From: a bacterium
GTDB taxonomy: Bacteria; Electryoneota; Electryoneia; Electryoneales; Electryoneaceae
Reading direction: 5' to 3'
Length of the DNA stretch: 64,000 nt
Assembly (NCBI GenBank): GCA_963669175.1
Contig: OY769902.1
Coordinates: 3,456,001 to 3,520,000, forward strand
Program-made: the position numbers and the translations under genes
The notes under the pieces: model-generated
Seen by the model: the letters and a program-made list of their open reading frames with translations, nothing else
Database searches by the model: none
What the model was told of the DNA's origin: nothing
Shown here: positions 1 through 64,000 of the stretch, piece after piece
How the letters are laid out: every line of letters begins with the position of its first letter
Position numbering within the stretch: position 1 is the first letter of the stretch

Positions 1-92
1 TGGAAGGCCCGAACCAACATATGGATAAACTCTTCGACAAGGTTTGGGAAGCTCACATTAAGTCCGTATCCGGAAGTTACAAGGGCAGATAA
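1..92 (+). CDS. 3' end of an upstream CDS (partial, product unknown)
   Basis: Frame 3 is open (EGPNQHMDKLFDKVWEAHIKSVSGSYKGR*) and its TAA overlaps the next ATG (TAATG at 90-94), typical of translational coupling. Confidence 0.5.
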   Translation, partial: EGPNQHMDKLFDKVWEAHIKSVSGSYKGR

Positions 93-838
93 TGCCAACC
101 CCGAGAACCTACCAGCTTGAAAACCTGTTGTGGCGTGAAGTGCGTGATCTTGTCGATCAAGGCATCACTCGCATCTTGATCCCATGTGGAGCAACAGAAG
201 CTCATGGCGCGGCAGGGTTGGGCACGGACACCATTATTCCGACAGGATTGGCTGAAAAGTTAGCCCCACGTCTGAATGCACTTGTCGCCCCTGCTATTTT
301 CTATGGTGTGCTCGGTACGCTCCGCATGTATCCCGGCTCTGTCAGTTTGACCCAGGACACCTATGCGAAAATGCTGCTGGAGATCGGTGAAGGATTGGTC
401 AATACCGGGTTCAAGCAGCTCCTTTTCCTGAACGGACATTCCGGCAATGCTTCCGGCTTAAAATCAGCAGCCTCCACCCTGCACTACAAGCACGGCGTAC
501 AGGCGCTTGTCTATGAATGGTATGCTGAAGCATTCGCCGATGAAGATGCTATCTATGACCATCCCGGCGGCCACTCTGGCTCTGGTGAAACTGGAATGGT
601 ACTGGCGATCCGTCCCGAAGCCGCCCCGAATGACGCTTACAAACCGGAAGACGCCAACACGCTGAATCCAGCCGTACGCGCTTATCCCGGTCCCTATTCT
701 GTGATGCTGTATGAAGCGGACAAAGGACTCCCCGATTACGATCCTGCAAAAGCGGAGAAGCTGCTGGACGTGGTGACCGGTTATGCGGAACGCTCCCTCA
801 AAGACATCCTCAATCGCTGGGAATCGCTGGATATTTAG
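92..838 (+). CDS. Creatininase / creatinine amidohydrolase family protein
   Basis: Family motifs PCGATEAHG, GTD, NGHSGN and HSGSGET; 248 aa. Confidence 0.88.
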   Translation: MPTPRTYQLENLLWREVRDLVDQGITRILIPCGATEAHGAAGLGTDTIIPTGLAEKLAPRLNALVAPAIFYGVLGTLRMYPGSVSLTQDTYAKMLLEIGEGLVNTGFKQLLFLNGHSGNASGLKSAASTLHYKHGVQALVYEWYAEAFADEDAIYDHPGGHSGSGETGMVLAIRPEAAPNDAYKPEDANTLNPAVRAYPGPYSVMLYEADKGLPDYDPAKAEKLLDVVTGYAERSLKDILNRWESLDI

Positions 839-1029
839 CGGTTGCCTTATCCACTGAAGTAACAGCGATTTTACCCCTGCGGCTCATGCAGCAAGCAAGT
901 CATGCATGCTGTTTTTACTTCATCGCTGTTTAGAATGGGTAGACCACTGGTTGACAGCATATGATTAAGCGGAAAAGCTGTCAAATCACCTCGAAGTGGT
1001 GAAACTTGAATAGCGCGGGTGTGTAAACC

Positions 1030-1424
1030 CTGTCTCTTACCCACATCCTCTGAAAGCTTTATCAGCAAAAGGATTGTGGACATCGCATTTTTAGAATCCC
1101 GGCGGGATTCCCTATTTTAGCATAGTGTATAGGCCGTCTGTTTGGCCTGTACACTATGTCAGGATTTCTAACGAACAATCAACCCTGGAAGGGTTGCATA
1201 ATGAGCAGTCAATATTAGTTTATTCAATTATTGCAGGTAATAACGTAATTTATATCCTTTATAAATCAATTGGGTATCAATTATACTTTATGCAACCCTT
1301 TCAGGGTTGATATGAGGTTTGATCTTTAGCGTAGGGTAGGCGCTAAACAGACAGCGCCTACCCTACGCTAAAATATCCCACCCCCACGGGGTGGCAGAAA
1401 CACGAAGATGTGAGCAAGAAACAG
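1030..1424. mobile_element. 395-bp non-autonomous element (MITE), copy 1, with IS50/Tn5-like terminal inverted repeats
   Basis: Left end CTGTCTCTTACCCACATC; right end reads CTGTTTCTTGCTCACATC on the reverse strand; flanked by 10-bp direct repeat TGTGTAAACC (1020-1029 and 1425-1434); near-identical copy at 14624-15018; no transposase inside. Confidence 0.88.
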
Positions 1425-1742
1425 TGTGTAAACCCCGGGAATACAAGGATTACCACACCAATACCAATCGTCCCCGAAGGGTACGCACATCTGATGAGTC
1501 TATCAGAACCTTCCCGCTACAGATAGGAGGAATATTGTGACTGGGATTCTCTTATCCAGCAAAACAGCGAAGCCCCCATTTTTTCTCCTCATATTCATAC
1601 AATCGGATATCTTTAAGAAAAGTATTGCTTTTCATCAGCAACCTCAGGTAGTTTTCTTTGTAGCAAGAAGAAATAGCGGTCTATTGCATCTACACGTTTC
1701 GCCTGAAACAACTGATATTAACGTATTCTGACAGGCAGATCG

Positions 1743-2865
1743 ATGAAGCTTCCAACTCGCCTGACCCGGTTTTATCGCGTATTCCTGCCGTTACTTATTA
1801 CTCTGCTTTCTGGTGGCACTATACCACTCCCCCTCTTTGCCGAGTGGCTGCCTTCCGGAACGCAGGTAACTCCTTACAACAGCGCGATATACAGTCGCTT
1901 TGGCCTTGTGCCGGACAGTAGCGGTGGGTGTTACCTGGCGTATTTTACCAGTTACGATCCGGATGCTACAGGTGAACCTCGTTGCAAGGTACAGCATATT
2001 AACCGAAACGGCGAGGTGCTGTGGCCGGAAGAGGGCATCTTTGTCGCAGACCCCGACTCGATGTACGCGTTCTATTTTGGCGCTTGTGTTTCCGCACCGG
2101 GCGGGGGGCTCTATGTGGTGTTTGAGGGCAAACGCACCGAAGCAAGAAACAACGCAATCTGGATTCAACAGTTCTCCCCTGAAGGGGAACGTCTCTTCGG
2201 TCCCCGAGGCATTCAACTCACACTGAATGACTCCACAGAATACAATCATATGGATTCGCGATGGTGGCGCGCTACGGTTTCGGATGGAGTTGGTGGTGTT
2301 ATTGTCGGACATTATTACTCCAATGTTGTGAACGGGCAGTCTGTGCGACATATGATGGCGCACCGCGTCACCCCGGATGGTGAAGTGGCCTGGCGCAATG
2401 TCCGGGTGTCTCCTGATCTGGATGCCATGGTGGGAACCTGCCGCGCGGTTACATCGCCCTTCAGTGGTGTGGCTTTTTTTACGGAAATTCATGACAGCCT
2501 GATGGCGCGATTTGTCAATCTTAACGGGCAGGTTTTCTGGGAAAACAATCCGACGATCATTCACAGTGAAATCTATGATGAAGAACATGAGCGTTTTTAC
2601 AGTTGCCATTCTTACAATGTAGTGGCTTTTCCCAATGGCGGGTATTGTATCGGCAATGGAAGCGTGGATGAGCTTCGTTACTTCTATATTGGACCGGACG
2701 GACTGGTCTGGAATGGTCCCCACGGAACCCTCCTTCTCAGCGGACAGTTATCTGATGATCCGTCATTCGATGTACAGTGTTTTACAGGCAATGCTGATAT
2801 CGCAACAGATGGTTTTTTTGTATATATCGTATGTTTGACATTTAATCCTGAAATAACATATTTAA
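1743..2865 (+). pseudogene. 5' part of an IS-interrupted secreted protein gene (beta-rich repeats, C-terminal sorting domain in the 3' part)
   Basis: Signal peptide and repeated 'DGxGG...Q.I..xG...W' blades. Removing 2866-4333 joins ...PEITYL to NHLYICSYDGQ... in frame, giving a 597-aa protein. Confidence 0.85.
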
Positions 2866-4326
2866 CTCGGTTTTGTTGAATTACTCAGGTCTTGCAAAAA
2901 GTAAAAGGCATGGTTCATTTTACAACCAAGAAGACGCCAAATCTCTTCAGTTGTAAAGGAGATAACCATGCCTGTCATAACATCGTCATTTTTTGAGTTA
3001 CTTGCAAGTTTTCGTCCGGTGTTTCGGAAGCCTGTTTATGAGAATTTTGTACTGTTGGCTATCGGCGCTGTATTGAATTTCGGTCGTCAGACAGTCTGTC
3101 AGTTATTACGTGTATTTCCCGGACCGGTAGCGAAGAGTTGGTCTTGTTATCACCATTTTCTTTCGTCTGCCAACTGGTCCGCCCTGAAACTGGCAAAGAT
3201 TCTCTGCTCTTTGATACTTGATCAGATTGCCGAACGTGATCCGATCCTTCTGATCGTGGATGATACCCTGATCCGTCGTTGGGGAAAGCATGTTTACCAG
3301 ATATCCGTTCACCGCGATCCCGTCCGTTCGGGCAAAGCAGGGACAAAAGTCGTTTATGCTCGCGGTCTTCAATGGATGGTGATTTCGATTGGTTTGCGCA
3401 CCCGTTATCGTTCGCAGATCTGGGCGCTTCCTGTATTCGTGTTTCCGGAGATCGCCAAAAAGCGTGTTCCGGAATCGAAGTACCGCAGTCCTGTACACCT
3501 GATCATTCTCGGGGCGCGTCTGCTGCTTCGATGGTTCCCGGACCGCCGTTTCCTTATCCTTGCCGACGGTACGTTGAACTCCCACGAACTTCACCGTTTC
3601 GTGGCGAAAGAGAACCGTCTTGCTATCATCGGGCATTCGCGTATGGATACGGTGCTGCATGATCCGCCGCCTCCACCGAACGGGAAACGTGGACGTCCGC
3701 GCAAAGTCGGTGACCGTTTGCCCGCACCGGGACAAGAGGCGAAAAAGCCGGATGCTGCCTGGGAAAAAGCGTCTTGCCTCTGGTATGGGAACAAGACAAA
3801 AGACCTGTTGCTGCTTTCCGGTGTTGGCTGCTGGTACCGTTCCGGGGAAGATGTTGTCCTGATACGCTGGGTGGTGGCGCGTGATCCCGACGGCAAAAAC
3901 AAGGACATTGTCTTATCTACATCCAAAACAGACTTAACCCCGGCCCAGGTTGTCAGCTCATATGTACGACGATGGGCGTTGGAAACCACGTTTGAAGAGT
4001 CACGGAAACATCTGCGTATCGAAACGACAGAAAACTGGTCAAAAAAATCGATTCAAAGAACAGTGCCCCTGCTGTTTGGCTTGTTCAGTCTGATGGTTGT
4101 TTGGTATAGTCAGCAGCCAGAGCAGAAAGCTGTTGCGCAAACAGAGTGGTACACAAAACTGGAACCCAGTTTCTCAGACGTGCATCAGGCATTGCGTGCT
4201 GAATTGTGGATGCAGGCGATTTTTCCCGAATGCAAGCAGCCACGCGGATTCTTAAAAAAGAAAAGCAATATCCTTAAATTCCTTATTCACAAAGCCGCTT
4301 GATCCGCTAAAATGAGCAAAACCGAG
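2866..4326 (+). mobile_element. Insertion sequence (IS4/IS701-like DDE), 1461 bp
   Basis: Imperfect terminal inverted repeats CTCGGTTTTGTTGAATT / AATGAGCAAAACCGAG; 7-bp direct repeat TATTTAA at 2859-2865 and 4327-4333; one transposase ORF. Confidence 0.9.
2968..4302 (+). CDS. DDE transposase (IS4/IS701-like)
   Basis: Motifs IVDDT, LADG and YVRRWALETTFEESRKHL (Y-2-R-3-E signature); AAGGAG RBS upstream; intact 444 aa. Confidence 0.9.
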   Translation: MPVITSSFFELLASFRPVFRKPVYENFVLLAIGAVLNFGRQTVCQLLRVFPGPVAKSWSCYHHFLSSANWSALKLAKILCSLILDQIAERDPILLIVDDTLIRRWGKHVYQISVHRDPVRSGKAGTKVVYARGLQWMVISIGLRTRYRSQIWALPVFVFPEIAKKRVPESKYRSPVHLIILGARLLLRWFPDRRFLILADGTLNSHELHRFVAKENRLAIIGHSRMDTVLHDPPPPPNGKRGRPRKVGDRLPAPGQEAKKPDAAWEKASCLWYGNKTKDLLLLSGVGCWYRSGEDVVLIRWVVARDPDGKNKDIVLSTSKTDLTPAQVVSSYVRRWALETTFEESRKHLRIETTENWSKKSIQRTVPLLFGLFSLMVVWYSQQPEQKAVAQTEWYTKLEPSFSDVHQALRAELWMQAIFPECKQPRGFLKKKSNILKFLIHKAA

Positions 4327-4333
4327 TATTTAA

Positions 4334-5004
4334 ATCATCTATATATATGTTCCTACGATGGTCAACCGTTATACCCGTCCCCATGGGATGTAGGTGAAGT
4401 TACTTATGCTCATGCAACACAAATGTTTGCCGAACCCTATTATCAGTTATTTACTTTCAGGGACCAGCGTGGTCAAATATTCCCATATGCGCAGATGGTA
4501 TCCCGGGCGGGAGAACTTCCCTGGGGTATTGAAGCGGATTCTTTATGTAATCCCGCTATCTATCCAGCAGACCGATTATGTACAATAAAAAGCGCTCCGG
4601 ATACATTTCTGACGGCTTGGTATTGTGCCTATCAATCTGATGGTAGCTATTTCGGCGCATTCCTGATGACACAAACGGTGGTTTCCGAAGAAGACTACCC
4701 GGTACAAGAGTCACCAAACATAGTTAACTCTCCCAGGGCTTTTTCGATTGTAAATGCCTACCCTGATCCCTTCAACTCATCGGTAACCGTACAGTATGAC
4801 ATTGATGCGCCGGGCCGGTATGAATTCACCGTGTTCAATCTCCTCGGTGAAAGCGTGTACAAAGACACAATACAGGTATCCCAATCCGGCCGGGGAAACT
4901 GGCGCTGGCAGGCGAACGAGTATGCTTCTGGTGTGTACCTGGTTCAACTTCGCAGCCTTGCAACTAAGGCAACCGTAGCAAGAAAAGTAACGCTGGTTCG
5001 ATAG
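4334..5004 (+). pseudogene. 3' part of the IS-interrupted secreted protein, with T9SS-type C-terminal sorting domain
   Basis: AYPDPFNSS...FNLLGE...ASGVYLVQL...RKVTLVR*; in frame with 1743-2865 once the IS is removed. Confidence 0.85.
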
Positions 5005-5302
5005 AAGCGTATCCCGATGCGCTCAAGAGTATCGGATAGAATGGAAGATGGACCGGTTGTATCGATGACGTGGTGAGAGTGGAAGCAGCCTCACGTGCGA
5101 ATCGGGCCAGCCGTCATTGCAGGAAAAGTCACGCTGGTTCGATAAACTCGCGCTGCACTTGTTGAGCAAATCGGGAACTGTGTAGATACCTAATAGCTGA
5201 TGTACTGAACATCAAGATCCCAGTTCAACAGGCAGTATCAGAATGCAAATGAAAGTGTAGCCTATTCTGATTTAGTCTGTTAAACCGGTGATGATAAATT
5301 GA

Positions 5303-5326
5303 AACGCCCCACCAAAGCGGGGCGTT
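5303..5326 (-). terminator. Probable intrinsic terminator downstream of gdhA
   Basis: AACGCCCC/GGGGCGTT stem about 20 nt after the gdhA stop, followed by a T-rich tract on the - strand. Confidence 0.55.
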
Positions 5327-5348
5327 GAAAATTCTCTTCAGGGTAATC

Positions 5349-6698
5349 TTACGCGTACAGGCCACGAAGTTCCGCAGCGCGTGTGACACGACGGATCGCC
5401 ACGATAAAGGCGGCGGTACGAAGCGGCACATTGTACTCGAGCGATGTGTCGAGCACAACCTTGAAACCGTTGTCCATGTAACGCTTCAGGTCTTCATAAA
5501 CACGTTCCGCTGACCAGTAATAGCCCATACGGTTCTGCACCCACTCGAAATAGCTGACTGTCACGCCACCGGCATTGCAAAGGATATCCGGAATGACCAT
5601 GACGCCTTTTTCTTCCAGGATGTCATCCGCTTCCGGGGTACAGGGACCGTTGGCGGCTTCTGCGATGATCTTTGCCTTGATCTTGCCAGCGTTGTCGGCA
5701 GTGATCTGGTTTTCCAGGGCGGCCGGGATCAGGATATCCACATCCTGCTCGAACAACAACTGGGGATCATCCAACTTGCGAACGCCCAGTTCCGGCACGT
5801 TTTCCGCATTGTTCAGGGTCTTGTTCGAAACCACGTAATCGTACGCGGCCGGGACATTGATGCCTTTTTCGGATGTAGCGGCAAATGCGCCATCCACATC
5901 ACTGATGGCCATGACTATTGCGCCCATATCATCCAAGATCTTGGCGGCGTTTGCACCGGCATTGCCGAATCCCTGGATAGCGACTTTCGCACCCTTCAGC
6001 TCGATGCCAAGATGTTTCAATGCACCGATAATGGTTAATACAACACCCTGTGCAGTTGCGGTGGCGCGACCTTCGCTTCCACCCAACTCCAGCGGCTTGC
6101 CTGTCACAACAGCCGGAATCCAGTCGCCACCCTTATGCATGGAATAGGTATCTTCAAACCAGGCCATCACCTGGGGATTGGTATTAACATCCGGTGCGGG
6201 AACATCGCGGTCCGGTCCGAAAATCTCAACCAGTTCCGCGAAATAACGACGGCTCAAGCGTTCCAGTTCACCAAGCGACATTTCACGCGGATCACAAATG
6301 ACGCCACCTTTACCGCCACCCATCGGAATACCAACCGTCGCGCACTTGAAAGTCATCCAGAAAGCGAGCGCTTTGACCTCGTCCAAATCGACATTGTGGT
6401 GGAAGCGAACGCCACCTTTTGCCGGACCACGAGCGATGCTGTGCTGGACACGATAGCCTTTGAAGATCCCGATCTTACCGTCATCCATGCGAACGGGAAG
6501 TTTGACTTCGATGATGCGGCGCGGCTCCTTGATCATAGCGATCTGATCACTGTCCAGCTTCAGGATTTCTGCTGCACGGTCAAACTGTTTTAAAGCATTA
6601 TCGAAAGCGCTGGCATGATTTGTCTGCACCATGCCCTTGAGATGTCGTTCGTAGGCTTGATCGCGAAGCTCACCAGCGATGCCCCTGTTCTTGGTCAT
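5349..6698 (-). CDS. gdhA: Glutamate dehydrogenase (Glu/Leu/Phe/Val dehydrogenase family)
   Basis: RGPAKGGVRFH, GGGKGG, DVPAPDVNT, GGSEGR, QGFGNAG, NAGGVTVSYFEW; start set at ATG 6698 (TAAGGAG RBS). Confidence 0.93.
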   Translation of the reverse strand: MTKNRGIAGELRDQAYERHLKGMVQTNHASAFDNALKQFDRAAEILKLDSDQIAMIKEPRRIIEVKLPVRMDDGKIGIFKGYRVQHSIARGPAKGGVRFHHNVDLDEVKALAFWMTFKCATVGIPMGGGKGGVICDPREMSLGELERLSRRYFAELVEIFGPDRDVPAPDVNTNPQVMAWFEDTYSMHKGGDWIPAVVTGKPLELGGSEGRATATAQGVVLTIIGALKHLGIELKGAKVAIQGFGNAGANAAKILDDMGAIVMAISDVDGAFAATSEKGINVPAAYDYVVSNKTLNNAENVPELGVRKLDDPQLLFEQDVDILIPAALENQITADNAGKIKAKIIAEAANGPCTPEADDILEEKGVMVIPDILCNAGGVTVSYFEWVQNRMGYYWSAERVYEDLKRYMDNGFKVVLDTSLEYNVPLRTAAFIVAIRRVTRAAELRGLYA

Positions 6699-6991
6699 GA
6701 TCTTCTCCTTAACTCCACGTAAAAATAAAGCTACCGGCTCAGGCAGCTTTTCAATGCAAACACCGACAAACAAATGAAACGTATCCCGGCATAGCTTACC
6801 TACCGGAGATTATACCGCGAATATGCCCGATTCAACGAGGCTATGCGAAGTAAGCTTGTGATGAGAGCCCAAGAGCCTTACCCAAGAAAAACCGCGAAGA
6901 ATCATGGCTCGCATTGCACAATTTGACATCCGGTCGCTATACTACTTTGTTATAGATCGGAGCTGATTTCTTTACCATAGCGGAGGCCTAC

Positions 6992-9442
6992 ATGAAGAAG
7001 AAGTTCGTCCTGTTGTTGGCTGTATCCTTGTTATGTTTCGTTGCAGGAAATAGTATTGCTTACGAAGATCTGGTTGCTCCGGTAAAATGCATCGAAACAG
7101 GCGCTCGGAGTGTCGGGGGGGCGCTTCCTGTAAACGAGTTGGATGAAGACTCTACCCTCTTTGAAGACAATTTCGAAGGGGAAAATCTCTGGGAAGCCTA
7201 CGACTACACTACCACTCCAGCAAAGTGGCACATTGATGATTGGAATGCGTACGGCCAGTTAAACTCCTGGTGGTGCGGCGAAGAACGTGTCGTTAATGGC
7301 GAGACCATTTACGGATACAACAACGCCTGGTTGCAATACTTGGAAACGCCGTCGCTGGACTTGAGCAATGCTGATGAATCCACACTGGAACTCGATTTTG
7401 AGATGCAGTACGGTTCTGAAGATGGCGTCCCGCAGAATGAAGATTATGACGGCTGGGATGGCGGCACAGTCTTCTATTCCATGGATGGCGGCACAACCTG
7501 GGAAGTCCTTCCGAATCCCTCCGTTGAGTACAACGCAACATCCCTTTACTCTTTCGGTGGCACTCATGATTTGGGCCCCGGGATCGCAGGCTGGCGCGGC
7601 GAATCCGACGGATGGGAAAACTGCACCTATGATCTTGGCGACTTGGCCGGAGAATCGGATGTACGCTTCCGTTTTGCCTTTGCATCGGACGCAGGTGTCA
7701 ATACGGAAGGCCACCCGGAATGGTTCGGCTTCCAGATTGATGAGATTTCTGTTGTTGATGACAACAACGATTATCTCACCAATGATGCAGATGGCACAGC
7801 AACCCCGGAAGAGTTCACGCCGCTGGATCAGGTTGGCGCGGATGTCAACTTTGAACTTCAGGAAGATGAATACGCCAGCCCGACTCATGCCTGGTGGTGT
7901 GGACCTGGCCATGATCTGTTCTCAGTACTGATCTCACCGGAAGTTGAACTGATTGAAGGCTGGCGGCATTTCATCCAGTTCCAGCTTTATTGCGATCTTC
8001 CCGACAGTGATGGCGACGAGGACAATTCACTGGAAGACTACTACCAGTTGGAAATATCGGATGACGGTGGCAGTCACTGGGAACGTCTCGCCTACGATTA
8101 CGGCTACAACGGTTCGGATGAAGGTTGGGTGCTTCGTGACAGCATGCTGAATAACGAAGCTGCAAGCGTACCAATTGAAATCCCGATTGCTTATGCGGGT
8201 TCTTCCGTGCGTTTCCGGTTCCGCATTATCACGGATGATAACGATGATGGCGGTGTTGGTACAGGTCTCTACATCGATGACTTCACGGTCATCGCCAACT
8301 CCGGTTTTGATCATGATGTGGGTGTTGAACAGGTACGTATTCCGTTCCCTGTCACCCAGGGTGAACTGGTTCCCTGCTGGGCGGAAATCCGTAATTACGG
8401 GAACAATGAAGAGACCTTCAACGCCATGTGGCGTTTGGGTACTCAACCCTATCCCCTGTTGAGCGGACAGACATTGGCTTCACGTGACAGCATAGTGGTG
8501 TGGATGAGCGCTGATGGCGAAGAAGAAGGTTGGACCCCAACCCAGCCTGGTGAATTCACCATTACCGTCCAGACACTATTGGGTGATGATTACGCGGACA
8601 ACAACAACTCTGAAGAATACCCGGTGACAGTGCAACCAGTCGGCACCTATGAGTATGGTTTTGACGACCGTCTCCCCACTCGCACCACCTCTGCATTCCA
8701 GACTGGTGAAGGCCCGGCGACACATTTCAATACGTTTGATTATGATCGCGGTCCTTTCCACAGTTCATTATTCATTGCTGAAGAAGTACATGTTCTCTGG
8801 AATGGTGATCTGGACGAGGGCGAAACTGTGGACGTGCGTCTGCATATCCTGGACGACAGCGGCGATGATGCCCCTGGCGCTGAAATATTCTCTGAGGATT
8901 ATACCGTTGAATCCGGTATCATTAATCCAGAGTGGCATGTAATTGACCTTAGTGGCGAAGACGTGGTCATTTCCGGCAAAGCCTGGGTATGGTTTGAATT
9001 GCTGGAAGAAGGCGATGATCCGAAACCGCATATCGTCTTCTCGCCGGGTGATGTATACCCTGACAACCACTTTGGGTACGATGGCACCGATTTAAGCGCG
9101 CCTTCCGGTGATTGGATGATTCGTATGGTAGGCACCTATGAGTACGGTGTCGATGATGACATCCAATCATCCTTGCCGGGTAGCTTCGCACTTCATGCCG
9201 CTTATCCGAACCCATTCAATCCGACTACACGCCTTGGCTTTGATTTGCCTCAGGCCGCTTCAGTACGGTTGGCCGTGTTCGATGTGCTGGGACGTGAGGT
9301 AGCGTCGTTACTGAGTGGTTCCATGCAGGCCGGACGTCACAATGTGACCTTCGATGGCAGCGGTCTTGCTTCCGGCTTGTACTTCGCACGCCTTGAAGCT
9401 GACGGACACGTATTTACCGAAAAGATCATGTTGGTGAAGTAA
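6992..9442 (+). CDS. Large acidic secreted protein: jelly-roll/MAM-like domains, CARDB-like domain, T9SS-type C-terminal sorting domain
   Basis: Signal peptide; repeated 'S.DGG.TW...RFRF.SD...G..ID' modules; DVGVEQV...NYG...DN; C-terminus AYPNPFNPTT...GLYFARL...KIMLVK; GGAGG RBS. Confidence 0.8.
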   Translation: MKKKFVLLLAVSLLCFVAGNSIAYEDLVAPVKCIETGARSVGGALPVNELDEDSTLFEDNFEGENLWEAYDYTTTPAKWHIDDWNAYGQLNSWWCGEERVVNGETIYGYNNAWLQYLETPSLDLSNADESTLELDFEMQYGSEDGVPQNEDYDGWDGGTVFYSMDGGTTWEVLPNPSVEYNATSLYSFGGTHDLGPGIAGWRGESDGWENCTYDLGDLAGESDVRFRFAFASDAGVNTEGHPEWFGFQIDEISVVDDNNDYLTNDADGTATPEEFTPLDQVGADVNFELQEDEYASPTHAWWCGPGHDLFSVLISPEVELIEGWRHFIQFQLYCDLPDSDGDEDNSLEDYYQLEISDDGGSHWERLAYDYGYNGSDEGWVLRDSMLNNEAASVPIEIPIAYAGSSVRFRFRIITDDNDDGGVGTGLYIDDFTVIANSGFDHDVGVEQVRIPFPVTQGELVPCWAEIRNYGNNEETFNAMWRLGTQPYPLLSGQTLASRDSIVVWMSADGEEEGWTPTQPGEFTITVQTLLGDDYADNNNSEEYPVTVQPVGTYEYGFDDRLPTRTTSAFQTGEGPATHFNTFDYDRGPFHSSLFIAEEVHVLWNGDLDEGETVDVRLHILDDSGDDAPGAEIFSEDYTVESGIINPEWHVIDLSGEDVVISGKAWVWFELLEEGDDPKPHIVFSPGDVYPDNHFGYDGTDLSAPSGDWMIRMVGTYEYGVDDDIQSSLPGSFALHAAYPNPFNPTTRLGFDLPQAASVRLAVFDVLGREVASLLSGSMQAGRHNVTFDGSGLASGLYFARLEADGHVFTEKIMLVK

Positions 9443-9464
9443 AGAGAAAGACTTCGAAAATCCC

Positions 9465-9495
9465 GGGACAGGCCTGAACTGGTCTGTCCCTTTTT
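9465..9495 (+). terminator. Intrinsic terminator
   Basis: GGGACAGGCC/GGTCTGTCCC stem plus TTTTT after the 6992-9442 stop. Confidence 0.7.
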
Positions 9496-9626
9496 CGTTT
9501 CAGGATATGGCAGTTCTCGAAAGAAATATCGCATGTTTATGAAGTCAGATTGAGATAGTCAACGGTTTGATCTCAAACTCACACTTCACTGATGCGACAT
9601 TGTTTCCAATACATGCCCATACATTT

Positions 9627-9666
9627 GAAAAGCGCCGGTGTGGGAAACACCGGCGCTTGTTTTTTC
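9627..9666. terminator. Probable bidirectional intrinsic terminator downstream of the TonB-dependent receptor
   Basis: Perfect 12-bp stem AAGCGCCGGTGT/ACACCGGCGCTT flanked by A and T runs. Confidence 0.7.
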
Positions 9667-9728
9667 TGCCTGTTGCTGCTGGAAGGAGTGGTTGGCGCCT
9701 GCGCTGAGCAACAGGACTGGGGAACAGA

Positions 9729-12302
9729 TTACAACGTCACTTTGACCTCAGCCATGTAAAACCGTGTCGCTGCTGGAATGATGTACACGCCCCACGCATC
9801 CGTAGCGCCGGTAAGCTCATACTCGGTGCCGAACAGGTTGCGCACATGCAGATCCAATTCAACTTTCGGCCAGTAAGCACGGCTGAAGAATGCGTCCCTG
9901 CCGGAAACGCCTAGAAGATTGACCCCCATTGAAAAATCAAACCGTGTATATGCGTCAATACGCCTGTCCTGGGACAGTGTTGGCGAACCGGCAATAGAAA
10001 CACCGTTCACTACTGTTTGTCCCTGCAAATCGGACAGATTTTCGGTATTGTCGAGATACTGCTCGCCCACATGGTGTGCGCTGATCCGTGCCCAACCACG
10101 TGTGGTTTTCCAACTCAAACCGATATTGGCAATCAGTTCCGGAGCTTTGATGATGTGATTGTCACTGTTATCAATCGGAACCTCAACACTCCAGCCGCTT
10201 GCCGGATCAACGACAGACGTAGTCGTTGTGTAGTCTACAAAGCGGTTCCTTGCCAGATTTACGTTACCTTCCACCTGCAAGTGCATGGGCAACAGAATCT
10301 TTCCACCCAGTTCAATACCTATCCGGCGCGTTTTAGCGGCATTTTCAATAACAGGCTGGCCCAGGACGTCATATTCGCCGATGTCAACAATCTCATCGGT
10401 CATTTCCATCCAATAGCCTGATATCATCACAGCAGCCTGGTCCGTACGCCAGTCTACACCAGCTTCGACGTCGTTCAACACCTCTGGTTTAATCTGCGGA
10501 TCTTCGAAGTTCACCGGGTCGTCATAGCGAATAACCGGGTAGCCGGTTTCTCCCCAATAATGATCTTTCAACCGTGGCTCCCTGCTGACCAGGCTGTAGC
10601 TGCCCCATACGCGGACAGGATCATTCACCTTGTAAGAGATGCCGAAATGCGGGTTGGAGAACAGGTAGGACTGCGAGAATTCCGTCCCGAAGCGTTTGTT
10701 ATGCAGCACCTCGTATTCAATACTGGAAAGCTGCAATGTCCCCGAAAGCAGCAGCTTTTCCGTGACCTGGAATTGATCACTCAGGTAGCCGGTATAGATA
10801 TGTTTGCGTCCTTCATAGTCATACCAGACATGTTCCGGTTCTGTGTCACTCGGAAGAGCTTCTGCCCATTTGAGTTCACCATAACGACGGCTGCGGTGGC
10901 TGACAATCTGCCCACCGAGTGACAGGTCATGCTTCTCCAACTTCCAGTTCAGACGTGGTTGCCATCCGCCCTGGTGATTGACTGCATGCTGACGTGCAAC
11001 GGCATTGGTGAAATCAACGAAGAACTCACCATCCACATTCTCCGCCAAAGCGCCGGTATCGTCATAACGGTACCAGTGCGACGGATACATGGTGCTGTCG
11101 GATGTAGTCAATCCGGGAAGATCCCAGAAATCCCAGGAATAACCCCAGTAGTCAGGGTAGTACACATCGAAATAGCCTTCACCACGGATGTAGTAGGCTG
11201 TCTGACTCAGCTCCAGGTTGTCCCGGATTTTCCACGAATGATGAAGCTGGTAATGAGGCTGGTAATAATTGTCCGTCTCGTTCTCGTAGGTCAGCGGGTT
11301 GGCTGTTCTGTCCTGTTCCAGAACATCACGAGTAATACCGGAATACGCCATGTGGTTCTTGATCGGGCCACCGAACGCCAACAGACGTGTTACCGTCTTC
11401 TCGCCGATATGAGTACCTGACAGATAATAACTGAAGTAATCCGACCAGGACTGATCACGATATCCATCCGAAGTCAACCGGGAAAATCGTGCGTCAATAT
11501 AGGTATTCCCTTTGATCGGACCGGACTGGAGGTGCACACTGCCACGCTTGGTATTGTAGCTGCCGAAACCATATTCGGCGGATACTTCAGGCTCATCCGA
11601 GTACGTTGCAGTCTGCACACTAATGGTCCCTCCTACAGACGGAAGACCATAGGGCACAACACCGCTGCCACGTTGCACCTGGACATCTTCGATATTCGCA
11701 CCGAAATCCGCCAGGTCAACCCAGTAGACATAAAAGTCTTCCGGATCATTCAGCATCACGCCATTGATGAACACACCGATACGTTTGAAATCGATGCCAC
11801 GCATGGAAACATAGCTGTAACCAAGCGCATTCCCGGCATCTGTGGTGGTGGTCAACGATGGGGAGCCTTCCAACGCAACCGGAAGATCCTGACCGAAGTA
11901 ACGAGTATCCAGCTCGTCCTTGGTGACGTTGGTGAAGGGAACAGTGGATTTTTCGGCTTCAACGCGGTCATACGTGACAATCACACCTTCAGACTTGTAC
12001 ACGGCCGGTTCGAGCTCAATCGCTACTGACAGCTCGGCATCACCAGTCGCTGAAAAATGTACACGAGTCGGCCTGAAGGCGACATGCGATACCAGGAGGA
12101 CATGATCGCCTTCCGGTACCTGTTTCAACATAAAGGAGCCATCATCAAGCGTAATGGTTCCCAACCCGGTACCCTCGATACTGACATTGACCTCGGCCAA
12201 TGGTTGCTCAGTATCCGCGTGGGTAACCGTACCTGACAACTCTGCGGCCCCTGTTATCAAAGGCACACAAAGGAACAACAACACGAATGCGGCGATTCGC
12301 AT
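9729..12302 (-). CDS. TonB-dependent receptor, probably thiamine or thiamine-precursor uptake
   Basis: Signal peptide, N-terminal carboxypeptidase-like domain, plug (SMRG...NGVMLND...VQVQRG), barrel ending NLFGTEY...EVKVTL; TPP riboswitch directly upstream; start at ATG 12302 (GAGG RBS). Confidence 0.88.
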   Translation of the reverse strand: MRIAAFVLLFLCVPLITGAAELSGTVTHADTEQPLAEVNVSIEGTGLGTITLDDGSFMLKQVPEGDHVLLVSHVAFRPTRVHFSATGDAELSVAIELEPAVYKSEGVIVTYDRVEAEKSTVPFTNVTKDELDTRYFGQDLPVALEGSPSLTTTTDAGNALGYSYVSMRGIDFKRIGVFINGVMLNDPEDFYVYWVDLADFGANIEDVQVQRGSGVVPYGLPSVGGTISVQTATYSDEPEVSAEYGFGSYNTKRGSVHLQSGPIKGNTYIDARFSRLTSDGYRDQSWSDYFSYYLSGTHIGEKTVTRLLAFGGPIKNHMAYSGITRDVLEQDRTANPLTYENETDNYYQPHYQLHHSWKIRDNLELSQTAYYIRGEGYFDVYYPDYWGYSWDFWDLPGLTTSDSTMYPSHWYRYDDTGALAENVDGEFFVDFTNAVARQHAVNHQGGWQPRLNWKLEKHDLSLGGQIVSHRSRRYGELKWAEALPSDTEPEHVWYDYEGRKHIYTGYLSDQFQVTEKLLLSGTLQLSSIEYEVLHNKRFGTEFSQSYLFSNPHFGISYKVNDPVRVWGSYSLVSREPRLKDHYWGETGYPVIRYDDPVNFEDPQIKPEVLNDVEAGVDWRTDQAAVMISGYWMEMTDEIVDIGEYDVLGQPVIENAAKTRRIGIELGGKILLPMHLQVEGNVNLARNRFVDYTTTTSVVDPASGWSVEVPIDNSDNHIIKAPELIANIGLSWKTTRGWARISAHHVGEQYLDNTENLSDLQGQTVVNGVSIAGSPTLSQDRRIDAYTRFDFSMGVNLLGVSGRDAFFSRAYWPKVELDLHVRNLFGTEYELTGATDAWGVYIIPAATRFYMAEVKVTL

Positions 12303-12465
12303 GGCACACCTCTTGTTAAAAATGGAGTAACCTTGCATGTTCGCCGGGGACACCAGAACAAGTTGGAACGAAGAAGGGATCGGCCGAAACAGAAAAACGC
12401 TCACCGATACGATGAGCGCAGGAATAGTCGACCGTTGTGGAGACGCTGCAAATGCGTGACCACGC

Positions 12466-12552
12466 CGCCTTCCCTACGCCGGAATTAACCGGATCAGGTT
12501 CCACGGGTCTGATCTCAGGTCCGCTGTCATCTCGGACCACCCCGGAACGGCT
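12466..12552 (-). ncRNA. TPP (thiamine pyrophosphate) riboswitch
   Basis: Minus strand reads ...GGGGTGGTCCG...CGGACCTGAGATCAGACCCGTGGAACCTGATCCGGTTAATTCCGGCGTAGGGAAGGC, matching the CUGAGA / ACCUGAU / CGUAGGGAA THI-box consensus. Confidence 0.93.
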
Positions 12553-12601
12553 GGACGCAATGTAATATGTAGACTCACAAAACGCAAATGGAGCTAAGTC
12601 A

Positions 12602-13900
12602 CTACTGCGCCGGACTTTCCATATGTTTGACTCCATTTCGGAGCGGACGCATCCCCCCGGCAAAACCGAGAATGTCTTCTCCATACCGGTCACGCACCCG
12701 ATCCAGAGCCGTAAACATCACTTCCCGCCGTTGACGCACAGTTGCCAGGAACAGGTCATCCTGAACACCGCGTTGTTCACTGGGACACATCAGGTGTGAC
12801 ACACTGATCCCGATCAGACGCACACTCTTGTCCCCTTCGCGCCATAATTCACGCAGCAGGCTCTTTGCTGTCTCATAGATGTCAATGGGATCATTTGTAA
12901 AGGTCTTCATCGCTCGCTGGTGAGTTCTCGTGTGAAAATCGAACGTTCTGAGCTTCAGGGTCACCAGGTTTCCCACATACTGCTCTCGGCGCATCCGCCT
13001 GGCTGCCTTGTCGCACAGATGGAGCAGGCAACTTTGCAGGACCGACTCCTTGATCACATTTTCCATGAATGTGTTTTCGTGGCCCATAGATTTGTCATCG
13101 GGACGCTCTTCCAACGCGACAACCTTGTCCCCGCCTTTGCCGCGCATGGTCCGGTGAAGTTGCTCGCCTGCCATCCCCAGTACCGCACGGAGCTTGTAGA
13201 CCGGGCATCGGATCAAATCCTCAATCGTGTGAATATCCAAAGTCAGCAGCGCCTGCTCAGTTGCCTTGCCCACACCCGGTATTTTCCTGACAGACAACGG
13301 CCCAAGTACTTTCAAGGTCTCTTGAGCATCTATGACCAGTAGCCCATCCGGCTTATCCAGGCCCGATGCGATCTTGGCTACAGTGCGTGACGGTCCGATA
13401 CCAACAGAAGCGACAAGGTTCAGCTTCTCCATAATTGTGCGTTTAATCGCCGCGCCGTATTCCCGGGCTCCTCCCCACAACCAGGCACAGCCGCTCGCAT
13501 CTAAAAACGCCTCATCCACACTGTACGGTTCCACCTTCGGGCTGAATTGACGCAGGATGGCCATCATTCGAATGGAAGCGTCCATATACTTCCGTCCGGT
13601 TGTCTTCAAAAAGATGCCGTCCGGACACAGCTTTCCCGCTTCATACAGCGACATCCCGGAATGAACACCATAGCCCCGCGCCACATAATTACAGGTTGTA
13701 ACAACTCCCCTCGTTCCCTTCGGACCGCCAATAATCACCGGATGCCCTTTCAAGGCGGGGTTGTCACGTTCTTCAATCGCCGCAAAGAAAGCGTCCATAT
13801 CCACATGCAGGATCAGCGAAGACTCTTCCGAAGTCCGGTCCTGTGTCTTTCTGCGGTCTGCATCCGCCCGCATCCGTGTGCTGACATGTGGATTCAACAT
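12602..13900 (-). CDS. dinB: DNA polymerase IV (Y family)
   Basis: LHVDMDAFFA, TCNYVARGYGVHSGM, SVDEAFLD, AKIASGLDKPDG, IPGVG. Confidence 0.95.
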   Translation of the reverse strand: MLNPHVSTRMRADADRRKTQDRTSEESSLILHVDMDAFFAAIEERDNPALKGHPVIIGGPKGTRGVVTTCNYVARGYGVHSGMSLYEAGKLCPDGIFLKTTGRKYMDASIRMMAILRQFSPKVEPYSVDEAFLDASGCAWLWGGAREYGAAIKRTIMEKLNLVASVGIGPSRTVAKIASGLDKPDGLLVIDAQETLKVLGPLSVRKIPGVGKATEQALLTLDIHTIEDLIRCPVYKLRAVLGMAGEQLHRTMRGKGGDKVVALEERPDDKSMGHENTFMENVIKESVLQSCLLHLCDKAARRMRREQYVGNLVTLKLRTFDFHTRTHQRAMKTFTNDPIDIYETAKSLLRELWREGDKSVRLIGISVSHLMCPSEQRGVQDDLFLATVRQRREVMFTALDRVRDRYGEDILGFAGGMRPLRNGVKHMESPAQ

Positions 13901-13915
13901 GGCGCAATCCTTTCA

Positions 13916-14170
13916 TCATCCCACAAGACAGACCCGTGACAGCATCCAGACGCGCGATGCCGTGTTCATGGTCATCTCGTATACATCAGGCCCGGAGGTC
14001 ATCACGGAGAAATGGTGAAAACGTGTCTGTCCCTCTTCAGATAACCACTCCCCATTGACACGTTCCACACGATATACCCGTTCTTTCCAGCGAAACTTCA
14101 ACGGCTGTATCTTTCCGCTACGGAACAGCGTGATGACCTCGATCGGGTCGCCGATTTCTTCGTACCTCAC
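13916..14170 (-). CDS. Small dinB-associated beta-rich protein (DUF6504-like)
   Basis: IGDPIEV...P..FRWK.RVYRVERV...W...W.LSRV pattern; GTG start at 14170 with GGAG upstream; 15 nt from dinB. Confidence 0.6.
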   Translation of the reverse strand: MRYEEIGDPIEVITLFRSGKIQPLKFRWKERVYRVERVNGEWLSEEGQTRFHHFSVMTSGPDVYEMTMNTASRVWMLSRVCLVG

Positions 14171-14197
14171 CTGCTCACACTCCTGCGGCTTGCACAA

Positions 14198-14248
14198 TAC
14201 TGATAATTTGTTCAGTAAAAAGTACAGCAAACTGTGATCAATTGTCAA
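14198..14248 (-). promoter_or_regulatory. Sigma70-like promoter with adjacent palindromic operator (candidate LexA/SOS box)
   Basis: TTGACA (14248-14243), 18-bp spacer, TACTTT (14224-14219); palindrome TACTGA-N8-TCAGTA at 14198-14217 covering the expected start site. Confidence 0.6.
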
Positions 14249-14623
14249 GAGAGGACAGGGATTTTCAGCAGGAGAACGGGATACGTATCGTTTGAATTAT
14301 CAGGATGTTGGTGGATTGAAGTTGGAAAGTTGGCAAGTTATTTTCTTGGTTCTTCCAGCTTTAAACATGCTGTAGCGACATCATTGGCCCCGCCGGCTTG
14401 AAGTCGCCGTAGCTTGCGAAGGTGGCTGCCCGGCGGTGGTCTATTATAATTGAATAGAGAACTCGTCCTTCTGTTTTCATTCCCGCAGCGTATGCAGTAT
14501 TACAATAAAAATCAGCTACACTTTCATCCCAATGCATTATCTATGAAAATCGATAGATCACCGGAAAGCACGCTCAAGCGCGCTCACAAATTGGGTCGCA
14601 CTCCTGTCACCCCGGCTGAAGCC

Positions 14624-15018
14624 CTGTCTCTTACCCACATCCTCTGAAAGCTTTATCAGCAAAAGGATTGTGGACATCGCATTTTTAGAATCCCGGCGGG
14701 ATTCCCTATTTTAGCATAGTGTACAGGCCGTCTGTTTGGCCTGTACACTATGTCAGGATTTCTAACGAACAATCAACCCTGGAAGGGTTGCATAATGAGC
14801 AGTCAATATTAGTTTATTCAATTATTACAGGTAATAACGTAATTTATATCCTTTATAAATCAATTGGGTATCAATTATACTTTATGCAACCCTTTCAGGG
14901 TTGATATGAGGTTTGATCTTTTTCGTAGGGTAGGCGCTAAACAGACAGCGCCTACCCTACGCTAAAATATCCCACCCCCACGGGGTGGCAGAAACACGAA
15001 GATGTGAGTAAGAGACAG
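14624..15018. mobile_element. 395-bp non-autonomous element (MITE), copy 2, with IS50/Tn5-like terminal inverted repeats
   Basis: CTGTCTCTTACCCACATC ... GATGTGAGTAAGAGACAG (17/18 inverted match); 10-bp direct repeat GGCTGAAGCC at 14614-14623 and 15019-15028; 6 substitutions versus copy 1 by manual comparison. Confidence 0.9.
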
Positions 15019-15169
15019 GGCTGAAGCCGGGTGCTAAGAAGAGCAGGCTAAAGCCTGCTAAATCTAGAATTTTGCTTTCAAAATTGAGTTTGAAAGTTAA
15101 TCCTTGCAAGCCTTTCATCCTGGCCATCATTCTGAATCATGTATATCTTGTAAATCCAGCCAATTGAGC

Positions 15170-16729
15170 CTAAAACGCTGCCCCCACCCTCAGTTTCACC
15201 ACCAGGCCTTCATCGGGGAAGCGTGCGCTACGAGACAATTCCACCCTCACCACATCCCGGTACGGCACATGTACGACTAACCCGGCTCCGTAGGCGGCAT
15301 CCCACCCACCAGTATCAAGGCTGTACGGATCATCCGGCGCCCACGTGGAACCGTTGACAGCGCCAATATCCCCGAACAGGATCATGGAGACACCGAACTT
15401 CAGATTCCTGGTGTACTGCCGGAGCATGTCAAAGGCAGGCTGAAATGTGACATAGGTAATCGGCAGGACATCAAACCTCAGCTCACCGGATGCCGCAGCG
15501 CTGTTATCACCTTCGAACGCATCCGGCAGGGTTGTGCGCACCAGATGATTACTGTCGAGCAGGATACGCCGGTACACGGTTGACTCGCCAAAGGTATAGG
15601 CGCCGTATACTTTGCCGGCCCAGATAATATGCGGAAACAGCTCGTAATAGTGCGCCAGTTCAATATTGGGCCGGAAATAGCTGACGTTGGAAGCATTTAC
15701 TGTCTGTGCAGCTTCAAGGAGTAGCTTAAAATAACACCCTTGAGATGCCCAGGGTTTATAATGGCGGGTGTCGATCTGAAAACCAAATTCCTCATCGACC
15801 AACCAGTCATTCTCTTCTCCGGATGCAGTAATGAGACGAGTGGTATCAGTCGCGCCATCCAGATCAAAACTGCGAATTTCCAGACCACCCTTGATCCAGA
15901 AACTGACTTCCTGGTTCAGGCGATGTCCCAGTTTCCCTTCGACAACAGTTTCGCGCGTCATGATCCCATCATTGGAAGAAAGAAACAGCGGTTCCGTTTC
16001 CTGTATGCTCTTCCCCTTGAACTCGGCGAACCAGTCCGGCCCCTCTGCGATATAGGGGATTTTCCAACGGATTTCCGCTCCTTTGGCATTTCCCAGATAA
16101 CCTGCGACGGACAGATCCTCCGCCCTGCCCCGGAAATTCATATGGTTGACGATAATACCGTAACTCACACGACTGGGCACATCTTCATCTACCGCCAGGT
16201 AAATCCCCGGCCAGATATACCAGAGTTCTGTAACAGTAATAACCAGGTTTACGCCATTTGAAGAAGGCGCAGTGCAGATTTCTACACGGCTGAAAAGCCC
16301 CAGTGATTCCAGACGTTTACGGTCTCGTGTGATGCTTTCCAGCGTAATATCCGAGCCAGGACGCAGACTCATTTCATTGACAATCACGCTACGATGTGTA
16401 CTGTTGTTACCGAGGATGATAATCGAATCAACGATTCCTGTAGCCAGTCGTTGCTGCGACTTGCAAGAATCTATTGAAACGGGCAACTGATCTTTGACAA
16501 TATGCTCTGCCTGATCAGGCGCAAGTGCGGGATCTGTAGCGTCCTCGGCTGTGGCAAGTATCGGGGTTATAAGGAATGAAAGCACGGCCAACCAAGCTAC
16601 GAGACAACAGCCTGAACCTCTCTTCCCTTCCTCCTTACCAGAGGTATGAAAGCGAAAAATAAATGGTATCAAGGCTGTATCCTGTACTCCGTTGACTGTC
16701 TTCCACATGAATGAGGCTGCCTTCCACAT
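15170..16729 (-). CDS. Omp85/BamA-TamA-like outer membrane protein with a single POTRA domain (true start uncertain, probably near 16590-16630)
   Basis: POTRA motif IIILGNNSTHRSVIVNEM...RLESLGLFSRV...ITVTE; NFRGRAE; C-terminal beta-signal LRVGAAF. Confidence 0.78.
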   Translation of the reverse strand: MWKAASFMWKTVNGVQDTALIPFIFRFHTSGKEEGKRGSGCCLVAWLAVLSFLITPILATAEDATDPALAPDQAEHIVKDQLPVSIDSCKSQQRLATGIVDSIIILGNNSTHRSVIVNEMSLRPGSDITLESITRDRKRLESLGLFSRVEICTAPSSNGVNLVITVTELWYIWPGIYLAVDEDVPSRVSYGIIVNHMNFRGRAEDLSVAGYLGNAKGAEIRWKIPYIAEGPDWFAEFKGKSIQETEPLFLSSNDGIMTRETVVEGKLGHRLNQEVSFWIKGGLEIRSFDLDGATDTTRLITASGEENDWLVDEEFGFQIDTRHYKPWASQGCYFKLLLEAAQTVNASNVSYFRPNIELAHYYELFPHIIWAGKVYGAYTFGESTVYRRILLDSNHLVRTTLPDAFEGDNSAAASGELRFDVLPITYVTFQPAFDMLRQYTRNLKFGVSMILFGDIGAVNGSTWAPDDPYSLDTGGWDAAYGAGLVVHVPYRDVVRVELSRSARFPDEGLVVKLRVGAAF

Positions 16730-18479
16730 ACATCCTGAACCGTCTCGTATCCCGTGTCAAAAGGCGAAATTGTGGACCTGTCGCATAATACGTTCGCGAA
16801 CGAACCTGGTATGTGTCCCCGTCCACATCCTGATCAAACTGGTCTTCAAACCGGTAATGAATCCTGTACCCCGCCATTAATTCGAGCTTATTCCATAATT
16901 TCCGTGTAAAAGCAACTGAATAATAGCGGGACTGCCTTTCCTCAAACAGCTCCTGAGTAAACTCATCCCAGACCAGTCGCCCGACATCTTCCAGATCCAT
17001 ACGTCCGGCAAACTCCATGGACCAGTTATAGGATACCGGCACAACCAGCGTATCTGCGGCCGACCAACGTCTGAAAGCCCGGCTCTGAATATCACCTGAT
17101 TCCGTATCTTCAAAATCGTATACCGTGTAATTGGCAATCACAGTGAATGACGCCGAGTTGCGCCACCCTTGCGCAGGTGTCCAGATGACCGCAGGATTGA
17201 TTCGGAAAACTCTGTTCCAATTATTAGCTGCCGATTTGGCCGAATTCAGATTCACGAGGTGGTCAAGCACCATGGACGCATCGACTGTTATTTTGGTCTG
17301 ATCAGAAAGCCAGGCCAACCCCCGAAGTTTTATATAGTGAATCAGCTCATCTTCATCAGAATATTCTGCTGTATCCGGCGAATCATCCTGTGTTTTTGAT
17401 ATGGAATAGCGGACAGTCACACTATCCTGGCCGAAAGCATGAGAATATATCCCGCCCGTCTCATGTACTTTACGCATGACAAGATAGCCTGTGTCCCTGT
17501 CACGAATTGCATAACGGTAATAGAATTCACCACGTCCATTTTCCGGGTGAAACTGTAGCGCAAAACGGTTATCCAACTGCCATTGCCGTTCCTCTCCCAG
17601 ATCAATATTCCGGTAAGACTTGTTTGTTCTATTGACAGATAGTTCATAAACACCGCTCATTGAGTTCCCGACCGGTGTGGTCAATCCATTATTAACCAGG
17701 ATAGTATTGTCGACACGGCTGAAAATGGTGCCATCACTCTGGTTGAACAGGTCACTATGATACTGTTGCCATTGTGCGCTCAACCGGTTGACCGCTTCAC
17801 CAAACCTGTGATAATGTGATGCTATGATATTGGACACATAATACTGACGGTCGCCATACTGGTTATACTTGCCAATACCTTCAAGGTTTGGATATTCTCC
17901 CGTCGGATCTGTATACTGCAACAGACCTCGTGTTGATATGCCACTTCCCTGGCCTTCCAGCCGTTTATCGTGTGCAATGCCACCGAGTAGCTGCACACTG
18001 AGATTATCGTTGAGCCTGTATTCCATGCCGGAACGTACTGCGCCACTGCTGGTCAACCTGTCCTGGCCACGTTTGTCCGGATCTGATTCAAGTTCCGCAG
18101 AATAACGGGTCGGCGTCAGTGAAAAGGAACCAGCCTCCTTACGCTTCGATACTTCCATGTCTTTGAAATAATACCCCTCAACCTCGGTAATCCATTCCAA
18201 TGAAGAGGTATAATGCTTGTTTGCGTTCAGCGATAAACCCGCTTCCTGCACCCATTGAGGTTTAAAATTCTCCATCTCACGCACAGTCAGATTGCCATAT
18301 ACCCGTGACAGAACCTGTGTTCCAACCAACGAGCGCTGCAAGATATTCTCAAGTTTCAAGCTGCGTGTGTTAAGTTCCTGGGTATAACCGCTGCTGAGAG
18401 AATCCACTGATTGCGCTGCTGCGTTGTAAGGGATACTCAGGCAAAGCAATACTCCCAGACAGAATACAACAGCCCTCAC
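16635..18479 (-). CDS. Hypothetical outer-membrane beta-barrel protein
   Basis: Signal peptide after GTG 18479 (GGAG RBS); alternating aromatic/polar strands; C-terminal YFSLSYLW. Confidence 0.65.
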   Translation of the reverse strand: MRAVVFCLGVLLCLSIPYNAAAQSVDSLSSGYTQELNTRSLKLENILQRSLVGTQVLSRVYGNLTVREMENFKPQWVQEAGLSLNANKHYTSSLEWITEVEGYYFKDMEVSKRKEAGSFSLTPTRYSAELESDPDKRGQDRLTSSGAVRSGMEYRLNDNLSVQLLGGIAHDKRLEGQGSGISTRGLLQYTDPTGEYPNLEGIGKYNQYGDRQYYVSNIIASHYHRFGEAVNRLSAQWQQYHSDLFNQSDGTIFSRVDNTILVNNGLTTPVGNSMSGVYELSVNRTNKSYRNIDLGEERQWQLDNRFALQFHPENGRGEFYYRYAIRDRDTGYLVMRKVHETGGIYSHAFGQDSVTVRYSISKTQDDSPDTAEYSDEDELIHYIKLRGLAWLSDQTKITVDASMVLDHLVNLNSAKSAANNWNRVFRINPAVIWTPAQGWRNSASFTVIANYTVYDFEDTESGDIQSRAFRRWSAADTLVVPVSYNWSMEFAGRMDLEDVGRLVWDEFTQELFEERQSRYYSVAFTRKLWNKLELMAGYRIHYRFEDQFDQDVDGDTYQVRSRTYYATGPQFRLLTRDTRRFRMYVEGSLIHVEDSQRSTGYSLDTIYFSLSYLW

Positions 18480-18685
18480 GTGAACTCCCAGGTACCGGGC
18501 GGCTTTATGTGGAGGGGGATGCCCCATTGGTAGGTGGTGGCCTCCATGGAACCGCAGTGTCTGCCGAAAAACCGGCAGTCAGGCACGTAAGTATCTTATC
18601 ACCAAAATAAGAACAGAATCGAAGAAAATCACGCCATCCTGTTCACAAATTCACTTTTCTAAGCACTTTTCTTCGTAAAACCCGT

Positions 18686-19939
18686 TTACATCTCGCCTGC
18701 ATCATCCACAACATCCGGATTAATATGGATTTGAGGAGCACGGCCCATGAACGCTTCAAATCCCATCATCGCCATCAATTGTAACTGTTTCAATTTCTCC
18801 GCATCCGGTTCCGGATGGGATTCCTCGTCTGCGATCTGCTGTTTGATACGATTCAAGAACACTGCCTGTGCGCCACCAGACGCATTTTGTGTGATCGCTT
18901 CATCAAGATTAAAAGCTGCGCGAAGCCTGTTGGTACGAATCTCCCAGCCTTCGAGCAATTCTGACAGATCATACTCCGGCCGCCATTGCGCACCGGTCTT
19001 ATAAGCGCCTTCAAGGTAAATACGAACTATATCTTTTCTGCTGTATTCGGACTGCTTCAACGCATTTCGGACACGTTCTTCGGTCACCTCATCCTTGTCC
19101 GATCCGGTCAGATTTACAGAAATATCACCATACTTGCGCTCATCCAACCGGACAAATTCAAAACTGTCCGACACAACTCCCTCTTCTTCTACCTCAAGGA
19201 TAAGTACGCCCTTCGCCCCTTTTTCCTTGAACGAACGACTAAAGGGAGATCCGGCATAAGCGCCACGAATCATGTCATTGTTGTCTTTGATGACGGAATG
19301 GCTATGATAATGCCCCAGCGCGGTATAGGTGAAGTCCTGCGCCAGCAGTTCTTCATCCGTGAATGGCGCTGTCACAAGTTGCTTCCCGCCATAACCACCA
19401 TCACGATATTCTCTGGACCCATGGAATAGCAGCAGGTTGATCGATGCAGCGCTTCTCGGCAATTCCTGTTGCAGCAGGCGATTTGTTTCGGCAACATTCA
19501 CGCCGGTTGCCATCGCCGTAAACGAAACATCTGACCTGTCTGGCATATAAAACTGTTCAAAGGAATGATTCCGAACGATGATCACATTGTCCGGCCAGGC
19601 CAGCGCGCCACGGGAAACGACATCCGGCTGATAAGGACTGCCACTACTCAGAAAATCATGATTCCCCGGAACAATGATGACAGGCACTGGCGCCAAACTG
19701 CCCAGCGTCTCCATGATTGTCCGCACAACCTTTAAATCAATCGCTTCCTGGTCCCATAAATCACCCGGTAGCAGAACCAACTCTATCGATTTTTCACGAA
19801 CCAGGTCAACAATCTTCTTCAATACCTGGCGTTCTTCCTGCTCACGCAACCGTACCAGGTCTTCACCGAAAACACTTCCGGAAGGTAAAACCGGCGCTCC
19901 AAGATGCCAGTCCGAACTCTGAAGGATTCGCAGGCTCAT
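18686..19939 (-). CDS. SbcD/Mre11-like (YhaO-type) metallophosphoesterase nuclease
   Basis: SDWHLG, PGDLWD, PGNHD, LFHGS, YTALGHYH, YAGSP...F.E.G.KG. Confidence 0.9.
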   Translation of the reverse strand: MSLRILQSSDWHLGAPVLPSGSVFGEDLVRLREQEERQVLKKIVDLVREKSIELVLLPGDLWDQEAIDLKVVRTIMETLGSLAPVPVIIVPGNHDFLSSGSPYQPDVVSRGALAWPDNVIIVRNHSFEQFYMPDRSDVSFTAMATGVNVAETNRLLQQELPRSAASINLLLFHGSREYRDGGYGGKQLVTAPFTDEELLAQDFTYTALGHYHSHSVIKDNNDMIRGAYAGSPFSRSFKEKGAKGVLILEVEEEGVVSDSFEFVRLDERKYGDISVNLTGSDKDEVTEERVRNALKQSEYSRKDIVRIYLEGAYKTGAQWRPEYDLSELLEGWEIRTNRLRAAFNLDEAITQNASGGAQAVFLNRIKQQIADEESHPEPDAEKLKQLQLMAMMGFEAFMGRAPQIHINPDVVDDAGEM

Positions 19940-22797
19940 GACAGCGCTCCTTCCAGCTCAACCAGGTTCACATTTGAACGCAATTCCTCATCCAGCTCGT
20001 TCAGCCACTGATCGTGACGACTGGAATGACAAGTCATAACAATCACCTGGTTCCCTGCATGTACACGGTCTATCAGTAGCTTCATTCCGTTGATAAACCT
20101 CGCATCATCCAGATGTGCAAAAGGTTCATCCAATACATAAGGCGCATCCACTGATCCTCCTGCCAAGAAGTCACTTAACGCCATTCTTGCGCCAAGAAAC
20201 AGCGCATCCCTGGCGCCGGTTGAAAGCAACCTTTCAACATCTCCGGAATCCAGTTGTTTGCCTGACTCAGGATCACTGACCTGTAGATGCAACTTATTGT
20301 CAAAAACACTGTTCTTCCATTTTGGGATAACGTCAGCCAGGATCGGCTCAAGGCGTTGATTCAATAATCTGGCAGCGTCTTTAAACACGTCTCTTTCTAC
20401 AGTTGCCAGTTCTTTAATTGTATCGTTCAGGACGTTTGTCTGCAATTCCAGGCTTGCCTTACAACGTCTGAGATAGTGGATTTCTTCCTCGATTTTCCTC
20501 TTTTGCTGCGGTCCTTTATCCGTGAGATTGATCAGGCGCACCCTGTCTTCGCTGATGTCCTGGTACAATTCACGAGACTGTTGTTCCAGGTTCTCAAGCT
20601 TTTCTTTCAGGTCGTCTGCTTCACCTTCAATCGCTTCAACCCCATTCATTCCAAGCAGTAAGCGATTCAGTTCATCGCGCCTGCGTTGAAGCTGAACAAG
20701 CGTTTTCTCGTCTTCAGAATCCCGTTCGAGGTTGCGTATTTCTTTGTCAAGTTCTCGCAATCTCTGAGCTTTTTCCGCCTGACGATGAAACAGTTCCGCC
20801 GAGAGTTCCGCGTCTTCCCCGATATCAATATTCACCTCTGCAAGTATCGATTTCAGGCGATTCCAGTACTCCATTACCCTTTCTTTATCGCGGTTCGCTT
20901 CTTCCCGGTGCGCTTCCACCTTCTGCTCTACACCACGGATTTCTTCCATTTTTCTGCCATAGAGCTGAAGCCTGGACATGAAACCATCGATCACGCCCCT
21001 TGTCGGCTCTTCGCCGATCACATAATAATCCGAGTGCTCAAGATATGGCTTCAAAGCGTCGCTTATTTGCCTGACCTGATCCTGTAAATTCTGATATACT
21101 GCCTGTTTCTCGAAGTATTTATCACCACGGCTACCGTACTTCTTTATATCGTGCAGCAAATCCAGCACAGTTTCAACGCTGTCTTCACCAAGCGCTTCAA
21201 CATATTCCTGCAGCGCGCGCTCCTTTCGTTCCACTTCAACTTGTGCCTGCTGATGGGCTTTGCGGAATTCGTTTGCTTTTTTTCGATGCGGAATATGTTC
21301 CGAAAGCGCCAGGATGATTACCGTAATCATGGCGGCTCCGGAAATAGCCAGCGCCCACAAAGCATTGGCCAGCAATTGCCACTCCAGGGCTGCCCCCAGC
21401 GATGCGAGGATGGAAATCAGGACAATGGTAATCACTTGCGGTGTAAAGCGGAACTTGCGCCCGGGGAGATCATATTCTGCGCGTTTATCTTCGGTTTCTT
21501 TCAGAATGCGTTCCGCGACATTCAAGTTTGTTTGAAGATCTTCAAGGTCCACTGCCGCCTTTTCAGGCCAGCGCTCACGTTTAACCCGAATCTTCTCCAG
21601 CCGTACCGGCGGAATTCCATCCGTTACAAGCTTTTCACGTTCCTTGTCATATTCGGCTTCCTGCTTTTCATATTGTACATGAAGCTTTCGCCATTCATTC
21701 AACAACCCGTTAATCTCTGGTATACTGTCATAGTCAATCGCACGAAGTTCCTCGAACTCGGAAAGCTGTAGACGAAGCCGTTCCAGATCCGCTTCTTCAC
21801 GCTGCAGGTTGTCGCCGACATGCTTGCCCTGTTCATATGCTTCCAGGTATCGCTCGTACTGACTGTCAAATTTCCTGATCAAATCAACCGGGAACCCCTG
21901 GTACACTTCAAGTTTCTTGTGTTCGTCTATCAACTCTTCAAGCTTGTGGCGTGCATGCGAAACATTGTGAATACGTTTTTCCAGAATGCTTACCTGGGCC
22001 AGGTGATACCCTTTATTGACCTTCCGGATATCCTCCCTTACCTGTTCCAGTGTTTGCTGCTTACGGTTGTATTCATCCAGAACATCATTGTGTTCTCTTT
22101 GTTGCCGTTCCATATGCAGAAGTTCATCTTCCAACTCTGCCAACCGATGGGAGATACGATCATGAACTGTCTTTGCTTTTACCGGGTTTGACGCCAGAGG
22201 CGGAAAGGCAACATGGTTAAGTGCATGTTCCAGATGTTCAATGGCATTGCGAACTGTGGAATCTCCCGGCGAAGCGGTCACAACTTCCTGTATCTTTTTC
22301 ACCAGGTCACCCGGTGCGGAAAGAAGCGCTGCCTGTTCCTGGTTGATGACAAAACTGCGTAAATAACCTGATACGCTCAACCCACCGGTTAACGCTTCAC
22401 CTAGTGTATCTCTGTTTTTGGATGTAAGAAATTCAGCGCTGACATCACTGATACCAGCTTCTACGACCTTCAGACTTCTCTCTTCAAGGTTTCTGACTAT
22501 CAGCAAATGCCTGCCGTTGTATTCCATCTCCAGTTCCAGGTCAAACCCGGAACCGAGCCAGGGCAGGTAATCATCCGCAAAAGGTTTGTTTCCGGGAAGC
22601 AAACGCTTGCGTTTATCGTACTGCATGCCGAACAAAGCAGAGGTCAACCCTGCCGTCAGGGTGCTTTTCCCGGCCTCATTGTGTCCGACAATGAGGTTCA
22701 GCTTTCCCGGGTCAAATTCCCACCTCCCTTTCAGACGTCCAAAACCGTGTGTCTGAAAAGAAAGCCATCGAATTTTTTTAGCAAGTGGTTCACTCAT
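19936..22797 (-). CDS. SbcC/Rad50-like (YhaN-type) coiled-coil ATPase
   Basis: GFGRL, Walker A GHNEAGKST, long coiled coil, signature LSTGARD, Walker B VLDEPFAHLD, H-loop MTCH; ATGA overlap with the nuclease gene. Confidence 0.88.
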   Translation of the reverse strand: MSEPLAKKIRWLSFQTHGFGRLKGRWEFDPGKLNLIVGHNEAGKSTLTAGLTSALFGMQYDKRKRLLPGNKPFADDYLPWLGSGFDLELEMEYNGRHLLIVRNLEERSLKVVEAGISDVSAEFLTSKNRDTLGEALTGGLSVSGYLRSFVINQEQAALLSAPGDLVKKIQEVVTASPGDSTVRNAIEHLEHALNHVAFPPLASNPVKAKTVHDRISHRLAELEDELLHMERQQREHNDVLDEYNRKQQTLEQVREDIRKVNKGYHLAQVSILEKRIHNVSHARHKLEELIDEHKKLEVYQGFPVDLIRKFDSQYERYLEAYEQGKHVGDNLQREEADLERLRLQLSEFEELRAIDYDSIPEINGLLNEWRKLHVQYEKQEAEYDKEREKLVTDGIPPVRLEKIRVKRERWPEKAAVDLEDLQTNLNVAERILKETEDKRAEYDLPGRKFRFTPQVITIVLISILASLGAALEWQLLANALWALAISGAAMITVIILALSEHIPHRKKANEFRKAHQQAQVEVERKERALQEYVEALGEDSVETVLDLLHDIKKYGSRGDKYFEKQAVYQNLQDQVRQISDALKPYLEHSDYYVIGEEPTRGVIDGFMSRLQLYGRKMEEIRGVEQKVEAHREEANRDKERVMEYWNRLKSILAEVNIDIGEDAELSAELFHRQAEKAQRLRELDKEIRNLERDSEDEKTLVQLQRRRDELNRLLLGMNGVEAIEGEADDLKEKLENLEQQSRELYQDISEDRVRLINLTDKGPQQKRKIEEEIHYLRRCKASLELQTNVLNDTIKELATVERDVFKDAARLLNQRLEPILADVIPKWKNSVFDNKLHLQVSDPESGKQLDSGDVERLLSTGARDALFLGARMALSDFLAGGSVDAPYVLDEPFAHLDDARFINGMKLLIDRVHAGNQVIVMTCHSSRHDQWLNELDEELRSNVNLVELEGALS

Positions 22798-22810
22798 TGC
22801 TGTTCAGCTT

Positions 22811-23659
22811 TCATCGCAAGAATTTGAACAGTTCGTTGTCAGGCGGTAAGACTAACGTCGTTTTGTCATCCAGGGTTTTCTTGTACATCTCCATGGTTCT
22901 CATGAATTCGAAGAAAGATGGATCCTGGTTAAACGCGTTGGCATAAATATCAATCGCCTTGGCCTCGGCTTCACCACGTGCAATCTGTGACTTCTTATAA
23001 GCCCCGGCAAGGATTTCTTTTACATCCTTATCCGCCTGTGCGCGAATAGTGCGCGCTTCTCTGTCCCCTGCGCTTCGGTACAGGTTCGCGCTTCGTTGTC
23101 GTTCCGCACGCATCCGTCTGAAGATCGCCTCTTCATTTTCTTCCGGCAGGTCAGTACGTTTGATCCGCACATCCAGAATTTCAATCCCATATTCCGACGC
23201 CTTTTCGCTCGCGCCCAGGGTCACATTCACCATAATTGTGTCACGGTTCGTATTGACAATCTCTTCCAGCGTATGCTGTCCCAGTTCCTTCAACAAGTCA
23301 GAATAGATGATGTCATCCAAACGTGACTGGGCGCCAGCCTCGGTGCGAACAGTCTGTCGGAACATGAGCGGATCAACAATGCGCCAACGCGCATATGAAT
23401 CCACCACCATGTTCTTCTTATCCTGGGTAACCACAATGTTGGGCGGCGTATCATAAACCAGGAGCCGTTTTTCAAAGTACTCGACTGAGTGAAATGGCGG
23501 TGGAAGTTTGAAATGCAATCCCGCTTCATCCGCTCTTCCTACAGGCTTCCCGAATTGCAGGATAATCGCCTGTTGTGTCTCATCCAGTTTGTAGGTTACC
23601 AGGTTGAAAGCGATTAACAGGACAACCAGTCCGATCAGGATCTTGAATGCGTTGCTCAT
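22811..23659 (-). CDS. hflC: FtsH protease modulator HflC
   Basis: N-terminal TM helix, QAIILQFGKP...GLHFKLP, TQDKKNMVVDSYARWRIVDP, IFRRMRAER. Confidence 0.93.
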   Translation of the reverse strand: MSNAFKILIGLVVLLIAFNLVTYKLDETQQAIILQFGKPVGRADEAGLHFKLPPPFHSVEYFEKRLLVYDTPPNIVVTQDKKNMVVDSYARWRIVDPLMFRQTVRTEAGAQSRLDDIIYSDLLKELGQHTLEEIVNTNRDTIMVNVTLGASEKASEYGIEILDVRIKRTDLPEENEEAIFRRMRAERQRSANLYRSAGDREARTIRAQADKDVKEILAGAYKKSQIARGEAEAKAIDIYANAFNQDPSFFEFMRTMEMYKKTLDDKTTLVLPPDNELFKFLR

Positions 23660-24651
23660 TTTGACCCTCCACGGTTTGAAGGATCCGGAATGCCGGGTGC
23701 AACCACATTGATCAGGTCGCTTCCCGGATTGGTCTGGAGGATGTACTTGGTCAGGCCGGGCAACACCTCCTCCATCGTTTCAATCAACATCCGTTTTCGA
23801 GTGACTGTAGGCGCTTTTCGATACGCTCGCAACATGGCAACAAACCTGTCCGCATCACCTTCTGCACGTGTCACACGTTCAATCGCAAACGCCTCAGCCT
23901 GCAGGATCATCTCGGCCGCTTCACCTTCCGCCTTGGGAACGATATCGTTGCGATAACTGTGCGCTTCATTGATCAGACGTGCGCTGTCTTCCTTGGCAGA
24001 GGCGACTTCGCGAAACGCATCGGCGACTTCCTGCGGAGGCAACACATCCTGCAACTGCACTTGCGTGACCTGAACACCACAATGATAGTTGTCCAGGATG
24101 TCTTGTAGCTGAGTCAGCGTTTCAACCTGTATAACTTCTTTGCCGGTTGTCAGCACCTCATCGATCTCATGCTGACCGACAACCTGCCGGATAACCGCTT
24201 CTGTCGCCAATCGAATCGTTGTAGGCACATCTCGCACATAGAAGAGGTATTTAACCGGATCGGCAATCTTGTACTGAACGATCAGGTCAATATCTATAAT
24301 GTTCAGCGAACCCGTAAGCATCAGGGATTCTTCGGGAACATCACGTACTCCACGCCGATCCTTCCGATACCCCATCGAGATTCTTTTTACTTCTGTCACT
24401 TTTGGCAGGTAAACAGCTTCCACCGGCCATGGGATACGGTAGTGCAACCCGGAAGAAGTCACCCTGGAAAGTTTCCCGAAGCGAAGAATGACGCCCGCTT
24501 CATCTGGTCCGACGATGTAGAATCCTGTTGCCAGCCATAGAACCAGTGGAATAATCAACAGGTAGAGCGGATTCTGCTTAAACATGCCATTGAAATCAGG
24601 CACTTTGTACGTCTTATCACCAACCGTGTAGTACTTGTACGAAATGGGCAT
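23656..24651 (-). CDS. hflK: FtsH protease modulator HflK
   Basis: GVILRFGK...GLHYRIPWPVE, ESLMLTG, VQYKIADP, PPQEVADAF, APTVTRKRM; GGAGG RBS before ATG 24651. Confidence 0.93.
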   Translation of the reverse strand: MPISYKYYTVGDKTYKVPDFNGMFKQNPLYLLIIPLVLWLATGFYIVGPDEAGVILRFGKLSRVTSSGLHYRIPWPVEAVYLPKVTEVKRISMGYRKDRRGVRDVPEESLMLTGSLNIIDIDLIVQYKIADPVKYLFYVRDVPTTIRLATEAVIRQVVGQHEIDEVLTTGKEVIQVETLTQLQDILDNYHCGVQVTQVQLQDVLPPQEVADAFREVASAKEDSARLINEAHSYRNDIVPKAEGEAAEMILQAEAFAIERVTRAEGDADRFVAMLRAYRKAPTVTRKRMLIETMEEVLPGLTKYILQTNPGSDLINVVAPGIPDPSNRGGSK

Positions 24652-24683
24652 ATGCCCTCCGTCAGTGTGCAAGTGAAGCCCGG

Positions 24684-25541
24684 TTAACGAATGATATAGC
24701 TGTATTGCAGGTAATGTTCAAATGTCTTTTTATCCGTATGATAGACAATGGCATAATCGACAAATATTCCAGCTTTGGGGGAAGCTACGCCAATACCGGC
24801 AGTATACCATTTATCCTCGTCCCATACAGTGTAGCCGGCCCTGATTGCCATGTCCTTCTGATTTGATATTTCTATTCCCATACGGAACCTATCCCTGAAC
24901 CACACCTTTTCCGGCCAGAAATCGGAAGCTGTCCCTACACTCCAGGTGAACGCACCAAGTTCATACGCTGCGCCATAATCGATATGCCGTTCCATGGTTT
25001 CAAGACGATTCGCGAAAGGCGAAACATTCCTGAGGACAATGCCAATATTGGCGCCGCTGGGGCCAGCGCCCATAAATCCGACATCTATCGGAAGCCCACC
25101 AATCCATTTTCCACTTTCCGTTCTCTCCATTGTCGGCTTGATATCCACTGCCGCCGGCGAATAAGGCGAAAAACTGTATGCGAACGGAAAAGCGAGCATG
25201 GCGTTGCGGCGCATTCCGGATTTGGTCGGCATCAGCCAGCCTTGTGCGAATAATGCAAGCGGAAATCCGAACTCTGTTTTCCTGTTATAGGCTTGCACCC
25301 ACCAGCTCCTGGGGTACCTGTCAAATGCGACAGGCTGCATTCCGGCACAACCACTCAGAACCTGGTAAACCATGCTGGCTGGATTATGATAAATGGATGT
25401 CGGCCCGAAAGTGAGAGCATTGGTAGCCCCACCCATGCCCGCTTCACGCGCTCCGATTGGCTCAAAATAGGGTAAAGGATCTGCTGTGGCAGAAACGGTA
25501 ACCAGCAGAAGTATCATGTAAATCAATGAAAAACGTGCCAC
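24684..25541 (-). CDS. PorV/FadL-like outer membrane beta-barrel
   Basis: Signal peptide then IGAREAGMGGA...SIYHNPA, typical of PorV/UPF0164/FadL-family N-termini; C-terminal AIRAGY...TAGIG...VDYA. Confidence 0.68.
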   Translation of the reverse strand: MARFSLIYMILLLVTVSATADPLPYFEPIGAREAGMGGATNALTFGPTSIYHNPASMVYQVLSGCAGMQPVAFDRYPRSWWVQAYNRKTEFGFPLALFAQGWLMPTKSGMRRNAMLAFPFAYSFSPYSPAAVDIKPTMERTESGKWIGGLPIDVGFMGAGPSGANIGIVLRNVSPFANRLETMERHIDYGAAYELGAFTWSVGTASDFWPEKVWFRDRFRMGIEISNQKDMAIRAGYTVWDEDKWYTAGIGVASPKAGIFVDYAIVYHTDKKTFEHYLQYSYIIR

Positions 25542-25716
25542 CTTTTCCTCAAGCGTTAGTTGAACTGATAAGCTAGCTCCGATAATGGAACCGGGCAAGT
25601 GGTGCAACAAGATATCATTTTTCGGACACTATTTCGAGTCACCGGGTGAACTTGCCCTTGCAAGGGTTGTTCCTCTATCTTATTACAGGTGAAACGGTTC
25701 AACAGGAGAGGCTGAC

Positions 25717-28068
25717 ATGAAAAAGGGTATCGCACTGCTTGCCCTGATTATGCTACTGACAAGCATTAGCTACGCAACTTTTCCGGAAGGTTATCACAAC
25801 CCGGATCAGGTCGAAGAATTCATCTTTGCGTTGCAGGATTCCGCGAACGTGCTAGGTGTTGGAAACCGTATGGCAATCGATACCATTGGTTATTCCCAAC
25901 AGAACCAGTGGCCGATTTACGCGATTAAAGTATCCGACGACGCTACGATTGAACGGGATTGTACAGTCGTTGTTATGTTTGGCCCTTTACATGCAGAAGA
26001 AGTCAGCGGGGTTGAGCTGGTTCTCAGCATGCTGGAAGAAACTGTCCTGGGACAACGCTCCGCGGTTCGCTATCGCAGGGAAAGCCTGGATATGTATTTC
26101 ATTCCGTCCATGAACCCGGAAGGAATGGGAATCGTATATGGCACTCACCCCTACTGTAATGATGGTATCGGAACCGATGGGCCGGATGTCAGCTTCCGTA
26201 AAAACTGCCGTCTGAACCCGGACGATGGCTATTTCCGTTATGATAACGATCATTACTGGGGATACGATTCCTCGGGCATAGACCTGAACCGGAATTTCGA
26301 CATCAACTGGTTCCACGGTGACACGTTATATCACTTCCTGGCAACCCAACGTGAGCGTTTTGACTACCTGGCAGGATCAACGCCTTTCAGTGAAGCCGAA
26401 ATGCAATATGTCAGGGATTTTATCCAGGAAAAGAAACCGTACATGAGCGCTACATTTCACACTTCTCGTACAGGTAACTTTTCTCTGAAGGTTATGTACC
26501 CCTGGGACTGGGGCCTTGATCACGACAAGCAGGCGCCGGATTCTCTCCTCTTCAAAGATGTAGCGCTTCGTTTTGCTGAATTATGCAGTGGCAACTCTAT
26601 TCCACCCTTTGCGCCCGCTCCTTCCGGTGGACGTAATGGAAAGATGCACGACTGGATGTACGCGGAAGGTGGCTGGCTCAACATGCAGACTGAATTGCGA
26701 TCCATTCAACCACCACGCGACTCACTGGATAATTGGATTGAAGAATACAAACAAGGCACCTATTACCTGATGGATCGTGCCTATGGTAGCTATGATATCC
26801 AGGGTTCTACCGGTCAACTGAAGCTGCTTGTCGTCGATGAGCAAGGAAATCCACTGGAAGCTGAGGTCATCGTTCCCACTCGTCAATGCGGCTATTTCAA
26901 ACCACGCATGACTCGGCCGGAAACAGGCACCTATCGTCGTCCCTTCCTGCAGGGCAATTATGAAGTCGTGGTCAGTGCCTTCGGGTATGTGTCCGACACA
27001 ACCACCTACGCCGTCCCGGAACAGGGAATCGCCGGGTACACGGTCACACTTGAACGTATGCCTCATCACCTGGTGCACCTCGGCCTGTTTGACGGCAACG
27101 ACCCCGACAACATGTCACACCTGTCCGGAACGATGGTCGTCCACCATGACTGGGGCATTGACACGCTAGAAGTCAACGACGGCTACATGCTGCGTCGCTG
27201 GCCAGCTGGTGATTATACGATTGAAGCCTGGGCGGATGGTTACATCCCCTATCGTGAAACTGTTACCGTATCCGATACAACCGTATTCCGCGCCAACCTG
27301 GTTTCAGCCAACGATATCTGGCGGGATGGTTTCGAAGATCACACCCTTCCCGACCGCTGGACCTACGATGGTGATTTCGTCTGGGCGCATGCCGGGTACG
27401 ATAAAAAGGAAGGTGTCGCATCGCTCAAGAGTGGTGGCCCCAGCCTGATGCTTTCAAACGATGTTGCCGGGACACTGTATCTCGACATCGACATGCCGGA
27501 GACGGATGAATCTGTCGCCTTGACCGGCTGGCGTTGTTTTGAACTTGAACCGGATTACGATTTCTGCACGGTGGAAATCAGTGTCGATGGCGATGACTGG
27601 GAAGAACTGGAAGTCCTGAATGGATTCTCACGCTGGCAACCGTTCTTCTACGACCTGCGGCCCTACCTGGATGCGAACAGTGTCGAGATCCGCTGGACCT
27701 TGGCGATGGATCATTCCAACGATGACCGTGGCCTCTTCCTCGATGAAGTCGCCCTGGTGTCAAACGCGGTATTCGAAGCGCCGGAGATTGACGCAAAGCT
27801 TCCCGGAACCTTTGCACTGGAAAACGCCTATCCGAACCCGTTCAATCCAACCACCATGCTGACCTATTCTGTCGCGGCGAATGCGCCAGTCACACTGAAG
27901 GTCTATGATGTGCTGGGGCGTGAAGTGATGACTGCGTTTGACGGCATCCGTAACGCCGGACAGTACCGTCTGGAACTGGACATGAGCAGCTTCGCCACCG
28001 GTATCTACTTCGTCCGCATGGATGCGCCGAGTTTCCAGCAGGCACAAAAACTGGTACTGGTCAAGTAA
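25717..28068 (+). CDS. M14 zinc carboxypeptidase with T9SS-type C-terminal sorting domain (paralogue 1)
   Basis: HAEE zinc motif, MNPEG, RKN, GIDLNRNF, FSEAE, FHT, TEL; C-terminus AYPNPFNPTT...KLVLVK. Confidence 0.88.
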   Translation: MKKGIALLALIMLLTSISYATFPEGYHNPDQVEEFIFALQDSANVLGVGNRMAIDTIGYSQQNQWPIYAIKVSDDATIERDCTVVVMFGPLHAEEVSGVELVLSMLEETVLGQRSAVRYRRESLDMYFIPSMNPEGMGIVYGTHPYCNDGIGTDGPDVSFRKNCRLNPDDGYFRYDNDHYWGYDSSGIDLNRNFDINWFHGDTLYHFLATQRERFDYLAGSTPFSEAEMQYVRDFIQEKKPYMSATFHTSRTGNFSLKVMYPWDWGLDHDKQAPDSLLFKDVALRFAELCSGNSIPPFAPAPSGGRNGKMHDWMYAEGGWLNMQTELRSIQPPRDSLDNWIEEYKQGTYYLMDRAYGSYDIQGSTGQLKLLVVDEQGNPLEAEVIVPTRQCGYFKPRMTRPETGTYRRPFLQGNYEVVVSAFGYVSDTTTYAVPEQGIAGYTVTLERMPHHLVHLGLFDGNDPDNMSHLSGTMVVHHDWGIDTLEVNDGYMLRRWPAGDYTIEAWADGYIPYRETVTVSDTTVFRANLVSANDIWRDGFEDHTLPDRWTYDGDFVWAHAGYDKKEGVASLKSGGPSLMLSNDVAGTLYLDIDMPETDESVALTGWRCFELEPDYDFCTVEISVDGDDWEELEVLNGFSRWQPFFYDLRPYLDANSVEIRWTLAMDHSNDDRGLFLDEVALVSNAVFEAPEIDAKLPGTFALENAYPNPFNPTTMLTYSVAANAPVTLKVYDVLGREVMTAFDGIRNAGQYRLELDMSSFATGIYFVRMDAPSFQQAQKLVLVK
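26917..27323 (+). repeat. 407-bp tract apparently identical to 29464-29870
   Basis: Manual comparison; alternative-frame ORF translations over both tracts are also identical. Confidence 0.85.
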
Positions 28069-28090
28069 CTTTTTTACTGCAGATGATTTC

Positions 28091-28125
28091 AACCCCATCC
28101 GAATTATTTAGATGGGGTTTTCTTT
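28091..28125 (+). terminator. Intrinsic terminator
   Basis: AACCCCATC/GATGGGGTT stem plus T-rich tail. Confidence 0.65.
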
Positions 28126-28266
28126 GTTTGTAGCATGCCGAACAATGAACCATCATATTCATTGATGCTACTCTGAAAAATTAAAAAAAAGAAATCAACC
28201 AACTTGATCAATGGAAAAAACGATCATTACCTTAATTACAGCACTGCTTAACCTTTGGAGGCTGGC

Positions 28267-30615
28267 ATGAATAAAAGCATCGTTCTGGTACTCGTATTGT
28301 TGTTATTCGCGTCGATTTCGCTCGCCGACTGGCCGGAAGGCTACCACAATCCCCAACAAATCGAAGACTTCATTTTCGCGTTACAGGATTCCGCCAATGA
28401 GCTGGGAATCGGCAACCGCATGCAGATTGACACCATCGGTTACAGCCAGCAGAACCAGTGGCCGATTTACGCGGTGAAGGTTGCGGATGACGCTACGATT
28501 GAACGTGATTGTACTGCTGTTCTCTTCATAGGTCAGGTTCACGCGGAGGAAGTCAGTGGAGTTGAATTAGTTCTGAACATGATTGAAAACTGCATTTTTA
28601 ACCAGCGGTATGCGTATCGCAATCGACGTGAATACTTGGACATGTACTTCATCCCGACAGCTAATCCCGAAGGCATGGGGATTGTTTTTGGCACCCATCC
28701 TTATTGTAATGATGGAATTGGTACTGAAGGATATGATAGAACTTTCAGAAAAAACTGTCGAATTAATCCTTTGGAAGAATATTTCCGGTACTGCATTTCC
28801 GTGGATGGCGATGACTCTTCCGGTGTAGATATCAATCGCAATTTCAACCTCAACTTCTTCAGAAGTGACACTCTTTACGACACTCTCATGCACAGGGGAG
28901 AAATATTTGATTATTATCGAGGACCATCCCCTTGTAGTGAAGCAGAAACACAAGCCATCGTTGATTATATATCATCGTTAAAACCCCAATATAGCGCAAC
29001 GTACCACACATCAAGGAGTACATTATTTTCTATGCATATCATGTATCCTTGGGATTGGGGGTTGGAGCACGATAAGCAAGCTCCGGATTCACTCTTGCTT
29101 AAAGATACTGCTATTCGATTTGCTGAACTTTGTAGCGGAAACTTGATACTGCCTTTCAGACCTGCGCCTTCAGGCAGACGCGACAGTAAAATGCACGACT
29201 GGATGTATGCGGAAGGCGGTTGGATCAACATGCAGACTGAATTGCGTTGCATTCAACCCCCGATTGATTCGCTGCGCCGCTGGATAGAAGAATACAAACA
29301 AGGCGCGTATTACCTGATGGACCGTGCCTACGGCAGTTATGACATTGAAGGTTCTACCGGTCAGTTAAAACTGTTGGTTCAGGATGAAGCCGGTAATCCG
29401 ATTCATGCTGAGGTCATGGTACCGTCTCTTCATTGCGGTTATTTCAAGCCACGCATGACCAAACCGGAAACAGGCACCTATCGTCGTCCCTTCCTGCAGG
29501 GCAATTATGAAGTCGTGGTCAGTGCCTTCGGGTATGTGTCCGACACAACCACCTACGCCGTCCCGGAACAGGGAATCGCCGGGTACACGGTCACACTTGA
29601 ACGTATGCCTCATCACCTGGTGCACCTCGGCCTGTTTGACGGCAACGACCCCGACAACATGTCACACCTGTCCGGAACGATGGTCGTCCACCATGACTGG
29701 GGCATTGACACGCTAGAAGTCAACGACGGCTACATGCTGCGTCGCTGGCCAGCTGGTGATTATACGATTGAAGCCTGGGCGGATGGTTACATCCCCTATC
29801 GTGAAACTGTTACCGTATCCGATACAACCGTATTCCGCGCCAACCTGGTTTCAGCCAACGATATCTGGCGTGACGGTTTTGAAGAACATACTCTTCCCGA
29901 CCGCTGGACATACGATGGTGACTTTGTCTGGGCGCATGCCGGGTACGACAAGAAGGAAGGTGTCGCCTCGCTCAAGAGTGGTGGCCCCAGCCTGATGCTT
30001 CTGAATAATGTGACCGGGACACTGTATCTCGACATCGACATGCCGGAGACGGATGAATCTGTCGCGCTGACCGGCTGGCGTTGTTTTGAACTTGAACCGG
30101 ATTACGATTTCTGCACAGTGGAAATCAGTGTTGACGATGGTGACTGGGAAGAGCTGGAAATCCTGAATGGTTTCTCACGCTGGCAACCGTTCTTCTACGA
30201 CCTGCGGCCCTACCTGGATGCGAACAGTGTAGAGATCCGCTGGACCATCGCGATGGATCATTCCAACGATGACCGTGGCCTCTTCCTCGATGAAGTCGCC
30301 CTGGTGTCAAACGCGGTATTCGAAGCGCCGGAGATTGACGCAAAGCTTCCCGGAACCTTTGCACTGGAAAACGCCTATCCGAACCCGTTCAATCCAACCA
30401 CCATGCTGACCTATTCTGTCGCGGCGAATGTGCCGGTCACGCTGAAGGTCTTTGATGTACTGGGACGTGAAGTGATGACTGCGTTTGACGGCATCCGTAA
30501 CGCGGGACAGTACCGTCTGGAACTGGACATGAGCAGCTTCGCCACCGGTATCTACTTCGTCCGCATGGATGCGCCAGGGTTTCAACAGGTTAAGAAACTT
30601 GTACTGGTGAAATAA
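28267..30615 (+). CDS. M14 zinc carboxypeptidase with T9SS-type C-terminal sorting domain (paralogue 2)
   Basis: HAEE, ANPEG, RKN, GVDINRNF, SEAETQA, YHT; GGAGG RBS before ATG 28267; same C-terminal domain. Confidence 0.88.
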   Translation: MNKSIVLVLVLLLFASISLADWPEGYHNPQQIEDFIFALQDSANELGIGNRMQIDTIGYSQQNQWPIYAVKVADDATIERDCTAVLFIGQVHAEEVSGVELVLNMIENCIFNQRYAYRNRREYLDMYFIPTANPEGMGIVFGTHPYCNDGIGTEGYDRTFRKNCRINPLEEYFRYCISVDGDDSSGVDINRNFNLNFFRSDTLYDTLMHRGEIFDYYRGPSPCSEAETQAIVDYISSLKPQYSATYHTSRSTLFSMHIMYPWDWGLEHDKQAPDSLLLKDTAIRFAELCSGNLILPFRPAPSGRRDSKMHDWMYAEGGWINMQTELRCIQPPIDSLRRWIEEYKQGAYYLMDRAYGSYDIEGSTGQLKLLVQDEAGNPIHAEVMVPSLHCGYFKPRMTKPETGTYRRPFLQGNYEVVVSAFGYVSDTTTYAVPEQGIAGYTVTLERMPHHLVHLGLFDGNDPDNMSHLSGTMVVHHDWGIDTLEVNDGYMLRRWPAGDYTIEAWADGYIPYRETVTVSDTTVFRANLVSANDIWRDGFEEHTLPDRWTYDGDFVWAHAGYDKKEGVASLKSGGPSLMLLNNVTGTLYLDIDMPETDESVALTGWRCFELEPDYDFCTVEISVDDGDWEELEILNGFSRWQPFFYDLRPYLDANSVEIRWTIAMDHSNDDRGLFLDEVALVSNAVFEAPEIDAKLPGTFALENAYPNPFNPTTMLTYSVAANVPVTLKVFDVLGREVMTAFDGIRNAGQYRLELDMSSFATGIYFVRMDAPGFQQVKKLVLVK
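29464..29870 (+). repeat. Second copy of the 407-bp identical tract
   Basis: Matches 26917-27323 at offset 2547. Confidence 0.85.
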
Positions 30616-30632
30616 GGATTTTTTTCACCGTC

Positions 30633-30670
30633 ACAACCCCGTTCGGATATCTGAACGGGGTTGTTCGTTT
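30633..30670 (+). terminator. Intrinsic terminator
   Basis: ACAACCCCGTTCGGA/TCTGAACGGGGTTGT stem after the stop. Confidence 0.7.
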
Positions 30671-30753
30671 CATGGCTGCTCCGCTTTTCATTTACACTAA
30701 AATGATGTATTTTCCATACGTTCTTTTTACTTTGACCTGATCCGGGATAGGTT

Positions 30754-32046
30754 ATGTCCAGCACACCGCAGAAGCCTCTCAGCATTCCTTCTTCCAAACC
30801 TGATTTCTGGAAAAGTCTTGGCCCGGGGTTATTATGGGCAGGCGCTGCAATCGGAGTATCTCACCTTGTACAGTCTACACGTGCCGGAGCCAGTTATGGT
30901 TATGCCCTGGTCTGGGCGGTTGTCCTTGTAAACCTGTTTAAGTACCCGTTTTTTGAATTCGGCCCACGTTATGCCGCTGCGACCGGTGAAACACTGATCG
31001 AAGGCTATCAGAGACTGGGGAAATGGGCCATTTATGCCTACCTGGCTGTAACCTTCGCAACCATGTTTTCCGTTCAGGCAGCCGTTACAATCGTCACTGC
31101 CGGATTGGCGATGCAACTTTTCAATATCGGTGTCGGGATATTCCCCTGGTGTGGTATCATTATCGCCATTTGCATACTTCTTTTGCTTCTGGGACGTTAT
31201 CCCCTGCTGGACAGCATGATGAAAATCATCATCATCATCCTGACTCTGTCCACCCTGTTTGCTGTCGGGTTGGCCGTCTCGCATGGATCAAGCTGCCCAC
31301 CGGACTTTGAACCGCCAAGTGTATGGAATCTTGCCGGTGTGACATTCCTGGTCGCTTTGATGGGCTGGATGCCAGCGCCGATAGATGTCGCCGTGTGGCA
31401 TTCGGTATGGACCAGGGAACGCTTCAAACAGACCAGTCATCGTCCTTCAGTAAAAGAAGCGATTCTTGATTTCAAGATCGGCTTTTTCGGCACTGCGATC
31501 CTGGCATTCGGCTTCCTTTTGCTTGGCGCTCTGGTTATGTATGGCACTGGTGAGACCTTCAGTGAGAAAGGGATTGTATTTGCCGGGCAGTTGGTGTCGC
31601 TCTATACCAAATCCCTGGGCGCCTGGAGCAGACCGTTTATCCTGATTGCTGCCTTTACTACCCTGTTCAGTACAACATTGACAGTAACCGATGCTTTCCC
31701 GCGCGTCCTACTACGTTCCACACATGTCCTTTTCCCGAAAATCCAGGGAAAGAAACCGGATTTTATCATCTATTTCGGCTGGATGGCCTTGATATGTAGC
31801 GGAGCGCTGTTACTGCTCTCCTGGTTGTCAGGCAGCCTGACATTCATGGTAGACCTGGCGACAATCATTTCATTTGTGACAGCGCCGCTGCTGGGATATA
31901 TGAATTACAAGGTGATCCTTGGGAAGAATGTTCCGGAAGAAGACAAACCCGGCAAGGGATTGCGTATTTTGAGCTGGGCCGGTTTGGCTTTTCTGATCCT
32001 GTTTAACGTGATCTTTATAGTCTGGCGTTTTGGCATACAGAAGTAA
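30754..32046 (+). CDS. NRAMP/MntH-like (APC superfamily) membrane transporter
   Basis: LGPGLLWAGAAIGVSHLVQSTRAGA, KYPFFEFGPRYAAATGE, ALMGWMPAP; about 11 TM segments. Confidence 0.8.
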   Translation: MSSTPQKPLSIPSSKPDFWKSLGPGLLWAGAAIGVSHLVQSTRAGASYGYALVWAVVLVNLFKYPFFEFGPRYAAATGETLIEGYQRLGKWAIYAYLAVTFATMFSVQAAVTIVTAGLAMQLFNIGVGIFPWCGIIIAICILLLLLGRYPLLDSMMKIIIIILTLSTLFAVGLAVSHGSSCPPDFEPPSVWNLAGVTFLVALMGWMPAPIDVAVWHSVWTRERFKQTSHRPSVKEAILDFKIGFFGTAILAFGFLLLGALVMYGTGETFSEKGIVFAGQLVSLYTKSLGAWSRPFILIAAFTTLFSTTLTVTDAFPRVLLRSTHVLFPKIQGKKPDFIIYFGWMALICSGALLLLSWLSGSLTFMVDLATIISFVTAPLLGYMNYKVILGKNVPEEDKPGKGLRILSWAGLAFLILFNVIFIVWRFGIQK

Positions 32047-32063
32047 CACCCGGGAGATGTGTC

Positions 32064-33800
32064 ATGACTGTTTCAATCGTCATTTTGACCGCTGTTCTCT
32101 ATATCCTTGCTTACAACACGTACGGACGCTACCTGGGACGCAAGATATTTAACCTCAGCATGAGCAGTGAAACCCCTGCGCATACGTTAAACGATGACCG
32201 TGATTATGTGCCGACCAAACGGTTCATTCTTTTCGGTCATCACTACACATCTATCGCAGGCACCGGCCCAATTGTCGGTCCGGCCATCGCTGTGATCTGG
32301 GGTTGGCTGCCTGCTTTACTCTGGATTCTGATAGGCTCGATATTCATGGGCGCAGTGCATGATTTCGGGACATTGATCCTGTCCGCACGAAACGAAGGCA
32401 AAAGCGTCGGTGAAATTTCCGGGATGTTTCTTGGCACCAAAACAAGAATCCTCTTCCTGCTGGTGATCTTCATTACACTCCTGATAATCGTAGCGATTTT
32501 CGGTTTGGTGATCGTTTCCATTTTCGAGATCTACCCTCAATCGGTGATTCCAGTCTGGCTGCAGATTCCAATTGCGGTGGCGCTTGGCTACTATTTTCGC
32601 AGAGCGGGATCGAACAGGACAGTTGCTTCGATTATTGCCGTTGTGCTTATGTACCTTGCGATTATTCTCGGGGCTTATGTTCCTGTAACTATGCCGCCTT
32701 TAGGCCCAATCCCGTCACTCATTCCATGGCTGGTCATACTTTACATTTACGCCTACACAGCTTCCATTCTTCCTGTCTGGAAACTCCTGCAACCTCGTGA
32801 CTACCTGAACAGCATACAGTTGATCGTGGCCATGGGGCTCATGTTCCTGGCAATCCTGTTTGTACATCCGGAAATGAGCGCTCCGGCGGTTGTGGCTTCG
32901 CCTTCCGGCGCACCACCTATTTTTCCATTCCTCTTCATCACTATAGCCTGCGGGGCCATCAGCGGCTTTCACAGTCTTGTCGGTTCGGGTACCTCTTCCA
33001 AGCAACTGGACACGGAACCGGATTCAAAAGCGATCGGGTATGGCGGCATGCTGCTCGAAGGTGTTCTGGCTATGCTGGTTGTTGTATCCGCTACGGCTGG
33101 TCTGGGCATGCACTACGAGACAGGATGGTTTTTCCCGAATGCGCCTGCGGAAGTGCTGACAGGTCATGAAGCGTTTGCCCGTCATTACGCTTCCTGGGGC
33201 GCTGCTCAGGGACTAGGTGTCAAAATCGGCGCCTTTGTGCATGGAGCGGCCAATATCCTTGAAGGCATGGGAATTCCGGTGAATATCTCCATGGCGTTGA
33301 TGGGAATGTTTGTCGCCTCATTCGCCGGGACAACGCTCGACACAGCCTCTCGTATCCAGCGTTACATCGTATCCGAGCTGGCTACGACAGCCCATTTCAA
33401 ACCATTGCAGGGGCCAAAAGCAGCGACCGGGTTTGCTGTCATTTCTGCAGCAGTCCTCGCTTTCGCCCCGATAAAAGATGCCGCCGGGAATTGGGTTTTC
33501 GGTAAAGGTGGCCTGATTCTATGGCCGTTATTCGGAACATCCAACCAGCTCCTTGCTGCGTTATCATTGGCTGTAATCACTGTCTACCTGGTACGCAGGA
33601 AGATCAACCGCTGGGTCACCCTTATCCCCATGCTGATCATGTTTGTCGTTTCAACCTATGCAATTGTATTGAACCTTCATACATACTTCACGACACACCA
33701 GTATCATCTTCTTATCATTGGGTTGGTATTGCTTGTTGTGGATTTTCTTGTTGTGGGAGTCGCGTTTCGGACATTCCTGCCGCAAAAATCAAACGATTAA
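32064..33800 (+). CDS. cstA: Carbon starvation protein A (peptide/pyruvate transporter)
   Basis: TPAH...DYVPT...LFGHHYTSIAGTGPIVGP, GAVHD, LLQPRDY, FITIACGAISGFHSL, IWPLFGTSNQLLA-type motif. Confidence 0.93.
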   Translation: MTVSIVILTAVLYILAYNTYGRYLGRKIFNLSMSSETPAHTLNDDRDYVPTKRFILFGHHYTSIAGTGPIVGPAIAVIWGWLPALLWILIGSIFMGAVHDFGTLILSARNEGKSVGEISGMFLGTKTRILFLLVIFITLLIIVAIFGLVIVSIFEIYPQSVIPVWLQIPIAVALGYYFRRAGSNRTVASIIAVVLMYLAIILGAYVPVTMPPLGPIPSLIPWLVILYIYAYTASILPVWKLLQPRDYLNSIQLIVAMGLMFLAILFVHPEMSAPAVVASPSGAPPIFPFLFITIACGAISGFHSLVGSGTSSKQLDTEPDSKAIGYGGMLLEGVLAMLVVVSATAGLGMHYETGWFFPNAPAEVLTGHEAFARHYASWGAAQGLGVKIGAFVHGAANILEGMGIPVNISMALMGMFVASFAGTTLDTASRIQRYIVSELATTAHFKPLQGPKAATGFAVISAAVLAFAPIKDAAGNWVFGKGGLILWPLFGTSNQLLAALSLAVITVYLVRRKINRWVTLIPMLIMFVVSTYAIVLNLHTYFTTHQYHLLIIGLVLLVVDFLVVGVAFRTFLPQKSND

Positions 33801-33891
33801 ACCTATGCTCACAGCTTGACCGGGTACAGGATTAGATTCTACCTTCAGGTGCAGAATCGCCGCTTCCCCGCGCGCGAAAACAGGACAGTCC

Positions 33892-35922
33892 ATGACTACA
33901 GCCGAAGAATCAAGACGATCTGAGAAACGCCGTGATGCACGACAGAAGTTCCGCCTGCGGGACCATCCTGCAATCATCCTGTTCCTGGTAGCTCTTGCCG
34001 TGCGTCTGGTTTACCTGGGCACATTGGCGGCGCGTCCCGGGTTTAACATTCCTATTGTTGATGAAATCGCCTATGACCGCATGGCGCGTTTCTTCATGAC
34101 TGTACTGGACCTTGAGCCCGGCCCGTTGTTCCGTCCCCCCTTCTGGCCTGCCATCCTTGGCCTCAGTTACATGATGTTCGGCTCGGCATTTGGCATCGCG
34201 CGTATTGTAAATGTCGTGCTTGGCGCTTTATCTGTTGCAGCGGCCTATCGTGTCGGTACAAAAATCGTTGATAAAAAGGTCGCTTTCATCGGTGGACTTA
34301 TCCTGTGTGTATACGGTTTCTTCGTTCACATTAACGCGACCGGGCTTGCAACATCATTGCTGATTTACCTGGTCATGGAAGCGATGAACCTGACCTTACG
34401 CACTCGCAGGAGTGGTTACTGGGGAAGCGCGTTGTTTGCGGGTTTCCTGTGGGGATTGGCAGCGATCACACGCCCCATCGCATTGATTCCTGTTGTCATT
34501 CTGCTGATTGACCTGGCGCTCAGAAAAGTCTTCCCGGTAAAGAAAAAGTATATCCACATTGTAATCCTGGTTTTGGGACTCTTCATAGCAATTACGCCTG
34601 TTACAGTTCGTAACATGCTTCACGGTGATACTGCCCTGATCTGCACCAATGGTGGCATCAACTTTTACCTTGGCAATAACCCGGTCGCAACCGGTTTCAC
34701 AGCTTTCCATCCCGCGCTTGGCGTGTTCTGGACACCAGAAACAGCTCATGTCTGGGCGGAAAACATGGCCGGGAAACGTATGAACCCGACCGATGTATCG
34801 AGCTTCTATGCACGTGAAGGTTTGTTGTACCTGATCAATAATCCCATGGATGCACTTGGTCTGTGGGGACGGAAAACTGTCCTGCTCTTGTCCGGACAGG
34901 AGATATCCAATAATGGCGACCTGGATTTCATGGCCAATGATAATCCATTGTTGAAAATACTCCTGATGCTCGGGTATGGTGTTCTGCTCCCCTTCGCACT
35001 GGCCGGAATGGTTCTGTTGTGGATGCGAGGTCCGGAACAACGCCTGACCATCCTGATCGCTTTGTCGCTGTTGTTTATCAATATCCTGTTCTTCGTTAGC
35101 GCACGCTACCGTTTACCCGCTATTCCCTTCTTTGCCCTGTTCGCCGCTGCGGCTGGATCGTACCTGCTTCGCGCTGACTGGAAAACGCAGGGACGTGAAG
35201 TTCTCCTGGTTGGAGCATGTATTGTAGTTCTGGGATTACCGGTAAACCTGAATCTTGGCGGCCTGCCAACCGGTGGCAACCCCGCTTACGGATGGTTTAT
35301 TCGTGGGCAGGTGCTGGCGCGTGAAGATAATCCCCTGGAAGCGGAAAAGGCATTCCTGAACGCACTGGAATACAATCCCAGAACGCCACTGGCCAACTAT
35401 TATGTTGGTGAAATACGTCTGAAACATGGCGATGCGGAGAAAGCCGTTACGTACTTCCAGCAGGAATTGGCGAACGGTCCAAGCAAAATGGCTTCCAAGA
35501 GGCTGGGTCTGGCCTATCGTCAGCTCGGAAAACGAAAACAGGCAGAAGAGGCTTTCCGGGACGCCCTGTCAATCGATCCGGAAGACGCTGAAATCCGAAC
35601 GATGTTGGCCCAGGAAATCGGTGAACAGGGTATTTCAGCGGCGGACAGCCAGGAATGGGAAAAAGCGCTGAAGTTGTTTGAACAGGCGATGCAGATTGAC
35701 CCGAATAATCCCTTCTTCGCCTTCGGTATTGCCAGCTCGCAATACATGATGGGCGATACCACGCTTGCCGGAAATATGATGAAAGCCCTGTACTCGGCCT
35801 CGCCAGGTTTTCCGCCTGCACAGGAATGGGCTAACGGATGGCGTCCGGACCAGGAAGAATCCGGTCCGAAATTGTTTGTTCCCGAAGCCAGACAACCGGC
35901 AGGCGCTGCTTCGCTGGAATAG
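33892..35922 (+). CDS. GT-C fold membrane glycosyltransferase (ArnT/PMT-like) with C-terminal TPRs
   Basis: VDEIAYD acidic motif, FRPPFWP, GLAAITRP, NGGINFYLGNNP, ARYRLP; TPR repeats (ALEYNP, ALSIDPED, AMQIDPNN). Confidence 0.8.
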   Translation: MTTAEESRRSEKRRDARQKFRLRDHPAIILFLVALAVRLVYLGTLAARPGFNIPIVDEIAYDRMARFFMTVLDLEPGPLFRPPFWPAILGLSYMMFGSAFGIARIVNVVLGALSVAAAYRVGTKIVDKKVAFIGGLILCVYGFFVHINATGLATSLLIYLVMEAMNLTLRTRRSGYWGSALFAGFLWGLAAITRPIALIPVVILLIDLALRKVFPVKKKYIHIVILVLGLFIAITPVTVRNMLHGDTALICTNGGINFYLGNNPVATGFTAFHPALGVFWTPETAHVWAENMAGKRMNPTDVSSFYAREGLLYLINNPMDALGLWGRKTVLLLSGQEISNNGDLDFMANDNPLLKILLMLGYGVLLPFALAGMVLLWMRGPEQRLTILIALSLLFINILFFVSARYRLPAIPFFALFAAAAGSYLLRADWKTQGREVLLVGACIVVLGLPVNLNLGGLPTGGNPAYGWFIRGQVLAREDNPLEAEKAFLNALEYNPRTPLANYYVGEIRLKHGDAEKAVTYFQQELANGPSKMASKRLGLAYRQLGKRKQAEEAFRDALSIDPEDAEIRTMLAQEIGEQGISAADSQEWEKALKLFEQAMQIDPNNPFFAFGIASSQYMMGDTTLAGNMMKALYSASPGFPPAQEWANGWRPDQEESGPKLFVPEARQPAGAASLE

Positions 35923-35942
35923 TAATGGTTTCGTTACGAATG

Positions 35943-36335
35943 TTATGGTAGTGATCGGTTATAGACTGCTTTAATCAGCAACCACCCAATAAGACAACCG
36001 ATGACATAATGCGGGAAATCCAACCAGACGAACGTGGTACCTATCAGTGTAGCCCCGATAAACGTGGCCCTGAACGCTTCCAGAAATGGTGGATGCCAGA
36101 GTTGAAGTATCTCCAGCAGACATGTCCCAGCCAGAACAAACAGCGGAATCAGCAGCAGGTTTCTTCGTGAAGGAAAAAGAAGAAAGAACAGGACTATAAA
36201 AAACACCTCATAAAGCACTCCAGCGCCATAATCGGCGAACCAGGAATGCACACTCCCCAGGACCAGCTTGGAAGTAAAACCGGCGAAAGTGGTCACAAGC
36301 AGTAAACCGGCCAATATCAATCTCAGCCTTGCCAT
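35943..36335 (-). CDS. Small membrane protein (DUF2809-like)
   Basis: EILQLWHPPFLEAFRATFIGATLIGTTF.W.D...Y.IG motif; 4 TM segments. Confidence 0.7.
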   Translation of the reverse strand: MARLRLILAGLLLVTTFAGFTSKLVLGSVHSWFADYGAGVLYEVFFIVLFFLLFPSRRNLLLIPLFVLAGTCLLEILQLWHPPFLEAFRATFIGATLIGTTFVWLDFPHYVIGCLIGWLLIKAVYNRSLP

Positions 36336-36348
36336 GCAAGCACTCCCG

Positions 36349-37008
36349 CTATCGGCATAAGCATATGGCCTCTATTCGTTTCCAACCACTCTTCCTTGCT
36401 TCGGACGCAAGTCGCTTGATTGTTGTTCCTGTATGAACAACATCATCCACGATATAGACTGTCCGGTGAGGATGTTCACAGACCGCAAAAGCAAATGTAT
36501 CCTTCAATGCTTTTCGACGTTCTTCATCACTGAGAACAGATTGATGCACACCCTTTTTCAGACGTTTTGCCAGTTCAGGCATACAAGGCAATCCGGTTGC
36601 ACGGGACAGCGATGTTGCCAGTTCGGCCGCAGGATTAAATCCACGATCGCGCCTTCGTGTCGGATGATCAGGAACCGGTACAAGGATGCCCGGCCGTGAT
36701 TCGAAGTGCATCTTTTGTAATCGTTTAACCAGAAAGAAACCAAGAGATTCAGCCAGAATCGGCGTTTCGGCAAACTTGAAGGCATGGATAATCTGACGTA
36801 AACGGTCATCGTAGCGAAAACCAACCCAGATGTGATCAACATTGCTGATTTCCGGTACTTCGCCTGCTGTTGTAAGGCTGTTCCAGCATTGATTACAGAC
36901 ATTCCCCTCATCAACTTCCATATCGCTTTCACATACCAGGCAGGTTCGTGGCCAGATCGTATCTGCCACCATATCCCAGGCAATGTGAAGCGGATGAGTC
37001 ATTATCAC
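36349..37008 (-). CDS. comF: ComF family phosphoribosyltransferase-like protein
   Basis: CLVC/CNQC zinc ribbon, VPVP.H..R...RGFN, IVDDVVHTGTT. Confidence 0.88.
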   Translation of the reverse strand: MIMTHPLHIAWDMVADTIWPRTCLVCESDMEVDEGNVCNQCWNSLTTAGEVPEISNVDHIWVGFRYDDRLRQIIHAFKFAETPILAESLGFFLVKRLQKMHFESRPGILVPVPDHPTRRRDRGFNPAAELATSLSRATGLPCMPELAKRLKKGVHQSVLSDEERRKALKDTFAFAVCEHPHRTVYIVDDVVHTGTTIKRLASEARKSGWKRIEAICLCR

Positions 37009-38906
37009 CCCTCTGTTATACAGCGCTGATCGTCAACACGTTCGGTCAGTCCTTGTGCGTCAAAGTATTCCAACAATGGAATCATATACTTGCGTGTACT
37101 TTCAAGCTTTTCTGCCGCCTGTCCAACCGTGAATAATTCGCCTGGTTTGAAATTCTCGAGCAGTTTCTCTTTTGCCAGCGCAACCGCTTCAATCGAAACA
37201 ACCACTCGTTCATCCAGGATAATCACTTTTCCCATCAGTTTCAGGGCCCGCAGCAATCGCCGGACTTCTTCCGTTTTCATCCCCAACGATTCCGCGATGG
37301 TTGCCTGCAATGGCGCATTTATCCCAGCATCCCGTACAACGACAAGAATTTTCTCGGCCGGTTCTTCGTCTGCTTTACGCAAGTGAACCACATGACTGCT
37401 CATGCCAAGCGCCCCATCAGCGAACCTGTAGTCGCCGGAAGACTCCAGTTCACGAAGCAATCCGGATGTAATTTCATCCGGCAGCGTCATTCCCGTAACT
37501 TCCTCCAGCCATGCAGCCTTGGTCATTCCCGATTCTTCCGGGAAACGATTGTGATAAGCTTCAAGTATTTCTTTAGTATTGCCAACCCAATTCATCCATA
37601 TATTGCTTATTACATACACATTATCGACAGCCTCAATTCGTAGTATCTGACCTGCATTGATGTTATTCTGTAATGCTGATTGTATGCGTTCCATGCGCCA
37701 GGGCAATAGTCTTACAATCGTCTTTTCAGTCATCCAGATGCGTGATTGAATCAACCCACACACCACATCGGCATCAGTTCCGGCCAGTAGCGATATTCTA
37801 TTTTCAAGATGTGCCTGGTTACGTTTTTTGTCCGGTGGTTGGGGATCAAGTACACGCACCCCCCCCAGTGTCTCAACCGGTGAATAGAGACGCAGCACCC
37901 CACGGTCGCCAAGCATGCACGGGATAGACGATTCAAGATCAATACGCGCGAAGCCTTTCTCGCCTGATTCGATCTGATCCGTACCAACCAGTAGTACTCT
38001 ACCGATTGATTCAGCCGTTCCCAGGTGCAGACGTACACGCATGCGATGTTTTACCGGGCGCGCATTGGGCAATAACGATATCTGGATATCCAGGAACGAT
38101 TCCGCGGTTCCACGTCCTTCAACCGTAAGCTGATCGCCACGTTCCGGCTCACCGTCACCGGAAAGGTTCAGCGCGGCACGATCACCGGTACGAACCTGAT
38201 CCACTGCTGTTTCATGCGCCTGCATCCCTCGCACACGGAAATCTTTTCCATCAGGGAGCAATACCAGCTTCTTCCCTGCCTCAATAGCGCCACTCCAGAC
38301 AGTGCCGGTAACGACCCGCCCATGCCCTTTTATCAGGAAACTCCGGTCTACCGGCATCCGGAAAAAGCCGGGATCTTCCCATCCAGTCGTAGAATCAATC
38401 AGTGCGTCCAGCGAGCCCTTCAGCTCATCGATTCCACGTCCGCTGATACTGTCAACAACATGCACCGGTGAGCCATGCAAACTGGTCGGCTCAAGCAGTT
38501 CCTTCACTTCTTCTTCAACCAACGCGGCCCATTCTTCATCGACAAGATCAGCTTTGGTAACAGCCACAATCCCTTTTTCCACGCCCATGGCATCCAGAAC
38601 AGCAAGATGCTCACGAGTTTGCGGCATTACCCCATCATCCGCGGCAACAACCAGCAACGCTGCACGCATGGCCGAAGCGCCGGCAATCATGGTTTTTACC
38701 AGCCGCTCGTGACCCGGCACATCGACAAATGCAGCACGGTCGCTGTAAAACGCGAAGCCAAGTTCAATCGTTATACCACGCTGTTTTTCTTCCTTCAACT
38801 TGTCTGTATCAGTTCCGGTGAGCGCTTTTACCAGGGTGGTCTTGCCATGATCGATATGGCCCGCAGTGCCAATGACTACATGAGGCGGTCGCTGCTGTTC
38901 AAACAT
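37005..38906 (-). CDS. selB: Selenocysteine-specific translation elongation factor
   Basis: [40 protein letters not shown]-terminal [14 protein letters not shown] winged helix. Confidence 0.95.
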
Positions 38907-38994
38907 GATCTACCTTGTCGTAGCTGTAAAGAGGTTCGTGTGGATAAACGATACGAGCTGATCCTGAATGGATGCAACTACTGAACGGGCAAGA

Positions 38995-40095
38995 TTATCC
39001 GATTCTCAAGAGGTCATATCGTTTGAAGATCAGGAGTAATCTGTAGGTTATCCACGAACTTGGCTTGCCTTTTTGCTCAATACGGCCCCACATCTTGCCA
39101 TTCAGGCTGTTCTGCATCGTCCACATGCCATCGCTGCCGCGTTGTCTCAGCAGAAGATCCAGCCCTTCATCGATGACGCTATCCCTTTCTGATGAAGCTT
39201 CTGACAACATCAGCATCACTTCCAGCGCATCAGAATTATATCCCAACGGGAAACCGAATTTCAGCCAACCGATCTTGGCTTCCCGTTCTGCATGTCTACC
39301 CTCACTCACCCACTGCATTTTGAGGTCACGCCTTTGCGCAGGCGTCGCTCCTTCTATGGCTTCCTTCCAGGCTTTTCGCTCAATTGGAACGTACTTGCAA
39401 AGCTGATATCGTTTCAGATGGTCGCACAACAGCTTGATCATTGCGCTATCGGCATCCGTTCTTTCTTCTACCGGAATAGCCAGCCACGCTTTTACCACTT
39501 TCGGCGTCGCCATGAAACAGCCCGGCAGCAACGAATGTGACATATACTCACAAGAAAAACCATGTTCGGAATCAAAGAGATGCCGAATCGCGTTAAATCC
39601 GGCACGTGTAATCGGTTGGGAAGCATGCCCGTAACGGCAAAGAGATACCAGGTTTGACGCAATCATGCAAGCAACCGGGCAAGTTCCCCAATAGACACCG
39701 TTACGACACCCTTCAAACCGTTTACCTCGCTGGCCTTTCAGTGTGTTTACCGGTTTTGCGGTTGCAAGCAGATGTTGAATTGCCAGTTTGATGACTGGAT
39801 TATCCTTGGGCAGTCCAAGATCGCCAAGGAATTCCAGCGTCCAATGGGTTCCGGTGTAATGCTTGTCATGCTCGCCCGGCCAGCTTGCCTTCTCGTGGTC
39901 AAATGCCGCCAGCGCATCCAATACAAATGGATGGTAAGAAATGTTTTGACGTGCCGATAAAACATCGGGATCATCTTCGGGATAGTCGAGCAGATCAACC
40001 AGCACCTTTGCCCGCAAGGCAGGATCTGCGGAATCAGCCAGTTTGAAAACCAGCTCTGGTGGCACAGAAAGCAAATAATCCGTAGAGTTTTTCAT
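38995..40095 (-). CDS. Conserved hypothetical protein with probable (alpha/alpha) terpene-cyclase/prenyltransferase-like fold
   Basis: HYTGTHWTL..L.DLG, W.KFGFPLGYNSD.LE, RGSDGMW, EQKGKPSSWITYR motifs. Confidence 0.55.
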   Translation of the reverse strand: MKNSTDYLLSVPPELVFKLADSADPALRAKVLVDLLDYPEDDPDVLSARQNISYHPFVLDALAAFDHEKASWPGEHDKHYTGTHWTLEFLGDLGLPKDNPVIKLAIQHLLATAKPVNTLKGQRGKRFEGCRNGVYWGTCPVACMIASNLVSLCRYGHASQPITRAGFNAIRHLFDSEHGFSCEYMSHSLLPGCFMATPKVVKAWLAIPVEERTDADSAMIKLLCDHLKRYQLCKYVPIERKAWKEAIEGATPAQRRDLKMQWVSEGRHAEREAKIGWLKFGFPLGYNSDALEVMLMLSEASSERDSVIDEGLDLLLRQRGSDGMWTMQNSLNGKMWGRIEQKGKPSSWITYRLLLIFKRYDLLRIG

Positions 40096-40107
40096 AGGGA
40101 TTCAATC

Positions 40108-40725
40108 TCAGCGCGAGTAGGTTCCCATCAGCTCCGCTTTGCCCAGCACTTTTCCTTCCATCGCACTGACCACATCATCCTTCACCAGTCCTGGTTCGAG
40201 GTTGATCGGTTCACTCAATGCGTAGAGATAGAAGAAATAGCGATGTGGTTTCCCCGGCGGTGGACATGGCCCATCATACCCCAATCGCCCTTCAGGCCAT
40301 GAATTTTTACCGTTTTTTGCCGATCCAAGAACGAGACTGTCTTTCGGCATCCCTTCAGCCAATCCAGCCAGATCAGGCGAGAGATCGTACAGCACCCAGT
40401 GTATCCACAAACCGGCAGGCGCATCCGGATCTTCGCAGATCAACACATAACTCTTCGTTCCTTCAGGCGGGTTCTGCCAGCTCAAAGCAGGTGACACATC
40501 TTCCCCATCACAAAAGGTGTACTTGTCGGGAATACGTTCACCGTACTCGAAAGCGTTGGAAAGCAATGTGAAGCTTGTATCCGCCGCATGGACAGGATAG
40601 GGTTTGTAACCATCAAACACTTTCCAGACCACAAGGAAAAGAACAATTGCCAGCACCATGGAGATAAACCCCGGCCCAAGTCCACGCTTGTAGCCACGAG
40701 GCATCTGTTTGAAAAGTGCCGGCAT
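40108..40725 (-). CDS. YbhB/YbcL family (PEBP, Raf kinase inhibitor-like) protein
   Basis: SPALSW, EDPDAP, WIHWV, GYDGPCPP.G.PHRY. Confidence 0.92.
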   Translation of the reverse strand: MPALFKQMPRGYKRGLGPGFISMVLAIVLFLVVWKVFDGYKPYPVHAADTSFTLLSNAFEYGERIPDKYTFCDGEDVSPALSWQNPPEGTKSYVLICEDPDAPAGLWIHWVLYDLSPDLAGLAEGMPKDSLVLGSAKNGKNSWPEGRLGYDGPCPPPGKPHRYFFYLYALSEPINLEPGLVKDDVVSAMEGKVLGKAELMGTYSR

Positions 40726-40734
40726 GCTTGTCCC

Positions 40735-41760
40735 CTACTCGAAGTCTTTGATCAGGTATTGACGGATACGTTTTTTGTCAATCTGTTCCAGCATCCGCTG
40801 GTTCAGTTCCTGGGCAGCGTTGAAGCCATATACGTTCAAATGAACATTCAGCGCAATAACTTCTGCAACCATGGAGATGTTTTTCCCCGGGAAGATCGGC
40901 AGACGGATCAGCGGAATATCCACACCAAGTACAGTCGTGGTCTCATGATCCAGCCCGATTCTTTCCCAGTCCATGGAATCGTCCCAATCCTGCAAACGGA
41001 TTTCCACTTCCACACGTTTCTGCATACGTATCGCACGAATCCCGAACATGCGGCGCACATCCACCAGCCCGACCCCGCGGATTTCAATCAAGTGACGGAT
41101 CATCTCCGGGCTGCTGCCGATCAGAATGCCTTCCGCCTTCTTGACCACATGCACGACATCATCCGCGACCAGGCGATGCCCACGTTCCACCAGGTCCAGT
41201 GCAATTTCCGATTTCCCGATACCACTGCGACCGGTAAAAAGAATCCCGGTGCCGTACACGTCAACCAGCGAACCATGCGCTGATATGTATGGCGCAAAAC
41301 GGTCATCCAGGTAGGATGAGAGTAGATGCGTCAGGTCCGTTGTGGAAAGGTCGGTTCCAAGAATGGGAATCCGGCTCAGATTTGCCTCGTCAATCATTTC
41401 CGGGACAGCGCTGTTCCCGGTTGTCAGAATGATGCAGGGAATCTCTTTTGCCATCAGGCGCGAAAGAGTACTTGAACGGTCTTCACTGGAAAGATGCTCA
41501 AGGTACGCACATTCCGTATTCCCCAGTATCTGGATTCGAGAACTGTCAAAATGTTCGAAATAATTAACCAGGGCGAGCCCTGGTCGGTGAATCTGGCGTC
41601 CCTTGATCTTGCGATCCAGCCATCCCTCACCGGCCAGGACCTTCAATCCCAGTTTTTCCTCTGTTTCCTCAAGCAACTCACGGACCTCGAGAAACTCGAG
41701 AACCATACCGTGCTTTTTCTGTTCTTCCGTTAGTGGAGTACCCATTGGTTCTGTTTGCAA
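40735..41760 (-). CDS. hprK: HPr(Ser) kinase/phosphorylase
   Basis: HRPGLAL, RIQILGNTE, HGSLVDVYG, Walker A GRSGIGKSE, GHRLVADD, EIRGVG. Confidence 0.95.
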   Translation of the reverse strand: MQTEPMGTPLTEEQKKHGMVLEFLEVRELLEETEEKLGLKVLAGEGWLDRKIKGRQIHRPGLALVNYFEHFDSSRIQILGNTECAYLEHLSSEDRSSTLSRLMAKEIPCIILTTGNSAVPEMIDEANLSRIPILGTDLSTTDLTHLLSSYLDDRFAPYISAHGSLVDVYGTGILFTGRSGIGKSEIALDLVERGHRLVADDVVHVVKKAEGILIGSSPEMIRHLIEIRGVGLVDVRRMFGIRAIRMQKRVEVEIRLQDWDDSMDWERIGLDHETTTVLGVDIPLIRLPIFPGKNISMVAEVIALNVHLNVYGFNAAQELNQRMLEQIDKKRIRQYLIKDFE

Positions 41761-41762
41761 GC

Positions 41763-42053
41763 CTACCTTTTGGCCTGCAATTTCTCCTTGTATTTCTTCA
41801 ATTGCAGCTCGAGTTTATCCAGGGCTGCATCCAATGAAATCTCAAACTTGTCAGCGATCTCACTTGCCACCAGGGTCTGCCCATAAACACCCACCTTAAC
41901 CGTCGCTTCCTTTCTGTTCAACTTGCCTTCATAGGTTACCTCAACATCAACGATGCGGTCATAGAATTTTTCCAGCCTCGGTACTGCCTTTTCCGTGTAT
42001 TCCCTGAGTTCGTCGCGAAGGTTAAAATGGCGAGCTTCGATTATAACCTGCAT
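41763..42053 (-). CDS. raiA: Ribosome hibernation factor (short HPF/RaiA)
   Basis: MQVIIEARH...LREY...DAALDKLELQLKKYKEK; GGAGG RBS. Confidence 0.88.
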   Translation of the reverse strand: MQVIIEARHFNLRDELREYTEKAVPRLEKFYDRIVDVEVTYEGKLNRKEATVKVGVYGQTLVASEIADKFEISLDAALDKLELQLKKYKEKLQAKR

Positions 42054-42159
42054 GGTGGCCTCCTGCTTGGTGAAACCTGTAAGGCCCTGTTCATGGCCTT
42101 TTCGTGTGTCACGATGCTTTTTGGTAATGGGTTCCTTGGTTCCTCCTTCCTCGGAAGCG

Positions 42160-43074
42160 TCATCTTCCGGAGGTTTTATCAGCGCGTGGATGTCTGAGTT
42201 GATAGACCTGCTTCAACCGTTCCGCGCTAACGTGAGTGTATATCTGTGTTGTGGACAGCGATGCATGGCCAAGCAGCTCACCAACCGCTGCCAGTTCTGC
42301 ACCGTGATCCAGGAGATGTGTTGCAAACGCATGCCGGAGCGCATGCGGATTCCTGCCCTGTTTTACCCCGACCGTATCAAACATGCGGTAAATGCTATCC
42401 CGTGCAGTCCGTGGATTCAATCGTCCCCCACGTTTACCCAGAAATACCGCATTCCCGCTCTTTCGATCTACCCAGTCATTGCGAACATGCAGCCATTTAT
42501 CCATTGCTCGAATCGCATGACTGCCCAGTGGAATGGTACGCTCCTTCCGTCGCTTACCCATGACACGCACCCAACCACGTTTCAGATCCATCTGGTCAAG
42601 ATCCAGAGTCACGGCCTCGTTTAGGCGCAAGCCGCAACTGTACAGCAACTCGAACAATGCTGCATCCCTGATGTCTTCTGGTTTGTCGGATGAGCGGATG
42701 AGTTCTACAGCACGTGCGATCTTATCTTCGGAAGGCACCTCAGGCAGGTGTTTCTCCAGCTTCGGTCCTTCGAGATTGTCTGCCGGGGATATTTCAAGAA
42801 CATCGTTATCAACGAGGTAGCGAAAGTACCCTTTTATTGCGGAGAGCTGACGTTTGACAGTAGCTCGGCTTGATCCACGTTCGACACGTTCTCCCAGGTA
42901 ACGACGTATCCAGCGCGCCCTGATCTGATCCGGTTCCGGAAGATCACCTCGGACACTTTCCAGGTAGGAAAAAAAGGCGTAAATATCCCGTGAATAGGCT
43001 TTTACGGTATGTTCGGAAAAATTCTGTACTGAGTGGAGATGTTGGAGATAACTCTCAAGCTGCGCACGTAACAC
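42160..43074 (-). CDS. xerC: Tyrosine recombinase XerC
   Basis: S.HTVKAY.RD, ELLYSCGLR, VMGK..KER, PHALRHAFATHLL, LLGHASLSTTQIYTHV; next to topA. Confidence 0.9.
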   Translation of the reverse strand: MLRAQLESYLQHLHSVQNFSEHTVKAYSRDIYAFFSYLESVRGDLPEPDQIRARWIRRYLGERVERGSSRATVKRQLSAIKGYFRYLVDNDVLEISPADNLEGPKLEKHLPEVPSEDKIARAVELIRSSDKPEDIRDAALFELLYSCGLRLNEAVTLDLDQMDLKRGWVRVMGKRRKERTIPLGSHAIRAMDKWLHVRNDWVDRKSGNAVFLGKRGGRLNPRTARDSIYRMFDTVGVKQGRNPHALRHAFATHLLDHGAELAAVGELLGHASLSTTQIYTHVSAERLKQVYQLRHPRADKTSGR

Positions 43075-43203
43075 ATGGTCACGTCCATCCGGATTCTGCC
43101 CCCTGGATGATCGATCGATAGTCCGACCCTCCGCTTAATCAGGCTTTGTTATCTACATGACTCTTCATAGGTAAGGTACGAAAAAACGTGAAGCTTTTCC
43201 GTA

Positions 43204-45627
43204 CTATTCCGATTTTTTTGTCTCCACCTTCTCAGAATACTTACACTTGGGATAGTTGCTGCAAGCGATGAAATCGCCAAATCTTCCCTTGCGCAGCAGG
43301 AGATCGCCATTCTCACAATCCGGGCATTTACGCCCAACCGGTTTGGGCTCCTCTTTCGGCTTTCCCGGTTTCTTGCCAGCGCTTTTCTCAATGTACTTGC
43401 ATTTCGGATAACGATTGCAGGCAACAAAAGTACCATACCGACCCGTGCGTTCTACCAGTTCGCCCTTCTTGCACTGGGGACATTCGCGCCCGGTGGATTT
43501 GGGTTCCGGACGGTTCCCGGCTCCATCCTTCTGCTTTTCGATATACTTGCATTTCGGATAACGGTTACAGGCGACAAAACTGCCGTATCGTCCCTGACGT
43601 TCGACCAGCTCGCCAGTCTTGCATTCAGGACACGGCTTTCCGGTTGACTGCGGTTCTGGCTTCTCCTTGCCGTTCTCCCCGTCAACTTTTTCAATATACT
43701 TGCATTTAGGGAATTGATCGCAGGAGATAAATTTCCCGTATCGTCCCCAACGCTCGATCAGCTCACCGTTGCCGCATTCCGGGCATTTCCGTCCGACTTT
43801 CTCCTGCGTCTTCTTTTTAATCTCAGCACGATTATTCTTGAAACGCTCGATATGTTCCTTGAAGGGATCCCAGAATTTCTTGACAGTGTCAGTCCAGTTC
43901 TGCCCTTCTTCCACCTTATCCAGCGCCTCTTCCATCGTAGCTGTGTATTTGACATTGAATACTTCGTCAAATTCACTGACCAGGATTTTATTGACCGTAC
44001 GGCCAAGTTCAGTCGGTTTCAGCTTCTTCTTTTCACGCTCAACGTATTTACGGTCAAGCAGTGTGCTGATGATCTGGGCATAAGTAGACGGACGTCCGAT
44101 ACTCAATTCATCCAGCGTTTTAACCAGGCTGGATTCGCTGTAGCGCGGCGGTGGCTGGGTGAACTTCTGCTCGCCGTCCACATCCGAAATATCCGCAGCC
44201 ATTCCGGTTTCGGCTTCCTTCCCATTTTCTTTCCCGTTTTTACCACCGAGAGTGAAGAAAATGTCCGGCAGATCGACATCGTTTTCCTCATCCGTACTGT
44301 CTTCCGCTGCAATCTCGCCCCATAGCTGCCTGAACCCCGGGAACAGCAAGCGTTTGCCAGAAGCACGAAGTATATAAGGATGTGACTTCCCGTCAGCAGG
44401 AATTTCACCGAAGGGTTTCGCGCCAAGCTCACCAACGCCGATATCAACGGTTACACTCTCATAGATCGCTTCGGCCATCTGGGTGGCCAGGAAACGATTC
44501 CAGATCAGTTCATACAGTCTGAACTGTTCAGGTTTCAGGAACTTCTTAACCTTGACAGGCTCCCATTCGAGACTGGTCGGACGAATCGCTTCGTGTGCGT
44601 CCTGAACACGGCCTTTCTTGCCAAACTGACGAGCACGCGGACTCAGGAATTTCTTTCCATACTTTTCCTGGATAAACGTGCGCGCCGCCGCAACAGCGGA
44701 ATCCGCCATACGGGTTGAGTCGGTACGCATGTAGGTAATCAGACCAACAGCGCCCGCATCCCCTAACTCAATACCTTCATACAATTGCTGAGCGACACTC
44801 ATGGTGCGTTTGACAGGGAAGTTCAAACGGTGAGAAGCTTCCTGCTGAAGTGTGGATGTAATAAACGGCGGTTTCGGCTTCTGACGGTTTTCACGATCCC
44901 TGATGTCGGCAACAGATGCTGCCAGTTGCTTCAGGTCTTCAAGAACTCCCGCAGCCATTTCGCCATTGTCGATATGAGCGTCCTGACCTGCAATTCGCGC
45001 CAGACGAACCTTAAAAGGCGTCGTTTGCGCCACTTTGGCAAGCGCTGAGATATTCCAGTACTCTTCCGGCGTGAAGGCTTCGATTTCAAGTTCACGCTCT
45101 ACAATGATACGTAAAGCAACGGATTGAACACGTCCCGCCGACAACCCCTTTGCAATCACACGCCAGAGCTGCTCGCTCACCAGGTAGCCGACCAGGCGAT
45201 CCAGCACACGTCTCGCCTGCTGTGCGTCTACACGATTATTATCAATATCACCCGGATTCTGAATTGCCTTGACCACGGCATCCTTGGTGATCTCATTAAA
45301 CATCACACGATGAATCTTGGCATCAGCAGTTTTCAGAATGTGCGCAATGTGCCAGGCAATTGCCTCTCCCTCACGGTCAGGGTCAGTGGCGATGTAGATC
45401 TCTGAGACACCATTGGCAGCCTTTTTCAGATCATCCACAGTCTTCTTTTTCTGCGGAATGATCACATAGTGCGGCTTGAAATTTTTCTCAACATCAACCG
45501 AAAGCTCCTTGCTTGGGAGATCTCGGATGTGCCCCATGGAGGCTTTTATTGCGTAATCATTTCCCAGATACCGGTTCAGCGTTTTCGCTTTAGCCGGCGA
45601 CTCAACTATCACTAGTTTTGAAGCCAT
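43204..45627 (-). CDS. topA: DNA topoisomerase I with four C-terminal zinc ribbons
   Basis: IVESPAKAKT, ATDPDREGEAIAWH, SAGRVQS, ITYMRTDS, QDAHEAIRPT; four CPxC...GRxG.F..C..xPKCKY repeats. Confidence 0.96.
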   Translation of the reverse strand: MASKLVIVESPAKAKTLNRYLGNDYAIKASMGHIRDLPSKELSVDVEKNFKPHYVIIPQKKKTVDDLKKAANGVSEIYIATDPDREGEAIAWHIAHILKTADAKIHRVMFNEITKDAVVKAIQNPGDIDNNRVDAQQARRVLDRLVGYLVSEQLWRVIAKGLSAGRVQSVALRIIVERELEIEAFTPEEYWNISALAKVAQTTPFKVRLARIAGQDAHIDNGEMAAGVLEDLKQLAASVADIRDRENRQKPKPPFITSTLQQEASHRLNFPVKRTMSVAQQLYEGIELGDAGAVGLITYMRTDSTRMADSAVAAARTFIQEKYGKKFLSPRARQFGKKGRVQDAHEAIRPTSLEWEPVKVKKFLKPEQFRLYELIWNRFLATQMAEAIYESVTVDIGVGELGAKPFGEIPADGKSHPYILRASGKRLLFPGFRQLWGEIAAEDSTDEENDVDLPDIFFTLGGKNGKENGKEAETGMAADISDVDGEQKFTQPPPRYSESSLVKTLDELSIGRPSTYAQIISTLLDRKYVEREKKKLKPTELGRTVNKILVSEFDEVFNVKYTATMEEALDKVEEGQNWTDTVKKFWDPFKEHIERFKNNRAEIKKKTQEKVGRKCPECGNGELIERWGRYGKFISCDQFPKCKYIEKVDGENGKEKPEPQSTGKPCPECKTGELVERQGRYGSFVACNRYPKCKYIEKQKDGAGNRPEPKSTGRECPQCKKGELVERTGRYGTFVACNRYPKCKYIEKSAGKKPGKPKEEPKPVGRKCPDCENGDLLLRKGRFGDFIACSNYPKCKYSEKVETKKSE

Positions 45628-45772
45628 GTTTCACCGTAGTCTATCGAAATCACGTTGCAAACGAAAACGCTTCCACCTTTCCGAGGTGTCAGCGTGTCAA
45701 ACAAGCTATCAAAAGAATTTGTCGTGCGAAAGTGGTAAAGGGGTTCATGGGAGTACCCTGCCCCAATAAAAC

Positions 45773-45795
45773 AAAAACCCCGGTAAAACCGGGGT
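45773..45795 (-). terminator. Intrinsic terminator after smg
   Basis: ACCCCGGT/ACCGGGGT stem followed by TTTT on the - strand. Confidence 0.65.
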
Positions 45796-45814
45796 AGACA
45801 GCGTCTGTTTTGTC

Positions 45815-46309
45815 TCAATGAACGGTTGAGGATGGTTGGCTGAACTGCATATCGCCATTAACCGGACCACGTGGCCCCTCTTCGAAAAGATAGGTATGCA
45901 CCAACATACGGATCTCCTCTTCACCCAACTGACTGCCAAACGTCATCGCACGTTCAATAATCCGTTCTGTGTCTTCCAACCCCAGCATGCCGATTGTTTG
46001 CATCTCAAGCAATTGGCCATATGCCGCTGGCTTCAAAATGGCATGTTCTGCCGGATGAAGAACCCTGAAAGACTTGGAACTGGTTGACGCTTCGTAAAGA
46101 CTATCTGCCTGTGAAGCATCATCAAGACGATTGAAAACCCATGTAAAAGCTGCGTTGATTTCTGATTCAGTGTACCCTTGCCCTAAAAGATCCTTACTGA
46201 TCAACTCAACATCATCCAACTCCATTCGGTTTTCACGTATTTCACGGAGCAGGTGCATGACCAACCCCATAACTCGTTGAGGTACAACCCCCTCTTCACC
46301 GAACATCAT
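45815..46309 (-). CDS. smg: Smg / DUF494 family protein
   Basis: L...GYTESEI.AAF.W, SFRVLHPAE, C-terminal VH; located upstream of topA as is common. Confidence 0.82.
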   Translation of the reverse strand: MMFGEEGVVPQRVMGLVMHLLREIRENRMELDDVELISKDLLGQGYTESEINAAFTWVFNRLDDASQADSLYEASTSSKSFRVLHPAEHAILKPAAYGQLLEMQTIGMLGLEDTERIIERAMTFGSQLGEEEIRMLVHTYLFEEGPRGPVNGDMQFSQPSSTVH

Positions 46310-46312
46310 AAC

Positions 46313-49300
46313 TCACCTGCCGTGACAATGTTTGTACTTCTTCCCGCTCCCGCAGGGACAATTATCGTTGCGTCCGACTTTGGGAACGTCCCGCTTCACC
46401 GGTTGGGCTTTCGCCTGCCCGGCCCCAGGGCCACCCTGCCCCGGTTGCATCCCGGCTTCGGCGCCAGATGTCTGCGGAACTCGAGAACGACTCGCCTGTT
46501 GCGCATCATCCTTGATCTCGCGCGCTGCAATCGGTCTGCTCAAAACCGATTGCGCCGGTGTCATCTGGAGCTGTGCTGTAAAGATACCTCGCAGGCTTAT
46601 CTGCGCCACTCTTCCAAGCATCTGCTCAAAAGCGGCCAGACCATCCCTCTTGTATTCTACAAGTGGATCTCGCTGCGCGTATGACCGAAGCCCAATACCC
46701 TCTTTTAACCGGTCCATCTCATAAAGGTGATCCATCCACTCACGGTCAACCACCTTTAATACGCTGAACCGAAGGAGCTTTTCGTACAACTCGTCACCAA
46801 AGGCTTCGCGCCGCTTCTGCAAGCCACGTTCGGCCTTCTCACGAATTGTATCTTCAAGCTGTTCAACGGTGAGAGTCTCTATCTCACTATCGGTAAAATG
46901 TACATCAATCATAAGCGTGCGCAAGAGCGCATCGCGTAAACTTTCCAAATCCCAGCCATGAGGCGTCTCTTTCGCATCAATGAAGTCGTCCAAAGTCACT
47001 GAGATGTACTCATCCAGCAGATTTTCGACTTCCTCGTGGATGTCTCCAGCGAGAGCCGCACGCCTGCGAGCGTAAACGACCTCACGCTGAACATTCATAA
47101 CATCGTCATATTTCAACAGATGCTCGCGAATGGAGAAGTTATGCTGCTCTACTCGTTTCTGAGCTTTCTCGATCGCATTCGTGACCATCGAGTGTGTAAT
47201 AATCTCGCCATCCTCAAGCCCCAGCTTGTCCATGATGCGGCCAATACGTTCGCCACCGAACAACCGCATCAAGTCATCTTCAAGACTCAAATAGAACTGT
47301 GAGAAGCCGGGATCACCCTGACGACCGCTTCGACCACGCAACTGCCTGTCGATACGACGCGCTTCATGGCGCTCCGTGCCAACAATCTGCAAGCCGCCGG
47401 GTTGCTTGTTCGGATCAATGCCATGTTCTTCTTTATGGCGCTCCACAATACTTGGATCAGCTTTCAGACGTTGCGTAATAACACCATCAGGACCATGCGC
47501 ATCCGCCACTTCGCGAGAAATCTTGATATCGGTACCACGACCGGCCATGTTCGTTGCAATCGTAATCGCACCCGGACGACCGGCATTGGTTACAATTTCA
47601 GCTTCACGTTGATGCTGCTTCGCATTCAGTACCTGAACTTTCTCTTTAAGTTTTCTGCCACTTACGGTTCTATTTCCGAGAATACGTGAGATCAACTCAC
47701 TGACTTCAACCGAGGTTGTACCCACCAGAACCGGCAAGCCAAGTTCATGGAGACGAACTATTTCATCGACAATTGCGTTGTATTTTTCCCGCTGCGTCTT
47801 GTAAATCAAATCCTGCGCATCAATACGTGCAATGGGCTTATTGGTCGGAATAACAGCTACTTCAAGTTCATAAATCTGGAAAAATTCATCCTCTTCCGTT
47901 TCTGCGGTACCGGTCATTCCCGAAAGTTTACCATATAACCGGAAATAGTTCTGTAATGTAATGGTGGCAATAGTCTGGGTTTCAGCCTCGACCTTCACCC
48001 CTTCCTTGGCTTCAATCGCCTGGTGCAGGCCATCGGAATATCGACGACCGTACATGATACGGCCGGTAAACTCATCGACAATCTGGACCTTGCCATTCTC
48101 CAGGACGTATTCATCATCCTTCTCGTATAAGGAGTGAGCCCGCAATAGCTGGTTAATCGTGTGGATAATGCTGCTTTTCTGCGCAAGTTCCTGTTCCGCT
48201 TCGACTTTCTTTGCCGACTTATCCGAATCAGAAAGCGAATCATCGTCATCTATATCCACAAACAATTCTGCAAGATCAGGCAACATGAAGAAATTATTAT
48301 CCTTATGGCTGATCTTCGCCAGCTCTTCACGTCCCTTGTCAGTTAAATCGATCGTATGGCCTTTTTCATCAATCACGAAATAAAGGTCATCATCCAGCTC
48401 ATGCAGGCGTTTGTCACGGATATAGGTATTCTCTACCTCTTCAATAAGCTTCTTTCGTCCCGGCTCGTTGATAATCTTCATCAGGCGTTTGTTTTTTGGT
48501 GCAGCTCGCTGCGCCTGGTACAGAAGGATACCGGCATCAAACTCTGTAGCATTGTTCGATTTGCCTGCGTTAATATCATTCAGGATTCCTTCTGCATCGG
48601 CGACCAATGTGCTGACAAAATCACGTTGTCTGCGAACCAGTCTGTCAATATCAGGATTCCACTCGGTAAAATCCCCTTCAGAAGAACGTGGAACCGGTCC
48701 TGCAATAATCAAAGGAGTACGCGCTTCATCAATCAGTACGCTGTCCACTTCGTCTACAATGGCGTAATGATGTCCACGCTGTACCATACTGTCGTCTGTA
48801 ACAGCCATGTTATCGCGCAGATAGTCGAATCCGAACTCGTTGTTTGTACCATAGGTAATGTCCGCCGCATAAGCTACTCGGCGCTCCTCAGGCGTCTGCT
48901 GACCGAGTACAATGCCAACAGACAGACCGAGATACTCATAGATTTGTCCCATCCATTCCGCGTCACGTTGGGCGAGATAATCATTGACTGTAACCAGGTG
49001 GGCGCCTCGTCCCGCAAGCGCGTTGAGGTACATGGGCATGGTGGCAACGAGGGTTTTACCTTCACCTGTTGCCATTTCAGCTATTTTGCCCTCATGCAGC
49101 ATCATGCCGCCGATCAACTGAACATCATAGGGAACCATGTCCCAGGTTTTCTCTTGCCCAACAACATTAAAGGTATGATTACTATCCTTCAGCCTTCGGC
49201 AGGTTTCTTTTACAACAGCAAAAGCTTCGGGCATGACCTCATCGAGAATATTCTGCAGGTGCGCAACTTCGTTCTTGCGCGCCTTCTTTTCACGTTCGGG

Positions 49301-49519
49301 ATCATTATCCTCAACAGTGGCGTACCTGTCAAATCCCGACATATGTTGCGCGATTCGTTGTTTGAATTCATCTGTCTTTCCACGAAGCTCATCATCAGAC
49401 AGATTCTTCAACCCTTCAAAGGCCTGGTTGATTTCATCGACCCTGGGTTGGAGCTTCTTCACCAAACGATCATGTTTGGTACCAAATACCTTCTTCAACC
49501 AATTCACTGTAAAATCCAA
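46313..49519 (-). CDS. secA: Preprotein translocase ATPase SecA
   Basis: [58 protein letters not shown] motif [14 protein letters not shown]; TTG start. Confidence 0.97.
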
Positions 49520-50040
49520 AGTTAGTTAAAAACAGACTCGACAGGAAGCGAGCAATTTTAAAGGTACTCAGGCGTATTACTCACGTCAAGCTTTTCAGTT
49601 CCTGTTTCCGTATCCTTCTTTTAATTTTCTATACCTCTTTTTGCACCAGAAACAATGCGAGCTAGATCGATATTGCCATAATCTCACAACGTGTTGTCCG
49701 GGAAATTCAGTTGAGAAGGGGTATTGCTGAAGTCGATATCATTACATCACTGAATATTGGCACAAAATAACACCAGCCAGTCAGCGACAATGATGCGTGC
49801 AGTGGTATCACAGGCCGAAGTGTTAGGTTCGTTTTTGCGAAAACCCACTCAATGAAAGCAGAAAAATTGCAGAATCCATTGAATAGTGGACTGCGGGATC
49901 AAGATGCAAGTTATTGAAATGGTTAGAACATTGTTAGAAGAAAAGGAACTCGTCCCTATTTCTTCTCGGTGAGTAGATTACTATATTTCGAACTTACGAT
50001 GCAGGCAGCTTTCATACTCTAGCACAGGCGCGCTTGATCT

Positions 50041-51210
50041 ATGTTCGTTATTGTTCTGCTCACGGCGGTGCTGATTGGTTTTGGCGCTTGGGAATTTACA
50101 GTGCACCGCAGGCGCGTGATGTCGATCCCGATTCGCATCCACGTCAACGGCACCCGTGGGAAAAGCTCAGTTACCCGCCTGATTGCCTCTGGTCTTAGAG
50201 CCGGTGGGTTCCGCACTCTGGCCAAAGTAACCGGTACTCTCCCTCGTATCATTGATGAGCGAGGAATGGAGATACCGATCATCCGGTTACATATGGTCAA
50301 CATCATCGAACAGACCAAAGTCTTCCGATTCTTCGCCAACAGGCGACCACAAGCTATTGTGATCGAGTGTATGGCTGTTCAACCGGAATACCAGTGGATC
50401 TGTGAACACCAGTTCGTCACTGCAACGCTTGGCGTGATTACCAACGCCCGCATGGACCATGTTCGTGAAATGGGACCTTCCCTTGAGAACATCGCGAACT
50501 CGCTTTCCAATACGGTCCCTGCTGGCGCCACGGCAATCACCGCAGAAAACAAACCTGATCTGTTAAAGATCATGGAAAAGCGTGCAAAGGAGAACAAGAG
50601 CGATTTTGTCGCAGTCAATAGTGATGATGTAACGGATGACGACCTTCGTCGTTTCCGGTACATTGAACATCCGGACAATGTTGCCCTTGCACTTAGGGTT
50701 TGTGACGAGCTGGGAATTGATCGTGAAACGGCCTTGAAAGGCATGGTTGAGATGCATCCTGACCCGGGTGCACTGCATGTCCATCGGGTTGAGCATGATG
50801 GGAAGAAAATGATCTTCCTGAATGCGCTAGCCGCCAACGATCCGGAATCCACTCTGATGGCGTGGAAACGAGCCCTCGAGCTATATCCCAATAGCGGGAA
50901 ACAGATATTGTTGTTGAACTCACGTGGTGACCGTTTTGACCGAAGCGTACAACTGGTTGAGATGGTTGGCAAATACATGACGTTTGACCGCATGATTTCC
51001 ATGGGCGAGAGCACAGAGATGCTTGCACCGCATTTCAAACGGTTCGGTGTTCCATCCGAGAAGATTAATCGCGTGGGACAGTTGAAACCGGACAAAGCCT
51101 GGGATGCCATCTGGAGCGAAGTCGAAGATCGCGCCTTTGTTTTCGCATTAGGTAATGCCGGTCACGGCGGCCTGGCAGTGGCAGACTTGTTTAAAGCGCG
51201 CAGGAGCTGA
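50041..51210 (+). CDS. pgsB: Poly-gamma-glutamate synthase PgsB/CapB (Mur-ligase fold)
   Basis: N-terminal TM helix; RIHVNGTRGKSSVTRLI, IECMAVQPEYQ, ITNARMDH, AANDPEST. Confidence 0.93.
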   Translation: MFVIVLLTAVLIGFGAWEFTVHRRRVMSIPIRIHVNGTRGKSSVTRLIASGLRAGGFRTLAKVTGTLPRIIDERGMEIPIIRLHMVNIIEQTKVFRFFANRRPQAIVIECMAVQPEYQWICEHQFVTATLGVITNARMDHVREMGPSLENIANSLSNTVPAGATAITAENKPDLLKIMEKRAKENKSDFVAVNSDDVTDDDLRRFRYIEHPDNVALALRVCDELGIDRETALKGMVEMHPDPGALHVHRVEHDGKKMIFLNALAANDPESTLMAWKRALELYPNSGKQILLLNSRGDRFDRSVQLVEMVGKYMTFDRMISMGESTEMLAPHFKRFGVPSEKINRVGQLKPDKAWDAIWSEVEDRAFVFALGNAGHGGLAVADLFKARRS

Positions 51211-51212
51211 GC

Positions 51213-51665
51213 ATGGTTGATGTAGCAGTCGGTCTCGGGGTAGCGTTCAGCCTGTTGTTTAACGAAATCTTCGGTGTTTCCGCCGGCGGTATCGTTGTTC
51301 CGGGTTATGTTGCGCTTCACCTGAACAACATCTGGATGCTGGTCGGCACTTTGGTCGTCAGCTTTCTTACCTTTTTCTCCGTTCGCATTATATCGCAGTT
51401 TGTGTTCATATATGGACGGCGGAGACTGGTATTGTCGATTCTCCTCGGATTCATTTTTGGTTTCCTGCTGCGTAATTACATAGCCGGTCCCATTTACGAA
51501 TCCACGGCTGTACATCTTGAGGGGATCGGGTATATTATTCCCGGTCTGATTGCTAACTGGATGGAACGCCAGGGAGTGTTGCGAACGATTTCAGCAGTAA
51601 CAACAGCTTCTGTTGTTGTTCGCCTGGCCGTTATGATTATCGGAGGAGGAAAGATCATTGCCTAG
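51213..51665 (+). CDS. pgsC: Poly-gamma-glutamate biosynthesis membrane protein PgsC/CapC
   Basis: GVSAGGIVVPGYVAL, IYGRRR, IGYIIPGLIA, RQG; 150 aa; directly after pgsB. Confidence 0.93.
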   Translation: MVDVAVGLGVAFSLLFNEIFGVSAGGIVVPGYVALHLNNIWMLVGTLVVSFLTFFSVRIISQFVFIYGRRRLVLSILLGFIFGFLLRNYIAGPIYESTAVHLEGIGYIIPGLIANWMERQGVLRTISAVTTASVVVRLAVMIIGGGKIIA

Positions 51666-52785
51666 ACGATTCCGTCCTTCGATGCGTTCACAGAGAACGC
51701 TGATCATTCTCGGGGTAGTTTCCATACTCTGTTACCTGTGGGCTGAAAACTCGCTGGTTACCCTGGAAGCCCCCCATTTCGCAGAAAAAGTCAGCGCGGC
51801 ACAGCGCATGAGCGCCATGATGGACACGTTGCGCCAGGTTCAATACGCTCGTGGTATTTTCCCGGACGAGATAAACGACCCCAACCTGACAGCGCTGATT
51901 GGTCAGCAATACACAAAGATCACAACCGACATCGGTGACCTTGAAGCCAAATGGACAGCCTTGAATCCGAACATGGCTGCTGTGATGGTTGAGTATTTCA
52001 AGGAAGCCGGCCTGGTTTCTGGTGACGTGGTTGCAGCAGGTATTACCGGATCTCTTCCGGGGATGAACCTTGCATTCTATGCAGCATGCGAGGAGCTTGG
52101 TCTGCATCCGATTGTAATCACCTCGATTGGCGCTTCGTCCTGGGGCGCTAATGACCCCAGCTTCACTTGGCTGGACATGGAACAGAGCCTGATCGAACGT
52201 GGCATGGTCAAGTTCGTTTCAGTTGCTTCTTCCACTGGTGGTGGTGAAGACCTTGGTCGGCGTCTATCCCCTGAAGGTCGTGAACTGATCCGTCAAGCTG
52301 CCGAACGCAATGAAGTTCCTTTCATTGAAGAGGCGACAGTCGAGCAGTCTGTTGAAAAACGTATACAATTATACACAGAACACTCGCAGGGCGCCCCGAT
52401 AAAATTGTATGTTAATATTGGTGGCGGACTGGCATCATTGGGAAGCGCTGTGAACGGCGACTTGATTCCGCCAGGCCTGTCACAAAGACTGCCTGTATAT
52501 AATTATCCTCGTCGTGGCGCTATTAACATGTATGCAGACAGTGGTGTCCCGGTATTGCAGATCCTGAATATTGCAGACATCGCAAAGCAGTTCGATCTCC
52601 CCCGCACACCGGAACCGTTACCGGAAGCAGGTGAAGGTCGTCTGTTCAGTGAAGAACGATACAACTTGTGGGTAACTGTTGCAGCATTCATTATTGTAAT
52701 GATTACCCTGACAGTTGTTTTATACTTTGACCGGCGGACCCAGCGGCTGAATCGGCCGGGGGTAGATCCTGATACATTGATGTGA
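51658..52785 (+). CDS. pgsW: Poly-gamma-glutamate system protein (PgsW-like)
   Basis: DPNLTALIG...ITT..G.LEAK...NPN, GSLPG.N, SIGASSWGAN, NIGG; N- and C-terminal TM helices; overlaps pgsC. Confidence 0.8.
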   Translation: MPRRFRPSMRSQRTLIILGVVSILCYLWAENSLVTLEAPHFAEKVSAAQRMSAMMDTLRQVQYARGIFPDEINDPNLTALIGQQYTKITTDIGDLEAKWTALNPNMAAVMVEYFKEAGLVSGDVVAAGITGSLPGMNLAFYAACEELGLHPIVITSIGASSWGANDPSFTWLDMEQSLIERGMVKFVSVASSTGGGEDLGRRLSPEGRELIRQAAERNEVPFIEEATVEQSVEKRIQLYTEHSQGAPIKLYVNIGGGLASLGSAVNGDLIPPGLSQRLPVYNYPRRGAINMYADSGVPVLQILNIADIAKQFDLPRTPEPLPEAGEGRLFSEERYNLWVTVAAFIIVMITLTVVLYFDRRTQRLNRPGVDPDTLM

Positions 52786-52789
52786 TGAG

Positions 52790-53743
52790 ATGACTACGCT
52801 TCCCCGCAAAAAGATGTTTGTGGTTCGTCGGCTGCATGTAATTGCGGCCGGCTTGAGCCTGTTACTGCTATCGCTGTCAATGGCGGTCGCCGCACAGTGG
52901 GATGTTATTCGCCCTGCTAAAGGCGGTAGAAGAACCGTTCTGGTGATTGAAGACAAGGAATGGGCCTACTGGCGACTGAAACCCGGTCAGAGCATGTCAT
53001 TTGATCTGCAACCAGGTGAGTACAGGGTTATTACCCGCGCTGATTTGAGTGACACGAAACGGAAAGAAAGCACCTATACTTTCCGTATTGGCATTGATGA
53101 TCCCAAAGGCCGGTTATACAGCCGTGCCACCAGCAGGGATAAACAATCCCATGCGCGTGGCAAGGATCAATCTCGCATCGGAAAAAGCCGTACTGTCTAT
53201 CTGACATCGGAAAACGGCAACCAGACCATGACGATCAGCCTTGGCAAGGAAGCGCCACGCCCTGTCTATTTCAGGGTACAGGTGGAAGCCAAAGCTTATC
53301 GTTCAGGCACTGAGTACGTCGCTGTTACACCCAGCAGCTATCGTGACGCCCATAGCATCGCTACGAACGAAGACATCAACACGTATTACGCTGTTGATGA
53401 GGAACAACGTCTGACACTGGATGTTAACGGTCCGACGACGATAAGAGTGCTGGCGCGTTTAATGCTGGATGAAAGCATGCGCGGAGAAATCAAGTTCCCG
53501 TTGCAGGTTTTCGAAGACGGCGCCTTGAAAAACACGTATTCGCTGACGACCAGTGCATCACAGGTGTCCACTCTTATGGACAGGAACGATGTGCTTCCAT
53601 CACGCGGCGAATCTTTCTTTATCGAGGTACCTCGCGGACGTCATAAATACAACTTCGTTCCACCTGAGCGCCAGTTTGAGATCATGCTTCGGTTCTTCTT
53701 GCCGGAAGATGATCTCACCAACGAGCCTACCGCAGGCAAATAA
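52790..53743 (+). CDS. Hypothetical exported protein with two similar beta-rich domains
   Basis: Signal peptide ending ...AVAA-Q; internal repeat (W.VIRP...YW.L...RVITR / Y.AVTP...YY.V...RVLAR); 4 nt after the pgsW-like stop. Confidence 0.75.
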   Translation: MTTLPRKKMFVVRRLHVIAAGLSLLLLSLSMAVAAQWDVIRPAKGGRRTVLVIEDKEWAYWRLKPGQSMSFDLQPGEYRVITRADLSDTKRKESTYTFRIGIDDPKGRLYSRATSRDKQSHARGKDQSRIGKSRTVYLTSENGNQTMTISLGKEAPRPVYFRVQVEAKAYRSGTEYVAVTPSSYRDAHSIATNEDINTYYAVDEEQRLTLDVNGPTTIRVLARLMLDESMRGEIKFPLQVFEDGALKNTYSLTTSASQVSTLMDRNDVLPSRGESFFIEVPRGRHKYNFVPPERQFEIMLRFFLPEDDLTNEPTAGK

Positions 53744-53891
53744 GCGGTATTCGTTTGTCAAGTTTGAATTTTCAAGGCCTGCATGAAGACAAAGCGGGCC
53801 TTTATTGTTTATATTAGCATTAGTGGATTGAGTCACATGGATCGATCCACTTGATACGGCACACTTTGATTGTCAGCATGGGGAGTGAACC

Positions 53892-55001
53892 ATGAAAAAG
53901 ACACGCATCCGGCACGGTTTCGCAACACTGTTGATTGGCGCATTAACCGTTTCCATGATCCTGCCAGTACAATCCATGGCGCGTGCCTGGAACTGGAAAA
54001 AGGACACTGGTTTCAGCATCACCTACACCAGCGGTTACGACAGTAACATCCTTGAGTTAAGCGATGACGATATTGACCGGTTCGAGAACAATGAACTCCC
54101 CGGCTCAACTTCGCCCTCTACCTACGATGACCTGGTTCAGAATTTCGGCGCCAAGTTTAAGATCTACTCGCCCAAATACCTGGATTTCCGGCGCACACGG
54201 CTGTTTTACACGTTCGGTTACCAGTCATTTGCCGGGAACAAATACAACGATCGCGTCAGCCACTCCCTGTTCCTGATGCAGGACATTACCCGGAAAGTGG
54301 ACCTGGTGGCGAGTTATTTCTGGATTCCACAACGGTATCTGCGTGACTATTATGATCGCGACATGGGGCATATCTATCCCTGTGAATTCACCTATCACCT
54401 GTACTCGGCAGGATTACGTTTCCAGGTTACCAAACAGATTCGCCTGGACGGCCGCTACGAAGGCTACCAGGTGTATTACAACAGGTACTTCACGGAATAC
54501 GATTCCGAATCCAATGGTTTTCGCGTTGGACTCCAGGTGAAGGTTCTGCCCAAGTTGGTCTTTGATGGTGATGTCCGGTATCGTTGGGCGGATAATGTGG
54601 GCTTCGATCAAAATGAGATCGTGGCAAACAATGCTTCTCTTCTTGACGCGGAATATGGCGATGGCAGCTACGGAGAAGAATGGTTCGAGTACGGCTTGTC
54701 CTGGGAAACCCCTGAACTCCTTAATCGCACATGGGATGTGCAGGTGACTCACAGGTTACGGCATCGTTACTACACCAGCGACATGTCACTGGAAGATGAT
54801 CCGTTCCATGCTGGACGTGAACACTTGCAGCAGCGACTGTTTCTTGATGTGAACACCAGCATCGTTTCGGGACTGAGCGGCGGCATCGCACTCGAGTATG
54901 AGTGGCGTCGTACTGACTCACCAAACGATAAGGTTCCCGTAGTGAAGGACTTTGACGCCTACAGGGCCATGTTAAACTTCACAATCGAGATTTGGGATTG
55001 A
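53892..55001 (+). CDS. Hypothetical outer-membrane beta-barrel protein
   Basis: Signal peptide; GYDSNI barrel-entry motif; Tyr/Arg-rich amphipathic strands; C-terminal LNFTIEIWD; GGGAG RBS. Confidence 0.7.
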   Translation: MKKTRIRHGFATLLIGALTVSMILPVQSMARAWNWKKDTGFSITYTSGYDSNILELSDDDIDRFENNELPGSTSPSTYDDLVQNFGAKFKIYSPKYLDFRRTRLFYTFGYQSFAGNKYNDRVSHSLFLMQDITRKVDLVASYFWIPQRYLRDYYDRDMGHIYPCEFTYHLYSAGLRFQVTKQIRLDGRYEGYQVYYNRYFTEYDSESNGFRVGLQVKVLPKLVFDGDVRYRWADNVGFDQNEIVANNASLLDAEYGDGSYGEEWFEYGLSWETPELLNRTWDVQVTHRLRHRYYTSDMSLEDDPFHAGREHLQQRLFLDVNTSIVSGLSGGIALEYEWRRTDSPNDKVPVVKDFDAYRAMLNFTIEIWD

Positions 55002-55850
55002 TTCGATCCGATAGACAGTTTTCCGGGGGACGTGCCATCTTTGGTACGTCCTCTTTTTCTTCAAAGGACTGGGTTGGTACTTTCTATCCACCAGGGATAA
55101 AAATCGACCAACTTCATCGCCCATTATGCTACTATTTTCCCTTCTATTGAGATTGACGCGACCTATTACGGTGTCCCACGTGAAAGTATGATACAGGAAT
55201 TCATCGATAAAACACCGGAAAGCTTCATCATCTCAGCCAAGTTCCCAGGTGAAATCGTCCATGCCGGCAAATCATACACTCCCGATATTGCAAAGCTGCT
55301 GATCCCTGAATACACATATGAGACGCGTGATACCTTCCTCGAACGCATGGCAAAAATTGGCCCACGACTTGGTCCTCTCCTGCTGCAGTTCCCCTACTTC
55401 TCCAAGCGGCTATATAGTAATGCTGGGCCGTTTGTGGAAAGACTGGAACAATTTCTTTCAGATCTTCCGCAGATGCCTTTCAGGTATGCAGTTGAAATCA
55501 GGAATAGAACATGGTTGACAACACGTTTTATGGATATGCTTCGTAGGTACAATGTCGCGCTGGCATTGACTGATCATCCCTGGATGCCCCATGGTGATGA
55601 AATGCGATTCGATCCTGTGACAACTGACTTTGTTTACATCCGTCTTCTTGGCGATAGAAAAGCCATTGAGGAGATTACAACTTCTTGGGATAAAGTCGTT
55701 GTGGACAATTCTGACAGGATCGAACGATGGGCAAGCCTGATCAGAAAACTGGTTGAACGGGATCTTGTGGTGTACACCTATTCCAATAACCATTATTCCG
55801 GTCATGCGCCTGCCACGACGCGACAGTTAATGGAATTGGTGGAAAGGTAA
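54998..55850 (+). pseudogene. DUF72 family protein with a one-base frameshift near the 5' end
   Basis: The frame from TTG 54998 gives IFGTSSFSSKDWVGTFYPPG; another frame continues NFIAHYATIFPSIEIDATYYGVP...AKFP...LLQFP...YIRLLG...NNHYSGHAP; the switch occurs at AAAAA 55099-55103. Confidence 0.8.
55026..55060 (+). terminator. Candidate intrinsic terminator after the pgs-associated barrel gene, overlapping the DUF72 5' coding region
   Basis: GGGGACGTGCCA-TCTT-TGGTACGTCCTC stem plus TTTTT. Confidence 0.55.
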
Positions 55851-55859
55851 GCAGTTCTG

Positions 55860-56681
55860 CTAGAAGAGCTTGAGGAATCCTGTTACCACGAAATACAGGT
55901 AGACTCCAGGCAAGGCGAATATTGTAGAATCGAAACGGTCCAATGCACCTCCATGCCCCGGTAAGAGTTTACCTGAGTCTTTTACATTGGCAGTCCGTTT
56001 CGCCAGTGACGCCGCCAGATCGCCGACCTGTGACAGGACACCTACAATCAGTCCAAGCGCAATACGATCATGCAAGGCAAATGGAAGGTCGAAAGGCATG
56101 GCAGCGAAGATGTACCAGATCAGCACAACAACCACACCGCCAATACTGCCTTCAATGGTTTTCTTGGGTGAGATTTTCGGCGCAAGTGGATGTTTGCCAA
56201 ACAAGCGTCCTGCAAAGTAAGCGCCGCTATCCGTGAACCATACACCTGCCCAGATATACACGAAGACATACATGGCAAGCAGGTTATTCTCAGCCCAGAT
56301 ATACCCTTCACGAATCAGAACCAGGGTAATAAGCGGCAATGCAGCAAACGTGACTGAGAATATAGTTGTTGTAAAACTCCTGAAGCTGTCAGTAGTACTG
56401 TTTGTTACTGCAAGGATACCTGAGATCAAACTGAGTAGAAGCAAAATCGGAAGGAAAGCGCCTTCTCCCCAGATGTAAATCACTATCGGGGAAACCGCGC
56501 CGAAGAGCACGGCAAAAATCACAAATTCGAAACCGCAACGGAACATCCGTAATAATTCACGCTGAATAGCACCTGCCATGATAGCGACAAAGACTACCAT
56601 CACCCATCCCCCGAAGTATGCCATACCAAAGGCAATAGGGATTAGCAAGAAAGCTACACCAACACGTTTTACAAGCTCCAT
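55860..56681 (-). CDS. cdsA: Phosphatidate cytidylyltransferase
   Basis: DSGAYFAG, ISPKKTIEG, GDLAAS..KR..VKDSG.LLPGHGG.LDRFDS. Confidence 0.94.
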   Translation of the reverse strand: MELVKRVGVAFLLIPIAFGMAYFGGWVMVVFVAIMAGAIQRELLRMFRCGFEFVIFAVLFGAVSPIVIYIWGEGAFLPILLLLSLISGILAVTNSTTDSFRSFTTTIFSVTFAALPLITLVLIREGYIWAENNLLAMYVFVYIWAGVWFTDSGAYFAGRLFGKHPLAPKISPKKTIEGSIGGVVVVLIWYIFAAMPFDLPFALHDRIALGLIVGVLSQVGDLAASLAKRTANVKDSGKLLPGHGGALDRFDSTIFALPGVYLYFVVTGFLKLF

Positions 56682-56683
56682 GC

Positions 56684-57298
56684 TCAGCGTTCACCCATCT
56701 TGATGATCTTTGCGGTTACTTCACCGGTTCCGTCGTTGTACAAACCAATTCGTCGTGCTGCTGCTACACTCAAATCGATGATGCGTCCGTGTTTATATGG
56801 ACCGCGATCATTAACCCTGACACGTACCTTCTGTCCGGTCTTTTTATAGGTTACCTCAAGCACAGTCCCGAAAGGCAATTCACGATGCGCACAAGTTAGC
56901 GCATTCTGGTTGTAAATTTCACCGTTCGCAGTCTTTTTTCCATGAAATCCCGGACCGTAAAAACTAGCCCGCCCAGTCAATACCTGCCCTTGTCTGTATT
57001 TTCCCTGCTGTTCTGCCGTTGGCGCTACAACCGGTAAATCAATAATGCTTTTCACCTGTTCCAAAGGCTCAGGTGTATCCACAAGCGTATCTGTCGTCGC
57101 AGGTTCCGGCAGTTGTTCTATCGTCTTTTCCTGTACCACAGGTGGATCAGCTACAACCGGCTTTTGTGGTGGGGGTGTATAATTTTTAGAGGTATAGATC
57201 GGCATTGGAGTACACCCCCAAAGCCATAATCCAACCAGTATCCCCCCCAGCCCCAGGTACATCACAGGGCCATGCTTGCCACGGCCCCGGAAACTCAT
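56684..57298 (-). CDS. rlpA: RlpA family lipoprotein (septal lytic transglycosylase-like DPBB domain)
   Basis: Lipobox LWGC; ASFYG..FHG..TANGE, AHRELPFGT, VRVNDRGPY, RIIDLS. Confidence 0.88.
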   Translation of the reverse strand: MSFRGRGKHGPVMYLGLGGILVGLWLWGCTPMPIYTSKNYTPPPQKPVVADPPVVQEKTIEQLPEPATTDTLVDTPEPLEQVKSIIDLPVVAPTAEQQGKYRQGQVLTGRASFYGPGFHGKKTANGEIYNQNALTCAHRELPFGTVLEVTYKKTGQKVRVRVNDRGPYKHGRIIDLSVAAARRIGLYNDGTGEVTAKIIKMGER

Positions 57299-58245
57299 CC
57301 AGGTACACCATGCATGTAAGGCGAATCGGTTTTCAATGTTCCAGTCAGCTCTGAAATGGATTGAATACCTGCCTCCTCAAGGTAACACCCCAGACCGGCA
57401 TTCAGCTTCTCTGGAGTATTCGGATCTGCATAAAGCATCGTCCCGACCTGAACAGCCGATGCTCCAACGATGAAGAACTCAATAATGTCCTGCCAGGTTA
57501 CAATCCCCCCCAGCCCCACAATGGGAATGGAAATGGACTTATATGCCTCCCAGACTTTCGCTAACGCAATCGGTTTGATGGGCGGTCCGGAATAGCCACC
57601 GGTAATAGTCGCCAGTTTTGGGCGCCTGCTGCGGTAATCTACGGCCATCCCGACAACAGTATTGATCAGGCTGATGGCATCCGCACCGCCGGCTTCAGCC
57701 GCCTTTGCCCCATCTGTAACCGTTGCCACGTTAGGCGTCAACTTGGCCATGAACCAGCGATTGGTGATTGAACGAATCTTGCTGACCAATTCTTCGGTAA
57801 CCGCAGGATTCCTACTGAATGCCATTCCCCCCTCTTTTACGTTGGGACAGGAGATATTCAATTCATAGCCGTCAATACTATCAACTTCTTCCAATTTCCG
57901 TACTACAGTAAGATAATCCTCGACAACACGTCCCGCGACAGACACGATCACTTTTGTGCCAAGACCTGCTAATTTTGGGGCAACCGTAGCACAGAATTCA
58001 TCTACTCCCATATTGGCAAGACCGATACTGTTCAACAGGCCCGGACCAACCTCGGCAAGACGTGGTGGCGGATTTCCTTCCCAACGCACCGGAGCAATAC
58101 TTTTCGTAACAAATGCGCCCAAGTGTGATGGTGCGGCCAACTCCGCGTATTCGATGCCGTAACCGTAGCACCCTGAAGCGGCAATCACCGGGCTTTGAAG
58201 CTCAAGTGAGCCTAATTTCACCTTGATCGGGTTTTTATTTTCCAT
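57295..58245 (-). CDS. pyrD: Dihydroorotate dehydrogenase, family 1B catalytic subunit
   Basis: ASGC.GYG, GNPPPRL, LNSIGL.N, ELNISCPNV, KLTPNV, SLINT, GGYSGP; paired with pyrK. Confidence 0.93.
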   Translation of the reverse strand: MENKNPIKVKLGSLELQSPVIAASGCYGYGIEYAELAAPSHLGAFVTKSIAPVRWEGNPPPRLAEVGPGLLNSIGLANMGVDEFCATVAPKLAGLGTKVIVSVAGRVVEDYLTVVRKLEEVDSIDGYELNISCPNVKEGGMAFSRNPAVTEELVSKIRSITNRWFMAKLTPNVATVTDGAKAAEAGGADAISLINTVVGMAVDYRSRRPKLATITGGYSGPPIKPIALAKVWEAYKSISIPIVGLGGIVTWQDIIEFFIVGASAVQVGTMLYADPNTPEKLNAGLGCYLEEAGIQSISELTGTLKTDSPYMHGVPG

Positions 58246-59041
58246 GGGGTGACTCCACATCAAAGAGTGGAAATACCGGGCCATCGTGACAGACCAACTG
58301 GTATGATGTCGGTCCCCCCTTCACCCGTACCGCACATCCCTGGCAAACTCCTATGCCACACCCCATTTGTTGTTCAAGGGATACTTCCGCCAACATCAGT
58401 TTTTCACCTGGAGTGATTTTCTGCATGGCCAGCACTAGCCCCCACGGTCCACAAATATATACAGCGGTCTTTCCAAGTTTGCCTGATTCTTTCAGTGCTG
58501 TGAACCATTTCATTGCCAGCTCAGTAGCCAGGCCGGATGGTCCATCACCCGGCTTTTCGAGAATAATCTCAGCATCTTGTCTGGCAGTGTCATCCGGTCC
58601 AAGCGGAATATCTTCAGCGGTGCGTGCGCCAATGAGAAGATGTGTCTGTACGCCCTTTGCTTTCAGATGATCGTGAAGGTATACCATGGGCGGCACCCCA
58701 AGCCCACCACCCACCATGATTGCATGTTCCAGTGAGTCGGGCGCTGAGAAGCCTCTACCCAGCGGACCAAGCAGGCTTACGGTCTCTCCTGCGCTACGTT
58801 TAGTAAACTCTTCTGTCCCTGTCCCAACGACTCGCCACACCAGCTCAAGCTTATCCTCTTCCACTCTACCGATGCTGAGCGGCCTGCGCAGCAGGGGTAA
58901 AGTCGATTCCTTTATGCGTACATGAAGGAATTGTCCCGGGACGGCAGCGGCGCATATCTCCGGTGATTGCAGCCACATAGACCAGATGTGAGGAGCGATC
59001 CGGGTATTGGAGAGGACAACAGCATTCTCAAGTATTTTCAC
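58235..59041 (-). CDS. pyrK: Dihydroorotate dehydrogenase electron transfer subunit
   Basis: PGQF, LRRPLSI, GPLGRGF, GGGLG.PP, ICGP, MGCGIGVCQGC...VC.DGPVF [2Fe-2S] motif. Confidence 0.92.
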   Translation of the reverse strand: MKILENAVVLSNTRIAPHIWSMWLQSPEICAAAVPGQFLHVRIKESTLPLLRRPLSIGRVEEDKLELVWRVVGTGTEEFTKRSAGETVSLLGPLGRGFSAPDSLEHAIMVGGGLGVPPMVYLHDHLKAKGVQTHLLIGARTAEDIPLGPDDTARQDAEIILEKPGDGPSGLATELAMKWFTALKESGKLGKTAVYICGPWGLVLAMQKITPGEKLMLAEVSLEQQMGCGIGVCQGCAVRVKGGPTSYQLVCHDGPVFPLFDVESPHGK

Positions 59042-61923
59042 TAGCGACGACTCCTGGGCAAGGGACGAATGTTTGGTGGTGCGTCCAGAGGCAAAGTATA
59101 ACGGCGCTGAACCCTTACGTCAACTGGTTCGTTATCAATACGTCCAGGTGCAAACTCCGACTGCTCCAACCCGGCAATCAACGCTCTCGCCAGACCTCGT
59201 CCCGGCGGATCCTCCAGGACAACCCTGAAATCACCTGCGTGGCCATCTGCACTGATAACATACCAGAGCAATACTTCGCCGCCCGTTCCGCTGATCACTT
59301 CGGGCGGTAACAGGTTTCTTGCTTCCAATAAATTGGCAAGCGCTTCAGTGCCACCGAAGAGATCCGGTGGTGGATCAACGGCTTCTTCTTCATAGGCTTC
59401 CAGTTCAGCATCGCTCGGTTGTAGAGCCAGCGAATCAACACCACCGCTGTTGTACAGATCAAGCGCATTCAGTTGCTGACCGGCCATCATCGCCTGCTCA
59501 GAACTCGGATAGCGTTGTTGAATATCATCCAGGATTTCACCTGCCGTCTCCGGATCATCCATCTCCCACCCGGCTAGATATGCTGCCGCATAAAGCGAAC
59601 GTGGCGCAAAGGGTGATTCGGGGTAGGTTTCCGCTACCCAGCGATATTTTGAATAGACGTCACTGACATTCATACTGTCATCGAGGAACATGGCCTCCGC
59701 TTCAAGGAAAGCTTCTTCATCAGATGACAATGGACGCGGTGGAATCTCACGTCCCAGTGATTGGGCTGCTTCAAGTCCAATCCTGGTGTCTGCGAAATCA
59801 TTTGCAAGAAGTGTCTGAATTGAATCGCGTTTATCGTATGAAGAATCATATTCTGCAATATACGCCAGAGCTGCATAGGCGCGAGCGCGAACTGTATCCG
59901 CGTTTTGACCAACCAGTAATTCCTGGAATACAACTTCGGCTGAATCTGGCTGACGTAAATTGAACAGGAGAATCTCGCCCAGTTGGAAACGTAAATCCTG
60001 CAATTCGAAACGCATTTGGGCGAGTGAATCCTGTACAGGGGTTGGATCAAACAGGCGAATTGGTTCCGGAACAGGTTCAGGCTCAACCTCTTCAGGCGCT
60101 TCAATGACCAATTCACTACGTTCCTGTTGTATTGTCGAATCCGTTTTCAGGGAGGCAGAATCCAGTTCAACTTCTTCGGCCTGTTCGGCAACAACGACAA
60201 TTGAATCAGCCGGTTGCTCTTCGCCAGGCAAAATCAGCAGTGAATCCTGTTCCTGATCATTTAAGACATGAAGGCTGTCTGTGGCTGATGTGACAGCAGT
60301 ATCAGGCAGAGAAATATCGCCTGGAAGTTCTACACTAACTGAGTCTTCTGCCTGATGCTCAATGGCTAATGAGAAATCTGTTTCATGGATCGGCGGGGCA
60401 ACAGAATCAGCGAGGAGCGGTTCTACACCTCTTTCCCGCCACATTGATGTTGAATCGGACATCCCCGGCAAACCAGGTTCAAATCCCTCACCCGGTCCAT
60501 GATGCTCGCCTCTATGACGACCTCCGCCTTCCCCGGGTTCGGGTAGACGGAAAAGATCCCTTTCCAGTCGCGGCGGCTCCTCACCCGCCCCTGGTTCCAA
60601 TTGTTGCTTCGGCGCTTGTTCGGGTTCCGTTTCTGGGGCAGGTTCCGGTACTGATGAAACAGGAATACTGTCACGGTAGGCCCTTGCCCATAAGATGTTC
60701 AGTTTTAACGAATCTATCGCCAGAGAATCGTAATAGTCAGCTTGAGTGAAGTTGAGGGTATCCTGAGGATCGATGGGATTCCCAAGCCACATTGAAGTAA
60801 AATCCAGTCGTTTCTTTACAATGATACGTTTATGCGCCAAATCATCAACATCATTGAGAGAGGTCAGCAGCGAATCCGCTGTTTTTGCATAAAAACTGCC
60901 AGCCTTCTCTGTCGTTGCCTTGTCCAGTTTTTCTTTGGCAAGATCGCGTTCGCCGGGCGTCATCAGGTGTATCATGCCCATCTCAAAGTATGCACGGGAA
61001 GCTTCATCCGACCTGGAGTGATTGTCAATAACCCGTTGCAGTTCATCCAGCGCTTCTTCTGGATCCCCTAAACGGTATTGAATTATAGCCAGATAAACTC
61101 GAATCTCACCATGTTGTTCGAAATAGCGTTTGTCACGAAGCAAGTCCTGAAATACTTCCCTGGATTCTTCGTAATTCCTGTTTTCAAAAAGAGCACGCCC
61201 GTAGAAGATGTTCACCCGGTAACGAAGCGCTCGCGGCAACTCATACTTCAACGCCATTCCGAAATACTCTTCAGCCTCAGCGTAGCGTTGTTCCCTGAAA
61301 GCTGATTCACCGGCACGCCAATATGCTTCACCTTTTACTTTTGGATCTTTGGTCGTTTCCGTAATGGCGACAAACTCTTCTTCAGCACGCACAAACAGGG
61401 AGTCGATTACATACAGTTCGGCAAGCGCAAAAAGAGCTTCGCTGGTGATTTCCGGGTCATCCGTATCCACCATGAGACCACGCAATGAAGCCGTAGCTTC
61501 CTGCCGGTTCTTCAGTTTTACCAGGGTCTTCCCCAACCAGAGACGACCTTCCTGGTAAAAAGGACTATCCGGATAGTTGGCAATCAGTTCTTCAAACTTG
61601 CGTTTCGCTTTGTGGTATTCTTCCATCCAGTAATAACACTGCCCCATCAGGAACAGAGCGTCGTCGATATACTTCGAATTCGGATAGTACTCGAGTAATA
61701 CTGCACCGGACTCTACGGCCTTATTGTAGCCGGACGCCTTGGAATTCATGTCCGTCGAACGCTCGCGTTCCTTTTCCGCCTCGGAGTAATAATGCTTTAC
61801 GTTGTAAAACGCATTAAAGTAGGCACAACCGGAAAATGCGATAAGAATAGCCAGCAGAATGGATATTCTGATAATGCTTCTTGTGGTCGGGTTTAGTAAC
61901 CTGTTCGACGGCAGTTTCGGCAC
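59041..61923 (-). CDS. TPR lipoprotein (SprE/PorW-like N-terminus) with acidic linker and C-terminal TonB-C-like domain
   Basis: Lipobox FSGC followed by AYFNAFYN; YP.SKYIDDAL; many TPRs; C-terminal VDPPP..FGG..AL...G.V...VISADG...EF.PG.....PV.V. Confidence 0.72.
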   Translation of the reverse strand: MPKLPSNRLLNPTTRSIIRISILLAILIAFSGCAYFNAFYNVKHYYSEAEKERERSTDMNSKASGYNKAVESGAVLLEYYPNSKYIDDALFLMGQCYYWMEEYHKAKRKFEELIANYPDSPFYQEGRLWLGKTLVKLKNRQEATASLRGLMVDTDDPEITSEALFALAELYVIDSLFVRAEEEFVAITETTKDPKVKGEAYWRAGESAFREQRYAEAEEYFGMALKYELPRALRYRVNIFYGRALFENRNYEESREVFQDLLRDKRYFEQHGEIRVYLAIIQYRLGDPEEALDELQRVIDNHSRSDEASRAYFEMGMIHLMTPGERDLAKEKLDKATTEKAGSFYAKTADSLLTSLNDVDDLAHKRIIVKKRLDFTSMWLGNPIDPQDTLNFTQADYYDSLAIDSLKLNILWARAYRDSIPVSSVPEPAPETEPEQAPKQQLEPGAGEEPPRLERDLFRLPEPGEGGGRHRGEHHGPGEGFEPGLPGMSDSTSMWRERGVEPLLADSVAPPIHETDFSLAIEHQAEDSVSVELPGDISLPDTAVTSATDSLHVLNDQEQDSLLILPGEEQPADSIVVVAEQAEEVELDSASLKTDSTIQQERSELVIEAPEEVEPEPVPEPIRLFDPTPVQDSLAQMRFELQDLRFQLGEILLFNLRQPDSAEVVFQELLVGQNADTVRARAYAALAYIAEYDSSYDKRDSIQTLLANDFADTRIGLEAAQSLGREIPPRPLSSDEEAFLEAEAMFLDDSMNVSDVYSKYRWVAETYPESPFAPRSLYAAAYLAGWEMDDPETAGEILDDIQQRYPSSEQAMMAGQQLNALDLYNSGGVDSLALQPSDAELEAYEEEAVDPPPDLFGGTEALANLLEARNLLPPEVISGTGGEVLLWYVISADGHAGDFRVVLEDPPGRGLARALIAGLEQSEFAPGRIDNEPVDVRVQRRYTLPLDAPPNIRPLPRSRR

Positions 61924-61927
61924 CCTG

Positions 61928-62680
61928 CTATCCTTTCAAACATCTAACGGCTTCAACAATTTGTGGCAAAATAACACCGGAAGGCCCCTGGAAAGCAATA
62001 TCGGCGACCGGAGTTAACAATGTCTGCTCAGGGTTGATTTCCACGACATAAGCTCCAACCTGCACTGCCTCAAAGGGCAAAGCAGCTGCCGGATAGACAA
62101 CAGTCGAAGTGCCAATGGACAGGAAAACCTCTGCCTTCTGTGCGACATCCCAGGCGTATTCAATCTCCTTTTGCGGTAACATCTCGCCAAACCACACAAT
62201 ATCCGGTCGAATCATGCCACCGCAATCACACATGGGCAACTCGTCCTGCTCAAAACTCACTTCTTTGACCTGTTTTCCACAGGAGTGGCATTTGTTCCTT
62301 TGGATATTCCCGTGAAGTTCTACCACATTCGTATTTCCTGCGTCGATATGCAGGTTGTCAATGTTTTGCGTAATAATAACAATCTCAGTTAGTAGCGATT
62401 CCAATTCTGCCAGCGCATAATGGCCCGGATTCGGATTAACTTTCGACATGAGATCGCGTCGCCAGTTGTACCATTCCCATACTCGCTTTGGATTCGAGAT
62501 GAAGGCATCTACATTAGCCAACTCTTCAGGGCGGAATTTGTTCCAGAGTCCATCTTCCTCGCGAAACGTCGGAACTCCGCTTTCCTTGCTGACTCCAGCC
62601 CCGGTCAGGACACCAACCAGTTTTGCCTCGAGAAGCTTTTTTGCAAGAGTCTCAATTGCAGCTATTGACTGTTCACTCAT
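61928..62680 (-). CDS. cobB: NAD-dependent protein deacylase (sirtuin class III)
   Basis: LTGAGVSKESGVPTFR, WEWY.WRR, TQNIDNLH, ELHG, RPDIVWFGE, GTS..VYPAA. Confidence 0.93.
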   Translation of the reverse strand: MSEQSIAAIETLAKKLLEAKLVGVLTGAGVSKESGVPTFREEDGLWNKFRPEELANVDAFISNPKRVWEWYNWRRDLMSKVNPNPGHYALAELESLLTEIVIITQNIDNLHIDAGNTNVVELHGNIQRNKCHSCGKQVKEVSFEQDELPMCDCGGMIRPDIVWFGEMLPQKEIEYAWDVAQKAEVFLSIGTSTVVYPAAALPFEAVQVGAYVVEINPEQTLLTPVADIAFQGPSGVILPQIVEAVRCLKG

Positions 62681-62740
62681 CGGACACTAAATTCCTTTCT
62701 CTAAAAAACACAACGCAAAACCAGACGAAAAGGTAGTACC

Positions 62741-62998
62741 ATGCCGCAACATAAGTCATGCGAAAAACGTATGCGGACTTCTGCGAAGGCACGTTCCCGT
62801 AATAGGGCGTATCGCGCGAAGATGAAATGGGCCGTGCGTCACGTGCGTGAAGCCAAGACTCGCGAACAGGGTGAAACAGCCCTGCAAGATGCCGTTAAGG
62901 TGCTTGACCGCCTCGCGGGTAAAGGCATTATTCACAGGAATCGCGCTGCTGATCGCAAGTCCCGGCTGCATGCTTACGTCAAGACGCTGTCCGCGTAA
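62741..62998 (+). CDS. rpsT: 30S ribosomal protein S20
   Basis: PQHKS..KR.R, KGIIH.N.AA.RKSRL; 85 aa, basic. Confidence 0.93.
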   Translation: MPQHKSCEKRMRTSAKARSRNRAYRAKMKWAVRHVREAKTREQGETALQDAVKVLDRLAGKGIIHRNRAADRKSRLHAYVKTLSA

Positions 62999-63025
62999 TA
63001 CGTTTGCCATATCGATTGTACGTAT

Positions 63026-63054
63026 CGGGGAACCATTCTGGTTCCCCGTTTTTT
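63026..63054 (+). terminator. Intrinsic terminator between convergent rpsT and guaB
   Basis: CGGGGAACCA/TGGTTCCCCG perfect stem plus TTTTTT. Confidence 0.8.
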
Positions 63055-63088
63055 ACTCTTCATTGTGAACACTTACAACAGCAATGCC

Positions 63089-64000
63089 CTACCTGAGGCG
63101 ATAGTTTGGCGCTTCTTTGGTAATCATAATGCCATGCGGATGCGATTCCTTCAAACCGGCATTGCTGATTGTCACCAGTTGAGCCGATTCACGGAAAGTC
63201 GCGATATCCTTACAACCGCAATAGCCCATCGCAGCCTTCAAACCACCAACCATCTGGAAGATTGAATCGGCCAAAGGTCCGGTATAGGGAACCCTGCCTT
63301 CAATACCTTCGGGAACCAGTTTGCCGGGATCATGTTCATCTTCCTGGAAATAGCGATCCTTTGATCCCTTCTTCATCGCTGCCAAACTACCCATGCCATA
63401 GAAAGTCTTGAAGGTTCTTCCTTCATAGAGAACCTTCTCCCCCGGGCTTTCTTCCATGCCTGCGAACAGGGAACCAATCATAACCGTACTGGCGCCGGCA
63501 ACCAGCGCCTTGGCAATATCACCAGAATACTTGATTCCACCATCAGCAATGACCGGCACACCATGTTTGTCCGCTTCCTCGGCGCAGTTTAAAATGGCCG
63601 TAACCTGCGGGACACCAACGCCAGCCACGATGCGTGTCGTACAAATACTTCCCGGCCCCACACCGACTTTTACAGCATCGGCGCCGGCCGCGATCAGGTC
63701 ATGTGCTGCCGACGCGGTAACAATGTTTCCGGCAATGATTTGCAATTCCGGGAAAGCGTTGCGAAGTGATTCAACAGTACGCAGGATTCCAATACTGTGA
63801 CCATGCGCGGAATCAACCACAATCACATCTACATTGGCATCAACCAGGGCGGTAACACGTGCAATGGCATCCTTCGTTGCCCCAACCGCAGCCCCGACCC
63901 GCAACCGCCCACGGTCATCCTTGCAGGCATGCGGGAACTGCATACGTTTCTGGATATCTTTTACGGTAATCAGCCCTTTAACTACCCCATGTTCATCGGT
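63089..64000 (-). CDS. guaB: IMP dehydrogenase (5' part outside window)
   Basis: [52 protein letters not shown]; frame open to the window edge. Confidence 0.96.

Follow-up and report, generated by a model that had tools for sequence, protein, structure and literature searches.

We found that a locus at positions 50041-55001 of the window (the whole 64,000-nucleotide stretch of DNA that was analysed) encodes PgsB, PgsC and a TIGR04332 protein, followed by two secreted proteins of no assigned family. The locus is probably a five-gene operon for the synthesis of poly-gamma-glutamate (PGA) and its transport across a two-membrane envelope. How two-membrane cells export PGA is an open question, and a 2026 review of bacterial surfaces, in its accessible text, treats peptide capsules only in monoderms. 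On the basis of sequence comparisons and structure models, the two additional proteins, ORF4 and a beta-barrel, appear to be the best candidates for the exit of PGA from such cells. An earlier note on this DNA knew of no such route for polyglutamate and, likewise, we found no description of either gene in open papers or preprints. The cassette names two concrete gene families as candidates for the periplasmic and outer-membrane steps that are still missing.

All five open reading frames listed in the earlier note are present, on the forward strand. They are pgsB (50041..51210; 389 aa, the amide ligase of the poly-gamma-glutamate synthase, with a hydrophobic N-terminal segment), pgsC (51213..51665; 150 aa, a small integral membrane subunit), the TIGR04332 gene (51658..52785; 375 aa, 'poly-gamma-glutamate system protein'), ORF4 (52790..53743; 317 aa, a secreted non-lipoprotein with a tandem beta-sandwich) and the barrel gene (53892..55001; 369 aa, a signal peptide and a 14-stranded outer-membrane beta-barrel). 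The gene spacing is as had been claimed: pgsB and pgsC are 2 nt apart, pgsC and the TIGR04332 gene overlap by 8 nt, ORF4 follows after 4 nt and the barrel gene after 148 nt. Close relatives of the TIGR04332 protein and of ORF4 begin 8 residues later (367-aa forms and the 309-aa P0025, respectively). With these later starts, the likely ATG of the TIGR04332 gene at 51682 and the alternative ORF4 start at 52814, the gaps become 16 nt between pgsC and the TIGR04332 gene and 28 nt between the latter and ORF4. The hairpin noticed near 55026 proved to be an intrinsic terminator that closes the operon (55025..55054, forward strand; 13-bp stem with seven GC pairs, 4-nt loop and T-run).

The first three products were assigned to families by profile matches. 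PgsB matched the TIGR04012 equivalog with 434.1 bits (cut-off 222.7; residues 2-383 on model positions 1-379 of 380) and was the only match above cut-off in the source genome; it also matched Mur_ligase_M. PgsC matched TIGR04011 (123 bits, cut-off 96.45) and PF14102 (120.9 bits, cut-off 27, E 5e-35). The third gene, directly 3' of pgsC, matched TIGR04332 with 328 bits (cut-off 100). Its product starts with an Arg-rich N-terminus and ends in a basic tail; between these, two hydrophobic segments flank a domain of ~300 aa. The name PgsW, on which the earlier note had drawn, was not found in print for this gene; one preprint, in its accessible text, calls it PgsF (bioRxiv 10.1101/2025.11.11.687785). 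The reported absence of capA/pgsA and capD was borne out: none of the six proteins encoded in the locus matched PF09587 (CapA), and there was no match to PF01019 (CapD/GGT) in the locus. Elsewhere in the genome there are three unlinked PF09587 matches at 0.91, 2.76 and 3.18 Mb (pgsB lies at 3.506 Mb), and PF01019 is matched once, at 3,623,139, ~113 kb from the locus. The position of PgsA is taken over by the TIGR04332 protein. A solitary short TIGR04332 paralogue exists without pgsBC, ORF4 or a barrel gene nearby, which shows that the family also occurs apart from the cassette.

Linkage of the two additional genes to pgsBC in other genomes had been proposed as a test of their function. The TIGR04332 protein has at least 563 relatives, of which we examined the best 80; these are the ones nearest to the query alignment and not a random sample. 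An ORF4-family gene lay directly 3' of the TIGR04332 gene in all 80 of these best loci, and the barrel gene directly 3' of ORF4 in 72. Six of the eight loci without an adjacent barrel gene (L060, L071, L072, L086, L096 and L098) end at or just past ORF4, at contig ends. The locus labels include Calditrichaeota, KSB1, Ignavibacteriales, Bacteroidales, Lentimicrobiaceae, Rikenellaceae, Cloacimonadota, Lentisphaeria, Nitrospirota, Auribacterota and others. In genome G034, ORF4 has no adjacent barrel gene, and the barrel gene is found on a different contig, flanked by genes for flagellin and superoxide dismutase. G079 (Auribacterota, 1.9 Mb, completeness not established) has kept ORF4, and a barrel was not found in it. 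Among the 80 best loci, the cassette has no further conserved candidate for an outer-membrane component.

Co-inheritance was also seen at the level of whole genomes. Within the organism's own phylum (79 genomes), the TIGR04332 gene was present in 77 genomes, ORF4 in 75 and the barrel gene in 72, and in 70 of these 72 the barrel gene lies at most 700 nt from ORF4, as read from the coordinates. Both genomes of genus g10 (92 and 94 % complete) are without the barrel, ORF4, TIGR04332 and PgsB; this co-loss covers all four cassette genes that were searched for. As an order with patchy occurrence we used Bacteroidales, scoring six candidates per genome in an even sample of 301 genomes, 21 of which carry TIGR04332. 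All strong matches to the barrel (13/13) and to ORF4 (16/16) fell inside these 21 genomes. The 280 TIGR04332-negative genomes yielded no strong match to either protein and two marginal ones (E 7e-4 and 7.6e-5). No barrel match was obtained among the six candidates scored in each of eight TIGR04332-positive genomes, one of which is cut by a contig end. The barrel gene is upstream of the TIGR04332 gene in three Bacteroidales genomes (G239, G365 and G380), so the linkage survives rearrangement. Omp85 was found above cut-off in the source genome and in four other carrier genomes, two of them labelled Clostridia, which supports diderm hosts for the cassette.

ORF4 matched no Pfam or NCBIfam family, the sole sub-threshold match being DUF4340 (E 0.005). 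It has a signal peptide and lacks a lipobox. The two similar beta-domains described for it are both seen in the AF2 model (pLDDT 83), and a profile-profile comparison of domain 1 with domain 2 (hhalign) gave a probability of 99.6 % (E 1e-23, 129 columns); BLASTP of the window protein alone gave nothing significant for an internal repeat (E 2.3). The first domain is indeed rich in Arg and Lys, with a net charge of +11 in the window protein. Across the family, its median charge is +10, with positive values in 90 % of 79 sequences, and the median net charge of 137 ORF4 family representatives is +13. In the model, domain 1 may resemble a carbohydrate-binding-module fold: residues 28-160 aligned with CBM35/36/6-type modules (VIA) over lengths of 103-115 residues, and the scores of Z 8.2-9.7 barely exceed the middling range. 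No sequence match to CBM6/35/36-like modules was found. Domain 2 has near-invariant Ser, His and Glu positions, and comparison of ORF4 with hydrolase families gave no match.

Two natural fusions connect these proteins. P0137 (693 aa) consists of a TIGR04332 protein, an extra hydrophobic segment and ORF4. The inner-membrane anchor that precedes ORF4 in this protein puts ORF4 in the periplasm rather than on the cell surface. P0169 (977 aa) combines the ORF4 domains with the barrel (E 3.7e-85) and is encoded directly 3' of pgsB-pgsC-TIGR04332 in locus L118.

The product of the last gene begins with a signal sequence and matched no Pfam or NCBIfam family. It had been called a beta-barrel, and AF2 predicted a barrel of 14 strands (pLDDT 88, pTM 0.80). 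The C-terminal residue is W or F in most relatives; in the window protein, the Trp is followed by a single additional Asp. The description as Tyr/Arg/His-rich holds for Tyr (29 of 339 residues) and Arg (26) but not for His (only 7). The nearest fold was that of CymA (Z 23.2, rmsd 3.5, 279 aligned), followed by OmpG (Z 20.0, rmsd 3.5, 241 aligned), three chains from Bacteroidota BAM complexes (Z 17.0) and FadL (16.2). BcsC (Z 13.4), PgaA (13.3) and PelB (13.0) scored well under CymA. The 14-stranded fold is shared with CymA and OmpG, whereas identity in the structural alignments was 8-12 %, with no detectable sequence homology. A barrel profile of 23 sequences found no relative among PDB sequences, the synthase-dependent exopolysaccharide porins included, and hit one unrelated chain at E 0.28. 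Conservation is highest in the putative extracellular loops L1 (0.66) and L4 (0.79), with motifs also in strand 5; such loop conservation is unusual for a simple pore.

The central proposal of the earlier note was that a basic periplasmic protein and a cationic porin export the polyanion. Linkage, co-occurrence, co-loss and fusions support the assignment of ORF4 and the barrel to the PGA system, but the term 'cationic porin' is not supported. Acidic residues outnumber basic ones in the mature barrel (38 K+R versus 52 D+E, net -14), with a median net charge of -2 in the family. Alginate AlgE has a strongly positive lumen. This cannot be claimed for the barrel, whose lumen-facing residues comprise 18 K/R and 17 D/E, as assigned by strand parity rather than from coordinates.

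We read the sequences and models as suggesting a route that takes the polymer from the inner membrane through the periplasm to the outer membrane. PgsB and PgsC would polymerise glutamate at the inner membrane, an activity that is established for the family to which both proteins belong. The TIGR04332 protein would stand in for PgsA, with two membrane helices as its anchor and, according to the positive-inside rule, a large domain that is probably periplasmic. ORF4 may bind the polyanion in the periplasm via its strongly basic first module and may connect the complex in the inner membrane with the outer membrane. The barrel would form the outer-membrane end and most likely the pore for chain exit, which its conserved extracellular loops may shape. 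Such a route would involve contact among the TIGR04332 protein, ORF4 and the barrel, and passage of PGA through the barrel. We propose tentatively that the three proteins form one continuous trans-envelope polyamide translocon, a possible new class of outer-membrane polymer export that would combine a barrel of 14 strands with a basic beta-sandwich protein as adaptor and is sequence-unrelated to polysaccharide secretion. If this is true, PGA would be a widespread and largely overlooked exopolymer of anoxic and sedimentary habitats, mostly of uncultured diderms from several phyla.

The arrangement follows a logic common to AlgK/AlgE, PgaA, BcsC and PelB/PelC: a single operon encodes the synthase of the inner membrane, its partner in the periplasm and a barrel in the outer membrane. 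Operon linkage to the synthase, as in synthase-dependent porins, is also found here (72/80 best loci; 13/13 in Bacteroidales). In PgaA and BcsC, the periplasmic partner is fused to the barrel, a layout that P0169 resembles. The suggested analogy to AlgK/AlgE holds at this level of architecture but fails in the parts. Synthase-dependent exopolysaccharide porins such as AlgE, PgaA, BcsC and PelB are barrels of 16-18 strands, and the barrel here has 14 strands rather than 18. Their partner is a TPR protein, whereas here it is a tandem beta-sandwich, and they export exopolysaccharide, whereas the polymer here is a polyamide.

Anchoring or tethering are less likely roles for ORF4 and the barrel. 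In group 1 capsules, Wzi is a capsule anchor or assembly lectin, and ORF4 and the barrel may similarly hold PGA on the surface while the outer membrane is crossed by another route. The concentration of barrel conservation in L1 and L4, the modelled binding-module folds of ORF4 and the absence of a CapD-type anchoring enzyme from the locus are consistent with this role. We nevertheless regard it as unlikely, given that ORF4 has a signal peptide without a lipobox, that the P0137 fusion puts it behind an inner-membrane anchor and hence in the periplasm, and that the cassette conserves no other outer-membrane candidate.

It is rather less probable that the cassette is a structural tether, which links the synthase to the outer membrane or else positions or regulates it, and that PGA remains periplasmic, where it might serve for instance as an osmoprotectant or cation buffer. 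The two fusions, which chain TIGR04332, ORF4 and the barrel, and a lumen that is not clearly positive would fit such a role, but the nearest folds, CymA and OmpG, are open, wide monomeric channels, and a 14-stranded barrel with conserved loops would be superfluous for a pure tether. CymA and OmpG are uptake channels for sugars and are not known to occur in synthase operons. Import of glutamate or PGA fragments by the barrel, with ORF4 binding or trimming the polymer, would agree with these fold matches and with the near-invariant Ser, His and Glu of ORF4 domain 2. We consider this improbable, however, since ORF4 matches no hydrolase family and both proteins are inherited together with the synthase, lost along with it and found fused to its third subunit, which fits assembly better than scavenging. 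That ORF4 and the barrel are unrelated neighbours of pgsBC, as the spacer with its promoter-like site and stem-loop and the unlinked barrel gene of G034 might suggest, is highly improbable and already contradicted by the multi-phylum linkage, the exclusive co-occurrence in Bacteroidales, the two fusions and the joint loss of four cassette genes in one genus.

The monoderm Bacillus systems PgsBCA(E) and CapBCA(D)(E) share with the locus the orthologous PgsB and PgsC (TIGR04012 and TIGR04011), the operon and membrane-bound synthesis. Unlike these, the locus is without PgsA/CapA and CapD and has TIGR04332 in third position, and its two extra genes encode periplasmic and outer-membrane parts that a monoderm does not need. 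The 'Gram-negative type' PGA operon has the same first three genes in the same order (CapB, CapC and PgsF, which is TIGR04332). In its accessible text, a preprint describes this three-gene organisation as typical of the Gram-negative bacteria that are known to make PGA, and it also reports PGA-like clumps from a Cloacimonadota enrichment (bioRxiv 10.1101/2025.11.11.687785). It lists three genes, compared with five here, although its supplementary Fig. S12 could show more; the terms 'outer membrane' and 'export' are absent from its main text as accessible. In our data, all five Cloacimonadota-labelled loci with sequence beyond ORF4 (L053, L091, L094, L112 and L113) contain ORF4 and the barrel gene, and a sixth, L098, ends at ORF4. 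The five-gene cassette is a genomic marker with which PGA producers among uncultured diderms could be predicted, and it could matter for PGA production in Gram-negative hosts.

The sole unassigned space in the locus is the 148-nt spacer between ORF4 and the barrel gene. It contains a stem-loop followed by a U-rich run (53774..53815, forward strand), in which 53774-53782 pairs with 53794-53802. This element was not called by the terminator scan that called 55025-55054. The RNA fold of the spacer has -42.7 kcal/mol (z -2.65), and the stem is retained in a relative of the same genus, in which one U-G pair is changed to C-G. The stem-loop may act as an attenuator within the operon or influence RNA stability. 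A promoter-like site is also located in this spacer.

Five ORFs on one strand occupy 50041-55001. The first is pgsB (TIGR04012, 434 bits; cut-off 222.7), the second pgsC (TIGR04011 and PF14102) and the third matches TIGR04332, 'poly-gamma-glutamate system protein' (328 bits; cut-off 100). They are followed by ORF4 (52790-53743; 317 aa) and by the gene of a predicted outer-membrane barrel (53892-55001; 369 aa), both of which encode an N-terminal signal sequence with no lipobox cysteine. A hairpin terminator had been noted past the barrel gene from the sequence alone, and our terminator scan of the window placed a strong terminator at 55025-55054. A DUF72 gene follows it, and secA lies upstream of the pgs locus on the opposite strand. 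The window's genome (5.45 Mb, one contig) contains one copy each of ORF4, the barrel and TIGR04332. Because it also has six Omp85-family matches, we consider it a diderm.

Neither ORF4 nor the barrel reached the threshold of any Pfam or NCBIfam family, and PDB profile searches with TIGR04332, ORF4 and the barrel returned no meaningful match. In the protein atlas, ORF4 and the barrel both fall within unnamed 'hypothetical protein' clusters. The three CapA-family (PF09587) matches on the genome's contig (G000:C1, 913191-913979, 2758801-2759511 and 3178181-3179005) are all distant from the pgs operon, and one of them sits within a 1008-aa open frame. Over 49400-55300 the sole Rfam match was a sub-threshold snoRNA inside ORF4, which we judged to be chance, and a promoter scan gave 6 sites where 7.0 were expected from shuffles, i.e. 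no excess. The 148 nt spacer ahead of the barrel gene (53744-53891) folds strongly (z -2.65), with a 9-bp stem and then a U-rich run that are retained in a same-genus relative, where a U-G pair has become C-G. The gap between ORF4 and the barrel gene is much shorter than 148 nt in most other loci, and a 23-codon ORF (53784-53855) overlaps the spacer stem.

Among 79 genomes of the window's own phylum, 77 were positive for TIGR04332, 75 for ORF4 and 72 for the barrel. Comparison of coordinates placed the barrel less than 700 nt from ORF4 in 70 of the 72 genomes. In genome G070, ORF4 and the barrel each lie at a contig end, and in genome G034 the barrel is truly relocated, between flagellin and superoxide dismutase genes. 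Seven genomes gave no barrel match. Two of these belong to genus g10 (92 and 94 % complete) and lack the barrel, ORF4, TIGR04332 and PgsB alike; in G046 and G056 a contig end truncates ORF4, in G049 ORF4 is on a short contig, and completeness is 80 % for G068 and 88 % for G075.

For other phyla, searching species-representative genomes with a TIGR04332 alignment gave at least 563 relatives. The best 80 of their loci, which are the query's nearest relatives and a non-random sample, were analysed by a profile scan of six-frame ORFs. In these best 80 of at least 563, ORF4 was immediately 3' of the TIGR04332 gene in 80/80 loci and the barrel immediately 3' of ORF4 in 72/80. In six of the eight loci missing the barrel the sequence stops at or just past ORF4. 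The other two are those of G034 and of one Auribacterota genome (1.9 Mb, possibly incomplete), in which the barrel was not found anywhere. Wherever a locus extends far enough upstream, pgsB and pgsC lie 5' of the TIGR04332 gene. The co-occurrence of both genes next to pgsBC in diderms, which the earlier note had proposed to test, thus holds across several phyla. Two carrier MAGs bear a Clostridia label; we take them to be diderms on the strength of Omp85 matches in each.

We also examined 301 evenly sampled Bacteroidales genomes, 21 of which have TIGR04332. All strong matches to the barrel (13/13) and to ORF4 (16/16) fell within these 21 genomes, and the 280 TIGR04332-negative genomes yielded two marginal matches only, none of them strong; since the genomes are kin and non-independent, these counts are given without a p-value. 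With six candidates scored per genome, the barrel was not found in eight of the 21, one of which is cut by a contig end. Seven TIGR04332-positive genomes without a barrel match (G102, G192, G243, G250, G316, G331 and G360), five of them without an ORF4 match too, may rely on another outer-membrane part or on a highly diverged one. In three others (G239:C187, G365:C160 and G380:C1) the barrel has the same orientation as the TIGR04332 gene but is located 3-4 kb upstream of it, with ORF4 still downstream. The cassette is thus rearranged in these genomes, and the linkage outlasts the rearrangement.

A profile search with ORF4 found 474 clusters among 1.84 billion representatives, mostly of ~300 aa; with the single distant relative P0171 as query, no locus was found. 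Among the 150 ORF4-family representatives listed (of the 474 clusters) two are fusions, each of them one sequence. In P0137 (693 aa), known from protein sequence alone, a complete TIGR04332 region is joined to a complete ORF4 region, which comes second, through two hydrophobic stretches, the first of them a helix, with a short Arg-rich loop between them. Such an order would be predicted for a periplasmic location of both the TIGR04332 domain and ORF4. In P0169 (977 aa), ORF4-type domains precede the barrel (E 3.7e-85). Its gene comes immediately 3' of the pgsB-pgsC-TIGR04332 genes at locus L118, and the 977-aa frame is open in the DNA.

The ORF4 model contains two beta-sandwich domains (pLDDT 83), the first of which resembles CBM35/36/6-type binding modules with a middling score (Z 8.2-9.7). 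Profile comparison identified the two domains as homologous (hhalign probability 99.6 %, E 1e-23), superseding a BLASTP comparison of domain 1 with domain 2 that gave no match. Domain 1 has a net charge of +11 in the window and a positive one in 90 % of the 79 relatives; domain 2 has -7 in the window, with a family median of +4. The description of ORF4 as two similar beta-domains, the first of them basic, is confirmed by these data.

The product of the last gene was modelled as a 14-stranded beta-barrel (pLDDT 88), in agreement with its initial reading. In a structural search against representatives its top match was CymA (Z 23.2, rmsd 3.5, 279 aligned), followed by OmpG (Z 20.0), three Bacteroidota BAM-complex chains (Z 17.0) and FadL (Z 16.2); Foldseek agreed. 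BcsC, PgaA and PelB, barrels of polysaccharide secretion systems, scored below CymA (Z 13.0-13.4). The earlier note had suggested a cationic porin. Assigning lumen-facing residues by strand parity and hydrophobicity, without model coordinates, we counted 18 K/R against 17 D/E, and the mature protein has a net charge of -14 (family median -2, range -21 to +23). The lumen charges are thus about balanced and the mature protein is net acidic, which does not support a cationic pore, and on these counts we set the cationic porin aside.

The evidence fits a chain of components from the inner to the outer membrane. In it PgsB and PgsC synthesise the polymer, poly-gamma-glutamate (PGA), and the bitopic TIGR04332 protein would display a periplasmic domain. 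We infer that the basic ORF4 binds the polyanion, that the parts contact each other so that ORF4 joins the complex to the barrel, and that the chain would exit through the barrel. Alternatively, ORF4 and the barrel may anchor the polymer rather than conduct it. With the mature N-terminus of the barrel assumed to be periplasmic, short connections are periplasmic turns and long ones extracellular loops; conservation over 73 relatives peaks in loop L4 (0.79), loop L1 (0.66) and strand 5 (0.63), and is 0.34-0.47 in the remaining strands. These conserved putative extracellular loops keep the anchoring explanation alive. The two proteins might also be a structural tether, or might serve uptake. Minor corrections aside, the features first noted from the sequence hold. 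As for the role originally proposed, our findings support that ORF4 and the barrel belong to the PGA system, with a periplasm-plus-outer-membrane architecture, and do not support the cationic pore; export of PGA via the two proteins is a candidate route. We rate the cassette as a putative form of synthase-dependent polymer secretion that uses two unnamed protein families.

Fusobacterium nucleatum reportedly makes PGA. In open papers and preprints we found neither ORF4 nor the barrel described, and no PGA export protein of the outer membrane or periplasm. The available part of a 2025 preprint (bioRxiv 10.1101/2025.11.11.687785) describes a 'Gram-negative type' operon of CapB, CapC and PgsF, which window genes 1-3 match, and PGA-like clumps in a Cloacimonadota enrichment; the terms 'outer membrane' and 'export' are absent from the available main text. 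The accessible portion of a 2026 review covers peptide capsules in monoderms only, and a 2017 review on the genetics of PGA contains neither 'Gram-negative' nor 'outer membrane'.

A second, shorter TIGR04332 copy (frames of ~303-376 aa) occurs in many genomes from three of the phylum's families. It stands alone in four of four loci examined (L114 8009-9004, minus strand; L115 7336-8463, plus; L116 8078-8986, minus; L117 7935-8939, plus), with pgsB, pgsC, ORF4 and the barrel absent within ~8 kb. At the cassette locus of G034 (L036), from which the barrel has moved, ORF4 is followed at 8606-10324 by a DJ-1/PfpI protein and a beta-propeller protein, the latter carrying a type IX secretion C-terminal sorting domain. 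Extra full-length ORF4 paralogues occur outside the cassette in three genomes of the phylum (G032:C95:47742-48659, G013:C130:28587-29465 and G008:C606:132-1007), and two ORF4-family proteins, P0120 (429 aa) and P0127 (446 aa), are very rich in lysine and have an additional, third domain copy at the N-terminus.
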